A DNA stretch of 44,018 nt, taken from positions 1-44,018 of IMG/VR virus record IMGVR_UViG_3300048848_000270. One strand, written 5' to 3'. Each line of letters starts with the position of its first letter. Positions within the stretch are counted from its first letter, which is position 1. Made by a program: the position numbers and the translations under genes. Origin of the DNA: a virus. Its lineage: Duplodnaviria; Caudoviricetes. Positions 1 to 44,018 of the stretch are shown in pieces. The notes beneath the pieces are model-generated. The model did not search any database. It saw only the letters and a program-made list of their open reading frames with translations, and was not told where the DNA came from.

Positions 1-1083
1 TCATTCTGCGGTTCCTGTAGCTTTCTTGGCTAACCCATCGCTCCGGTTAGCCAATTCCCACTCGATCAGACGGCGCATTGTGTCGCCCGCCAGACGCTCT
101 TGATCGACGCCGCGCGTGTACAGAGCGACCTCCGAATCGCCACTATGGCCTGTCACCGACTTGATGCCCTGGTTGCCCGCGCCGCTCAGCGCCATGCGTT
201 GGGTGATGGTCTTGCGGAGCCCGTGCGCTGTCCGATCGTGCAGCCCGGCTTCGTCACACCACTTCCGCATCCGCGCGCCAAAGCCTTTCACCGAGAACGG
301 CTTCCCGTATTCCGTGGTGATGAACGTCATGGCGCCGTTCGGGGGCATCGCGACGATCGCTTCGGCGAGGGGCGAGGCGATCTCCAGCACGATCGGCTTC
401 CCGGTCTTTTGCTGCCGGATATAGAATCGGCCATCCTTGATATGCTGCCGGCCTAGAGTGAGCGCGTCGGATTTGCGGTTTCCGGTCCACAGCATCAACT
501 CCAGCGCCAGCCGGGCCATCGTGCCGACAGGCCAGCGCGCTTGATAGGCGGCGACGTCGGCTTCGCTCCACGCGATCCAGCCCGCGTCCTTCTTCTGCTT
601 GATCTGGGCCGTATGCTCGACGGGGTTGTCCGCGCGCATCCGGCATTTGACCGCGAAGGCGAACAGCCGGCGTAGCATCTTACGGAGATTGCGCGCGGCC
701 GCGGGGAAGTCCTTCGCCTTGTCGGCAAGGATCGCGTCGATATGCTCGAATTGGATATTTGCGGCTAACTTATCGCCATGCTTGTCTCGAAAGCCCTCCA
801 GTAGCCCGCGCGCCTTCAGACGTGTCGCCGGGGCACCGGCCTGGAACTCCTGCCCGCGGTAATATCGGGCGATCAGGTCGTTGATTGAGCCGGGCTTGAC
901 GCGATCCGCGCCGACTTGCTCAACGCCTTCCAAGCAGCGCCGGTATTCCTCACGAAACGCCTCGGTCCCGAACGGCGCCTTGAAGTAATAGGTCGGGTGT
1001 CCGGTGCGACGATACCGCAGGCGCGGCTTCTTATGCCGGTCCCGGAACTCGCTCACCCACTGAGGAAGCAGGCGCTTCTTCAT
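1..1083 (-). CDS. int: Tyrosine recombinase / phage integrase
   Basis: Catalytic motifs TGNRKSD (R), QQKT (K), HGLR, GH and Y, plus an N-terminal arm-binding-like region. Confidence 0.95.
   Translation of the reverse strand: MKKRLLPQWVSEFRDRHKKPRLRYRRTGHPTYYFKAPFGTEAFREEYRRCLEGVEQVGADRVKPGSINDLIARYYRGQEFQAGAPATRLKARGLLEGFRDKHGDKLAANIQFEHIDAILADKAKDFPAAARNLRKMLRRLFAFAVKCRMRADNPVEHTAQIKQKKDAGWIAWSEADVAAYQARWPVGTMARLALELMLWTGNRKSDALTLGRQHIKDGRFYIRQQKTGKPIVLEIASPLAEAIVAMPPNGAMTFITTEYGKPFSVKGFGARMRKWCDEAGLHDRTAHGLRKTITQRMALSGAGNQGIKSVTGHSGDSEVALYTRGVDQERLAGDTMRRLIEWELANRSDGLAKKATGTAE
26..54. repeat. 10-bp inverted repeat, putative integrase arm-type binding sites
   Basis: TTGGCTAACC-N9-GGTTAGCCAA inside the 3' end of int, next to where att is expected. 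Function inferred. Confidence 0.5.
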
Positions 1084-1259
1084 CGCAAAACTTCATCCCA
1101 TTCGTTGGCGGCACTCGGCTTGGCAGCGTCGCGCTCGCCTAGAATGATGATCTTGCCCGTGTGGTCAATCTCGACACGGCCCACGCGCATCCCGGCGCCG
1201 GTCAGTGCCTTATAGGCCCTCGCCACGTCAGCCTGTTTGAAGCGCGCAGGTGCGGTCAC
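1080..1259 (-). CDS. Putative excisionase / recombination directionality factor (59 aa, not in ORF track)
   Basis: Manual translation MTAPARFKQADVARAYKALTGAGMRVGRVEIDHTGKIIIL...NEWDEVLR. 4-bp overlaps with int and with the upstream gene. Confidence 0.7.
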   Translation of the reverse strand: MTAPARFKQADVARAYKALTGAGMRVGRVEIDHTGKIIILGERDAAKPSAANEWDEVLR

Positions 1260-1603
1260 TGTCCGCTACTCCCCATTGATGCGATAGCGCGAAGAGATGC
1301 GGCAACGAGGCACAACGGAGCGGTGGAGGCGAGGAACGAGTTGATCTTGGTGTCGTCCTGCCAGCCGTGGAGCCATACCTCCGCAGACGCGCCGTCATCC
1401 CCGTAGCCGGATGCAGACCAGTCCCACCCTTCGGGCACTAGCGTCGCCGCGGCGTCGAGCGAGGCGGTATAGGGCGGACAGGCGTGCAAACCGTATATCA
1501 GCCCAGGCTTGTCCCGAACGATGCGTTGGGTTGCAATATCCAACTCCCGATCCGGACCTGTCGCCGCCTCTACGCGGTCTGCGAGTTCAAGGAGGGGGTT
1601 CAT
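1256..1603 (-). CDS. Phage hypothetical protein (ABA-sandwich-like)
   Basis: YTASLDAAATLVPEGW...TAPLCLVAA motif is typical of phage early-region proteins. Coupled to the xis candidate. Confidence 0.7.
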   Translation of the reverse strand: MNPLLELADRVEAATGPDRELDIATQRIVRDKPGLIYGLHACPPYTASLDAAATLVPEGWDWSASGYGDDGASAEVWLHGWQDDTKINSFLASTAPLCLVAASLRAIASMGSSGQ

Positions 1604-1726
1604 GCTCTCGCTCCAATCTGCGGGCTGTGACGAATTTCCTCACCAGTGCAGCGGCGACGGCGTTCTGCGATCACGCGGGATACGTGTTCACGATCAGCGC
1701 GGACGACGTGTCCGGTGGACTTCTGG

Positions 1727-2242
1727 CTAATTACCTGAAGCATCGGGGCCTCCTAACGCTGCCTCGACGCCAGACATCATCCGGCCGCCCGCGATCACCA
1801 TGCTAGGCGCCCATCCGCCTTTACAGATCGGAAGCCACTGCTCGTAGGTCGCTTTGCTGCTTCCGAACGAACTTGCCCCATTGTTGGCAAGCCAACGGGC
1901 TAGATCCTCTGGGGTTTCGAACGCGGGCGAGATTGGCGTGCCTTCGGAGGTGTCTTCATACATCATAAGATGAGTGCGCTCGCTCTCCGGCCAGTCGGGC
2001 ATGTAATCGCCAGAGTATGGTCGTTTCCCGGCCCACTGATCATACGGCAAATCGGCAGCTTCATCCGACGTGTACGACGGACGGTTCCCTGCTTCCCATT
2101 CGATACGATCACGATCCCATTCTGCGGCCTCTGGTGCCCACGCACGGCCATACAACGGCTTGTAAGCTTCCTCATGCCGGTAAGCGTTGTATTCCTTGGG
2201 ATGCTGCCAGTCGGCGGGCACCCGGCGAACTTCTCGTCCCAT
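1727..2242 (-). CDS. Phage hypothetical protein
   Basis: 171-aa ORF in operon orientation with protein-like composition. Confidence 0.8.
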   Translation of the reverse strand: MGREVRRVPADWQHPKEYNAYRHEEAYKPLYGRAWAPEAAEWDRDRIEWEAGNRPSYTSDEAADLPYDQWAGKRPYSGDYMPDWPESERTHLMMYEDTSEGTPISPAFETPEDLARWLANNGASSFGSSKATYEQWLPICKGGWAPSMVIAGGRMMSGVEAALGGPDASGN

Positions 2243-2314
2243 CTTTCTTCATCCAGTATGCGGGCCAGCCCGTAAGCTGACCCGACTAGCGGCGCGGGAG
2301 TGCGCTGCTTGGAA

Positions 2315-2713
2315 CTATGCTGCGTGCGCGATCGGTCCCGACCACTGCACGCCGTGTTTCGCGCCGAACGCGTAGATCAGTTCGACCAGCCCGGAGAATT
2401 GCTCCACGGTCAGCGTCGATGACTTCATCCCGACCGGGAACATGCCCTGACCTTCCAGTTCAGGAAGGAAGCGCATTTCGGTGCCGAGTGAGTTCATGAA
2501 GCGGTGTTTGATGTCCTCGGTGCTAAACACGTCGAACCCCGGCACCTGCTTCTGAATGTCGGCGAGCATCGGCCAAAGCTTGCGGTTCTGAGCGTCCCGG
2601 CGCGTTTCGGCCGCGACCTTGACCACGTAACCGACCGGGGCGTTGTCGATCACTCGCTTGGCGTATGCGCGCTGTGTGTCACCCACCAGGCGGACGGTTT
2701 CGGCTTTAGACAT
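2315..2713 (-). CDS. ninB: NinB/Orf family recombination protein
   Basis: RRDAQNRKLWPMLADI and SSTLTVEQFSGLVELIYAFGA motifs. Start reassigned to ATG 2713 (MSKAETV). Confidence 0.85.
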   Translation of the reverse strand: MSKAETVRLVGDTQRAYAKRVIDNAPVGYVVKVAAETRRDAQNRKLWPMLADIQKQVPGFDVFSTEDIKHRFMNSLGTEMRFLPELEGQGMFPVGMKSSTLTVEQFSGLVELIYAFGAKHGVQWSGPIAHAA

Positions 2714-3086
2714 TTGCCTTCTCCCATGCCCGGCCCATCGTGGTGCCGAGCCATTCGGTCCAATAGGCGGTGACCACATCGCGACCGTCGAACCCGTATT
2801 TGCTCTGGAACTTCGGCCACCCCAGAATGTCACCCTGTTCTTCATGCGCTCCGTCACACATCGGCATCGACGCTTGGTCGCTGACCTTCGTCCCCATTCC
2901 CTTGTTGCCGTAGGGGTCGAAGTGGCAGGCACGGACCTTGCCGAAGCATTCATGCCGAACGCCGTGGATGGTCGTGAGAAAGCACGGGCGACCGCGCAGC
3001 CATTTGAGAAACGGCGGGCAACGCTTCCATGCATCTGCGCGATGGCTGTTCTGCTTCCGAGGCCTGAAGGCTGCGCGGGCAACCAT
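2706..3086 (-). CDS. DUF968/Ref-like HNH-type putative nuclease
   Basis: FLKWLRGRPC...ACH...KGMGTKVSD...PMCDGAHEEQ pattern. Confidence 0.65.
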   Translation of the reverse strand: MVARAAFRPRKQNSHRADAWKRCPPFLKWLRGRPCFLTTIHGVRHECFGKVRACHFDPYGNKGMGTKVSDQASMPMCDGAHEEQGDILGWPKFQSKYGFDGRDVVTAYWTEWLGTTMGRAWEKANV

Positions 3087-3538
3087 CAGTAGGGACCGTC
3101 GTCTACATCGCCGCCAAAGCCGCTGGACGCGCCGCCTGAGCCGCCTCCGAAGCCGCTACCGGCCTGCGATCCGCCCGCGCCACCATTCGGGCCGTCGAGC
3201 ATGGTCAGGACGCTGTTGAAGCCCTGGAGCGTGACTTCGGTCGAATACCGGTCCGCGCCGGTTGCGTCCTGCCATTTACGGGTTGTCAGCGCGCCTTCGA
3301 TATAGACCTTGCTGCCCTTGCGCAGATAGCGCTCGGCGACGGTGGCGAGACCTTCGTTGAACACCTTCACGGTGTGCCACTCGGTCTTCTCCTTGCGTTC
3401 GCCGGTCGCCTTATCCTTCCAGCTTTCGGAAGTGGCGAGGCGAAGTTCGACCACCTTGCCGCCATTTTGGAAGGACTTGCTTTCAGGATCGCGGCCGAGA
3501 TTGCCGACCAAAATCACCTTGTTAACGCTACCGGACAT
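3086..3538 (-). CDS. ssb: Single-stranded DNA-binding protein
   Basis: [20 protein letters not shown] and KGSKVYIEG motifs; Gly-rich acidic tail DDGPY. Start at ATG 3538. Confidence 0.97.
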
Positions 3539-4233
3539 TAGAATGCTTCCTTCTTGGTTTCGACTTTGACGCCTTCGATCTGGCGCAGCTTGAAATTCCG
3601 GCGGACGTACTCTTCGATGAAAGCCGTCATCGCATCGCGGTCGTTGCGGGCGATCCAGTTGAGCGCGTCTTTGTGGCTTTCGATCTCGTAGACCTGCACG
3701 GTGCGCATTCCCGCGACGGTATCCTTCGCGGCGCGAGCCACGACTTTCGCGGCCTTGCCTGCCTCTTTCATCAGGTCGTCGGCGTTCCGCTGTTCTTCGA
3801 TATTCGCGGCACTGGCGGCGATGTGAGCCTGCCGTGCCGCTTCCGCCTTGGCAGCGGCCTCCGCTTCGGCAACGCGTCGCGCTTCCTCTTTCTCGGCAGC
3901 AAGGCGTGTCTTGTACGGGGCTTGCGCCGCGACGAGGCATTTCACCTGCCGGTCAAGGTCGTCCTGGGTAGGCTTCCACCGTGCGACTTCGGACTTCCAC
4001 ACCTCATGAAGCGGCTTGGTCGCTTCGTCCCGAGCGGTGTCGACGGCCTTTCGCGCGGCCTTCAGCTCCTTCAGCAGGTCGTCGGTAGCCTTGAGTTGCC
4101 CGTCATTCTCGACAGTCGCCCCATCCAGCCAGTTGCCGACTTCCTCCAGAATGCCAGCGTAAGGCTCAAGAGCGAGGTCGATCGGATCCGGCGGGAAGTT
4201 GCCGCCAATCACGGCGCGTGCGTTCGTTGCCAT
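3538..4233 (-). CDS. Coiled-coil phage protein between erf and ssb
   Basis: Ala/Glu/Lys-rich helical 231-aa ORF, translationally coupled to ssb. Confidence 0.8.
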
Positions 4234-4244
4234 CGTCGCGGCTC

Positions 4245-4922
4245 CTAGTAGGGAATTTCGTCGTCAAGCATCGCAGCGGCCGGGGCGTCCGTAGCCGTCC
4301 CCAACTGGCGAACCGGCTGCTTCGCGATCCACGCCTTGCACTCCTCGAAGAACGCGGCGGGCATCTCGGGGATCGAAGGAATATTGCCCTTCCGACACAA
4401 CGTCTTGGCGTCGATGTTCTTAGCGGTCGCGAGCTGCATGATCTCTTGGCGCTGCGCATCGGTGATGTGCTGCACCTTGGCGAGGTTTTCGACGGTTTCT
4501 ACAGAGGCACGCCTTGCGGGGGCTGGCGCGCTGGCAGCATTGCCGTCGTCATCCTCAGGGCACACGCCCACGACCGAGGCGAGCGCATAGCGGCGAGCAT
4601 ACGTCACCGCGGAACCGTAGCCCTGCGCGTCTACCTTGCTGAGCGGGATGGAGAGAGGCGCCCGCATCCACTCGCCGCTTTCATGGCAAAGCTGCGTGGT
4701 GAGCGTCATCCGCCCGTCGATCATCTCCCCGGGGAACTGGAGGACCGACATACCGTTCGCGACCAACTGTTCGCGGCAGGCTTCCCATACGCTGCGCAGA
4801 TCGGCGTACTTCGTCCCCTTAAAAGCGGGGTTCGCCTTGCCCTTGACTGCGCCTTCAACGGACGCCTGCACCTTGGACATGGCAGCGGCGAGCGCGGTGA
4901 TGCTTTCGCTCTGTTCGATCAT
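4245..4922 (-). CDS. erf: ERF family single-strand annealing recombinase
   Basis: NPAFKGTKYADL and QGYGSAVTYARRYAL...EDDDG ERF signature; acidic DDEIPY tail. Start ATG 4922. Confidence 0.92.
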   Translation of the reverse strand: MIEQSESITALAAAMSKVQASVEGAVKGKANPAFKGTKYADLRSVWEACREQLVANGMSVLQFPGEMIDGRMTLTTQLCHESGEWMRAPLSIPLSKVDAQGYGSAVTYARRYALASVVGVCPEDDDGNAASAPAPARRASVETVENLAKVQHITDAQRQEIMQLATAKNIDAKTLCRKGNIPSIPEMPAAFFEECKAWIAKQPVRQLGTATDAPAAAMLDDEIPY

Positions 4923-5284
4923 CAGAAAATCTCCATAAGCAGGTCGTCGGAATCGGCGCGCTCGTACTCGCCGTCGATTTCTTCGGGGAAAAAACAGTCG
5001 ATCTTTCGACCGCGACACTCAGCCTTGTGGCACCACCCGAAACCGCCTGTCTTCGTGATGCCGATAGCTTCGAGCGCATCGAACAAGCCGGTGATGTCGA
5101 TCACATCAACTTGCCGGATGCGATAGAACAGGAGGTCGCAATCCTTGCGGGGGCCATTCTTGTAGAGAAGCCCGCCAGTCAGAGCGACGTGGCACCCGTA
5201 GGCCGGGCAGATGGCTTCGATCTGGCGGCATAGTTCGATGGCGTCGGCCTGTTGCCACGCCGTGATGTTCGCTTGCGCGTTCAT
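4922..5284 (-). CDS. Minimal Pol-beta-fold nucleotidyltransferase-like protein
   Basis: ALTGG-x9-DCD motif plus a third Asp in KIDCFF. Confidence 0.65.
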   Translation of the reverse strand: MNAQANITAWQQADAIELCRQIEAICPAYGCHVALTGGLLYKNGPRKDCDLLFYRIRQVDVIDITGLFDALEAIGITKTGGFGWCHKAECRGRKIDCFFPEEIDGEYERADSDDLLMEIF

Positions 5285-5511
5285 TTCGTATCTCCGAGTT
5301 GCGATAGCGATGGTCGCCGAATGGCCGAGACGGGCACCGGCTCGGGGCGTAGCCCGACAAGCGCGGGCGCGGAGCGCATCGCCGGAACATCCCTGCCCAG
5401 CGCCGCATCAACAGCCTCAGGCTTAACCCAAGCAGCCAAGAGCAGAGTGAGGGCTATGCCGGTCGCAAGAGCAGCCAGGCACCAGAGCCCATCCTTACTT
5501 ACTTCAACCAT
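5281..5511 (-). CDS. Small membrane protein
   Basis: One hydrophobic segment; overlaps neighbouring genes. Confidence 0.55.
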   Translation of the reverse strand: MVEVSKDGLWCLAALATGIALTLLLAAWVKPEAVDAALGRDVPAMRSAPALVGLRPEPVPVSAIRRPSLSQLGDTK

Positions 5512-5776
5512 GAGGGTTTCCTTCGGGGGAGAGGGTCATCTCCAGCGCCATGATCTCGGCGGCTTCGTTCGCATCACGGAAAGCCAGTGCGCGGTCGCGG
5601 GCAGCGTCGAACACGGCGTGCGACTGGTGGGCGTGGTTCTGTGCGCAGCAGTCAGGGCAACGATCCCAGACCTCAGGCGGGGTGTAGAACCACGTCCGGT
5701 CACGAACTAAGCGCGGTCCTGCGAACACGACGGGCTTGGTCGCCTCCAACATGCGGGCTTGGCGGGAGAGGCTCAC
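5504..5776 (-). CDS. Hypothetical protein with CxxC
   Basis: Coupled ORF with CPDCC and His cluster. Confidence 0.6.
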   Translation of the reverse strand: MSLSRQARMLEATKPVVFAGPRLVRDRTWFYTPPEVWDRCPDCCAQNHAHQSHAVFDAARDRALAFRDANEAAEIMALEMTLSPEGNPHG

Positions 5777-5943
5777 TTGCCGGTTGCCTTGGCAATGGCG
5801 GCGCGTGACTTGGCTATAGCTGGGTCATTGATGCCAATAATAAACCACACCCTGTCATCTAAGGCTTCTAGGGCCTCCAATAAATCTGGTGCGGCATTGC
5901 GAACCTGCTCATATGCAACTTCATGGTCGTATAGCTTGCTCAT
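5773..5943 (-). CDS. Phage hypothetical protein (AAPDLL...RAAIAKA module)
   Basis: Common phage module shared with 43129..43464; ATGA overlaps. Confidence 0.7.
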   Translation of the reverse strand: MSKLYDHEVAYEQVRNAAPDLLEALEALDDRVWFIIGINDPAIAKSRAAIAKATGK

Positions 5944-6242
5944 GATTGCACCTGCGCGGCCTGACATACGGCGGGGTCGTGATAGATCGGCTCATCGACC
6001 TGCCCGCAGGCGATGCAGTAGCAGGCGTCAAGGTGATCAATGCCCGTGCGACCGAAATTGCTAAGCTGGTCGGCTAGGTCGAACGCGTCATCGATCAGCG
6101 ACTGATCAGCGGCGTCGTCCGGCGCGGCCTGCATCCCAAGCGAGAGCGCGAACCCAACGAGGCTAGCAAGGTCCCGAGACACGCTGATCTCGATGTCGTC
6201 GGACTGAGCGTCCGCGAGAGCGATGGGGTCAAAGTCACTCAC
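5940..6242 (-). CDS. Hypothetical protein
   Basis: Coupled ORF with C-terminal CIACG...H...C motif. Confidence 0.65.
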   Translation of the reverse strand: MSDFDPIALADAQSDDIEISVSRDLASLVGFALSLGMQAAPDDAADQSLIDDAFDLADQLSNFGRTGIDHLDACYCIACGQVDEPIYHDPAVCQAAQVQS

Positions 6243-6595
6243 TGTACGTCACCCTGCGGTGCCAGCGTTGCGATCTCGGAGGCGGTTTCGTACAGCTCGT
6301 CGCAGGACGTGAGGTCGTGCATGGCGTTGTACAGCGCATGCCCCTCCCACGAATAATGCAGGTCGAAATCGCGGCGCGTCAGGGCGGCGTCGATCGCGCG
6401 GTTAGCCGCTTCCTTGACCGCGGTTAGTTCGGCGATCGTCTGGAGCTTCTTGGCGCGGCGCTCGATAGCCTGCTTGGCGAGAAACAGCTCGGCCTCAGTC
6501 GGCGTCGGTTCCTGCGACAGCGCAGAGTTAGCGCGGTGGCGAATGTACATCTGCGTTACGGCGATGTCTTCGCGGGTTGCGGGGGAGGATGTCAT
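6239..6595 (-). CDS. Hypothetical protein
   Basis: Coupled ORF in the PL operon. Confidence 0.65.
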   Translation of the reverse strand: MTSSPATREDIAVTQMYIRHRANSALSQEPTPTEAELFLAKQAIERRAKKLQTIAELTAVKEAANRAIDAALTRRDFDLHYSWEGHALYNAMHDLTSCDELYETASEIATLAPQGDVQ

Positions 6596-6780
6596 GCTGC
6601 CGGCCCCCGCAGAATGGCGGAGATCTTCATGGCATCCTTGAACGAGCTGACGACGCTATCGAGCGACCAGCCGTCCTTAAACTGTTTGAGCGCGACTTTT
6701 GCGAGCTCACTATCGACCACAACAAGTTCGCCAAGGAACTGCGCTTCTGCGGGTGTGGGCTTGTAGGCGGGGTGCGCCAT
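6592..6780 (-). CDS. First gene of the leftward early operon, hypothetical
   Basis: Strong RBS (AAGGAG) just downstream of the PL/OL region. Confidence 0.7.
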   Translation of the reverse strand: MAHPAYKPTPAEAQFLGELVVVDSELAKVALKQFKDGWSLDSVVSSFKDAMKISAILRGPAA

Positions 6781-6810
6781 CTTCGTCTCCTTGCCTTGAT
6801 CGGCTTGGAG

Positions 6811-6866
6811 ACGTTGTGTAGGAATCCTCCTACGCCGTCAATACGATTAGTGGGAAATGTCCTACT
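6811..6866 (-). promoter_or_regulatory. PL promoter with two 18-bp operators (6817-6834, 6849-6866)
   Basis: TGTAGGAATCCTCCTACG and AGTGGGAAATGTCCTACT match the OR consensus TGTAGGA-N4-TCCTACA. -35 TTGACG lies between them on the minus strand. Confidence 0.8.
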
Positions 6867-8006
6867 TTATTTTCGAACGGCTTTTTCCACTCCTAGAATC
6901 TTCCGTCGCGCCCACGCATTCGCAGGCGCTTCGATCAGTTCGTATGAAACCGCCGCAACGACTATCACCGTCACCAACATGAGGGCGGAGAGTGTGTCGC
7001 CGATAATGGGGTCGGCGCCGGCAACTTGCTCGCCGTTGACCTTGCGAACTAGATCCGTCGCCCCGAACCGCCGTTGTGCCAGTTCAAGGACGTTGTACGC
7101 GCGGTACACGATGAACAGGTGGACCATGTATATCGAGAAAGAGATTTTCCCGAGGAACAGCGGCCCGCGTGTCAGCAAGGCGCGACTGACCAAGCCGCCC
7201 TGCTGCGCGAATACGAGGATGGTGACCGCAAACACCAAGGGGACGGCAACCGAAAGCGGCGTTGCCCCGGCGATAGAAACTGCGGCGATCGTCGCGAGGA
7301 CGACGGTGACCTCCGTAACCGTGGCGAGACCTACTTGTCGTATCCGCGGTATCCAAGGGAAGGCGTAGAAGCACAGCACGCCTATGGAGAACCCTAGCAG
7401 GCACCTCGCTAGCGCACCGTCGTGGAACACGTTCAGATAACGATCGGTAAGGAGTAGGAGATAGACGGCGCACGCAGTCGCGATCAGGGCAGCCACGGGG
7501 ACTAGATAGCGCCCCAGAAAGCTAAAACCGACCGCGAACACAAGGTAGGCCCATACCTCGACGGCAATGCTCCAGGCTGGTCCGTTCCACGATGTGCCGT
7601 CCGGCCCCACAAACGTCTGCACAAGGCCGATGTTGGCGACAAGCAAGCCCGGGCTGTAATCCCCGCTAAATGGCACGTGGTTCCCGGCCTGCGGTATCTG
7701 CGTGGTCGCCAGCTCGAATAGAACGAACACCGCCAGTACGACGAGATGCAGTGGGTACACACGACCTAAGCGCAACAGCATGAAGCGGCCGATCGGGAAT
7801 CCCCCCGCCAGCTTGTTCCCGTAGCTGGAGGCGATCACGAAACCGCTCAGCACGAAGAAGAAGTCCACGAACAGGAAGGCATTGTGGATAAGCGGGAGGC
7901 TGCTGATCAGGCCAGTTGTGCGGAAGTGATAGACGACGATCATGCAGGCGCAAACGCCGCGCAGGCTGTCTAGGGCACCAAAACGGTGCTTAGTGTTGGC
8001 CTCCAC
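6867..8006 (-). CDS. Acyltransferase-3 family membrane O-acyltransferase (lysogenic conversion)
   Basis: LDSLRG, VDFFFVLSGF, RLGRVYP, WSIAVE, LGKISFSIYMVH and SYELIE motifs; multiple TM helices; 10 bp downstream of cI. Confidence 0.93.
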   Translation of the reverse strand: MEANTKHRFGALDSLRGVCACMIVVYHFRTTGLISSLPLIHNAFLFVDFFFVLSGFVIASSYGNKLAGGFPIGRFMLLRLGRVYPLHLVVLAVFVLFELATTQIPQAGNHVPFSGDYSPGLLVANIGLVQTFVGPDGTSWNGPAWSIAVEVWAYLVFAVGFSFLGRYLVPVAALIATACAVYLLLLTDRYLNVFHDGALARCLLGFSIGVLCFYAFPWIPRIRQVGLATVTEVTVVLATIAAVSIAGATPLSVAVPLVFAVTILVFAQQGGLVSRALLTRGPLFLGKISFSIYMVHLFIVYRAYNVLELAQRRFGATDLVRKVNGEQVAGADPIIGDTLSALMLVTVIVVAAVSYELIEAPANAWARRKILGVEKAVRK

Positions 8007-8015
8007 GATTTTTCC

Positions 8016-8711
8016 TTAGAACCGGCGACCGACCCATATTACCCGGCCGACAATTACCAAATCGTCAGCATCAACTGTGCGATTATCGATCAGATGGTTA
8101 TCCGAAACGATCTCGACCCGCCCCTCGCCGACCATCCTAAGACGCTTTATCATGCCAGCGCCGTACATGCCGCACGCCCATATGCGGTCCTGTTGGTTCA
8201 CGATCTTTTGCGAAGTATCGACAAGGATCATGTCCTGGTTGACTAACGTCGGCGACATGCTGTCGCCATCGCCCCGGACCACGATAAGCCGGTCGGATGC
8301 CGCTCTTGAGATCGACCGCAGGAAGTTTGAGTCGAAAAGCTGGGTAGTCTCTTCCGGGTAATCCTCGATGTTGATCCCGTCACCCATAGAATATGACAGG
8401 TCAACGACCTTGATTGGAACTCCACCGTCCCCGTCGCTCGCTCCAACGGTGCGGGGCTGGTCTGGCTCTAAATTAGGATTGTCAGTCTCACCCGTCAGAT
8501 ACCCCACGGATACGTTCAGAACGTCGGCGATGTGACGCAGCGTTGCCCCTGAGGGGCTTTTCGCTTTGCCACGGCCGATGTCGAACAGCACCTTTCCAGA
8601 TGAACCAGTTCGCGCCTGAATCAGCATGTCGAGCGCATTGCGGGACTTCCCGCTCGCTGCGATCGCCTGCTCGACCTTAATCTGGAGCGGGGTGAGTTTC
8701 TTCGATTCCAT
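8016..8711 (-). CDS. cI: CI-like repressor (HTH + S24 peptidase)
   Basis: HTH region, GDSMSP catalytic Ser, IKRL Lys, IVGRVIW end. Start 8711 or 8729. Confidence 0.93.
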   Translation of the reverse strand: MESKKLTPLQIKVEQAIAASGKSRNALDMLIQARTGSSGKVLFDIGRGKAKSPSGATLRHIADVLNVSVGYLTGETDNPNLEPDQPRTVGASDGDGGVPIKVVDLSYSMGDGINIEDYPEETTQLFDSNFLRSISRAASDRLIVVRGDGDSMSPTLVNQDMILVDTSQKIVNQQDRIWACGMYGAGMIKRLRMVGEGRVEIVSDNHLIDNRTVDADDLVIVGRVIWVGRRF

Positions 8712-8810
8712 GTGGGACGCTTCCCACATTTCGCAATCAGGCGTAATACTAGGACTGTTCCTACACAATTCGCTTGACCGTAGGACGGTTCCTACATAAC
8801 TATCCTCGTC
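8710..8810. promoter_or_regulatory. OR region: three 18-bp operators (8711-8728, 8748-8765, 8779-8796) and PR
   Basis: TGTGGGACGCTTCCCACA, ACTAGGACTGTTCCTACA and CGTAGGACGGTTCCTACA. PR is TTGACC-N17-TAACTA with the operator filling the spacer. Confidence 0.85.
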
Positions 8811-9023
8811 ATGGAAACAGATACGCTCCCGCTCGCCGACGCTATTGCGGTTTTCGTAGAAGCTCACGGCATGTCATCGGTAACGTTTGGTCGGCAAGCG
8901 ATGAATGATCCGCACTTTGTGCGCGATATCAATGCCGGACGGAGGGTGTGGCCGGAAACTGACCAACGGGCACGGGCTTTTATGGCGTCGTATGTCCCGG
9001 TCGCGACGCAGGCCGCGGCCTGA
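8811..9023 (+). CDS. cro: Cro-like HTH protein
   Basis: Divergent from cI; FVEAHGMSSVTFGRQAMNDPHFVRDINAGR is an alphaproteobacterial Cro-like pattern. Confidence 0.85.
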   Translation: METDTLPLADAIAVFVEAHGMSSVTFGRQAMNDPHFVRDINAGRRVWPETDQRARAFMASYVPVATQAAA

Positions 9024-9026
9024 TGC

Positions 9027-9182
9027 TCACCAATCCCGCATTGAGCAGCTACCGCACACAGGCTCCGACACAATCGCCTTTGGATTGCCGCAACGCTCGC
9101 AAGTCCCGCCTTCGCCGCTCTCGCGGATATCAAGGTCGAACAGCCGGCGTATCGCGGCAAACGCGCTTCGGAAAATACCCAT
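9027..9182 (-). CDS. Cys4 microprotein (51 aa, not in ORF track)
   Basis: MGIFRSAFAAIRRLFDLDIRESGEGGTCERCGNPKAIVSEPVCGSCSMRDW; CxxC-x11-CxxC; preceded by a promoter-like repeat. Confidence 0.6.
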   Translation of the reverse strand: MGIFRSAFAAIRRLFDLDIRESGEGGTCERCGNPKAIVSEPVCGSCSMRDW

Positions 9183-9190
9183 CGCAGGAA

Positions 9191-9219
9191 CCTAGCCTCC
9201 TTCACCGGCTGACACAATC
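9191..9219 (-). promoter_or_regulatory. 29-bp repeat copy 1, promoter-like TTGTGT-N17-TAGGTT
   Basis: 25/29 identical to 9365-9393; ATG 6 nt after the -10-like hexamer. Confidence 0.6.
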
Positions 9220-9230
9220 GGTGGTCGCCT

Positions 9231-9356
9231 TCAGCGCACTTCCCACCACTCGACGCACGCTTTGCATGGCGCGTCGTTCGTGCAGCCCGCTCGCCCGCAC
9301 CCGTCAGGATCGATCGTTTCGAGCAGCCAGCGCCAACAGCGTTGTATCCGTTCCAT
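9231..9356 (-). CDS. Cys-rich microprotein (41 aa, not in ORF track)
   Basis: MERIQRCWRWLLETIDPDGCGRAGCTNDAPCKACVEWWEVR; preceded by the second repeat copy. Confidence 0.6.
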   Translation of the reverse strand: MERIQRCWRWLLETIDPDGCGRAGCTNDAPCKACVEWWEVR

Positions 9357-9364
9357 TCGTTTTT

Positions 9365-9393
9365 CCTACGCTCCTTCATCGCCTGACACAATC
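9365..9393 (-). promoter_or_regulatory. 29-bp repeat copy 2, promoter-like TTGTGT-N17-TAGGAA
   Basis: Same spacing to its ATG as copy 1. Confidence 0.6.
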
Positions 9394-9405
9394 TGGAACG
9401 GCAGC

Positions 9406-9660
9406 ATGAGCCTCGCCGACGCCATCTTCGCGGCGCTCGGCATGACCGGTGCTGCTTGCGTCATTGCAGGCATCATCCAGCGCCACGCCCCCCGCGGTTA
9501 CGAGGGGCCCGACGGCTTCAGGTTCGGCGAGCAAGTCCGCGAAATACACACACCAAGCCAGCTCACACATCGCCAGCCCGGCAGCATCTCTGAACGGTCG
9601 GGGAAGGGTGATGAAGCTGCTTTCCATACAACCGCAATTACAACCGAAGTGGATCAGTAA
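9406..9660 (+). CDS. Small membrane protein
   Basis: N-terminal TM followed by APRGYEGPDGFRFG; start reassigned to ATG 9406. Confidence 0.6.
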   Translation: MSLADAIFAALGMTGAACVIAGIIQRHAPRGYEGPDGFRFGEQVREIHTPSQLTHRQPGSISERSGKGDEAAFHTTAITTEVDQ

Positions 9661-9662
9661 TC

Positions 9663-10091
9663 ATGGTCGACGGAAATACGATCGTACGCGAACGCCAGTT
9701 GGTCATTCGCCGCGAGATGGATCGCCGGGGCATCAGCCTCAAAGCCGTGTCGCTCGACAGCGGCATCCCCTACCCGACGATCGTCTCTTACTTCCCGGGT
9801 GAGAAGGACAAGCAGCCGGCGACGATCAGCGGCGCGGCGATGTTCTGTTTGTGCCAGACCAAGGCGCTGCCGCTTGATCTGTTGTCGCTGCTGATGCCGG
9901 ACGGCTTCCAGATCGTACAGGTGCCAGAGGGGATCAACCACGATGTCATCTGCGACCTCGCAGCCGACTACGTAGCTGACAAGCACCGCGCCCATCATCC
10001 CGATAGCGAAGCTGGCCGCGACATTGGGCCAAGCGAAGATGCTCGCCTCACCAACAAGGTCGTCCAGTTGGTCGGGAGCGTTGCAGCATGA
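9663..10091 (+). CDS. HTH protein, CII-like by position
   Basis: ISLKAVSLDSGIPYPTIVSYF HTH; lies between cro and the replication genes. Confidence 0.6.
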   Translation: MVDGNTIVRERQLVIRREMDRRGISLKAVSLDSGIPYPTIVSYFPGEKDKQPATISGAAMFCLCQTKALPLDLLSLLMPDGFQIVQVPEGINHDVICDLAADYVADKHRAHHPDSEAGRDIGPSEDARLTNKVVQLVGSVAA

Positions 10092-10687
10092 GCAAATCCT
10101 CAACCCCGGAAGAGCGCGAGCGTATCAAGGCGCTGGTCGCTGAGACCAAGACCGCAGCCGAGATCGGCGAGATCGTCGGGCGCTCCACAAAGTCCGTTCG
10201 ATACGTCGTTCGCGCTTTCGACCTTGGTCCCTGGCTCGGCATTTCAAGCCATGCGCCTATGATCAAGCATATCCCCGAAGACTTTGCGGAACGCTGGGCA
10301 GTGATGCCACAGGCGGCATTGGCTGAACACTACAACCGCGGCATCGCAACGATATGCCTGTGGACGAAGCGCCTTGGCTTAAAGCGCCCGGTTGGGGTGC
10401 GTGCAGGCTTCGTTCCTAAGGCACCGGCTCCCAAGGCCGTTCCGCGTCGCACTTGGGGCGGGCAGGGCGGGCACAAGCCCACCCCAACCGAGACGCAGCG
10501 GGACGTGTCGTCTGTCGGACTGGCGGTCGATTACCTGCGCCGGTTCGGACCGGTCAATCGCTGCCTGCCGAGCGGTCGCCTGTCGCCAGATGGTTCGCTC
10601 TGGCTCCGCGGTAGCACGGTCCTGACCGACGCCGACGTGATCGAGCGCGCCGACTGGCTGAAGAGCCGGGAAAGGATCGCAGCATGA
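10088..10687 (+). CDS. Tandem-HTH DNA-binding protein (GcrA-N-like first domain)
   Basis: TAAEIGEIVGRSTKSV and QAALAEHYNRGIATICLWTKRLGL. Confidence 0.6.
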   Translation: MSKSSTPEERERIKALVAETKTAAEIGEIVGRSTKSVRYVVRAFDLGPWLGISSHAPMIKHIPEDFAERWAVMPQAALAEHYNRGIATICLWTKRLGLKRPVGVRAGFVPKAPAPKAVPRRTWGGQGGHKPTPTETQRDVSSVGLAVDYLRRFGPVNRCLPSGRLSPDGSLWLRGSTVLTDADVIERADWLKSRERIAA

Positions 10688-10827
10688 GCGTCGATGATCT
10701 CCCCGGATATTTTCGCCGGGAAGCGGCTTGCTACAAGCTGGAGCAACTCGTTCGTGAAGAGCCACAGCGGCAGTACCGCCTGCACCGCGATGCTCAGTTG
10801 CGCCGTCGCTCGCGGGGGGTTGCATGA
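10684..10827 (+). CDS. Small hypothetical protein (47 aa)
   Basis: ATGA overlaps at both ends and fills the gap exactly. Confidence 0.5.
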   Translation: MSVDDLPGYFRREAACYKLEQLVREEPQRQYRLHRDAQLRRRSRGVA

Positions 10828-11246
10828 CGTTCGATCTCCCTATGCCTCCTAGCGTCAACGGCATGTTCGCGACCGACTTCAAGACGAAGCGCCGGTTCAC
10901 GTCCAAGGCGTATGCGGCGTGGAAGGCAGCGGCCGGCGACACGCTTGGCTCGCAATACGCCGCCTATGGCTCGCCCGCGGTACAGCGCCCCGTGGCCCTG
11001 CATATCCGCCTGGGCATCAACTATCAGTCGGACATCGCCAATCGCGAGAAGGCGATCACGGATCTACTCGTCGCCACGCTGGATATGCCCGACGACCGGT
11101 ATATCGACCGGCTGGTGATCGAGCGCGACCAGAACGTGCAGGGCGCGGTCGTCACGATCGGTACGCCCGATGATGGCGACGCTCGTCCGATCGGTGAGAT
11201 CATCCGCCCCATCATGGCGCGCCTTGCAGCGGGAGTGACAGAATGA
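10824..11246 (+). CDS. rusA: RusA family Holliday junction resolvase
   Basis: LPMPPSVN, DIANREKAITDLL and DDRYI motifs. Confidence 0.85.
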   Translation: MTFDLPMPPSVNGMFATDFKTKRRFTSKAYAAWKAAAGDTLGSQYAAYGSPAVQRPVALHIRLGINYQSDIANREKAITDLLVATLDMPDDRYIDRLVIERDQNVQGAVVTIGTPDDGDARPIGEIIRPIMARLAAGVTE

Positions 11247-11863
11247 GCCGCTGGTTTCGCATGTACGACGAGGTTCTGGACGATCCTAAGGTTCAACGCC
11301 TTTCCGGTGATGACTTCAAGGCCTGGGTCAACCTCCTGTGCCTCGCATCGCGTAACGACGGCAAACTGCCATGCGCCGAAGACATCGCCTTCGCCCTGCG
11401 CATCGACGCCAAGAAGGGCGCCGCGGTGATCGGCCGGCTGGTTTCAGCGGGCTTGTTGTTGGCTGAAGACGACTGTTTCAGCCCGAACAAATGGAACGAC
11501 CGGCAATACAAATCGGACGTTTCAACGTCGCGGGTGAAACGTTTCAGGGAACGTTCCAAAACCGTTTCAGAAACGGCCCCAGATACAGAGACAGATACAG
11601 AGAAGAATACGGTAGATAAATCTACCGCGGTCGATCCCGAAAAAGTGATGTTCGATAGCGGCGTCAATCTGCTCACCAACGCCGGCAAATCCCGAGACTC
11701 TGCGCGCACCCTGCTGGGCAAGTGGAAGCGCGACCACGGCGCAGCGGCAGTGATCGAAGCTCTCGGCGCCGCACAGCGGGAGGGGGCGATCAACCCGGTA
11801 TCTTTCATCGAAGGGCGATGGCGACAACGACACCGCGAGGTTGAGGATGTTCCGCTGTGCTGA
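11243..11863 (+). CDS. Phage replication initiator / replisome organiser-like protein
   Basis: WFRMYDEVLDDPKV N-terminus, RVKRFRE, ETDTE repeats; upstream of the helicase. Confidence 0.7.
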   Translation: MSRWFRMYDEVLDDPKVQRLSGDDFKAWVNLLCLASRNDGKLPCAEDIAFALRIDAKKGAAVIGRLVSAGLLLAEDDCFSPNKWNDRQYKSDVSTSRVKRFRERSKTVSETAPDTETDTEKNTVDKSTAVDPEKVMFDSGVNLLTNAGKSRDSARTLLGKWKRDHGAAAVIEALGAAQREGAINPVSFIEGRWRQRHREVEDVPLC

Positions 11864-12450
11864 AGCCGGGGAAGCAGCTTTGCCCCGAATGCTCACACCA
11901 ACGGCGCAACAAGCGCGACCGGTGCCTGAGCGTCACCCAATCCGATACCAGCCTGGTCTGGTTTTGCCACAACTGCGGACACAAGGGATGCGAACATGAC
12001 GATCGACAAGCGGCACGTGGAATGGCTGGATCGCCGTTCGATCGACGTGACGATAGCGGAAAAGTTCGGCGTGACGACGACGCGCGACGCAAGCGGTTTC
12101 TGGCTTACCGTTCCCTTCATGGAGGGCGGCAAGCCGATCAATCACAAGTACCGGATGACGTCGGAAAAACGTCACCGGATGGACAAGGACGCGCCCCTGC
12201 TCCTGTGGAATGCCGACGCGCTGGCGCACCCGGAAGTCCTGAAGGGTACGCCGTTGGTGATTACGGAAGGGGAGTGGGACGCACTGGCGGCGATGAGCGC
12301 GGGCCTGCGCCATGTCGTGTCCGTTCCCAATGGGGCGCCCCAACAATCGACCGACGCCCCGATGGAAGCCAAGCGGTATCAGTTCGTGCATCGTCATCTC
12401 GACGCTCTCGACAAGGTGAAGACGTTCATCCTGGCTACCGATGGGGATGA
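11857..12450 (+). CDS. Primase zinc-binding domain (first ~45 aa), out of frame with the primase-helicase
   Basis: CPECSHQR...CLSV...WFCHNCGHKG. The remainder overlaps the next gene and looks non-coding. Confidence 0.65.
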   Translation: MLKPGKQLCPECSHQRRNKRDRCLSVTQSDTSLVWFCHNCGHKGCEHDDRQAARGMAGSPFDRRDDSGKVRRDDDARRKRFLAYRSLHGGRQADQSQVPDDVGKTSPDGQGRAPAPVECRRAGAPGSPEGYAVGDYGRGVGRTGGDERGPAPCRVRSQWGAPTIDRRPDGSQAVSVRASSSRRSRQGEDVHPGYRWG

Positions 12451-13417
12451 AGCAGGGCGCATCCTCGCGGCCGATCTCGTCAGCCTGCTTGGCCCGGAAC
12501 GCTGCCGGTTCGTCACCTACCCCGACCAGTGCAAAGATCTGAACGACGTCCTGATGCTCTACGGGCACGGCGCGGTCGTGGAAGTCATCAACGGCGCAAA
12601 GCCCTATCCGATCAAGGGCATCTACAAGCTGGACGACTTCCCCGAGAAGGGCGCGGTCGTTGCGTTCCCGACCGGCATCGCCCCGCTTGGGGAAAAGTTG
12701 ATGATCGTTCCGGGCACGCTGACGGTCTTCACCGGCTATGCGAACATGGGCAAGTCCACCGTGGTCAATTCCATGTTGGCGCACATGATCCGCCACAACG
12801 TGCCGGTCTGCATCGCCTCTTTCGAAACGGACGTGAAGCCGATCCTGCGTGATGCATTACGAGCGTCGATCGCCGGCTGCTCGCTGCATGAGGCGCGAAC
12901 CCAGGACATGGCGCGCGCGGACGACATGATCCGCGAAAACGTATCGATCATTTCGCAGCTGGTCGATGAGGACGAGGAAATGGACCTCGAATATTTCCTG
13001 GACCTGTGCCGTACCGCGGTGATCCGCGACGGCGTGAAGGTGATAGTCCTCGATCCGTGGAACGAGCTGGAACACAAGCGCCGTCGCGACGAGACGGAGA
13101 CCGATTACATCAGCCGCGCGCTCCGGGCGATCAAGCGCTTCGCCAAGCAGTTCGATGTAGCATTCTGGATCGTGGCGCACCCGACCAAGCCCCAGGAGGG
13201 TAAGGCCCGCGTCCCCGGCTTGTACGACATCAGCGGATCGGCGAACTGGGCAAACAAGGCGGACTACGGCCTGACTTATCACCGCCCGCGGCCGGACCAA
13301 AACCTTGCAGAGCTTCGGGTGACCAAGGTCCGCATGGGATTGCCCGGCGAGAAGACCAGCGTCTTTGTGACGTATGACTTCCGGTGCAGCGGGTTCGCGT
13401 TGGCTGATGCAGCATGA
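11996..13417 (+). CDS. T7 gp4/Twinkle-type TOPRIM primase - DnaB-like helicase
   Basis: ITEGEWD and ATDGDEAG (TOPRIM); TGYANMGKST, VIVLDP, VAHP and DISGS (SF4 helicase). Confidence 0.92.
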   Translation: MTIDKRHVEWLDRRSIDVTIAEKFGVTTTRDASGFWLTVPFMEGGKPINHKYRMTSEKRHRMDKDAPLLLWNADALAHPEVLKGTPLVITEGEWDALAAMSAGLRHVVSVPNGAPQQSTDAPMEAKRYQFVHRHLDALDKVKTFILATDGDEAGRILAADLVSLLGPERCRFVTYPDQCKDLNDVLMLYGHGAVVEVINGAKPYPIKGIYKLDDFPEKGAVVAFPTGIAPLGEKLMIVPGTLTVFTGYANMGKSTVVNSMLAHMIRHNVPVCIASFETDVKPILRDALRASIAGCSLHEARTQDMARADDMIRENVSIISQLVDEDEEMDLEYFLDLCRTAVIRDGVKVIVLDPWNELEHKRRRDETETDYISRALRAIKRFAKQFDVAFWIVAHPTKPQEGKARVPGLYDISGSANWANKADYGLTYHRPRPDQNLAELRVTKVRMGLPGEKTSVFVTYDFRCSGFALADAA

Positions 13418-13598
13418 TCCGGTTCGTTACCCCAACAAGGGCAAGCCTCCCCGCGATCAGACCATCCCTCTCGGCATACGCTGGAGCAACGGCATGACAA
13501 GCAGGCACACCTTCACCGCGTCGCAACTCAGGTGGACGATTACCGGGGAGCCATTCGATGTTGCCGAGTTCTGGCGCGCAGACGGGAAGGGCAAGTGA
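13407..13598 (+). CDS. Hypothetical protein
   Basis: Coupled small ORF. Confidence 0.6.
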   Translation: MQHDPVRYPNKGKPPRDQTIPLGIRWSNGMTSRHTFTASQLRWTITGEPFDVAEFWRADGKGK

Positions 13599-13807
13599 TG
13601 GTCACCGACGAAATGCGCAGGCTTGCTCGCAACGCCTTCGCTCTGGAGGTTTCGCAGATCGAGCGGGACGTGCTGCTGATCGGCATGACGGATGACGAGT
13701 TGGAAAGCATTCTCGACGGCATCCTCGCCGCTGTGGCCCATCTGTTCCCGCCCACCCGAACCAGCATAGTCGCGCACATCAATTCAATAATGGGGGAAGG
13801 GAAGTGA
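13598..13807 (+). CDS. Hypothetical protein
   Basis: TGATG coupling on both sides. Confidence 0.6.
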   Translation: MVTDEMRRLARNAFALEVSQIERDVLLIGMTDDELESILDGILAAVAHLFPPTRTSIVAHINSIMGEGK

Positions 13808-13953
13808 TGGGTCAGAGCTGTTGGGACGCGGGCTATCGCGCTGGCATCAAGGGCAAGCTCCTGAGCGATTGTCCATTCCGGCCTGGATCGCGCCGCAAGG
13901 AATGGGTCGAAGGCTGGAGGATCGCTACCGAGCCTATGGCGGTGAGAGGCTGA
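13807..13953 (+). CDS. Rmf/CrpP-fold microprotein (48 aa, not in ORF track)
   Basis: GYRAGIKGKLLSDCPF...RKEWVEGWR resembles the RMF pattern GYxAGxxG-x4-CPY-x5-R-xx-W-xx-GWR. Confidence 0.75.
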   Translation: MGQSCWDAGYRAGIKGKLLSDCPFRPGSRRKEWVEGWRIATEPMAVRG

Positions 13954-13998
13954 CATGACCCCCACCATTTCTACAACCAAACACACGCAAGGGGAGGG

Positions 13999-14349
13999 GT
14001 GATGCGCCACGATCTAGACCAAGCGGTAATAGCCCTGTCCGAAGCGCTGGGCCGATACCGCGCGCTGACCAACGACGAGAGCCTGACCCTGGAGCGCGCC
14101 ATCAAGCGTTCAGCGGAGAAGGACGGCCATCGCACGACCCGCATCAAGATATGGTCCAAGGCCGAAGATCGCGCATTGATCAAGGCGTTCAGGGTTCGTG
14201 AAGCGGCTGACGTCGCCAAGATGCTCGGTAGGTCCGTGCCATCCGTGAACAGCCGCCTCACCCGCCTGAGGAAGGGCGACAGGGCCAGCACATGTGTTCG
14301 GAAGAGAGCGCGCCAACGGGATCGCGCACAGCAGGAGTGTTCATCGTGA
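13999..14349 (+). CDS. Myb/HTH-like DNA-binding protein
   Basis: WSKAEDRAL...VAKMLGRSVPSVNSRL. Confidence 0.7.
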   Translation: MMRHDLDQAVIALSEALGRYRALTNDESLTLERAIKRSAEKDGHRTTRIKIWSKAEDRALIKAFRVREAADVAKMLGRSVPSVNSRLTRLRKGDRASTCVRKRARQRDRAQQECSS

Positions 14350-14810
14350 CGGAGCCATACACGCCAGAGCAACGGGAGATGATCATCGCAGCAGTGGTGC
14401 AGGGCTTGAGCGCAGGGACGCCGCTGGCTGTAGTGTGCCGGGAGCCAGGCATGCCGTGCGATGACACTGTGAGGAATTGGGCTGCTGAGGATGAGAAAGT
14501 CGCTCGGGACATCGCGCGCGCGCGTGAGGCTGGTTGGGATGCTATCGCGATGGAGGCGATGGCGATCATAGACACGCCGCCTGAACGGGTAATCACGACG
14601 ATGGGTGATGAGCGGTCGGAGAGCCGTATTGACAGCGCGTCCGTCCAGTGGGCAAAAAACCGGGCTGAGACACGGCTGAAGCTGCTCGCGAAGTGGGATC
14701 CGAAGCGGTACGGCGATTTGGTGAAGGTGGCCGGCGCTGACGGTGAGGGGCCGGTGCAAGCCGCAGTATCCGTCACATTCCGAAGCGCGATTGATCCGGA
14801 TCGCGTGTGA
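14346..14810 (+). CDS. terS: Terminase small subunit (Sf6-like)
   Basis: GTPLAVVCREPGMP..TVRNW...ARARE and KLLAKWDPKRYGD; precedes terL. Confidence 0.9.
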   Translation: MTEPYTPEQREMIIAAVVQGLSAGTPLAVVCREPGMPCDDTVRNWAAEDEKVARDIARAREAGWDAIAMEAMAIIDTPPERVITTMGDERSESRIDSASVQWAKNRAETRLKLLAKWDPKRYGDLVKVAGADGEGPVQAAVSVTFRSAIDPDRV

Positions 14811-16036
14811 AGAACGTCGAACTTCCCGACTGGTCCGAAGTCCTATGGCGCAAGGACTGCCGCCACATCGCGCTATGGGGTGGCCGCGGTGCTGCCAAGT
14901 CGCGGTCGATCGGCACGGCGCTGGTCCTCCAGGCGGCACAGGAGCATCACCGGGTACTGTGCGGCCGTGAGGTGCAGAAAAGCATCAAGGACTCGGTCAA
15001 GCGTCTGCTAGACGACGAGATCCAGCGCTGTGGACTGAGCCACCTGTTCACATCGACCGAGACGGAGATACGCGGGCCGAACGAAAGCCTGTTCATCTTC
15101 ACTGGGCTCAAGGGCAACGCGACCGCGGTCAAGTCGATCGAGGGCGTTACCGATTTCTGGGGCGAGGAAGCGCAGACGATCAGTCAGGGTTCGCTCGATA
15201 CCGTCGTGCCGACTATTCGTGTGCCGGGCTCGCGGTTCATCTGGTCGTGGAACCCTGACCTGCCGAGCGATCCTATCGACGTGATGTTTCGCGGCCCCGA
15301 TGGCCCACCTCCGCGCTCGGTCGTGATGAACGTCAATTACGATGGCAATCTGTGGTTTCCGCCTGATCTACGCGAGCAGATGGAGTTCGACCGCACCCGC
15401 GACATCGACAAGTACAATCACATCTGGCTGGGCCAGTACCGGCGCAACAGCGAAGCGCGGGTGTTCAAGAACTGGCGCGTCGAAGAGTTCGAAAGCCGTG
15501 CTAACGTTGATTACCGCATGGGCGCCGACTTTGGCTTCAGCATCGATCCGTCCTGTGCGCTCCGGTGTTGGATCGACGGCACTCGGATATACATCGACCA
15601 TGAGGCGTATGGATTGGGGGTGGAGATCAACAACCTCCCGCAGTTGTTCATGTCGATACCCGACGCTGAGAAATACTGGATGACCGCGGACAGCAGCCGG
15701 CCGGAAACGATCAGCTACCTGCGCAACCACGGCTTCCCGCGCATCGCCCCAGCGTTGAAAGGCGCGAGATCGGTCGAAGAGGGCGTTGAGTTCCTGAAGT
15801 CGTACGACATCGTGGTCCACCCACGCTGTACGAATGTGATCGATGAGCTGACGCTGTACAGCTACCGTGTGGATCCGCTGACGGGTCAGGTGACGGCGAT
15901 CCTTGAGGACAAGGACAATCACATGATCGACGCGCTGCGCTATGCCGTGGAGGGTGCAAGGCGTGCGCTGGCAGGCAAGCCGAAGGTCGTAGCAGCCGCG
16001 ATACCGTCGATGGTGTCCGCGTTTGGGAGGCGGTGA
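14807..16036 (+). CDS. terL: Terminase large subunit (PBSX family)
   Basis: GGRGAAKS Walker A, WGEEA Walker B, GADFG and DNHMIDALRY. Confidence 0.96.
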   Translation: MKNVELPDWSEVLWRKDCRHIALWGGRGAAKSRSIGTALVLQAAQEHHRVLCGREVQKSIKDSVKRLLDDEIQRCGLSHLFTSTETEIRGPNESLFIFTGLKGNATAVKSIEGVTDFWGEEAQTISQGSLDTVVPTIRVPGSRFIWSWNPDLPSDPIDVMFRGPDGPPPRSVVMNVNYDGNLWFPPDLREQMEFDRTRDIDKYNHIWLGQYRRNSEARVFKNWRVEEFESRANVDYRMGADFGFSIDPSCALRCWIDGTRIYIDHEAYGLGVEINNLPQLFMSIPDAEKYWMTADSSRPETISYLRNHGFPRIAPALKGARSVEEGVEFLKSYDIVVHPRCTNVIDELTLYSYRVDPLTGQVTAILEDKDNHMIDALRYAVEGARRALAGKPKVVAAAIPSMVSAFGRR

Positions 16037-16095
16037 ATAAGCGCTGGCAACGCTCAGTCGCTCAGGAATCGGGGAGCTAGTATCTTTCGGCTCGC

Positions 16096-18330
16096 ATGGC
16101 CGACGCGAACGACGATCCTATCGCTGAGAGCGACGTAGCCGAGGCCGGTAGTGAGAAACCGCGCGCCAAATGGACCGAGGTCCACAAGCGGGCCATGCGC
16201 CGTTTCGATAGCGTCGCCGTCCCGCAAGCTGAATTGCGGCGGCAGTCGTTGCAAGCCCGTAGATTTGTAACAATTGTTGGCGCGATGTGGGAAGGCGCTT
16301 GGGGCGAGCAAACCGAGAACAGCCCGCAGCCCGAAGTGGACAAGATCACCAAATTTCTTGAAAAGATCGAAACCGACTTCCGCGAGAACCGGCTGACGGT
16401 TGACTACGTGCCTGGCAAGGGCGGTGACAGCGACACGGCCGAAACGCTCGACGGCATGCACCGCGCGGACAGCTATCACTTCAAGGCGCAACAGGCGCGC
16501 GACAACGCGTTCCAAGAGGGTATTCGCGGCGGGTTCGGCGCTTACCGCCTGACCACTGACTGGGCCGACCCGTACGACCGCGACGACGACAGCCAGCGGG
16601 TTAACCCCGGGCTGACCATCGTTGATGCAGATCAGTCGGTGTATTTCGACCCTGCCTCTATCCTGTACGATGCCAGCGACGCTCAATGGGCGTTCGTTAT
16701 CACCGCAGAACCGCGCGATACGTTCATCGAGCGATGGGGGGCCGACAAGGTAGTCGATTTCCCGGTACAGAACTGGTCGTGGGCGTGGGATTGGTTCCTG
16801 CCTGATGTCGTTCGCAAGGGCGAATATTACGAAGTTGAGATGACGTCGGACAAGCTGCTGATCTTCACGCAGGATCAGAGCGGGGAAGAGCGTCGGTTCT
16901 TCGAAAGCGAGATCGATAGCGAGGAACAGGGCAACCTGAAGGCGCAGGGCTGGACGGTCGCTACCCGGTCGATCAAGCGCAAGCGCGTTCGCAAGTGGGT
17001 GATGAACGGCAAGTCGATCCTGCGGGATTGTGGCTACATCGCCGGCGATTGCATCCCGGTCGTGCCGTTCTATTTTCGTCGTGATTGGGTCGAAAACATG
17101 CCGCGCTGGCGTGGATACGTCGGCAAGATGATGGATCCCCAGCGGATCTACAACAGCCGCATCGGTAAGCTGGTCGAGACGGACAGCCTGGCGCCCCGCG
17201 AGATTCCGATCTTCGCTGCCGAGCAGATGCCGCCTAACTTGGCTGCGCAATGGGCGCGCCAGAACATCGATCGCCATCCATACGCGCTCGTACAGCCGTT
17301 GGTTGACCCGAACTCTGGATCGATCATCTCGGCTGGACCGATCGGCAAGGTGGAACCGCCTCAGGTGCCACAGGTCACCGCGGCGTTGCTCCAGATCGCC
17401 GGGAACGACCTCGCGGAGAACGACGACAACGCCGATCAGGTCAAGGCGAACACGTCAGCCGAGGCAATGGACATCGCCGCTGCGCGTGTTGACGCCAAAT
17501 CCGGCATCCCGCTCGACAACATGCGCCAGACCGTGGCTCGCGAGGGCGAAATCTACCTGAGCATGGCGCGTGAGGTGTATTACGAGCCCGGCCGTAAGGT
17601 CGAGACGCTGACCAACGATGGCAAGGACGGGGAAGCGACGCTTGCCGAGCCAGTTCTAGGCGATGACGGCGTGTACAAGGTTCGCAACGACCTCACGTCG
17701 GGCAAGTTCAAGGTCATCGCGTCAGTAACGGAATCCACGGCGACGGCGCGGGGCAAGACTGTGCGTCAGGCGCTCGCCGCTGCCGAGATCGCTGTCCAGG
17801 CTGGCGATACCGAACTGGCGCAGGCGTATATCCTGACCGCGGCCATGAATACCGAGGGCGAAGGCATGGAGAGCATGCAGGCGTTCGCACGGAACAAGGC
17901 GATCGCGATTGGTCTGGAGCAGCCGACCAAGGAAGAGCAGCAGGAAATCGAGAAGGCACAGGCTGCACAAGGCGAGCAGGCTCCGGATCCGGCATCACAG
18001 GCGCTGACCGCGCAGGCTGGCAAGGACGCGAGCATGGCCGAACTGAACAAGGCCAAGGCGGTCGATACGCTCGCCGCTGCACATCTCAAGGGCGCGCAGG
18101 CGGAAGCGCTAGGCGGCCCCGCTACCGCGCCAGAAGTGCCGAGCGGGTTGCAGCACGTCAACGATGCCGCAGACGTGGAGGTCAAGCTGGCAGGCGCCGA
18201 ACTGAAGCGAGCGCAGGCCCGCCACTTGCAGATGGGGTCGGGGCTCAAGAGCGTCGAGACGGCTCACAGAATCGAACACGCCAATCGCGTGCAGGATCAC
18301 GCCGAACGCACACCGCAGAAGGCAGCATAG
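16096..18330 (+). CDS. P22-like portal protein
   Basis: 744 aa after terL; GGFGAYR, IPVVP and DPQRIYN motifs; helical C-terminal extension. Confidence 0.92.
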   Translation: MADANDDPIAESDVAEAGSEKPRAKWTEVHKRAMRRFDSVAVPQAELRRQSLQARRFVTIVGAMWEGAWGEQTENSPQPEVDKITKFLEKIETDFRENRLTVDYVPGKGGDSDTAETLDGMHRADSYHFKAQQARDNAFQEGIRGGFGAYRLTTDWADPYDRDDDSQRVNPGLTIVDADQSVYFDPASILYDASDAQWAFVITAEPRDTFIERWGADKVVDFPVQNWSWAWDWFLPDVVRKGEYYEVEMTSDKLLIFTQDQSGEERRFFESEIDSEEQGNLKAQGWTVATRSIKRKRVRKWVMNGKSILRDCGYIAGDCIPVVPFYFRRDWVENMPRWRGYVGKMMDPQRIYNSRIGKLVETDSLAPREIPIFAAEQMPPNLAAQWARQNIDRHPYALVQPLVDPNSGSIISAGPIGKVEPPQVPQVTAALLQIAGNDLAENDDNADQVKANTSAEAMDIAAARVDAKSGIPLDNMRQTVAREGEIYLSMAREVYYEPGRKVETLTNDGKDGEATLAEPVLGDDGVYKVRNDLTSGKFKVIASVTESTATARGKTVRQALAAAEIAVQAGDTELAQAYILTAAMNTEGEGMESMQAFARNKAIAIGLEQPTKEEQQEIEKAQAAQGEQAPDPASQALTAQAGKDASMAELNKAKAVDTLAAAHLKGAQAEALGGPATAPEVPSGLQHVNDAADVEVKLAGAELKRAQARHLQMGSGLKSVETAHRIEHANRVQDHAERTPQKAA

Positions 18331-18366
18331 CCGACCGCCGGGCTATATCGGGCGAGTGGAGGACAT

Positions 18367-19188
18367 ATGGCTGAGCAAGACGATACCGAGCTTTTGCTTG
18401 AGGACGAGGTTGTCGAGGATCAGGACGACGACGAGACTGAAGATCAGGAGACCGATCAATCCGAGGACGACGGCGAGGATGGCGACGGCGACATAGCCAT
18501 CGAGATCGAAGGCGCCGACGAACCCGAAGAGACGCCGCTGATCAAGCAGCTTCGCGAGGAACTGCGCAACACCAAGAAAGAGGCGTCGGAACTGCGCAAG
18601 GCAGCGGCTCCTGCGCCTATCGTGGTCGGCAACAAGCCCGATCTGTGGGAGGATTGCGAGGGCGACCCGGACAAGTTCGAAACGGAATTGCTCGCCTGGC
18701 AATCGCGCAAGGACAAGGCGGAAAAACAGCAGCAGGACGTCGAACGCACGGAACAGGCCGGCGCACAGGAGTTCCAGCGCGCCCACGTGACGTATAAGGC
18801 GAAGGCGGAAGGGCTGGGGGTCAGGGACTTCCAGGCGTCGGAGGACGCGGTGTGTGCCGCGCTCCCTGTGCCGGTGCAGAACGCCATCGTTCAGTACATG
18901 TCCGACCCTGCCAAGCTGGTTTACGCGCTCGGCAAGCATCCCGCCAAACTACAGGAAATCGCCGCGCAGACCGATCCCTTGCGCGCCATTCTCATGCTTC
19001 ATGATCTGGAGAAGAAAGTCGTGGTCAATCGCCGCAAGCCGCCTGCACCTGAAGCCGATACGATCGAGCGCGGCACCGTCGCTATCGGAGGCGCGAGCGA
19101 TAAAGTTCTCGCCAATCTGGAAAAGGAAGCCGGTCGCACGGGCGATCGCTCCAAGCTCGTCGCCTACAAGGCTGCCAACCGCAAATAA
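18367..19188 (+). CDS. Scaffolding protein
   Basis: Very acidic N-terminus, coiled coil, LVYALGKHP; between portal and coat; strong RBS. Confidence 0.85.
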   Translation: MAEQDDTELLLEDEVVEDQDDDETEDQETDQSEDDGEDGDGDIAIEIEGADEPEETPLIKQLREELRNTKKEASELRKAAAPAPIVVGNKPDLWEDCEGDPDKFETELLAWQSRKDKAEKQQQDVERTEQAGAQEFQRAHVTYKAKAEGLGVRDFQASEDAVCAALPVPVQNAIVQYMSDPAKLVYALGKHPAKLQEIAAQTDPLRAILMLHDLEKKVVVNRRKPPAPEADTIERGTVAIGGASDKVLANLEKEAGRTGDRSKLVAYKAANRK

Positions 19189-19199
19189 GGACGTGAACG

Positions 19200-19601
19200 A
19201 TGCGTATCGATGGACCGAGTGAACTTACCGAAGGCCAGAAGCTCCAGATGAAGATCGCCGGTATCCCGGCCGATCGCCCTGGCCTTGGCGCTGAATACCC
19301 GAAGATGGTTTACAAGCCGGGCACGAACGACCGGCATATTCACATGAACCAGCCGCTCAAGATCGGTAACGGCGCGCTCAACCGCGTGGGCGACAAGCTG
19401 GAGCCTGGGCAGGAATATCAGACCGGCTTCGTGGACAGCCCCGAAGATGAACTGGAGGCGCTGGCGGATGGCTGGCTGCTTTCGACCGACCCCGGCGAGC
19501 AGGCACGGCAGGCGCTGAAGGCTGCCGACGAACGCGCCAAGGATGACGAGATCGCGTTGCTGAAGGCCCAACTCGCAGAGAAGAACCGCAAACCACAGTA
19601 A
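19200..19601 (+). CDS. Hypothetical head-region protein
   Basis: EYPKMVYK...ALADGW motif; RBS present. Confidence 0.75.
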   Translation: MRIDGPSELTEGQKLQMKIAGIPADRPGLGAEYPKMVYKPGTNDRHIHMNQPLKIGNGALNRVGDKLEPGQEYQTGFVDSPEDELEALADGWLLSTDPGEQARQALKAADERAKDDEIALLKAQLAEKNRKPQ

Positions 19602-19618
19602 GCGGCGCCGTGCTTAGT

Positions 19619-19745
19619 TTGTGACCCGCGTTGGAATGCAGTAAATCGGTGCTGCATTCCAACCAGCGACCTCCGGCTGTGACGGGAGAGACGGATGCGA
19701 TCGAGCGGCAACGCTCTCGTTTTCTTGTTCTCTCAGGAGGTTATT
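19619..19745 (+). promoter_or_regulatory. Promoter-like TTGTGA-N17-TAAATC and structured leader of the coat gene
   Basis: 12-bp perfect stem GTTGGAATGCAG/CTGCATTCCAAC plus further stems before the AGGAGG RBS. Confidence 0.5.
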
Positions 19746-21014
19746 TTGGCAACATCGATGACGAAAGAGGAGTTGACGGTTTTCGACTCCATGGTCGAAG
19801 GCTTCGACGCAATGCTCAGCTACGGCGCGATTGCCCGTAAGCTCGACCCGCTTACCCCCGAACAGATGGTCCACACGCGCGACCGCTTCTGGATCGACGC
19901 GCCGATGATCGGCTCCAACTATGACGGCTTTGACCAGACCGCGAACTTTGACGGCCTGACCGAGACCGCTGTTCCGGCGACTGTCGGCTTCCACAAAGCT
20001 GATCCGCGCATCCTGTCCGCGAAGAACCTGCGCAACAAGACCGCGCTGACGAACTGGATGGACGCGTCGAAGATCAAGATGGCCGCTGCTGTCAACGGCG
20101 CACTCCGTACGACTGTCGCGCTCCAGGGCTCGCAGTTCGTGAAGCGCACCGTGGCCGCAACCGGCTTCGATGATCTGGCGCTGGCAATGGCTGCAATGAC
20201 CGAGCAGGGCGTCCCCAACGCCGACCGCGCGGCCATGATCGGCGTTCGTTCGGGCATCGGCATGGCATCGGATCTCGCCAAGCGTGCGGAATCGACCAGC
20301 CGTTCGTCCAATGCCTACAGCACCGCGCTGGTGGCCCCGGGCATTGCCAACTTCGAAACGTACTCGGACGACGCTCCTATCCGCCTGACGCCGGCTACGG
20401 GCGGCACGACGACGGTCAACGGCGCCAACCAGTATTTCGAGCCGTCTGCGGTTTACTTCGAACCGGACGGACAGGAGGTCAACCTCGACAACCGCCGTCA
20501 AAACCTGACTATCACAGCCACCACCTATGCGAACATCAAGGTTGGCGACGCCTTCACGATTGCGGGTGTCAATTCGATGCACATGATCGAGAAGCAGGAC
20601 ACGGGCCAGCTCCAGACGTTCCGCGTCGTGGGCAAGCCGAGCGCAAACGTGATCCAGATCAGCCCGGCGATCATCTCGAATGGCGGCAGCACGATCGGTG
20701 GTCGCGAGTATCAGAACGTCACCGCAACGCCGGCAAACGGTGCTGCGATCACGTGGCTGAACACCGCAACGGCCGAACTGAACCCGTTCTTCGTCAAGTC
20801 GTCGCTGGTTCTGATCCCCGGCACGTTCGAGGTCGAAGTTGGCGCGGGCTGGCTGGTGGCGAAGGCGACCACGCCGAAGTTCGGCCTGCCGATCACCTAC
20901 ACGCGCCAGGGCGACATCAACACGCTCAACCTGAAGGCTCGTCTGGATATCGATTTCGGCACGGTCCTCATCAACCCGCAGTTCGCAGGCGCCATCGCAT
21001 TCAATCAGGTGTGA
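19746..21014 (+). CDS. Major capsid protein (P22 coat protein family)
   Basis: KEELTVFD..EGF N-terminus, KVGDAFTIAGV insertion domain, RLDIDFG...NPQFAG end. TTG start 5 nt after AGGAGG. Confidence 0.93.
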   Translation: MATSMTKEELTVFDSMVEGFDAMLSYGAIARKLDPLTPEQMVHTRDRFWIDAPMIGSNYDGFDQTANFDGLTETAVPATVGFHKADPRILSAKNLRNKTALTNWMDASKIKMAAAVNGALRTTVALQGSQFVKRTVAATGFDDLALAMAAMTEQGVPNADRAAMIGVRSGIGMASDLAKRAESTSRSSNAYSTALVAPGIANFETYSDDAPIRLTPATGGTTTVNGANQYFEPSAVYFEPDGQEVNLDNRRQNLTITATTYANIKVGDAFTIAGVNSMHMIEKQDTGQLQTFRVVGKPSANVIQISPAIISNGGSTIGGREYQNVTATPANGAAITWLNTATAELNPFFVKSSLVLIPGTFEVEVGAGWLVAKATTPKFGLPITYTRQGDINTLNLKARLDIDFGTVLINPQFAGAIAFNQV

Positions 21015-21037
21015 TCGCAGACCCAAGGAGAGTTGAG

Positions 21038-21481
21038 ATGACCACGAAGCATAACAAGACGGCCGTCGAGATGGTGGCTGAAAAGAAGCAGGACCAGAGC
21101 GTTCGCGCCGAGGCGGCCCAGGAGGTCGCCAAGGACGCGCTCAAGGCGGAAGTCGAGCAGGACACGGGCACGACCCCGAAGGCCGAGGACGTGGACGAGT
21201 CCGCCAATCGCTTTCAGGGCTCGGACGAAATCCAGATGTACGCCTATCTGGTGGACGTGAACGCTAGCCTGTCCGAACTGGAGAAGAAGCTCGACAAGAA
21301 GGATGGCCTGCCGGAAAACAAGATCGCCGGCCTGCTGACCCTGGAGCGCAACGGTCAGAACCGCACCGAGTTCGTCAAGGCGATGGTCAAGCGCCTCGGC
21401 ATCAAGGACATCAAGAAGGAACTGCCTCAGGCAGGCGGTCCTGACTACACCAACGACCAGACCGCACTGAGCGATCTGTAA
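21038..21481 (+). CDS. Hypothetical virion-associated protein
   Basis: RBS AAGGAG; LERNGQNR motif. Confidence 0.75.
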   Translation: MTTKHNKTAVEMVAEKKQDQSVRAEAAQEVAKDALKAEVEQDTGTTPKAEDVDESANRFQGSDEIQMYAYLVDVNASLSELEKKLDKKDGLPENKIAGLLTLERNGQNRTEFVKAMVKRLGIKDIKKELPQAGGPDYTNDQTALSDL

Positions 21482-21852
21482 TGCGTTCAGGCACCGGAGA
21501 ATCCGCGCTACAGCCGTTGTTTGTCGCCTCGGTGGCTTCGGGCACCGCTTTGGCTGACGGCTCTTCGGTGCCTAACGGCGCCCCGCCTTTGCCTGCGGGC
21601 ACGGATCGGAGCGGAACGGCCACGACCACCAGCGCAACACTAGTTGCTGCCAACACCGCGCGGCGCGGGCTGAACATCCAGAACATCGGCGCCAACAACC
21701 TCGGGTTCAACGAGTTTGGCGGGACGGCCGCGATTGGCACCGCTGGGACGTACACTGTCGCGCCGGGCGGATCGATCCGGATCAATACGAGCCGTCAGGT
21801 CAATGTCATCGCCGCAACGGGGGCGACGGCCTACACCGCTACGGAGTTCTAA
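21481..21852 (+). CDS. Putative structural protein
   Basis: Thr/Gly/Ala-rich beta-type sequence, coupled. Confidence 0.7.
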   Translation: MRSGTGESALQPLFVASVASGTALADGSSVPNGAPPLPAGTDRSGTATTTSATLVAANTARRGLNIQNIGANNLGFNEFGGTAAIGTAGTYTVAPGGSIRINTSRQVNVIAATGATAYTATEF

Positions 21853-21855
21853 GCG

Positions 21856-22311
21856 ATGGGCGAGGTCAGCAATCCGGGTTTAACGCTGGCGGAACTGAGC
21901 GCTGCCATGCCCGCACCGGCAACAAGCGCGCCTCCGCCAGTCGCAATCGACGGCGCGACCGGTGCGAACCTGTCCTACGCCCGCGCGGACCACACGCACG
22001 AAAGCCGTCTCCAGGCACGCCGGATCCAGGTCACCCCGGATGCCAATGGACGCTACGTCTACACCTTTCCGAAGGCTTACCCAGCCGGAATCATCCCGAT
22101 CGTAACTGTGACGGCTGAGACGGCCGCAGGGCTGACCTACCGCAACGACGCGAGCCTGATGGAAGGCTCCACGTCGAACGCGCAAACCACCATCCTGATC
22201 ACCAAGCTCAACCAGAGCGTCGTGACCGGGCTGCTGAACGCGGTCCTGCCCGTGTTCGCGCCTCAGACGGGCGTGGTCTGGGTCAATATCCTTTCGAGGG
22301 CTCCTTCCTGA
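21856..22311 (+). CDS. Putative structural / fibre protein
   Basis: YARADHTH fibre-type motif. Confidence 0.7.
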   Translation: MGEVSNPGLTLAELSAAMPAPATSAPPPVAIDGATGANLSYARADHTHESRLQARRIQVTPDANGRYVYTFPKAYPAGIIPIVTVTAETAAGLTYRNDASLMEGSTSNAQTTILITKLNQSVVTGLLNAVLPVFAPQTGVVWVNILSRAPS

Positions 22312-22342
22312 TGCCCGTTTCCTCTCAGAATTGGAGTTTATA

Positions 22343-22774
22343 ATGGGCGTTCGGCTTCTCAAGCAGCACGAAGGACAGGCGGCGAACACCGTCTATTGGG
22401 CATCTGGCGCGGTAGAGCAGCAGCTTATCGCCAGCGGCACCGCGGACACGCAGGTCGAGCTGGCGTCGGACTACGAGCAGCAGGGCCGGTTCATCACCGC
22501 GGCGGCGGCAAGCACGACGCACAACGCATCTGATTACATCATGACCAGTGCAACAGCCCAGACGCTGACGCTAGGTCAGAGCGGATATTGGCCTATCGGC
22601 AAGGTGATCACCGTCTCTCAGATGGGGGTAGGGGCTGTTACCGTCACTCCGGCTACGGGTGTCACCGTCAACACCAAGCTGACGTCGCTCGTCACGGGCG
22701 GTCAGTATTCGATCGGACAGCTCAAGAAGGTCGCGGCGAACACCTGGCTTGCTTTCGGCGGGTTCGGCGGATGA
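22343..22774 (+). CDS. Putative fibre-associated protein
   Basis: RBS GGAG; WPIGKVITVSQMG...NTWLAFG C-terminal domain. Confidence 0.75.
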   Translation: MGVRLLKQHEGQAANTVYWASGAVEQQLIASGTADTQVELASDYEQQGRFITAAAASTTHNASDYIMTSATAQTLTLGQSGYWPIGKVITVSQMGVGAVTVTPATGVTVNTKLTSLVTGGQYSIGQLKKVAANTWLAFGGFGG

Positions 22775-24471
22775 TGATCGGTATCTTGTCTGGCGTCGTT
22801 GCAGGCGGGGGCGGGGTCAACGCCGTCACGTTCACGACGCAGCCGACCGTAACCCCATCTAGCGGCACCGCAGGCCAGACGTTCACAGCAACTCCGGGTA
22901 CATTGTCGAACGGATCGATCACGTCACGCGAATGGCGCTTAGCGGGCAACGTCGTCAGCACCGCGCTGACCTACGTTTCGACTACGGCTGGCTCGCTGAC
23001 GTATCAGGAGTTCGCCGGCAGCGTCGCGTCGAACCTGATCGCTGTGACGGTTGCCGCTCCTGCCGCAACAGCGCTGCCCAAGTCTGCGCAGATTGTTGAT
23101 CAAATGTCGGCGGACAGCATCACGCAGGCAAATAACTCTTCCGTCACGTCGCTGCCCGGAACGAAGGGCGTGCTGACGCTCATCACCGATCCGACGAACA
23201 ACGGTGGCACGGGTCGCAACCCGACCTATCTGACCAACCGCTTGAACGGAAAGCCCTCGATCAAGTTCGATAGCACGATCCGGCAGTCTCTTTCGTTCGG
23301 TCGTCCTGCCGCGCTGGTCAGTGCGCTGAACTCGACACAGGCAGCTATGCTTTTCGTGTTCCGCGCGGTCGGCGCACCGAACACCAGCCAGTCCCCGGTA
23401 TTCTCCAACACGACCGGTAACCTGGACACATGGATCGTACGGGATGCGTCGTTGTCGGGTAGCTATACCGACTATATCCCCGACACCCAGACCGGTTTCC
23501 AGACGATGCTGATCGTCAAGGACACAGCGTCCAGCCCGTCGCGGAACCGCATCTTCCTCAACGGTATGCCGGTCGCGCATCAGGAGAATCCGTTCTCCGC
23601 TGGCGGTTCGGGGGACTATCTTGTCGGTCGGGGTGACAACGGCGGCAACGGCAGCAACTCCGACTTCTTCACTAATTTCGAATTGCTCGACATGGTGGTG
23701 TGGTCAGGTGCGAAGTTCACGGCAGTAGACGGCGTTCAGGCGCATATGTGGGCCTGCGATAAGTATGCACAGGCATACCCGTGGGCGGGCTTGACGTACC
23801 TGGACGTGATCGCCGGGGACAGCATCCCGGCTGGCGCGGGCTACAAGACCCCGCACGTCAACGTCTACACCAACCTGAAGGCAACCCGCGCGATCGAGCA
23901 TGGCCGCGGGCTGATGACCGTCGCAGTACCCGGTATCTCGATGGCAGCGATGCAGTCGCAGCTTGCCGACGACTTGACCGGACTGAACACGCTCACCGGG
24001 TTGAAGTTGCGCATCGTGTTCGGCGAATGGGCCAACCAAGCCGGGTCACCGGGGAGTTCGCGCGTCACGAACGCACAGAACGTCCTCAATTCCCTCCAGT
24101 CGTTCCGCACTGGTGGCGGCAAGATCGGGCTTTGGAACAGCACGGCGTACGGCGGATCTGGCACCGGAGCGAGTGACGAGACGGCTACTGGCGTAACCAG
24201 TGCCGCAGGTACGGCGCGCGTTTCCGAATATGGCCCCGGCATCCAAGCGCTCACCTCGCTGTACGACAACTTCCAGAACGTCGCCGCGAATGCGAGCATT
24301 GGCGTCATCGGCGCCTGCCCGTATTACACGGTGCAGCCGTCCCCGCAGACCAACGACTTCTTCCTCGATGAGAAGCATCTGTCGAAACAGAACGCGGCGC
24401 AGACGGTGCAGGGGGGCGGCATAGCAGTGCTTGCGAACTTCTATACCGCCAGCTTCACGGCGATGCCGTAA
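22771..24471 (+). CDS. Virion protein: Ig-like + LamG-like + SGNH/GDSL esterase
   Basis: IAGDSI (block I), PG (II), WAN (III), DEKH (V); PTY...NGKPSIKFD lectin-type motif. Confidence 0.7.
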   Translation: MMIGILSGVVAGGGGVNAVTFTTQPTVTPSSGTAGQTFTATPGTLSNGSITSREWRLAGNVVSTALTYVSTTAGSLTYQEFAGSVASNLIAVTVAAPAATALPKSAQIVDQMSADSITQANNSSVTSLPGTKGVLTLITDPTNNGGTGRNPTYLTNRLNGKPSIKFDSTIRQSLSFGRPAALVSALNSTQAAMLFVFRAVGAPNTSQSPVFSNTTGNLDTWIVRDASLSGSYTDYIPDTQTGFQTMLIVKDTASSPSRNRIFLNGMPVAHQENPFSAGGSGDYLVGRGDNGGNGSNSDFFTNFELLDMVVWSGAKFTAVDGVQAHMWACDKYAQAYPWAGLTYLDVIAGDSIPAGAGYKTPHVNVYTNLKATRAIEHGRGLMTVAVPGISMAAMQSQLADDLTGLNTLTGLKLRIVFGEWANQAGSPGSSRVTNAQNVLNSLQSFRTGGGKIGLWNSTAYGGSGTGASDETATGVTSAAGTARVSEYGPGIQALTSLYDNFQNVAANASIGVIGACPYYTVQPSPQTNDFFLDEKHLSKQNAAQTVQGGGIAVLANFYTASFTAMP

Positions 24472-24473
24472 TC

Positions 24474-27400
24474 GTGACAAGCCCCGCCTACGTCTCGAAC
24501 TTCACGGGTGCCGCTGGCACGCCACTGACGTCACTCCCCGGCTGGTCCCTATCACGGACTGGCTCGGGAGCGATCGACACGCCCGTGCTGTCGGGGGCGG
24601 GCACGCTGATCGGCCCGACGCTTGCCAATCCCGGCGCGGAAGGGACGTGGGCGGTCTTGCACGATGAAGTCGGACCACTCGGCGGTAGCCGCGTAACCTT
24701 CACGCTTCGGGCGCCGCAGACCGACAACTTCAAGCGCACGCGGATATTCGCCGCCGCGCTCGACTATGCGAACGGCATCGGGTTGGCCCCGAACTGCCGA
24801 CTCCCGACAGGCCAGCCGGGAGATTTGCCGGTCGATGTTGGCAACTTCTTCCTCAAGCAGAACAACGTCGTCACGTCGATCTCGCTGCCGGTTAACGGAT
24901 ATCAGGGATACAAGATCGACCGCACGATCGACTTCGTGTTCGACTTCAACGCCAGCGGTACCACGCTGATGCTGACGATCGTTGGCGCGGCAACCGTCAG
25001 CGGCAGCATCGACATCGCGTCGTACGTCAAGGGAACGCGGTTCGGGTTCACCGGCACCGGGCCTTTCGCAGCGGCGATCGAGGAAGGGACGTTCGTCCAG
25101 GCGGTTCGATACCTGAAGCCGAACGTCAATCTTGCGGTGACCAAGGCTCCCGTGTTCTCCGCGAACAATACCGGTGCGTACGAACTGTCATGGTCGGGCG
25201 AGAGGCCTGAAGGGCTGGCGTGTCGGTTTTACGACGAGGACGGCAACCCGGTAGGCGCGTGGACGACTATCGCTGCGACGATTACGGGCACGACGAGCGG
25301 GATGATCACCTGCACCGCCACAGCCCCGATCGGCGCACCGCTGATCGCGCATTTCCGGCCGACGAACGATATCGCGGTAGAGGTAGAGGCGCCCAAACTC
25401 ACCTATTTCTCTGCCAACGTGCAGCCGTTTGCGCTCGGCGGCAACGTGCGTGGGGATAGCTACTTCAGCCCTATCGGCTGGCAAAACGACTTTGGTCCGG
25501 CGTCAACAGCGCAGGACGACCGGATCTACATGCCCTTCGACGGAATTGAGGGCTTCTCGACCATCACGTTTACGGGCGGCTCCGCTATCACCGGTTCGTC
25601 GTCGGACGTGCAGATCATCAGCAACAACTACCCCGTCGTGCGCGTCAACATAACGCCGAACGGAGGCGATCGTACCCGCTTCTTCTCGTTTGCCGGTGCG
25701 CTGCCGACATCGATGCACGCCGTTCGCGACGGGCTGGCAAACGACATCACACCGGAATTGCTTGCCGCGACGGCCGAGTTGACCGTGATCCGCGATCTCG
25801 ACGCAGAGGCGGTGAACCAAGTGCCGTTGAACGGGTCGTTCGTCCGCAACACGCCTGCGACGCCGTTCTGGAAGAACAACATCGGTACCGGCCCCGATAT
25901 CCCGTACCAAGTGAAGACGCGGGCCTTTGCCACGAAGCTGAATACGCAGCCGAATTTCACCGGCCCGTGGTTCGTCATCGCGGCTGATATCCCGCTGGAG
26001 CCGGATGGCAGCACGCAGTCGATCCGCGAGCGTGCAATTCACTGGCGTGACAACATGCCCGCGCGCGCCAAGATCAAGATCGAAGCGTTCAACGAATATC
26101 CGTGGAACAACTTCACCGGTACGCAGCGCGGCGTCCTCGACTCTCTTCGCCTGAACTATGATGCGGCGACGACGCCAAGTTCGCCGCGCACGCCGAAGAC
26201 GATTGTCGATGTAGGCGGTCAACGACCGGGGACAGAGCCGCCAGGAACGCGCGGGCAGGGTGACCCCGGCAGCTTGGCAACGCCGGTCGATATCCCTGCG
26301 GGCGGGTACATCTACGCGAACATCTACAGCATTGGTGAAGCGGTGTACCGGGCGAAACAGTTCGCGCCGGCTGGCACCTTCGTTGCCGATGGAACGGTAG
26401 ACGCTCAAGGCAACGTCACGTCCGTCAGCGAGAATGCGTTCTTCACCAAACTGACGATCAACGCTGCACAGTCGGCGCGTCGCTATCAGATGGCACGGCT
26501 CAAGGCGATCGACGCCATCTTGCTCGATGTGTTCGGAGCGGCCCGGCACGCCTCGCAAATCGAACTGGTGTTGATGGGTCAGAACGGCGGTAGCATCTAC
26601 GACCAGTTCGCCGATCACCGCGCGTTTGATCCCGAGACCTTCGCCAAGATCCAGTATGTCGGTGCGGCGTTCTATATCGGACCGGAAGGACCGCTCAACC
26701 CGGCGACATGCACTGCCGCACAGATCGAAGCCGCGTTCCGTGCCGAGATGCCGATTGCTCTTGGATACGTGAAGCAAACCGTCCTCGATGCGCTGCGCAT
26801 GGGGAAGAAGATCGCGCTGTACGAAGGCGGCTCGCATCCACCTGACGGTTTCTACCGCGGCGAACCAAACCACCCGAACTATAACTTCTTCGTCCAGTGG
26901 AACCTGTTCTTCAACAGCGATGCGGGCAAGCAGTTCATGTCGGACTGGATGTTCCTCATCAAATCGAACGTCCCCGGCCTGGCTGTGTTCTACGACTGGC
27001 TGGGCGCAATGCCATGGTCGGTGATGAACTCGACAAGCGACACGTCGAACAAGCGGCTGTTGGGGTTGCGCGACGGCTTGGCGCGCGCTGGCGATATCGT
27101 GCCGCCCGGCGAACCACCCGTAGATCCTCCAATAGACCCGCCTATCGATCCTCCGGTGGAGCCGCCAGTCGAGCCGCCTGTAACGCCGCCAGTCGTATCT
27201 GCACAATCACAAGGCCCCGGCATGACCACGATCAATCTCTACGGCGGGCCTCTCAAGCGCGACATCATCAAATCGGCCTATGGCGCGACCGGGCAGTCCG
27301 ATACTGAGTACGAGCTGACCGCAGAGGAATATGATCAGGGGCTTCGCCTGCTGAACATGCTTCTTGCGCGGTGGGCAGGGCAGTGGGGTATTGACCTCGG

Positions 27401-27704
27401 ATTCAATTATCCGCCTCCAGGTACCTTGGGATCAGCCGATGAAGAAAGTGGCATCCCGTGGGAGTGTGAGGACGTCGTAGTCCAGTCGCTTGCCCGCCAG
27501 ATTGCTCCGAACATCGGCAAGTCGCTCAGCCCCGAAGCCGCACGGAACTATGCCGAGGCCATCATGTCCCTGCGATCGACCTATGCGAAGCTGCCACAGA
27601 TGCAGATGCGCCCCGACACGCCGCGTGGCGCAGGATCGCGGCGGGGGTGCCTCGCGTGGCCCTTCTTCCGTGCCAGACGGTCGAGTGACGAGATTATCCA
27701 ATGA
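24474..27704 (+). CDS. Glycoside-hydrolase-like multidomain protein fused to a P22 gp4-like head-tail adaptor
   Basis: IEAFNEYPWN and ALYEGGSH motifs, Pro-rich linker, then KRDII..AY...GLRLLNMLLARW...GIDLGFN...LARQIAP.IGK (gp4-like). Confidence 0.75.
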   Translation: MTSPAYVSNFTGAAGTPLTSLPGWSLSRTGSGAIDTPVLSGAGTLIGPTLANPGAEGTWAVLHDEVGPLGGSRVTFTLRAPQTDNFKRTRIFAAALDYANGIGLAPNCRLPTGQPGDLPVDVGNFFLKQNNVVTSISLPVNGYQGYKIDRTIDFVFDFNASGTTLMLTIVGAATVSGSIDIASYVKGTRFGFTGTGPFAAAIEEGTFVQAVRYLKPNVNLAVTKAPVFSANNTGAYELSWSGERPEGLACRFYDEDGNPVGAWTTIAATITGTTSGMITCTATAPIGAPLIAHFRPTNDIAVEVEAPKLTYFSANVQPFALGGNVRGDSYFSPIGWQNDFGPASTAQDDRIYMPFDGIEGFSTITFTGGSAITGSSSDVQIISNNYPVVRVNITPNGGDRTRFFSFAGALPTSMHAVRDGLANDITPELLAATAELTVIRDLDAEAVNQVPLNGSFVRNTPATPFWKNNIGTGPDIPYQVKTRAFATKLNTQPNFTGPWFVIAADIPLEPDGSTQSIRERAIHWRDNMPARAKIKIEAFNEYPWNNFTGTQRGVLDSLRLNYDAATTPSSPRTPKTIVDVGGQRPGTEPPGTRGQGDPGSLATPVDIPAGGYIYANIYSIGEAVYRAKQFAPAGTFVADGTVDAQGNVTSVSENAFFTKLTINAAQSARRYQMARLKAIDAILLDVFGAARHASQIELVLMGQNGGSIYDQFADHRAFDPETFAKIQYVGAAFYIGPEGPLNPATCTAAQIEAAFRAEMPIALGYVKQTVLDALRMGKKIALYEGGSHPPDGFYRGEPNHPNYNFFVQWNLFFNSDAGKQFMSDWMFLIKSNVPGLAVFYDWLGAMPWSVMNSTSDTSNKRLLGLRDGLARAGDIVPPGEPPVDPPIDPPIDPPVEPPVEPPVTPPVVSAQSQGPGMTTINLYGGPLKRDIIKSAYGATGQSDTEYELTAEEYDQGLRLLNMLLARWAGQWGIDLGFNYPPPGTLGSADEESGIPWECEDVVVQSLARQIAPNIGKSLSPEAARNYAEAIMSLRSTYAKLPQMQMRPDTPRGAGSRRGCLAWPFFRARRSSDEIIQ
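27102..27194 (+). repeat. Coding tandem repeat PP(V/I)(D/E) linker
   Basis: PPGEPPVDPPIDPPIDPPVEPPVEPPVTPPV with diversified codons. Confidence 0.9.
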
Positions 27705-29104
27705 CCGCGGTTCCGTTGCTGAGCGGTATTCTCGCTACCCCGCAAGCCGACTTCACGATGTCGTATCCCATCAATCTAGAGCCAGTGCCGATGAAAAGCG
27801 GCATTTCCGAAGGGTATTTGCGCGCGGCGCCGGGCGCATCTGAGTTCGGGCTTGGGCCTGGTGTAGACCGCGGCGGTTTCAACTGGAACGAGCAGCACTA
27901 CCGCGTGATGGGGACGAGCCTCGTTCACGTGACGTCATCGGGTTCAGTGTCGATCCTGGGGGACGTTGGCGGTGCGGGCCCGGTCGTTTTCGCGAACGGC
28001 TTTGGAAACCTCGCTATCAACAGCGGTACGGATCTGTTCTATTGGAACGGCACGACGCTTACCCAAGTCACGGACCCTGATCTAGGCCCGGTACTCGACC
28101 TTATCTGGCTGAAAGGGCAGTACTTCACGACGGACGGGACGTCGATCGTGGTGACCCAGCTTGCTGACCCGATGGCAGTCGATCCACTCAAGTACGGGTC
28201 GGCGGAGGAAGACCCCGATCAAATCGCAGCGTTGTTCAAGATGCGGGGCGAGCTCTATGCGCTTGGCGAGTACACCATCCAGGTGTTCACCTATACCGGG
28301 GGTAGCGGCTTCCCGCTAACTGCCAACACCACGGCGACGGTTCCTGTCGGAATCGTCGCGCCGCGCGCGAAGTGCCGGTTCTACAAGACGCTCGCGTTCG
28401 TCGGGCAGGAGATTGAGGATGATGGCCCGACCGCGCCGGCTGTCTACATTCTTGACGGGGGCGACGCGACGAAGATCAGCACCCGCGCGATCGATGACGA
28501 GCTGGCGAAAGTGGACGATAGCGGTTCCATCACGATGGAAAGCCGTGTCAGCCGCGACGAACGGCGTCTGTTGATCCACCTGCCGACCAAGACGCTGGTT
28601 TACTGTGCTAACGCCTCTCGCGTTTCGGGTCAGCCGGTCTGGTTCATCTTGCGGTCGGGGCTCGGCATTGATCAGCCCTACCGCCTTCGCAACGCCGTCT
28701 ATTGCTACGGCAAGTGGATCATAGGTGACCTGAAATCGGCGCGACTTGGCCTGTTGGACGAAGCGCTGGACACGCATTACGGCGAGCCGGTTGGCTGGCA
28801 GTTCGATACGTTGTTGGCGTATAACGAAGCCAAGGGCGCGATCCTGCATGAGGCTGAGCTTGTAGGCTTGCCCGGCAGGCAAAGCGGTTCCACGAACCCA
28901 TCGGTCTTCATGTCCATGACCACAGACGGCGAGACGTACACGCTGGAGCGGGTATGCTCTCAAGGCCGTAAGGGCGGGCGGTCCACCCGCGTCCAGTGGA
29001 GGCCACATCGCCGCTTCTCCCTGTACATGGGTATGCGCTTCCGTGGGTCGGCGTCGGCGGGATGGGCCGGATGCAACGCGGTGATGGAGCCGCTCAGTGC
29101 CTAG
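27701..29104 (+). CDS. P22 gp10-like packaged DNA stabilization (tail hub) protein
   Basis: YPINLEP...SEGYLR, VTDPDLG and YGSAEEDPD motifs; follows gp4. Confidence 0.88.
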   Translation: MTAVPLLSGILATPQADFTMSYPINLEPVPMKSGISEGYLRAAPGASEFGLGPGVDRGGFNWNEQHYRVMGTSLVHVTSSGSVSILGDVGGAGPVVFANGFGNLAINSGTDLFYWNGTTLTQVTDPDLGPVLDLIWLKGQYFTTDGTSIVVTQLADPMAVDPLKYGSAEEDPDQIAALFKMRGELYALGEYTIQVFTYTGGSGFPLTANTTATVPVGIVAPRAKCRFYKTLAFVGQEIEDDGPTAPAVYILDGGDATKISTRAIDDELAKVDDSGSITMESRVSRDERRLLIHLPTKTLVYCANASRVSGQPVWFILRSGLGIDQPYRLRNAVYCYGKWIIGDLKSARLGLLDEALDTHYGEPVGWQFDTLLAYNEAKGAILHEAELVGLPGRQSGSTNPSVFMSMTTDGETYTLERVCSQGRKGGRSTRVQWRPHRRFSLYMGMRFRGSASAGWAGCNAVMEPLSA

Positions 29105-29573
29105 CATCTCGATCACGCGCGAGGATCTTGCCCGCGCGTTCCCTAACCAACCCCGTCTCTGGCGTGCGTTCGAAGAATTGTTTTTCGCATCGGCGGCGAA
29201 CACGGAAGCTGTCACGACTGGCACGGCAGCGACCCAGGCGCTTGCTGATGCGACCATTATCACGCTGTCTACGAACGAGGCGCTGAACAATGAACGTGTC
29301 CTGGCGGTCGATCCATCCGCTTTCAGCCTGACAGACACAGGCGCAACGATCGTTCTGGCGCTGATCGATCGCGTGCAATCGACGGGTGGCTTTCGCTGCG
29401 TCCTCAATCTGGAAGCAGACACGAACTTGGATTTGCCGTCGTTTGGCCGTCTCGCGACAACTGATCTCGGGGGAGAGACGTATGCCGATGATGCTGCCGC
29501 GGCGGCGGATGGTGTGATCGTAGGGGATATGTACCGGAAGACCGGAGGAACGATTGCCTGGCGACAGACTTAG
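29097..29573 (+). CDS. Hypothetical tail protein (position of P22 gp26 needle)
   Basis: Synteny after gp10 only. Confidence 0.65.
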   Translation: MPSISITREDLARAFPNQPRLWRAFEELFFASAANTEAVTTGTAATQALADATIITLSTNEALNNERVLAVDPSAFSLTDTGATIVLALIDRVQSTGGFRCVLNLEADTNLDLPSFGRLATTDLGGETYADDAAAAADGVIVGDMYRKTGGTIAWRQT

Positions 29574-29588
29574 CGCCGGAAGCGCTTA

Positions 29589-29617
29589 TTTGTGACGGCG
29601 TATCCCCTTCTGTATAC
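29589..29617 (+). promoter_or_regulatory. Promoter-like TTGTGA-N17-TATACC
   Basis: Shares GCTTA(G)TTTGTGAC and spacing with the element upstream of the coat gene. Confidence 0.5.
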
Positions 29618-29675
29618 CCGTCTGCAACGGTCGATATAGCCTGCACCGGGGCGCTCTGTCTTTCGAGAGAGAAGC

Positions 29676-30095
29676 GTGATCGCCCGCACTACCGACATAG
29701 CCCTTATTAACCGGATCGCGAACAGCGACGCCGTGCGCCCGTTCATCTCCGCGACTGGCTCGGCGGTGGATTATACCCCCTGCGTTCCCGAGCAAGCGGG
29801 GTGCATCTGGCTGAGCGACGGCAAGGAGGCGTTGGCCTGCTTCGACCATAGCGGCTCTGGCGTCTATGAGGCGCACCTGATGTTCTCGCCCGAGTGCCGA
29901 GGCGCGCGGGCGATCCGGTACGCTCGGGAAATGCTCGTCTGGCTCTTCGCCAACGGCGCGAGGATTGTCTGGGGCTGCGTAAGTCGCACGCACCGCCCCG
30001 CGCTTATGTTCGGCCGGCTGGTTGGCATGACCATCGCTGCTGAAAGCGCGGACAATGTGATTTTCGAGATGAAGGCTGCGCAATGTCGATTTTGA
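29676..30095 (+). CDS. P22 gp14/DUF2824-like GNAT-fold protein
   Basis: YEAHLMFSPECRG motif and synteny. Confidence 0.75.
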   Translation: MIARTTDIALINRIANSDAVRPFISATGSAVDYTPCVPEQAGCIWLSDGKEALACFDHSGSGVYEAHLMFSPECRGARAIRYAREMLVWLFANGARIVWGCVSRTHRPALMFGRLVGMTIAAESADNVIFEMKAAQCRF

Positions 30096-30688
30096 CCTCC
30101 GTCTTCGGCGGCGTCAGCGGGAAGAACGCGTCCAAGAAGGCCGATAAGGTCCAGATGCAGTATCTCGACAAGGCGCTTGCTCAGGATCAGGCGCAGTTCG
30201 ACAAGACCGAAGCCAACTTCCAGCCGTTTTTGCAGGCTGGGCAGCAGGCACTCGGTGGGTCGAAGGATCTGCTCGGGCTTAACGGTGGGACGACGCAGCA
30301 GTCCGCGATCGATGCCCTGAAGGCGTCTCCCGGCTTTACGTCGCTGTTCAATGCCGGTCAGGATACGATCCTCCAGAACGCCGCGGCAACGGGTGGGCTG
30401 CGTGGGGGGAATACCCAAAACAGCCTCGCCAGTTTCGGCTCCAACCTGCTCTCGACGGTGATCCAACAGCAGCTCGCGAACTATGGCGGGCTGGTGAACA
30501 CCGGCGCGGGTGCGACGGGCCAGCTTGGCAATCTCGGTGCGCAGAATGCGGACGCGGTGTCCAAGCTGCTTCAACAGCAGGGTTCGGTACAGGCGAACGG
30601 CATCCTTGGTCGCAACGCCATGCAATCCAAGACGATCAACGACGTCGAAAGCCAGTTCATGAAGCTGTTCCAGGGCGGCGGCTTCTAA
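30083..30688 (+). CDS. DNA ejection protein (gp7-like)
   Basis: Gln/Gly-rich; ILQNAAATGGLRGGNTQ motif. Confidence 0.8.
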   Translation: MSILTSVFGGVSGKNASKKADKVQMQYLDKALAQDQAQFDKTEANFQPFLQAGQQALGGSKDLLGLNGGTTQQSAIDALKASPGFTSLFNAGQDTILQNAAATGGLRGGNTQNSLASFGSNLLSTVIQQQLANYGGLVNTGAGATGQLGNLGAQNADAVSKLLQQQGSVQANGILGRNAMQSKTINDVESQFMKLFQGGGF

Positions 30689-32515
30689 ATGCCGGATCCA
30701 TCCGATTTCCTGATGGCGCTGGTCAACCAGACCGGACTGAACGGAAAGGCGTTGAACGACGCCACGCTCGACAATCAGCAGATACAGCAGAACCGACAGC
30801 AGCTTCAGCTTGGCGGCATGCGGATTGGCGCGCTTCAGCAGCAGCAGGCGCAGGAAGAGTCCTGGCAGCAGGATGTGCAGGCGTATTTTAACGATCCGAA
30901 GCCCGGCGCGCTTGGTAACCTCATCCTCAAGTATCCTGGCAAAGCTGACGAGATCAAGCAGTCCAAAGCTGTGTTGGACGAACCTGCGCGCCAGTCGCAA
31001 CTGACCCAATTCAGCAGCCTTCACAACGCGGTCGAAAACAACCGCTCAGATCTTGCGCGCACCCTGATCAGCAATATCCACGCCGCAGAAAAGGCGAAGG
31101 GTATCGCAGACCCGCAGGTGGAAGACATTATCGGGCAGCTGGATTCAAAGGATCCGGCCGTCGTCGCGGGCGCCATGAAGCAGATCAAGGGTTTCACGCA
31201 GATCAACCTTGCCGCGCTCGACCCGAAGTATGCCGAAACCCTGTCCAAATTGCAGGGCGAGCAGGACGAGTACGCCTCGACCGGCGATAGCGCGATCTAC
31301 AACAAGCGCACCGGTCAGGTTGTCCGTCAGGCACCTGAAAAGACCCAATACCGGAGCGTTCGTAATGGGGACGGTTCGGAAAGCATTGTCGCACTCAATC
31401 CGGAAGGAGGTGGTCAAGCATCTAGCGGTTCGGCGGCTGGCGCTCGGGGGGACGTCAGCCGCCTGATCAACACGGACGCCGGAGGCGGCTATGTTCCTGA
31501 TAGCGTCAACACGCTTGGTCAGTTCGTTGGTTTCGGGAGGTCGCTTAATCAGCGCGGCGCTAAGTCCAGTTCGGCCGGCACGTATCAGATCAATGGCACG
31601 ACGATGGCCGAGTTTGCCCCGAAGGTCTTTGGGCCGGAGTGGAAAAGTGCACCTTTTGATGCACAGTCTCAGGAAAGGATCGGTGAATCGATCTTCAATT
31701 GGGCCAAGCAACAGCGCGACCCTGCCGCGGCACTTCGCGGACGATGGGTGTCTCTAGACGCTAGAACTGCGGCTCGTCTTGTACAGGGCAACTGGCAGCA
31801 GGCGCGCGGCACGATCGCTCAGGGCGAGACGGGGGGTGGACCCGGGGCGAGCGCGGCTAGCGGCATGCCGAAGCCAGTAGGCGCGAACGTTGTTTTCCAG
31901 TCGCAAGCGGGCGCCGCCAAGCCAAAGCCGGCACCGTCCGGTTATCAGTATCGCCCTGATGGAATGACTCTGGAAGCAATCCCAGGCGGCCCCGCGGACA
32001 AAGGCAAGACCGGAGGCGGGAAAGCCCTGTCAGACGGCGTCATCAAGCGTCTAGAACCGAAAATCGACGCGCGAGACGGGCTCACGTCAGCGCTCCGCGG
32101 TTTTAAAGACGACTTCGGCGGTCACAACATCCTCGGCGACACGAGCAACACGATCCAGGGTCTCACCGGGATGGGTGCCGAAGGCCAGCGCGACTGGTGG
32201 GCGCAGTTCCGCTCGGTCGATAACGTGATCCGGAATCAGTTGTTCGGCGCCTCTCTAACCGAAGGAGAGAAAGCTGCATACAACAGCACGACGGTTACTC
32301 CGCGCATGGCGCCGTCCGAAATTCGCAGAAACCTTAAAAGCCGACTGGACATCGTTAACAAGGCTCTTGCCCGCCAGCGTAATATTCTCACCAAAAACGG
32401 CTTCTCCACGGATTCGATCGACGCCCTGTTCGATCCGATGGCGGCAGGCGGCGGTTCAGCAGTGAAACCAAGCGCTCCCGGTTTCAAGATTCTCGGCGTC
32501 AGGAAGAAGCAATGA
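30689..32515 (+). CDS. DNA ejection protein (gp20-like) with internal lysozyme-like domain
   Basis: Synteny; SSSAGTYQINGTTM...FDAQSQ...WVSL resembles lambda-R-type muralytic motifs. Confidence 0.7.
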   Translation: MPDPSDFLMALVNQTGLNGKALNDATLDNQQIQQNRQQLQLGGMRIGALQQQQAQEESWQQDVQAYFNDPKPGALGNLILKYPGKADEIKQSKAVLDEPARQSQLTQFSSLHNAVENNRSDLARTLISNIHAAEKAKGIADPQVEDIIGQLDSKDPAVVAGAMKQIKGFTQINLAALDPKYAETLSKLQGEQDEYASTGDSAIYNKRTGQVVRQAPEKTQYRSVRNGDGSESIVALNPEGGGQASSGSAAGARGDVSRLINTDAGGGYVPDSVNTLGQFVGFGRSLNQRGAKSSSAGTYQINGTTMAEFAPKVFGPEWKSAPFDAQSQERIGESIFNWAKQQRDPAAALRGRWVSLDARTAARLVQGNWQQARGTIAQGETGGGPGASAASGMPKPVGANVVFQSQAGAAKPKPAPSGYQYRPDGMTLEAIPGGPADKGKTGGGKALSDGVIKRLEPKIDARDGLTSALRGFKDDFGGHNILGDTSNTIQGLTGMGAEGQRDWWAQFRSVDNVIRNQLFGASLTEGEKAAYNSTTVTPRMAPSEIRRNLKSRLDIVNKALARQRNILTKNGFSTDSIDALFDPMAAGGGSAVKPSAPGFKILGVRKKQ

Positions 32516-34857
32516 CGCCCGGTCGCACGTCCGTCCCCGTCAACAGTGGCGGTGAGACGATGATCTACACTGTGGACATCGGGAATGGTCAGGTCATGGA
32601 CATTGAGGGTCCGCCCGGTGCCACCCCTGAGCAGCTACAGGATGCCGTTGCAGGGCACACAGCTTCGGCTCCCTCAGACGCCCCAGCGGAGATGCAGGCC
32701 GGGTTCTCCGACGAACTGCCCTATCAGGTCCAGAACACGCTGAGCCCGGAGGACGAGGCCGCGTATTCGCAAATGCTGCGTACTGCGGACGCTGGCACTC
32801 TGCGTCAGTTTTTAGCTTCCAAGGGCAAGGAGAGCCCGGCCGGTGAGCTGGAAAAATACGTTGTTGAGCGCGACAAGGCGCAGGCTGCGGGCACGCCCCT
32901 GAACTACGACGTCACCTATCAGGCCCCGGACGTTTCACAGATGGCGGATACCGGCGCTGCAGCCGCGGGCGTTCGTGGTGCCGTCGATAGCCTAACGCTC
33001 GGTGCAGGCCAGAAAGCCAAGAACCTTGTCGATGCGGTTAAGGCCCAGATGGGTGGCAGCGAGCAATCGTTCATGCAGGACTGGAGCGCGGCCGCTGATA
33101 CGGCGCAGGGGCTGGAGGAAAACGACCAAGAAGACCATCCGTGGGCACGTGGGGCTGGGCAGCTTCTCGGAGGCCTTGCCCTTCCCAGCGGCATGGAAGG
33201 GCTGGGCCTGTCTGTCGGGCGAGACGTCTTGCGCGCTGGCGGGTCGATGGCGGACGCCCGCGCAGCCGTTCGGGTTGCTGTTCGTAACCGAATGGGGGCC
33301 GTGGGCGGTGGTTACGGCGCGGCGCACGGCGTGTTGTCGGCGGACAGCCCCAGTGAAGCGCTCACGGGAGGGTTGACTGAGGGCGCAATCGGCGCGGCGG
33401 GTGGTCTTGGGTTGGGGGCGATCGCACGTGGGCGGGCCGCTCCAGCCGCAGAAACCGAAGGCCAGCGAGTTGCTGCAGCGGCAGGTCGTCAACGCGTCGA
33501 CGTGCTTCCTGCCGATGTCGGTGGACCCACTATCCGGCGACTGACGGCAGCGGCGGCACAGGCTCCGATATCCGCGGCCCCGGTCGTTAACGGGGCACAG
33601 CGCGCCGTCGAGCAGACCCAAGGCGTCCGCGATCGGTTCGCTAACCTTATTGGCAACGTGTTGAACCCGGAAGCGGCTGGCGAGCGCGCCAGAGACGGCG
33701 CAAATGCCATGATCGCCCGCACGGGGGGGCGGGCAAGCACGCTATACCGGAACGCTGAAGCGGGATCGGCGGGGGTGGCCGTCACGCCTACGCAGGCAAG
33801 CGCCACACTTGCGCGAAATATCCGCGAACTGTCTGACACTCCTGGCGGTGCGGAAGGGTTGGCCCGACTTCAAGGACTTCAGGACGCATTCAGCAACGGT
33901 AATTTCTCGGTTGAGGGCGTGCGCCGGATGCGCTCTGCGCTGCGCGACGAGTTCGCTGGGGCCGGACTGCGTGGCACCGACATCGAGCGCAGGGTCAATC
34001 AAGTCGCGGACGCGGCGAATGATGACGTAATCAATAGCCTGAACGCGGCAGGACGCCCCGGCGTCGCACGGCAGTTTCAGGTCGCTGATCGCTACTGGCG
34101 GAACCGCATCCGGACGATTGATGACACGCTGGCGCCCATCATCGGGAAGGACGGGGACGCTAGCGGCGAGGCAATCGTGAAGAATCTGCAATCCGCGATG
34201 AAGGGCAACAACCAGCGCTTCGCCCGGTTCATCGCCGCGGTTCCCGATGACGCGCGCGGGGACGTCCGCGCTTCCCTGATCGGCCGGCTCGGTCGTGCTA
34301 CGAAGGGTGCGCAGAACGACGAGGGCACGGAATTTTCGCTCCAGACCTTCCTGTCGAACTGGGACGATATCGGCGAGACGGCAAAGGGCCATCTCTTTGG
34401 ACCCGAGACTCGCGCTGCATTCAACGACCTAGCTACTATCGCCAGCGGCGCACGCGAGACTGCGACATATGCTAACCGTTCCAACACGGCTGGCGGCATC
34501 TGGGGCAACATCGGCGCGCTCACAGGCCTTGGCGCCGTTTCGCCTGTTACGGCGATCTCGGCGCTCGTCGGTCAGTATGGAGGCGGGCGGCTGCTTGCCT
34601 CGCCGAGGATGACCCGGTGGCTAACCCGCGCGCCGAACAGCGTCGCAGCCGGGCCAGCCTATATCGAGCGTCTTTCGCGCATTGCGCGTGCGGAACCTGC
34701 GATCGCGAACGAAGTGCTTCAGCTTCAGCGCCGACTCACAGATGCTTTCTCTTCAGCGCCGACACGAATGGCAGCTCAAGAAACCCCGAACGAAGTTGCT
34801 GAAGGACAGGGGAACACAGGTGAGCAGCAACCCCAACAGCAGGGGTTTGAACCATGA
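32512..34857 (+). CDS. DNA ejection protein (gp16-like)
   Basis: Large Ala/Gly-rich helical protein, third in the series. Confidence 0.7.
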   Translation: MTPGRTSVPVNSGGETMIYTVDIGNGQVMDIEGPPGATPEQLQDAVAGHTASAPSDAPAEMQAGFSDELPYQVQNTLSPEDEAAYSQMLRTADAGTLRQFLASKGKESPAGELEKYVVERDKAQAAGTPLNYDVTYQAPDVSQMADTGAAAAGVRGAVDSLTLGAGQKAKNLVDAVKAQMGGSEQSFMQDWSAAADTAQGLEENDQEDHPWARGAGQLLGGLALPSGMEGLGLSVGRDVLRAGGSMADARAAVRVAVRNRMGAVGGGYGAAHGVLSADSPSEALTGGLTEGAIGAAGGLGLGAIARGRAAPAAETEGQRVAAAAGRQRVDVLPADVGGPTIRRLTAAAAQAPISAAPVVNGAQRAVEQTQGVRDRFANLIGNVLNPEAAGERARDGANAMIARTGGRASTLYRNAEAGSAGVAVTPTQASATLARNIRELSDTPGGAEGLARLQGLQDAFSNGNFSVEGVRRMRSALRDEFAGAGLRGTDIERRVNQVADAANDDVINSLNAAGRPGVARQFQVADRYWRNRIRTIDDTLAPIIGKDGDASGEAIVKNLQSAMKGNNQRFARFIAAVPDDARGDVRASLIGRLGRATKGAQNDEGTEFSLQTFLSNWDDIGETAKGHLFGPETRAAFNDLATIASGARETATYANRSNTAGGIWGNIGALTGLGAVSPVTAISALVGQYGGGRLLASPRMTRWLTRAPNSVAAGPAYIERLSRIARAEPAIANEVLQLQRRLTDAFSSAPTRMAAQETPNEVAEGQGNTGEQQPQQQGFEP

Positions 34858-34882
34858 TCGCATCTGCAACGGGTAACATCGC

Positions 34883-35467
34883 ATGACCAAACTCGCAAAC
34901 CCCGTCCCGCTCTTCCTTGATACGCGCGGCGCGCTCATGGACGGCGGGCATATCTATGTTGGTGCGGTCAACAGCGACCCGCAAGCCAGACCGATCACGG
35001 TGTATTGGGATTTCGCGCAAACGCAGCCCGCAGAGCAGCCGTTGCGGACGATCGGCGGGCTGATTGTCAACGGGGTCGTGCCTGCTTCCGTGTTCTTCCC
35101 GCAAGGGGATTACGCAATGCGCGTCACGGACCAAAACGACACGCTCGTTTTCTATTCGCCATCGATCTACGCGTCCGCCTCTTTCCAGCCGTTGGATACG
35201 GACCTGAGCGCAATTGCGGCCCTTGGGACCACTCCATACGGGCGCTCGCTTCTCACCTTGGCGAATCAGGCTGCGCTTGTCGCCGCGACCGGATTGAACG
35301 CAGGCTTGCCGCTAACAGGCGGAACGATGACCGGTGATATCTTGCGGCAGGGCGCTGGCGGTTATGTCTACACGACGACTGGTACGGGCGCGAAAATCTA
35401 CCCGCCTTTGCCCGTGGGAAGCGCGAATCCTGCCACGGGGCCACTCAGTTTGCAGGGCTTCTACTGA
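34883..35467 (+). CDS. Tailspike head-binding-domain protein / short fibre adaptor
   Basis: GHIYVG...DP...ITVYWD...QPLRT (P22 tailspike N-domain-like); LPLTGGTMTG fibre motif. Confidence 0.75.
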   Translation: MTKLANPVPLFLDTRGALMDGGHIYVGAVNSDPQARPITVYWDFAQTQPAEQPLRTIGGLIVNGVVPASVFFPQGDYAMRVTDQNDTLVFYSPSIYASASFQPLDTDLSAIAALGTTPYGRSLLTLANQAALVAATGLNAGLPLTGGTMTGDILRQGAGGYVYTTTGTGAKIYPPLPVGSANPATGPLSLQGFY

Positions 35468-35937
35468 TGTTGGCGCAGATCGGCCCTGACGGGGTTTCTC
35501 GTCAGATATCCCAGCTTGTGCAGATCGATACGGACGGCATCACCGTGCGACAGCTTGCCGAGCTGTGGCAAAACGACCTGAACGGTGTTCCGCGGCTGAT
35601 CTACTCGGCAAGCGGCGGGCGTGGCGCATCCATTTTTCCCGAGTACGCGCAAGGCTCCCGCAATTCGCGGATCGGCGGTTCGGTTACCACATCCACGGTC
35701 GCCATTACGCTATCCCGGTCGTCGCCTACCGATCTCATTTGGACCTTCAATGATCCAGGCTGGAGCGTCGCGAGCCCCGGTGCGCTTTCGACGGCGTTCC
35801 GATCACCCCCTCTTGGGGCTAACTCCGACGCATCCACGACCGCCACGCTGACAGCAGTCTACCCATCGAGCCCAGACGCAGTTTCGAACCCGGTCACGCT
35901 CTACGCCATCAACCTCTATCAGCCGCAGGAACTGTAA
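35467..35937 (+). CDS. Putative fibre-associated protein
   Basis: Coupled, Ser/Thr-rich. Confidence 0.65.
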   Translation: MLAQIGPDGVSRQISQLVQIDTDGITVRQLAELWQNDLNGVPRLIYSASGGRGASIFPEYAQGSRNSRIGGSVTTSTVAITLSRSSPTDLIWTFNDPGWSVASPGALSTAFRSPPLGANSDASTTATLTAVYPSSPDAVSNPVTLYAINLYQPQEL

Positions 35938-37844
35938 TGGCCCGTTACACACGCACAGTACGCGACCAGAACGGGCGGCCTGTTGTGCATGCGCTTATAA
36001 GCGTCATGACCCAGCAGGGCGCGACGGCATTGCTGGAAGACGACGCCGGGCTTCCGCTCGATAACCCGGTCTATACCGATGCTTATGGCGGGTACGTCTT
36101 CAACACCTCTGAGGGCATCTACGACATCGAAGTGTCGTATGGACAGCGAACACGTTGGATCGAACGCAACGTATTCATCGGGGTTGATCCGTCCGATTAT
36201 TTCCGGGGAGCTAAGGGCGATCCTGGCGCTGGCGGCAACGTCGCGGTGGGGCGCGCTCAGCTCCAAGCGGTGACAGCGACCGCTGGCGATAGCTGGTATC
36301 TGAGCGAGGCCGGCCGGGAGGGTAACTTCGAATGGGTCACTGGCAATTTCGCGGCGCGGGTGACCGCGGATCCGTTTCAAGGGCTGTACATCCCGTCTAC
36401 GGCGAACCCGACCGGATCTACCGGATGTTGGATTCGCCGCGGCCATAATGGCGTCGGACTGGCGACATGGTTCGGCGTCGTCGCGGATGGCACAACCGAC
36501 AACGGGCCACGGCTTCGCTCGGCGGGGGCGCAGATCGACCTCAAGAAGATTATCGCCCCGGCAGGCGTTATCGCCGTGTCTTCCAGCGTTTGCATCAACC
36601 GCCTTGAGGGCGCGGGGATGGACATCACGATCTTTCGCGCGCTGCCGAACTTCAACCGCAACACCTTCACCAACGGCGTCGTCGTCACGACCGAGCCGGC
36701 GTCCGACGTCGAGTGGAAGAATTTCACTGCCGATGCGAACAAGGTGGGGCTTGGCCTTGGCTTAGCCGACCGCATCTGTCCGACTATGCTCCGCACGGTG
36801 ACACGAGCCAATGTCGAGTTCGTCAAGGCACTGAACGGAACGGCATACGGGATGTTCGGGCGGTTTACCTCGCAGGCGCGGTACGAGAATTGCGAGGCGT
36901 ACAACTGCCAGTATGCATTCGAGCAGCTTGGCAGCAACGGTGTCTATCACGAGAATTGCAAAGCAGGTGATGGCGACGGATCGATCCCGGTATCCGGTTA
37001 TTTCCACTGCGCCGCGGCGAGCAACGACATCACGTGGAACAATTGCGTCGGGGAGGGAGCCTCTAACTTCGGCGTCGATATCACGATGGATACCGGGGCG
37101 TCGAACAACATTCGATTCCTCAACGGCCGCATCTCGACCACGAGCCTCGGCGCAGGCATTATCATTCAGGGCACTTACCCTGCGACGAATGTCGATTTGT
37201 CTGGATCTGAGTTCCGATCACAAAGTGGCCTCGCCGCATTATATATGGTTACGGAAGCGTCCGGCAGGGCGGATGCTGCGCGGTTCTTTGGTCGCGCTCG
37301 CGGCGTTGATCAGCAAAGCGGGGGCCTTTTCGAGTTCACCAACTGCCTTGCTGAGGGGCGGCTTCCGGAGGTTCCAGGCAACGCCTCAATTGGTGTATTC
37401 ACCACGGGATCGGGCAAGATCGTCTGGAATGGCGGATCGATTGCCGCGATCGGTGGCGCTGGTGACGAGTTCATTTCGTCGGGCAATGTCGTAATCAGCG
37501 ACCTGACCTCGCTGTCCCCGGCGCCTTCGTCGCGCGTCCCGGCGAACCCTCTGACCTTGGCAACGGGCTGGTCAACGGTCCCCGGCTATCGCCCGGCTGC
37601 GTGGCGGCAATCGTCTGACGGCTGCGTGTCCCTGGAAGGGTTCGTGTCTGGGTCTGGCACCGCGACGACACTCATAGCCACCTTGCCCGCCGGCGTCCGT
37701 CCTCCCGATAGCGTCGCATACACCGTCCGGAACGGCACGGGAGCGATTGGCTTCCTGATGATTAGTCCAACGGGTGCAGTAGAACTTGGCGAAGGGCTGA
37801 CAACGGGCACCGCGACGCTCGATGGCGTGAGCTTCTGGCCATGA
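35937..37844 (+). CDS. Beta-helix tailspike / polysaccharide depolymerase
   Basis: WFGVVADGTTDN start motif, Asn/Cys-ladder repeats, C-terminal ATLPAGVRP domain. Confidence 0.8.
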   Translation: MARYTRTVRDQNGRPVVHALISVMTQQGATALLEDDAGLPLDNPVYTDAYGGYVFNTSEGIYDIEVSYGQRTRWIERNVFIGVDPSDYFRGAKGDPGAGGNVAVGRAQLQAVTATAGDSWYLSEAGREGNFEWVTGNFAARVTADPFQGLYIPSTANPTGSTGCWIRRGHNGVGLATWFGVVADGTTDNGPRLRSAGAQIDLKKIIAPAGVIAVSSSVCINRLEGAGMDITIFRALPNFNRNTFTNGVVVTTEPASDVEWKNFTADANKVGLGLGLADRICPTMLRTVTRANVEFVKALNGTAYGMFGRFTSQARYENCEAYNCQYAFEQLGSNGVYHENCKAGDGDGSIPVSGYFHCAAASNDITWNNCVGEGASNFGVDITMDTGASNNIRFLNGRISTTSLGAGIIIQGTYPATNVDLSGSEFRSQSGLAALYMVTEASGRADAARFFGRARGVDQQSGGLFEFTNCLAEGRLPEVPGNASIGVFTTGSGKIVWNGGSIAAIGGAGDEFISSGNVVISDLTSLSPAPSSRVPANPLTLATGWSTVPGYRPAAWRQSSDGCVSLEGFVSGSGTATTLIATLPAGVRPPDSVAYTVRNGTGAIGFLMISPTGAVELGEGLTTGTATLDGVSFWP

Positions 37845-37857
37845 TCGCGCGGGGGCG

Positions 37858-38289
37858 GTGATGCAGTCTGGCGAACACATCCTTGGCATCGCCGGGATGA
37901 CGCCGGGGGGCGTGGGCATATGGGCGTTGGTTATCCTCGCGCTGATCGGAGGGTCGTATCGTTTGGGCGTCAAGTGGGTGGGCGGGATGCCCGATAGGAA
38001 GCGGGCCGAAAACGAGGCCATCCCAGCCGCCTCTACCGCGAACGAAGCGATAATGACGCGGATGGTGGCCGAGATGGAGCGCATGGGCAAGCGCATCGAG
38101 AAGCTGGAATTGCGCGTCGATGAACTGGAAGAAAGCGAGCGGGGGCTGATCGGGGAGCGCGACGCAGCCTTGGCTGAAAACGCCCGGCTGCGCGCGATCC
38201 ATCAAGGACAGGGTGAAGCAAGGGCGCACGCCGCGGCGATTGTCGCGGTTGATCGACTGGAAGCGCAGGGCAGGGGAGTAGCACGATGA
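37858..38289 (+). CDS. Single-TM coiled-coil protein at the start of the lysis cassette
   Basis: N-terminal TM plus heptad repeats. Confidence 0.65.
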   Translation: MMQSGEHILGIAGMTPGGVGIWALVILALIGGSYRLGVKWVGGMPDRKRAENEAIPAASTANEAIMTRMVAEMERMGKRIEKLELRVDELEESERGLIGERDAALAENARLRAIHQGQGEARAHAAAIVAVDRLEAQGRGVAR

Positions 38290-38870
38290 GACGCGAGATA
38301 TTCGACGCCATCAAGGCCGCGCGCGGAAAGGGCTACAGCCCTGCGGAAGTCGTACTGGTCGATACGCTACTGGACCAGCTTGGGGTGGCGGGCGAGAAGC
38401 CGGTTCAGACCAGCGAAATCCCAGACGACTATTGGCCCATGCTCTCCAAGATCGAAAGCGCGGATCGGCCCTACATCAAAGCGGCCACGTCGAGCGGGTC
38501 GGGGCTGTTCCAGTTCATCCGGTCGTCATGGATCGCAGAGGGCGGTCAATGGGGCGGTGACATGACCAAGGCGTTCGGCGGGCTTATGCCGTCCGTTGCC
38601 GAGCAGTTGATGCGCGCCAAGACGTTCACCGAGAAGAACGCGACCATCTTGCGTTCAAAGGGTATCCCGATCAACCGGGCATCGCTCTACGCCGCCCACT
38701 TCTTCGGCGCTGGCATGGCCGCTCGGGTGATAGGCTCAGACACGAACGCACGCGCTGATGCGATCGCTGGCGAGGCGGCAACCAAGGCGAACCCTTCGAT
38801 CCTTCAAGGAAAGACCGTGGGCCAGTTCCTGATGTGGTTGCAGAAGAAAACCGGGGAGTGGGCGCGATGA
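38286..38870 (+). CDS. Endolysin (lytic transglycosylase-like)
   Basis: IES...SSGSGLFQFIRSSW...LYAAHFFG. Confidence 0.85.
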   Translation: MRREIFDAIKAARGKGYSPAEVVLVDTLLDQLGVAGEKPVQTSEIPDDYWPMLSKIESADRPYIKAATSSGSGLFQFIRSSWIAEGGQWGGDMTKAFGGLMPSVAEQLMRAKTFTEKNATILRSKGIPINRASLYAAHFFGAGMAARVIGSDTNARADAIAGEAATKANPSILQGKTVGQFLMWLQKKTGEWAR

Positions 38871-39199
38871 ATACGACCGAGATGCAGTACCGCGCCTTCC
38901 TCGCGGTTGTCCTGGCAATGCTGATCGTCGCTCTAGCCCCCTTGGTAGTCAGCGGCATCCGCGGCGTCGCGCTGCCGGAAGGTCTGATCTCGATCGCCGA
39001 CAAGTCCACGGCCGCATTCGGTACGCTGCTCGGCACGATCGGCGCGCTCCTGTTCCGCCAGAACCAGATCGATCAGTCACGCGTCGATAACACGACGGCT
39101 GCATTTGACGCGATCAAAGCAGCGCAGAACTCGTCTCCCGCGGTCGATAGCGGAGCGATCCGCGAAGGCGATAACGTGACACTGGAGAAACAGTCGTGA
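38867..39199 (+). CDS. Putative holin
   Basis: Two hydrophobic segments; between endolysin and spanins. Confidence 0.6.
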   Translation: MNTTEMQYRAFLAVVLAMLIVALAPLVVSGIRGVALPEGLISIADKSTAAFGTLLGTIGALLFRQNQIDQSRVDNTTAAFDAIKAAQNSSPAVDSGAIREGDNVTLEKQS

Positions 39200-39552
39200 T
39201 CCCGCTGTTCCTCCTGAACCTCGCCGGCCGCTTGCGGCTCACCGGGGCTGCCCAGAAGATCGTGGGCGCGGTGATTGGCATCCTGGGGCTAATCGCGCTG
39301 GCGGGACTGCTGTGGTTCGCCGTAGACCGCCTCGTCGCCACTCACGATCGCCGTGTGATCACGCAGGACCGCGCCGTCTCGAATGCCGAAGTCCTGACCC
39401 GGCAGCGCGGCGTCGAGCGCCAGGCCGGCGCAGACAAAGACGCCCGCGACGATCAGTTCGCCACCAACCAAACCGAAGTGAAGGAGGCGACCGATGCGGC
39501 TGCCAGTAATAGCGCTAGTCCTCTCGACGTACTCTTTAGCCGGTTGCGCTAA
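39196..39552 (+). CDS. i-spanin (Rz-like)
   Basis: N-terminal TM and helical periplasmic part; overlaps the lipoprotein gene. Confidence 0.75.
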   Translation: MIPLFLLNLAGRLRLTGAAQKIVGAVIGILGLIALAGLLWFAVDRLVATHDRRVITQDRAVSNAEVLTRQRGVERQAGADKDARDDQFATNQTEVKEATDAAASNSASPLDVLFSRLR

Positions 39553-39814
39553 GCCTGACGCACCACGGATCGCCGTCGTGACGCCAGACCCCGCCAAGCT
39601 GGCGTCATGCCCCGCGACGTTCCCCGCAGCGCCCTCGATCGCACCGCTATCGTCGTTCACCCTGCCTGACGGTCGGGCTGTAGTCCTGCTGTCAACGGTG
39701 ATCGCGCGCGAGAAGGCTACCGTAGAGTACATTCTGCTTGGGCGGGCATCCTTCCACGCCTGTCGGTCGTCTGTGGCTTATGTGCAGGACTGGTCTAAGG
39801 CCTTGGGGAATTGA
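39494..39814 (+). CDS. o-spanin lipoprotein (Rz1-like)
   Basis: Signal peptide with LAGC lipobox; Pro-rich; overlapped architecture. Confidence 0.8.
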   Translation: MRLPVIALVLSTYSLAGCAKPDAPRIAVVTPDPAKLASCPATFPAAPSIAPLSSFTLPDGRAVVLLSTVIAREKATVEYILLGRASFHACRSSVAYVQDWSKALGN

Positions 39815-39998
39815 GTTCCTCAAGGCGCGCGAAAGCCATATCTCGTTGCGCCAGAATGCTATCAAATAAGGCCTGATCCACCACTAGCTCCATGTCGCTA
39901 GCAGTGTCGTCGCGGTAAAGAGCCTTCATCGTCACCGTAACAGTTGCCGCTTTCCTTTGATTCTCGAAATGACTTGCGAGAGCCTGAATGTTGCTCAT
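39795..39998 (-). CDS. Hypothetical protein
   Basis: RBS AAGGAG before MSNIQ. Confidence 0.65.
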   Translation of the reverse strand: MSNIQALASHFENQRKAATVTVTMKALYRDDTASDMELVVDQALFDSILAQRDMAFARLEELNSPRP

Positions 39999-40023
39999 TT
40001 CCGTCTCCTTGGGCAGGTCTGGT

Positions 40024-40338
40024 CTAAGCGGATGGTTGAGTAGCGCCGTCTGTGTTAATGAGACCAAAGAAGGCGCTTGTGTCTAGACCTTGCACTGCCA
40101 GCTTTTTGTAGTGATCTCGCTCAATGCGCGTAACTGCTAGTTCGGCGTCGTTGTCAAACGCACGCTTTAGGGCAAGCATGCAGGCGTGGAGCGCTATTTC
40201 GTAAACTTCGCGCTCTCTGATCTCATCAGGCCCGCGCAAAACGTTTTGTGCGTCATGCATCGCTTCGGCGACCGCGCTAATACAGGTCGCCCGGAAACGC
40301 TGGTCGTGCTGATACGCCTCTAACGCTGTCTTTTCCAT
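40024..40338 (-). CDS. Hypothetical protein
   Basis: RBS GGAG; helical; locally more AT-rich. Confidence 0.7.
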   Translation of the reverse strand: MEKTALEAYQHDQRFRATCISAVAEAMHDAQNVLRGPDEIREREVYEIALHACMLALKRAFDNDAELAVTRIERDHYKKLAVQGLDTSAFFGLINTDGATQPSA

Positions 40339-40349
40339 GATACTCTCCG

Positions 40350-40472
40350 TCAGAAGTCTAATTCGCGCCGTTCAATCTCAGCTAAAAGCGCCTCAGCCTC
40401 CGCGCTCTCTCCATCGGTACGCTGGAAGGCGGCAAGCAAGTCCTTGTCGGTGAGGGTGGCGGGGTCGGTCAT
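40350..40472 (-). CDS. Small acidic protein (40 aa)
   Basis: MTDPATLTDKDLLAAFQRTDGESAEAEALLAEIERRELDF. Confidence 0.6.
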   Translation of the reverse strand: MTDPATLTDKDLLAAFQRTDGESAEAEALLAEIERRELDF

Positions 40473-40479
40473 GACGGCA

Positions 40480-41637
40480 CTATGCAACCTCCACCTCCGC
40501 GCCGTCCATCCCTGCGATCGGTTTGGCGGCGAGGGCGCGGGAAGTTTCCGGCCATAGCCGATAGACCTGCTCGACTGCGCCAAGGATCGCGGCAACAGGT
40601 GTGACATCATCGTGGTCGCAATGTACCCTCGCGATCTTGTCGGTCGAGTTGTGATCCGAGAGGAAGCACCGGTAGCGCCGTTCCTCCGGGAGGCCCATCA
40701 TCTGCCCGATGCTCCAGGACCAGCCGGGCGGGATGGTCGCTATTGCCGCTTCAATACCCACCCCCTCCACGCCGGGATCTACGGGGGTATTCGTGTCGGG
40801 CTTGGGGGATGCGGCTAGAGCAGCCTCGTACATATCGCAGTAGAACGCGGCGTGATTGTTGGGATACTCGACGGCTTCCATAGCGTCGATGATTGCTTTC
40901 GTCGGCTCGATCGGCACCAGCTTCCACCCTCCCGGTATCGCGGTATTCGTATCGCTCGCGGTAGGTGACGCGGCTAGGGCGGCGACCTTCCCGCAATCGG
41001 CTCCGGACGCTTGGCAGCGCGGGCAATAGACGTCGCTGTCGTCGCCGAAGCTGTCTGCCCCGCAAAGCTCTGACGAGCCAACCCAGCCGCAGTGATCGCA
41101 GGACGCGAGGTAGTACGGTTCGGCCACATCGAATGACACGATGGGGCCGGTGTATGCCGCCATCTGTTTCAGGTCTTCAAGGCGGTGTTCTTCACGCGTC
41201 ATTTCCCCCGGCGCTGTGTCGCTCGCGACCTTGGGGGATGCGGGCAAACGAAACGGCAGGATCAGCCGCATAATACGGTCGAGCGCTGCGAATGCTGCTT
41301 CCTCGCCATCGGGCGGGATGGTGTTGCCCGCCTCGATACTGATTTCGTGCAGCACCTGCCTCAATCGTCTAACCTCGTCGCCCGGTGGCGGCGGGTTTGC
41401 GTCGTCGCACTCGTGACATTGCCACGGATGACGGATGCCGTGTTCGCACGCCTCCCCCGCCCCGATTGCGGTTGCCTCGCTCGCGGTAGGGGTGAGACGA
41501 CGGATTGCCTTAGCAATGCGTTTTGCCGCAGCCTCATAGCCTAAAATAAACTCGTCGGGGGTGTCAGTCGGCTCAGCATGATTATCCGCCACTCGCGCAG
41601 CCGCTTCGATCCCGGCATCAAACGTATCACTCGGCAT
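40480..41637 (-). CDS. Mosaic multi-module early protein (Ead/Ea22-style)
   Basis: RBS CAGGAG at MPSDT; two Cys/His modules and GWKLVPIEPT module joined by repeated ASPxASDT linkers. Confidence 0.75.
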   Translation of the reverse strand: MPSDTFDAGIEAAARVADNHAEPTDTPDEFILGYEAAAKRIAKAIRRLTPTASEATAIGAGEACEHGIRHPWQCHECDDANPPPPGDEVRRLRQVLHEISIEAGNTIPPDGEEAAFAALDRIMRLILPFRLPASPKVASDTAPGEMTREEHRLEDLKQMAAYTGPIVSFDVAEPYYLASCDHCGWVGSSELCGADSFGDDSDVYCPRCQASGADCGKVAALAASPTASDTNTAIPGGWKLVPIEPTKAIIDAMEAVEYPNNHAAFYCDMYEAALAASPKPDTNTPVDPGVEGVGIEAAIATIPPGWSWSIGQMMGLPEERRYRCFLSDHNSTDKIARVHCDHDDVTPVAAILGAVEQVYRLWPETSRALAAKPIAGMDGAEVEVA

Positions 41638-41878
41638 TTCGGCTCTCCTGTTGGGTGAGGGCGGCGGCAAGGTAACCGGCAGCGTCGTATCGGCTCGAAA
41701 CCGTTCCCTGAGCGATCCGATCGACGTGATGAATGCGTTGCACCAGATATTCATCATGGCCGTAAGCATCGACCATGCGCCAGTTCCAGCCCTCGTTGAC
41801 GGCGAGCAGTCGGTAAGCTGCGACCTCGGCACGCAAACGCTCCACCTCACCCGGCATATTGTTATCAGAGGAGGTCAA
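41627..41878 (-). CDS. Hypothetical protein
   Basis: EVERLRAEV...LAAALTQQE boundaries are typical of these modules. Confidence 0.6.
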   Translation of the reverse strand: MTSSDNNMPGEVERLRAEVAAYRLLAVNEGWNWRMVDAYGHDEYLVQRIHHVDRIAQGTVSSRYDAAGYLAAALTQQESRNAE

Positions 41879-41911
41879 TGGCTGGATCCTTCTGGATGGG
41901 GGTGGGGTGTA

Positions 41912-41988
41912 GGCGCATCCTTCGGACCGCGCTCGCAGGCTTCGCCCTGAGCCGCTTGAGGCGTCTCAGCCGTGCCGGTGCTGATCGC
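41912..41988 (-). repeat. Structured multi-hairpin element A
   Basis: GCGAT...CCGGCACGG CTGAGA CGCCTCAAGCG GCTCAG GGCGAAGCC TGCG AGCGCGG TCCGAAGGA TGCGCC. Confidence 0.75.
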
Positions 41989-41996
41989 TTGCGCGG

Positions 41997-42503
41997 TCAT
42001 TTCCCGTACATCGCCCAATTGGGTGCGACGGCGATGATTGCGCTAAAGTGTCCATCCACATGGCCCCAACTTTCGTTATACAAACGCCAGCCCCGACCGT
42101 TATCACCGTCGTGGTCGGGCTGCTTGCCGTAGTCTGCTTCCGCCAGCCATCTCGCGGCAAAGTCGGCCGCTCCAGCCGCGTCGAGCGTGAAGGGCAACGC
42201 AGTCTGGTCCCCGCCTTCAGGTTCGCTCGACTTGTAGCGATTGTCGTAGAAGACGAGGCGCAGGGGCTTCGGCTCGCGACCATATTTGAATGGGGGACGA
42301 AAGTGCTTCGGCGACCCTTCCGGCGTGTCTTCGCGCTCACCGTCGAAGGCCGGGCGAATTGCGTAATGAGTAGCGCCCGGCTTCTTGTATTCGGGGCGAG
42401 GATTTGGCGGCATGACCAGCCCACGGGCATTCCACACCAAGGCAATAGCTGACGACAGGCCAGCCAAACCCTCGTGCGTCATATCAAAGCGGAAATTATC
42501 CAC
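41997..42503 (-). CDS. Hypothetical protein enclosed by the two structured elements
   Basis: 168 aa; RBS AAGGA; QPDHDGDNGRGW motif. Confidence 0.8.
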   Translation of the reverse strand: MDNFRFDMTHEGLAGLSSAIALVWNARGLVMPPNPRPEYKKPGATHYAIRPAFDGEREDTPEGSPKHFRPPFKYGREPKPLRLVFYDNRYKSSEPEGGDQTALPFTLDAAGAADFAARWLAEADYGKQPDHDGDNGRGWRLYNESWGHVDGHFSAIIAVAPNWAMYGK

Positions 42504-42517
42504 GGTACATTCCTTTT

Positions 42518-42598
42518 GCGATAGTGATGCCAGCTAGGCCGAAGACCCGTAGGGGCTGAGCCGCGAAGCGGTGGCAGCACGGGCCGTAGGCATCGCCC
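42518..42598 (+). repeat. Structured multi-hairpin element B (inverted homologue of A)
   Basis: GCGAT...CCAGCTAGG CCGAAGA CCCGTAGGG GCTGAG CCGCGAAGCGG TGGC AGCACGG GCCGTAGGC ATCGCCC. Confidence 0.75.
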
Positions 42599-42608
42599 GG
42601 ATAGTGGG

Positions 42609-42881
42609 TCACTCCCCCACCAAGGGGAGAGGAGGCGTAAGGGCTGCATCGATCATGGCGCGATGCTTTTCGGCGACATACTTCGACCAGCCGCCCATGC
42701 CGCTCACGCTGACCTGCAACGCGAACGCCACGCCGCAATCCAACATCGCCTCGCTCGGCTCTCGCATCGCTCCAATCGCGGCACGCGCTTCGTTCATGTA
42801 GAACTTATATCCGAGTTCGGGCAGGCTCTCGGACGATGCGGCGGACGAGATCGCCCGCGCCACACGTTCAACGATATCCAT
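42609..42881 (-). CDS. Phage hypothetical protein
   Basis: VERVARAI...ARAAIGAMREPSEAM...RAMIDAAL is a common phage module. Confidence 0.8.
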   Translation of the reverse strand: MDIVERVARAISSAASSESLPELGYKFYMNEARAAIGAMREPSEAMLDCGVAFALQVSVSGMGGWSKYVAEKHRAMIDAALTPPLPLVGE

Positions 42882-42886
42882 TACTA

Positions 42887-43116
42887 CGCTCCTGGTCAGG
42901 GGTGGGGATCATGCGATCACGACGCTGTAACCGTGCTTTTCCCGCGCCGACTCCGGAATGACATCGACGTAGTTGACGGGGCCGTCGTATTCGCCGGCGT
43001 GCCAATCCTGATCGTGCGCCGCGAAACAGACTTTCGCATTGGGCGGCATTTTCTTGAGTGCTGTAATCAACCGGCGAACGGTCAACGCCATTTTACGCGC
43101 TCCTGGTCAGGGGTGG
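42887..43116. repeat. 19-bp perfect direct repeat (42887-42905 and 43098-43116)
   Basis: CGCTCCTGGTCAGGGGTGG occurs twice and carries the AGGAG RBS on the minus strand. Confidence 0.9.
42909..43091 (-). CDS. Small hypothetical protein
   Basis: LTVRRLITALKKMPPNAKV module; between the direct repeats. Confidence 0.75.
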   Translation of the reverse strand: MALTVRRLITALKKMPPNAKVCFAAHDQDWHAGEYDGPVNYVDVIPESAREKHGYSVVIA

Positions 43117-43128
43117 AAAGGTAGGGGG

Positions 43129-43464
43129 TCATGCTGCGGTAGCCTTGGCAATGGCTGCACGGGCCCGGCGCAGATGGCCGAACGTCAACGGCAAATCTTT
43201 GACCTGCCCATCCTCGTCTTGAAACGCTCCGACGCTCTCGTTGTCGGGGAATTCGTCCATATCCACGTCCGCAGTCTCGATCGCCATCAAGTCACGCAGC
43301 GCCGCCAACAGTTCCGGAGCAGCAGCAATCAGGCGAGCATTGGCTAGCGTGTCTGGCCCTTGCGCCTTCGCGACATAGATGCCCCCGTTGCCAGTGCTGC
43401 CGATCTTCGCGAACAAAGGGCTATCAGGCTGCACGTTCCACGGTCCCGGTGTATGTCCGCTCAT
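43129..43464 (-). CDS. Phage hypothetical protein
   Basis: HTPGPW...ANARLIAAAPELL...ARAAIAKA. Confidence 0.8.
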   Translation of the reverse strand: MSGHTPGPWNVQPDSPLFAKIGSTGNGGIYVAKAQGPDTLANARLIAAAPELLAALRDLMAIETADVDMDEFPDNESVGAFQDEDGQVKDLPLTFGHLRRARAAIAKATAA

Positions 43465-43949
43465 GCCACGCACTCCGCTACTTGGTTGAGGTAAGCGATC
43501 TCAGCAAGGATGTCGTCGTGACGCGTGAACCACTCGCCGTGGAGGCGATGGGCCGCAAAGCGCTTGTGGTATTCCCGCTCTAGCGATGGCGCAGCTTGGA
43601 CGGACGCCCACACCGTCAGCGGATAGGCATTCGCCAGTTCTAGATCGCGGAGGCGAAAGGACAAGCGGGTGGCGTATCCAATCTTGATGGGGCCGTTCTC
43701 TGGCCCGATGAAATAGATCGTTGCGAGCTTAGGAGGCGATCGGTCCTGACGCTCCCAAGGGGCCAGCCCGGTGTATCCGAAAGGCTTGGTGTACGTCGGG
43801 AAGCGCCACTTCCCATCAGCGTCAAGCTGCTCGGGGCCAGTGATGTAGACTTCGCCGCCCATTAATATGGACCTCGCTTCGTGCGACGAGAGCGGCCAGT
43901 CTTTCAGTGTTGTTAGGCGCGGGTATCCGCTATCATCCTGCTCAGCCAT
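43461..43949 (-). CDS. GIY-YIG-like (T5orf172/MUG113) domain protein
   Basis: IYFI...PIKIGYA...RL...LEREYHKRFAAHRLHGEWF; RBS GGAGG before MAEQDD. Confidence 0.85.
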   Translation of the reverse strand: MAEQDDSGYPRLTTLKDWPLSSHEARSILMGGEVYITGPEQLDADGKWRFPTYTKPFGYTGLAPWERQDRSPPKLATIYFIGPENGPIKIGYATRLSFRLRDLELANAYPLTVWASVQAAPSLEREYHKRFAAHRLHGEWFTRHDDILAEIAYLNQVAECVA

Positions 43950-43950
43950 G

Positions 43951-44015
43951 CGATCCTCCACGATCGTGTTGGTCAGGCCCTCGTTCGGATTGCCGTCCGA
44001 TCGGGGGCCGTTTTT
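43951..44015. promoter_or_regulatory. Two-hairpin leader; possible plus-strand intrinsic terminator
   Basis: Stem 43976-44009 followed by GTTTTT on the plus strand. On the minus strand a second stem CGATC-GTGGAG-GATCG contains the RBS. Confidence 0.55.
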
Positions 44016-44018
44016 CAC

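What the first reader, a model, noticed from the sequence alone, without database searches (positions are those of the whole stretch)
41912..42598. One gene bracketed by two inverted, homologous four-hairpin elements: candidate structured-ssDNA gene cassette system
Seen: element A (41988->41912, minus) and element B (42518->42598, plus) share the skeleton GCGAT-hp1-CYGA(A)GA-hp2-GCTSAG-hp3-TGNN-AGCRCGG-hp4-(A)T(G)CGCC. The stems differ in sequence but keep pairing (TCC-GAA-GGA vs GCC-GTA-GGC; GGC-GAA-GCC vs CCGC-GAA-GCGG; CGC..GCG vs CCC-GTA-GGG). Both GCGAT ends face the single 168-aa ORF, lying within 15 nt of its start and stop. Removing the unit would join TGACCCACTATCC to ACACCCCACCCCCATCCAGAAGGA, which resembles the C-rich+RBS spacers of neighbouring genes. 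Established: C-GNA-G loops such as GCGAAGC form exceptionally stable DNA mini-hairpins, and folded ssDNA sites drive integron attC and HUH-type recombination. Inference: these are ends of a non-autonomous cassette, recognised as folded ssDNA and used to swap accessory genes among phages. Opposite orientation argues against a simple cis-acting RNA. No dedicated recombinase is adjacent. I cannot assign the motif to a named family.
Basis: partly seen in the sequence, partly recalled or inferred. Interest (0 to 1): 0.88.

Follow-up and report, generated by a model that had tools for sequence, protein, structure and literature searches.

The report
Paired folded-DNA signals bracket phage genes
Two mirror-image copies of an ~82-base element, predicted to fold on a single DNA strand, bracket this phage gene; the same element occurs once in single-stranded-DNA phages and on the strand that plasmids such as F likely transfer first, so it likely starts second-strand synthesis, and facing pairs likely turn small genes into units that move between phages without a transposase.

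Summary
Confirmed. Elements A (41913-41994, minus) and B (42518-42596, plus) belong to a large covarying family (274 distinct copies collected; 24 of 27 pairs change on both sides; no Rfam match); a third, unpaired copy lies at 5301-5382. In tailed phages, 44 of 49 close neighbours are inverted with 5' ends inward (permutation mean 16, 0 of 10,000), around mostly unrelated 0.1-1 kb cargo, often fused in frame to element-encoded peptides; one cassette occurs between different neighbours in two phages. The element also occurs once per genome on the virion strand of microviruses (5 of 5 searched whole) and on the inferred transferred strand of F (two copies, ~90 nt beyond the listed Frpo sequence), an IncFII plasmid and a Tn4371-type ICE. 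Best reading: a host-read single-strand initiation signal; an inward pair puts one at the 3' end of each strand, making a copyable unit that likely spreads through short flanking homologies. No target-site duplication, dedicated recombinase or empty site was found. This scan reported the family before on other DNA (e1-9709452, e1-6080756); the F/Frpo link, pair statistics and junction anatomy are added here. Function is untested.

The parts
41913..41994 (-). Element A, downstream end of the cassette, on the coding strand; closing stem GCGCA/TGCGC, inner stem GCG/CGC
   Evidence: 74.0 bits, training member
41997..42503 (-). Cargo gene, 168 aa, conserved phage family of unknown function (PDHDGDNGxGW motif); whole gene with its own ribosome-binding site directly behind B
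   Evidence: (148 homologues); no Pfam/PHROG hit (11, 12); confident model pLDDT 92 (140), no PDB fold match by Foldseek (143)
42518..42596 (+). Element B, upstream end, on the template strand of the cargo; closing stem GCGAT/ATCGC, inner stem GTG/CAC
   Evidence: 53.9 bits, training member
5301..5382 (+). Element C, third copy with no partner detected; antisense to the same early leftward operon, 5' end 16 nt upstream of the ATG of ORF 4922-5284
   Evidence: 69.9 bits, not in training set
41860..41912 (-). C-rich spacer behind A leading to the next gene's start; the kind of tail that travelled with the cassette in L018/L030
   Evidence: sequence; comparison; inference for this copy
4245..4921 (-). 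ERF single-strand annealing protein of the phage, a candidate for reinserting cassettes through short homologies (inferred only)

Best explanation
A and B are two copies of a widespread element, predicted to fold on one DNA strand, that likely serves as a host-read signal to start second-strand synthesis, and their inward-facing arrangement would make the enclosed gene a small copyable unit that likely moves between phages by short-homology recombination rather than by a transposase. Shown: the covarying family, its strand-specific DNA-type loops, one copy on the virion strand of microviruses, copies antisense to the leading genes of F, IncFII and a Tn4371-type ICE, the strong inward pairing around variable cargo, and one cassette in two contexts. 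Inferred: priming starts at or just 3' of the fold and runs back through it; in a pair each strand then has a priming site at its 3' end, so exposure of one strand (replication fork, strand displacement, ERF/SSB-coated intermediates) lets the interval be copied over; the released piece reinserts through the ribosome-binding-site/start-codon tails on both sides; new cargo joins at the 5' (inner) end of an element, by template switching or illegitimate joining, and is kept when it stays in frame with a start codon.
For: Microviruses: capsid or Rep genes on the same strand as the element in 9 IMG/VR records plus GenBank KT264808, where it fills the VP1-VP2 gap; exactly one match in 5 of 5 complete records searched whole. 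F plasmid: 63.2 and 49.8 bits at 58091-58174 and 63479-63562, antisense to the leading genes, upstream of ssb and of ygeA/ygeB, inside the 559-nt 89% duplicated Frpo block and ~90 nt 3' of where the listed ssiD/Frpo sequence ends (PMC11541004 supplement 7). IncFII L287 2 of 2 and ICE L265 3 of 3 copies on the equivalent strand (oriT in traF-traI per PMC11448139, relaxase-last convention per PMC11541004). Sense in microviruses but antisense in leading regions fits single-stranded DNA, not mRNA. Pairing: 44 of 49 neighbours under 1.1 kb are minus-then-plus, 88 of 150 copies paired, 0 of 10,000 permutations reach 44 (top 150 of 237 matches, 48 of 50 records). L018/L030: same cassette (93%) between unrelated genes, homology running ~35 nt and ~24 nt beyond the elements to start codons. 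L013/L014: one phage, near-identical ends, different cargo and flanks. phiX174's PriA site carries three B-like blocks in order (pattern chosen after seeing both).
Against: No experiment; no priming enzyme identified; the model does not hit the characterised phiX174, G4 or ColE1 initiation sites and lies outside the listed ssiD and ssiE sequences. No excised, amplified or empty form of the window cassette was seen (one run that may be the source). About 40% of listed copies are unpaired, including C. If the signal loads a PriA/DnaB primosome, movement would be outward, not across the cargo. Inner junctions are sharp and bases -1/-2 are pyrimidine-rich (88%, 75%), which would also suit an enzyme cutting there. 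In L196 the upstream element looks inserted near codon 5 of a gene that is element-free in L050, which also fits single-element insertion.
Confidence: 0.5

Rival explanations
1. The folds are recombination or cut-and-join sites (attC-like or HUH-like) read by a trans-acting enzyme that joins the element's 5' end to foreign DNA, so pairs are non-autonomous cassettes.
For: Sharp inner junctions, variable cargo, same ends around different cargo in one phage (L013/L014), pyrimidine bias at -1/-2, inner junctions shared while distal stems differ in L021/L032 and L011/L247.
Against: Single copy in microviruses, where nothing is bracketed; one-strand bias in conjugative elements; outer borders 24-35 nt beyond the folds; no target-site duplication (mean shared word 3.0 vs 2.9 shuffled, 82 pairs); no transposase or second recombinase among 103 window ORFs scanned in Pfam, only the phage integrase; no recombinase among 30 cargo frames scanned.
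Confidence: 0.2
2. The element is a primosome-assembly-type site (PriA/DnaB loading); an inward pair loads two helicases outward and acts as an auxiliary origin or restart point, and the enclosed gene hitch-hikes on the advantage.
For: Same single-strand contexts as the best model; B shares GCCGAAG..CTGAG..AGCRCGG with phiX174 nt 2311-2368, the PriA-bound region (region described in 10.64898/2026.07.25.740675 passages); closing stem with unpaired flanks resembles a fork.
Against: Model does not hit phiX174 or ColE1; up to 16 copies per phage and one-gene spacing are not needed for an origin; does not explain cargo turnover.
Confidence: 0.15
3. The element regulates transcription: a single-strand promoter module working with Frpo, or an RNA structure in the early operon.
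For: Sits beside both Frpo copies of F and within three of the 400-nt Frpo* candidate windows (one whole, two in part); B and C lie just upstream of ribosome-binding sites on the template strand.
Against: In microviruses it is on the coding strand, where a single-strand promoter would make antisense RNA; no reason for a second copy at the gene's 3' end; loops are GNA triloops, with GNYA as common as GNRA (81 vs 75) and UUCG 1 of 405.
Confidence: 0.1
4. Single elements insert independently, like a MITE, and pairs are accidents filtered by selection at gene ends.
For: Many singles; L196 vs L050 looks like an in-frame insertion.
Against: 44:3:1:1 orientation ratio and 59% pairing at one-gene spacing; upstream and downstream ends differ in type (GGG 49 of 80 upstream, GCG 52 of 80 downstream; same closing stem in 3 of 80, heuristic strand calls).
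Confidence: 0.05

Closest known systems
Single-strand initiation signals (ssi): phiX174 primosome assembly site, G4 minus-strand origin, ColE1 ssiA/ssiB, F ssiD (Frpo) and ssiE
   Same: Folded single-stranded DNA; one copy on the microvirus virion strand in an intergenic gap; on the inferred T-strand of leading regions; B shares three short blocks with the phiX174 site.
   Different: Different fold (closed three-way plus four-way junction); no model hit on phiX174, G4 or ColE1; outside the listed ssiD/ssiE sequences; forms inverted pairs around accessory genes of dsDNA phages.
Frpo single-strand promoters (PMC9849209, PMC11541004)
   Same: Adjacent in F, same strand, inside the same duplicated block.
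   Different: Separate ~82-nt module ~90 nt beyond the listed Frpo; occurs without Frpo in phages. Whether the published Frpo deletions removed it could not be seen (supplementary figure not held as text).
Integron attC gene cassettes; DUF1874 motif (PMC5737381 passages)
   Same: Structure-conserved, sequence-variable single-strand DNA tightly flanking promoterless accessory genes.
   Different: attC arrays are direct repeats, one per cassette, with an integron integrase; here two inverted ends per cassette, imprecise outer borders, no such enzyme.
REP/REPIN-RAYT and IS200/IS605 non-autonomous derivatives (recalled); Ssn/NTS (PMC11893778, abstract only)
   Same: Short structured repeats, inverted doublets, single-strand recognition.
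   Different: Low copy in host chromosomes (2-5 matches in each of 5 genomes, a lower bound), much more complex fold, gene-sized cargo, no linked HUH or Ssn gene seen.
RSF1010 ssiA/ssiB inverted priming pair (recalled; record not in the collections)
   Same: Two priming sites on opposite strands.
   Different: Plasmid-encoded primase and a fixed origin there; here apparently host-read and bracketing variable genes. Not tested.

Membership tests
Single-strand initiation signal (ssi) | Lies on the strand that exists single-stranded (virion strand, T-strand) | tested here: met
   10 of 10 microvirus records on the gene strand (several are related); F 2 of 2, L287 2 of 2, L265 3 of 3 antisense to leading genes; T-strand inferred from convention
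Single-strand initiation signal (ssi) | Conserved secondary structure on one strand | tested here: met
Single-strand initiation signal (ssi) | Primes complementary-strand synthesis (rescue of origin-less M13, in vitro priming) | not testable with these tools
   needs experiment
phiX174-type primosome assembly site | Sequence/structure match to phiX174 or ColE1 sites | tested here: inconclusive
   no model hit; three short blocks shared between B and phiX174 2311-2368, 0 of 200 shuffles, post hoc
G4-type minus-strand origin | Match to the G4 origin at 3970-3998 | tested here: not met
Frpo / ssiD / ssiE | Contained in the listed Frpo or ssi sequences | tested here: not met
   none of the five known sequences holds it; it lies ~90 nt beyond ssiD
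Integron attC cassette | Directly repeated sites, one per cassette | tested here: not met
   44 of 49 close neighbours inverted
Integron attC cassette | Linked integron integrase | tested here: not met
   only a phage integrase among 103 window ORFs scanned; an enzyme in trans is not excluded
MITE / DDE non-autonomous transposon | Target-site duplication and precise outer ends | tested here: not met
Invertible switch | Cargo found in both orientations | tested here: inconclusive
   16 of 16 clear cases co-directional with both flanks, 62 unclear, 4 at edges
Rfam families | Score at a family threshold | tested here: not met

The most novel reading that the evidence does not exclude
A transposase-free gene-capture system: a host-read single-strand priming signal, borrowed from ssDNA phages and conjugative leading regions, is used in facing pairs as self-copying cassette ends that trap gene-sized DNA, supply it with a start codon and element-encoded terminal peptides, and spread it among temperate phages. 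The same signal would be the unidentified minus-strand origin of many microviruses and a second-strand start site beside Frpo in F.
Probability: 0.3. Interest if true: 0.92.

Novelty: new variant of a known kind. Interest (0 to 1): 0.74.

Why it matters
It names a concrete candidate for two open questions and makes both testable in E. coli: where non-phiX microviruses start their minus strand (left open in PMC9865509 passages) and where the transferred strand of F-like plasmids and Tn4371-type ICEs is converted to duplex. It also offers a mechanism for the gene-by-gene mosaicism of temperate phage early regions, and explains recurring pseudo-domains in phage hypothetical proteins (for example ...FDPSR, ASIPSA, AIEARRAETGTGSVHESAV), which are read-through of this DNA element.

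Tried and rejected
Rfam: no match at A/B or at the ICE copy. blastn of A against phage records: only short chance matches; B hit one Sphingopyxis phage copy. Cargo protein: no Pfam/PHROG family, no tblastn match in phage records, no PDB fold at E<=0.001; atlas and wide fold search did not complete. Empty site of the window cassette: no joint in run X1, contigs that may be the source; relatives of the two flanking genes (7 and 2 loci) carry no element by regular expression and do not join the two flanks. No RNA holder listed. Target-site duplication: none. The 26-nt likeness between 5262-5287 and the A/cargo junction is not a further element by the model. Genome scan with the pattern: only 33 of 77 loci confirmed by the model, the rest chance; viral scans 57 of 59 and 36 of 36 new loci. 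Orientation of unpaired copies relative to genes: 6 sense, 4 antisense, 37 unclear or divergent, uninformative. Literature: ten full-text searches listed no paper that describes this motif; the classical ssi papers (Nomura 1991; Masai and Arai) are not in the library and could describe the F copies.

Full report
Setting. The window is a whole 44-kb virus record of a temperate P22-like phage: integrase, ERF, SSB, NinB, repressor, primase-helicase, terminase, P22-type portal and coat. The finding lies among small minus-strand accessory genes that continue the early leftward operon across the record ends (inference from gene order). The host was not determined; family members with named hosts are mostly sphingomonads and other proteobacteria.

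Observation. A (41913-41994, minus) and B (42518-42596, plus) are present and bracket the 168-aa ORF, 2 nt behind its stop and 14 nt before its start. Folding alone is unremarkable (z -1.31, -0.76). A pattern scan of IMG/VR gave 59 loci, 57 confirmed by a covariance model built from 51 copies. The correct skeleton is GCG-NN-A-GNG-AT-N...hairpin 1, stem GAG-A-C/G-G-CTC with hairpin 2, hairpin 3...N'-AG-CN'C-G, hairpin 4, N'N'-CGC, where primed bases pair with their partners. In the MAFFT alignment 22 of 27 pairs change on both sides and the two core stems are 99% paired; in 95 distinct model-aligned copies 24 of 27 do (fitted). In 173 of 274 distinct copies that lack the seed pattern, 347 of 546 triloops are GNA on the element strand against 8 on the complement; UUCG occurs once. 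That GNA triloops are a DNA feature is established knowledge, recalled. Rfam has no match. A third copy, C, lies at 5299-5384 without a partner.

Pairs. A whole-record search of 50 tailed-phage records found 1-16 copies each, 237 in all (records chosen because they held one copy). Among the 150 listed (48 records), neighbours under 1.1 kb are minus-plus (5' ends inward) 44 times, plus-minus 3, and parallel 2; strand permutation gives a mean of 15.9 and never 44 in 10,000; 88 of 150 copies are paired. The 82 distinct interiors are 0.1-1 kb and mostly unrelated. By a heuristic that mis-calls the strand in some cases, the reading frame starts before the upstream element and reads through its complement in 47, starts inside in 19 (the window's type), and ends beyond the downstream element in 62, giving stereotyped terminal peptides. 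Upstream ends are mostly GGG-type and downstream ends GCG-type; the closing stems of the two ends are the same in only 3 of 80. Where coding direction was clear (16 of 82) the cargo ran with both flanks. Of 30 cargo frames scanned, two were HNH nucleases and none a recombinase. Of 82 loci with homologues of the window's cargo, many on short contigs, one (L066, 51% identity, other end types) is also bracketed.

Junctions. L018 and L030 hold the same cassette (93%) between unrelated genes; homology extends about 35 and 24 nt outside the folds to start-codon regions. L013 and L014, from one phage, have near-identical ends but different interiors and flanks. In L196 the upstream element sits near codon 5 of a gene that is element-free in L050. 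No target-site duplication is detectable. No empty site of the window cassette was found.

Single-strand contexts. A look-up of this scan's notes gave two reports, e1-9709452 and e1-6080756, that describe what appears to be this family in microviruses and conjugative elements; I had reached the ICE by then but not the microviruses, and I tested the claim. Nine IMG/VR records with capsid or Rep domains carry the element on the gene strand, five complete ones exactly once, as does GenBank gokushovirus KT264808 between VP1 and VP2; several are related. A Tn4371-type ICE has three copies on one strand, all on the side of oriT away from the relaxase (oriT from PMC11448139 passages, convention from PMC11541004 passages). 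The F plasmid (35 kb scanned) has two, upstream of ssb and of ygeA/ygeB and antisense to them, within the duplicated Frpo block but about 90 nt beyond the listed ssiD sequence; one Frpo* candidate window of PMC11541004 holds a whole copy and two a part, and the passages and table I saw do not single it out. An IncFII and a MobQ plasmid agree. Coding strand in microviruses but template strand in leading regions is what a signal on single-stranded DNA predicts. In five sphingomonad genomes only 2-5 matches were found, a lower bound since 150 candidates were scored per genome.

Known sites. The model does not hit phiX174, G4 or ColE1. B nevertheless shares GCCGAAG, CTGAG and AGCRCGG in order with phiX174 2311-2368 (0 of 200 shuffles, pattern chosen afterwards), the PriA-bound minus-strand origin region (passages of 10.64898/2026.07.25.740675, PMC5778457, PMC9865509). 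So it works like an ssi on present evidence but is not a member of a characterised ssi class by sequence.

Mechanism. Most likely (0.5) a host-read initiation signal whose inward pairs make a copyable unit that reinserts through short tails; each step after the sequence facts is inferred. Rivals: enzyme-read recombination ends (0.2), PriA-type helicase loading with hitch-hiking cargo (0.15), transcriptional role (0.1), independent insertions (0.05). That the element acts as folded single-stranded DNA, common to the first three, I put near 0.85.

Papers seen: passages of PMC5737381, PMC9865509, PMC5778457, PMC3167613, PMC11448139, PMC11541004, PMC9849209 and 10.64898/2026.07.25.740675; abstract and outline of PMC11893778; supplement 7 of PMC11541004 whole and term searches in the supplements of PMC11541004 (one file unreadable) and PMC9849209. 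Unseen supplementary figures (Frpo bounds) and bioRxiv supplements may bear on the F and phiX174 claims. REPIN, IS200/IS605 and RSF1010 comparisons are recalled. Ten searches (listed under Tried and rejected) showed no description of the motif; older ssi papers are outside the library.

Verdict. Real and well supported as a structure and as a pairing rule; a new variant of single-strand DNA signals with a possibly new use as cassette ends; already noted by this scan on other DNA. Interest 0.74.

Noticed in passing
window 5299-5384 (+): Third, unpaired copy of the element; its complement is translated as the end of ORF 5281-5511.
   Followed up: partly
L288 23092-23175 and 28480-28563 (F plasmid 58091-58174, 63479-63562): Two copies beside Frpo2 and Frpo1; the Frpo1 copy has a one-base loss in the inner stem.
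   Followed up: partly
L261 2311-2368 (phiX174): Three sequence blocks shared in order with element B inside the PriA-bound region.
   Followed up: partly
L258-L260, L265 (Tn4371-type ICEs): One copy marks the border of the variable accessory region upstream of the DUF932 gene, preceded by further conserved hairpins and promoter-like boxes reading into the cargo.
   Followed up: partly
L018 2313-2344 and 2512-2546; L030 669-728: Short ribosome-binding-site/start-codon linkers are repeated within these phages and coincide with module borders.
   Followed up: no
L266 (G044), L267 (G054), L268 (G052): Phages with 13-16 copies, forming runs of consecutive cassettes in one region.
   Followed up: partly
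window 41997-42503 (-): Cargo is a widespread family (148 homologues) with invariant HDG-N-G motif, confident model, no Pfam, PHROG or Foldseek PDB match.
   Followed up: partly
window 6867-8006 (-): O-acetyltransferase gene next to the repressor, a possible lysogenic-conversion (receptor-modifying) gene.
   Followed up: no
window 43461-43949 (-): T5orf172/GIY-YIG-like gene 0.9 kb from B; no evidence of a link to the element.
   Followed up: no
L185 (388 nt): A contig filed under Streptococcus carries the same element and flanks as the Stutzerimonas ICE copies; likely contamination.
   Followed up: no
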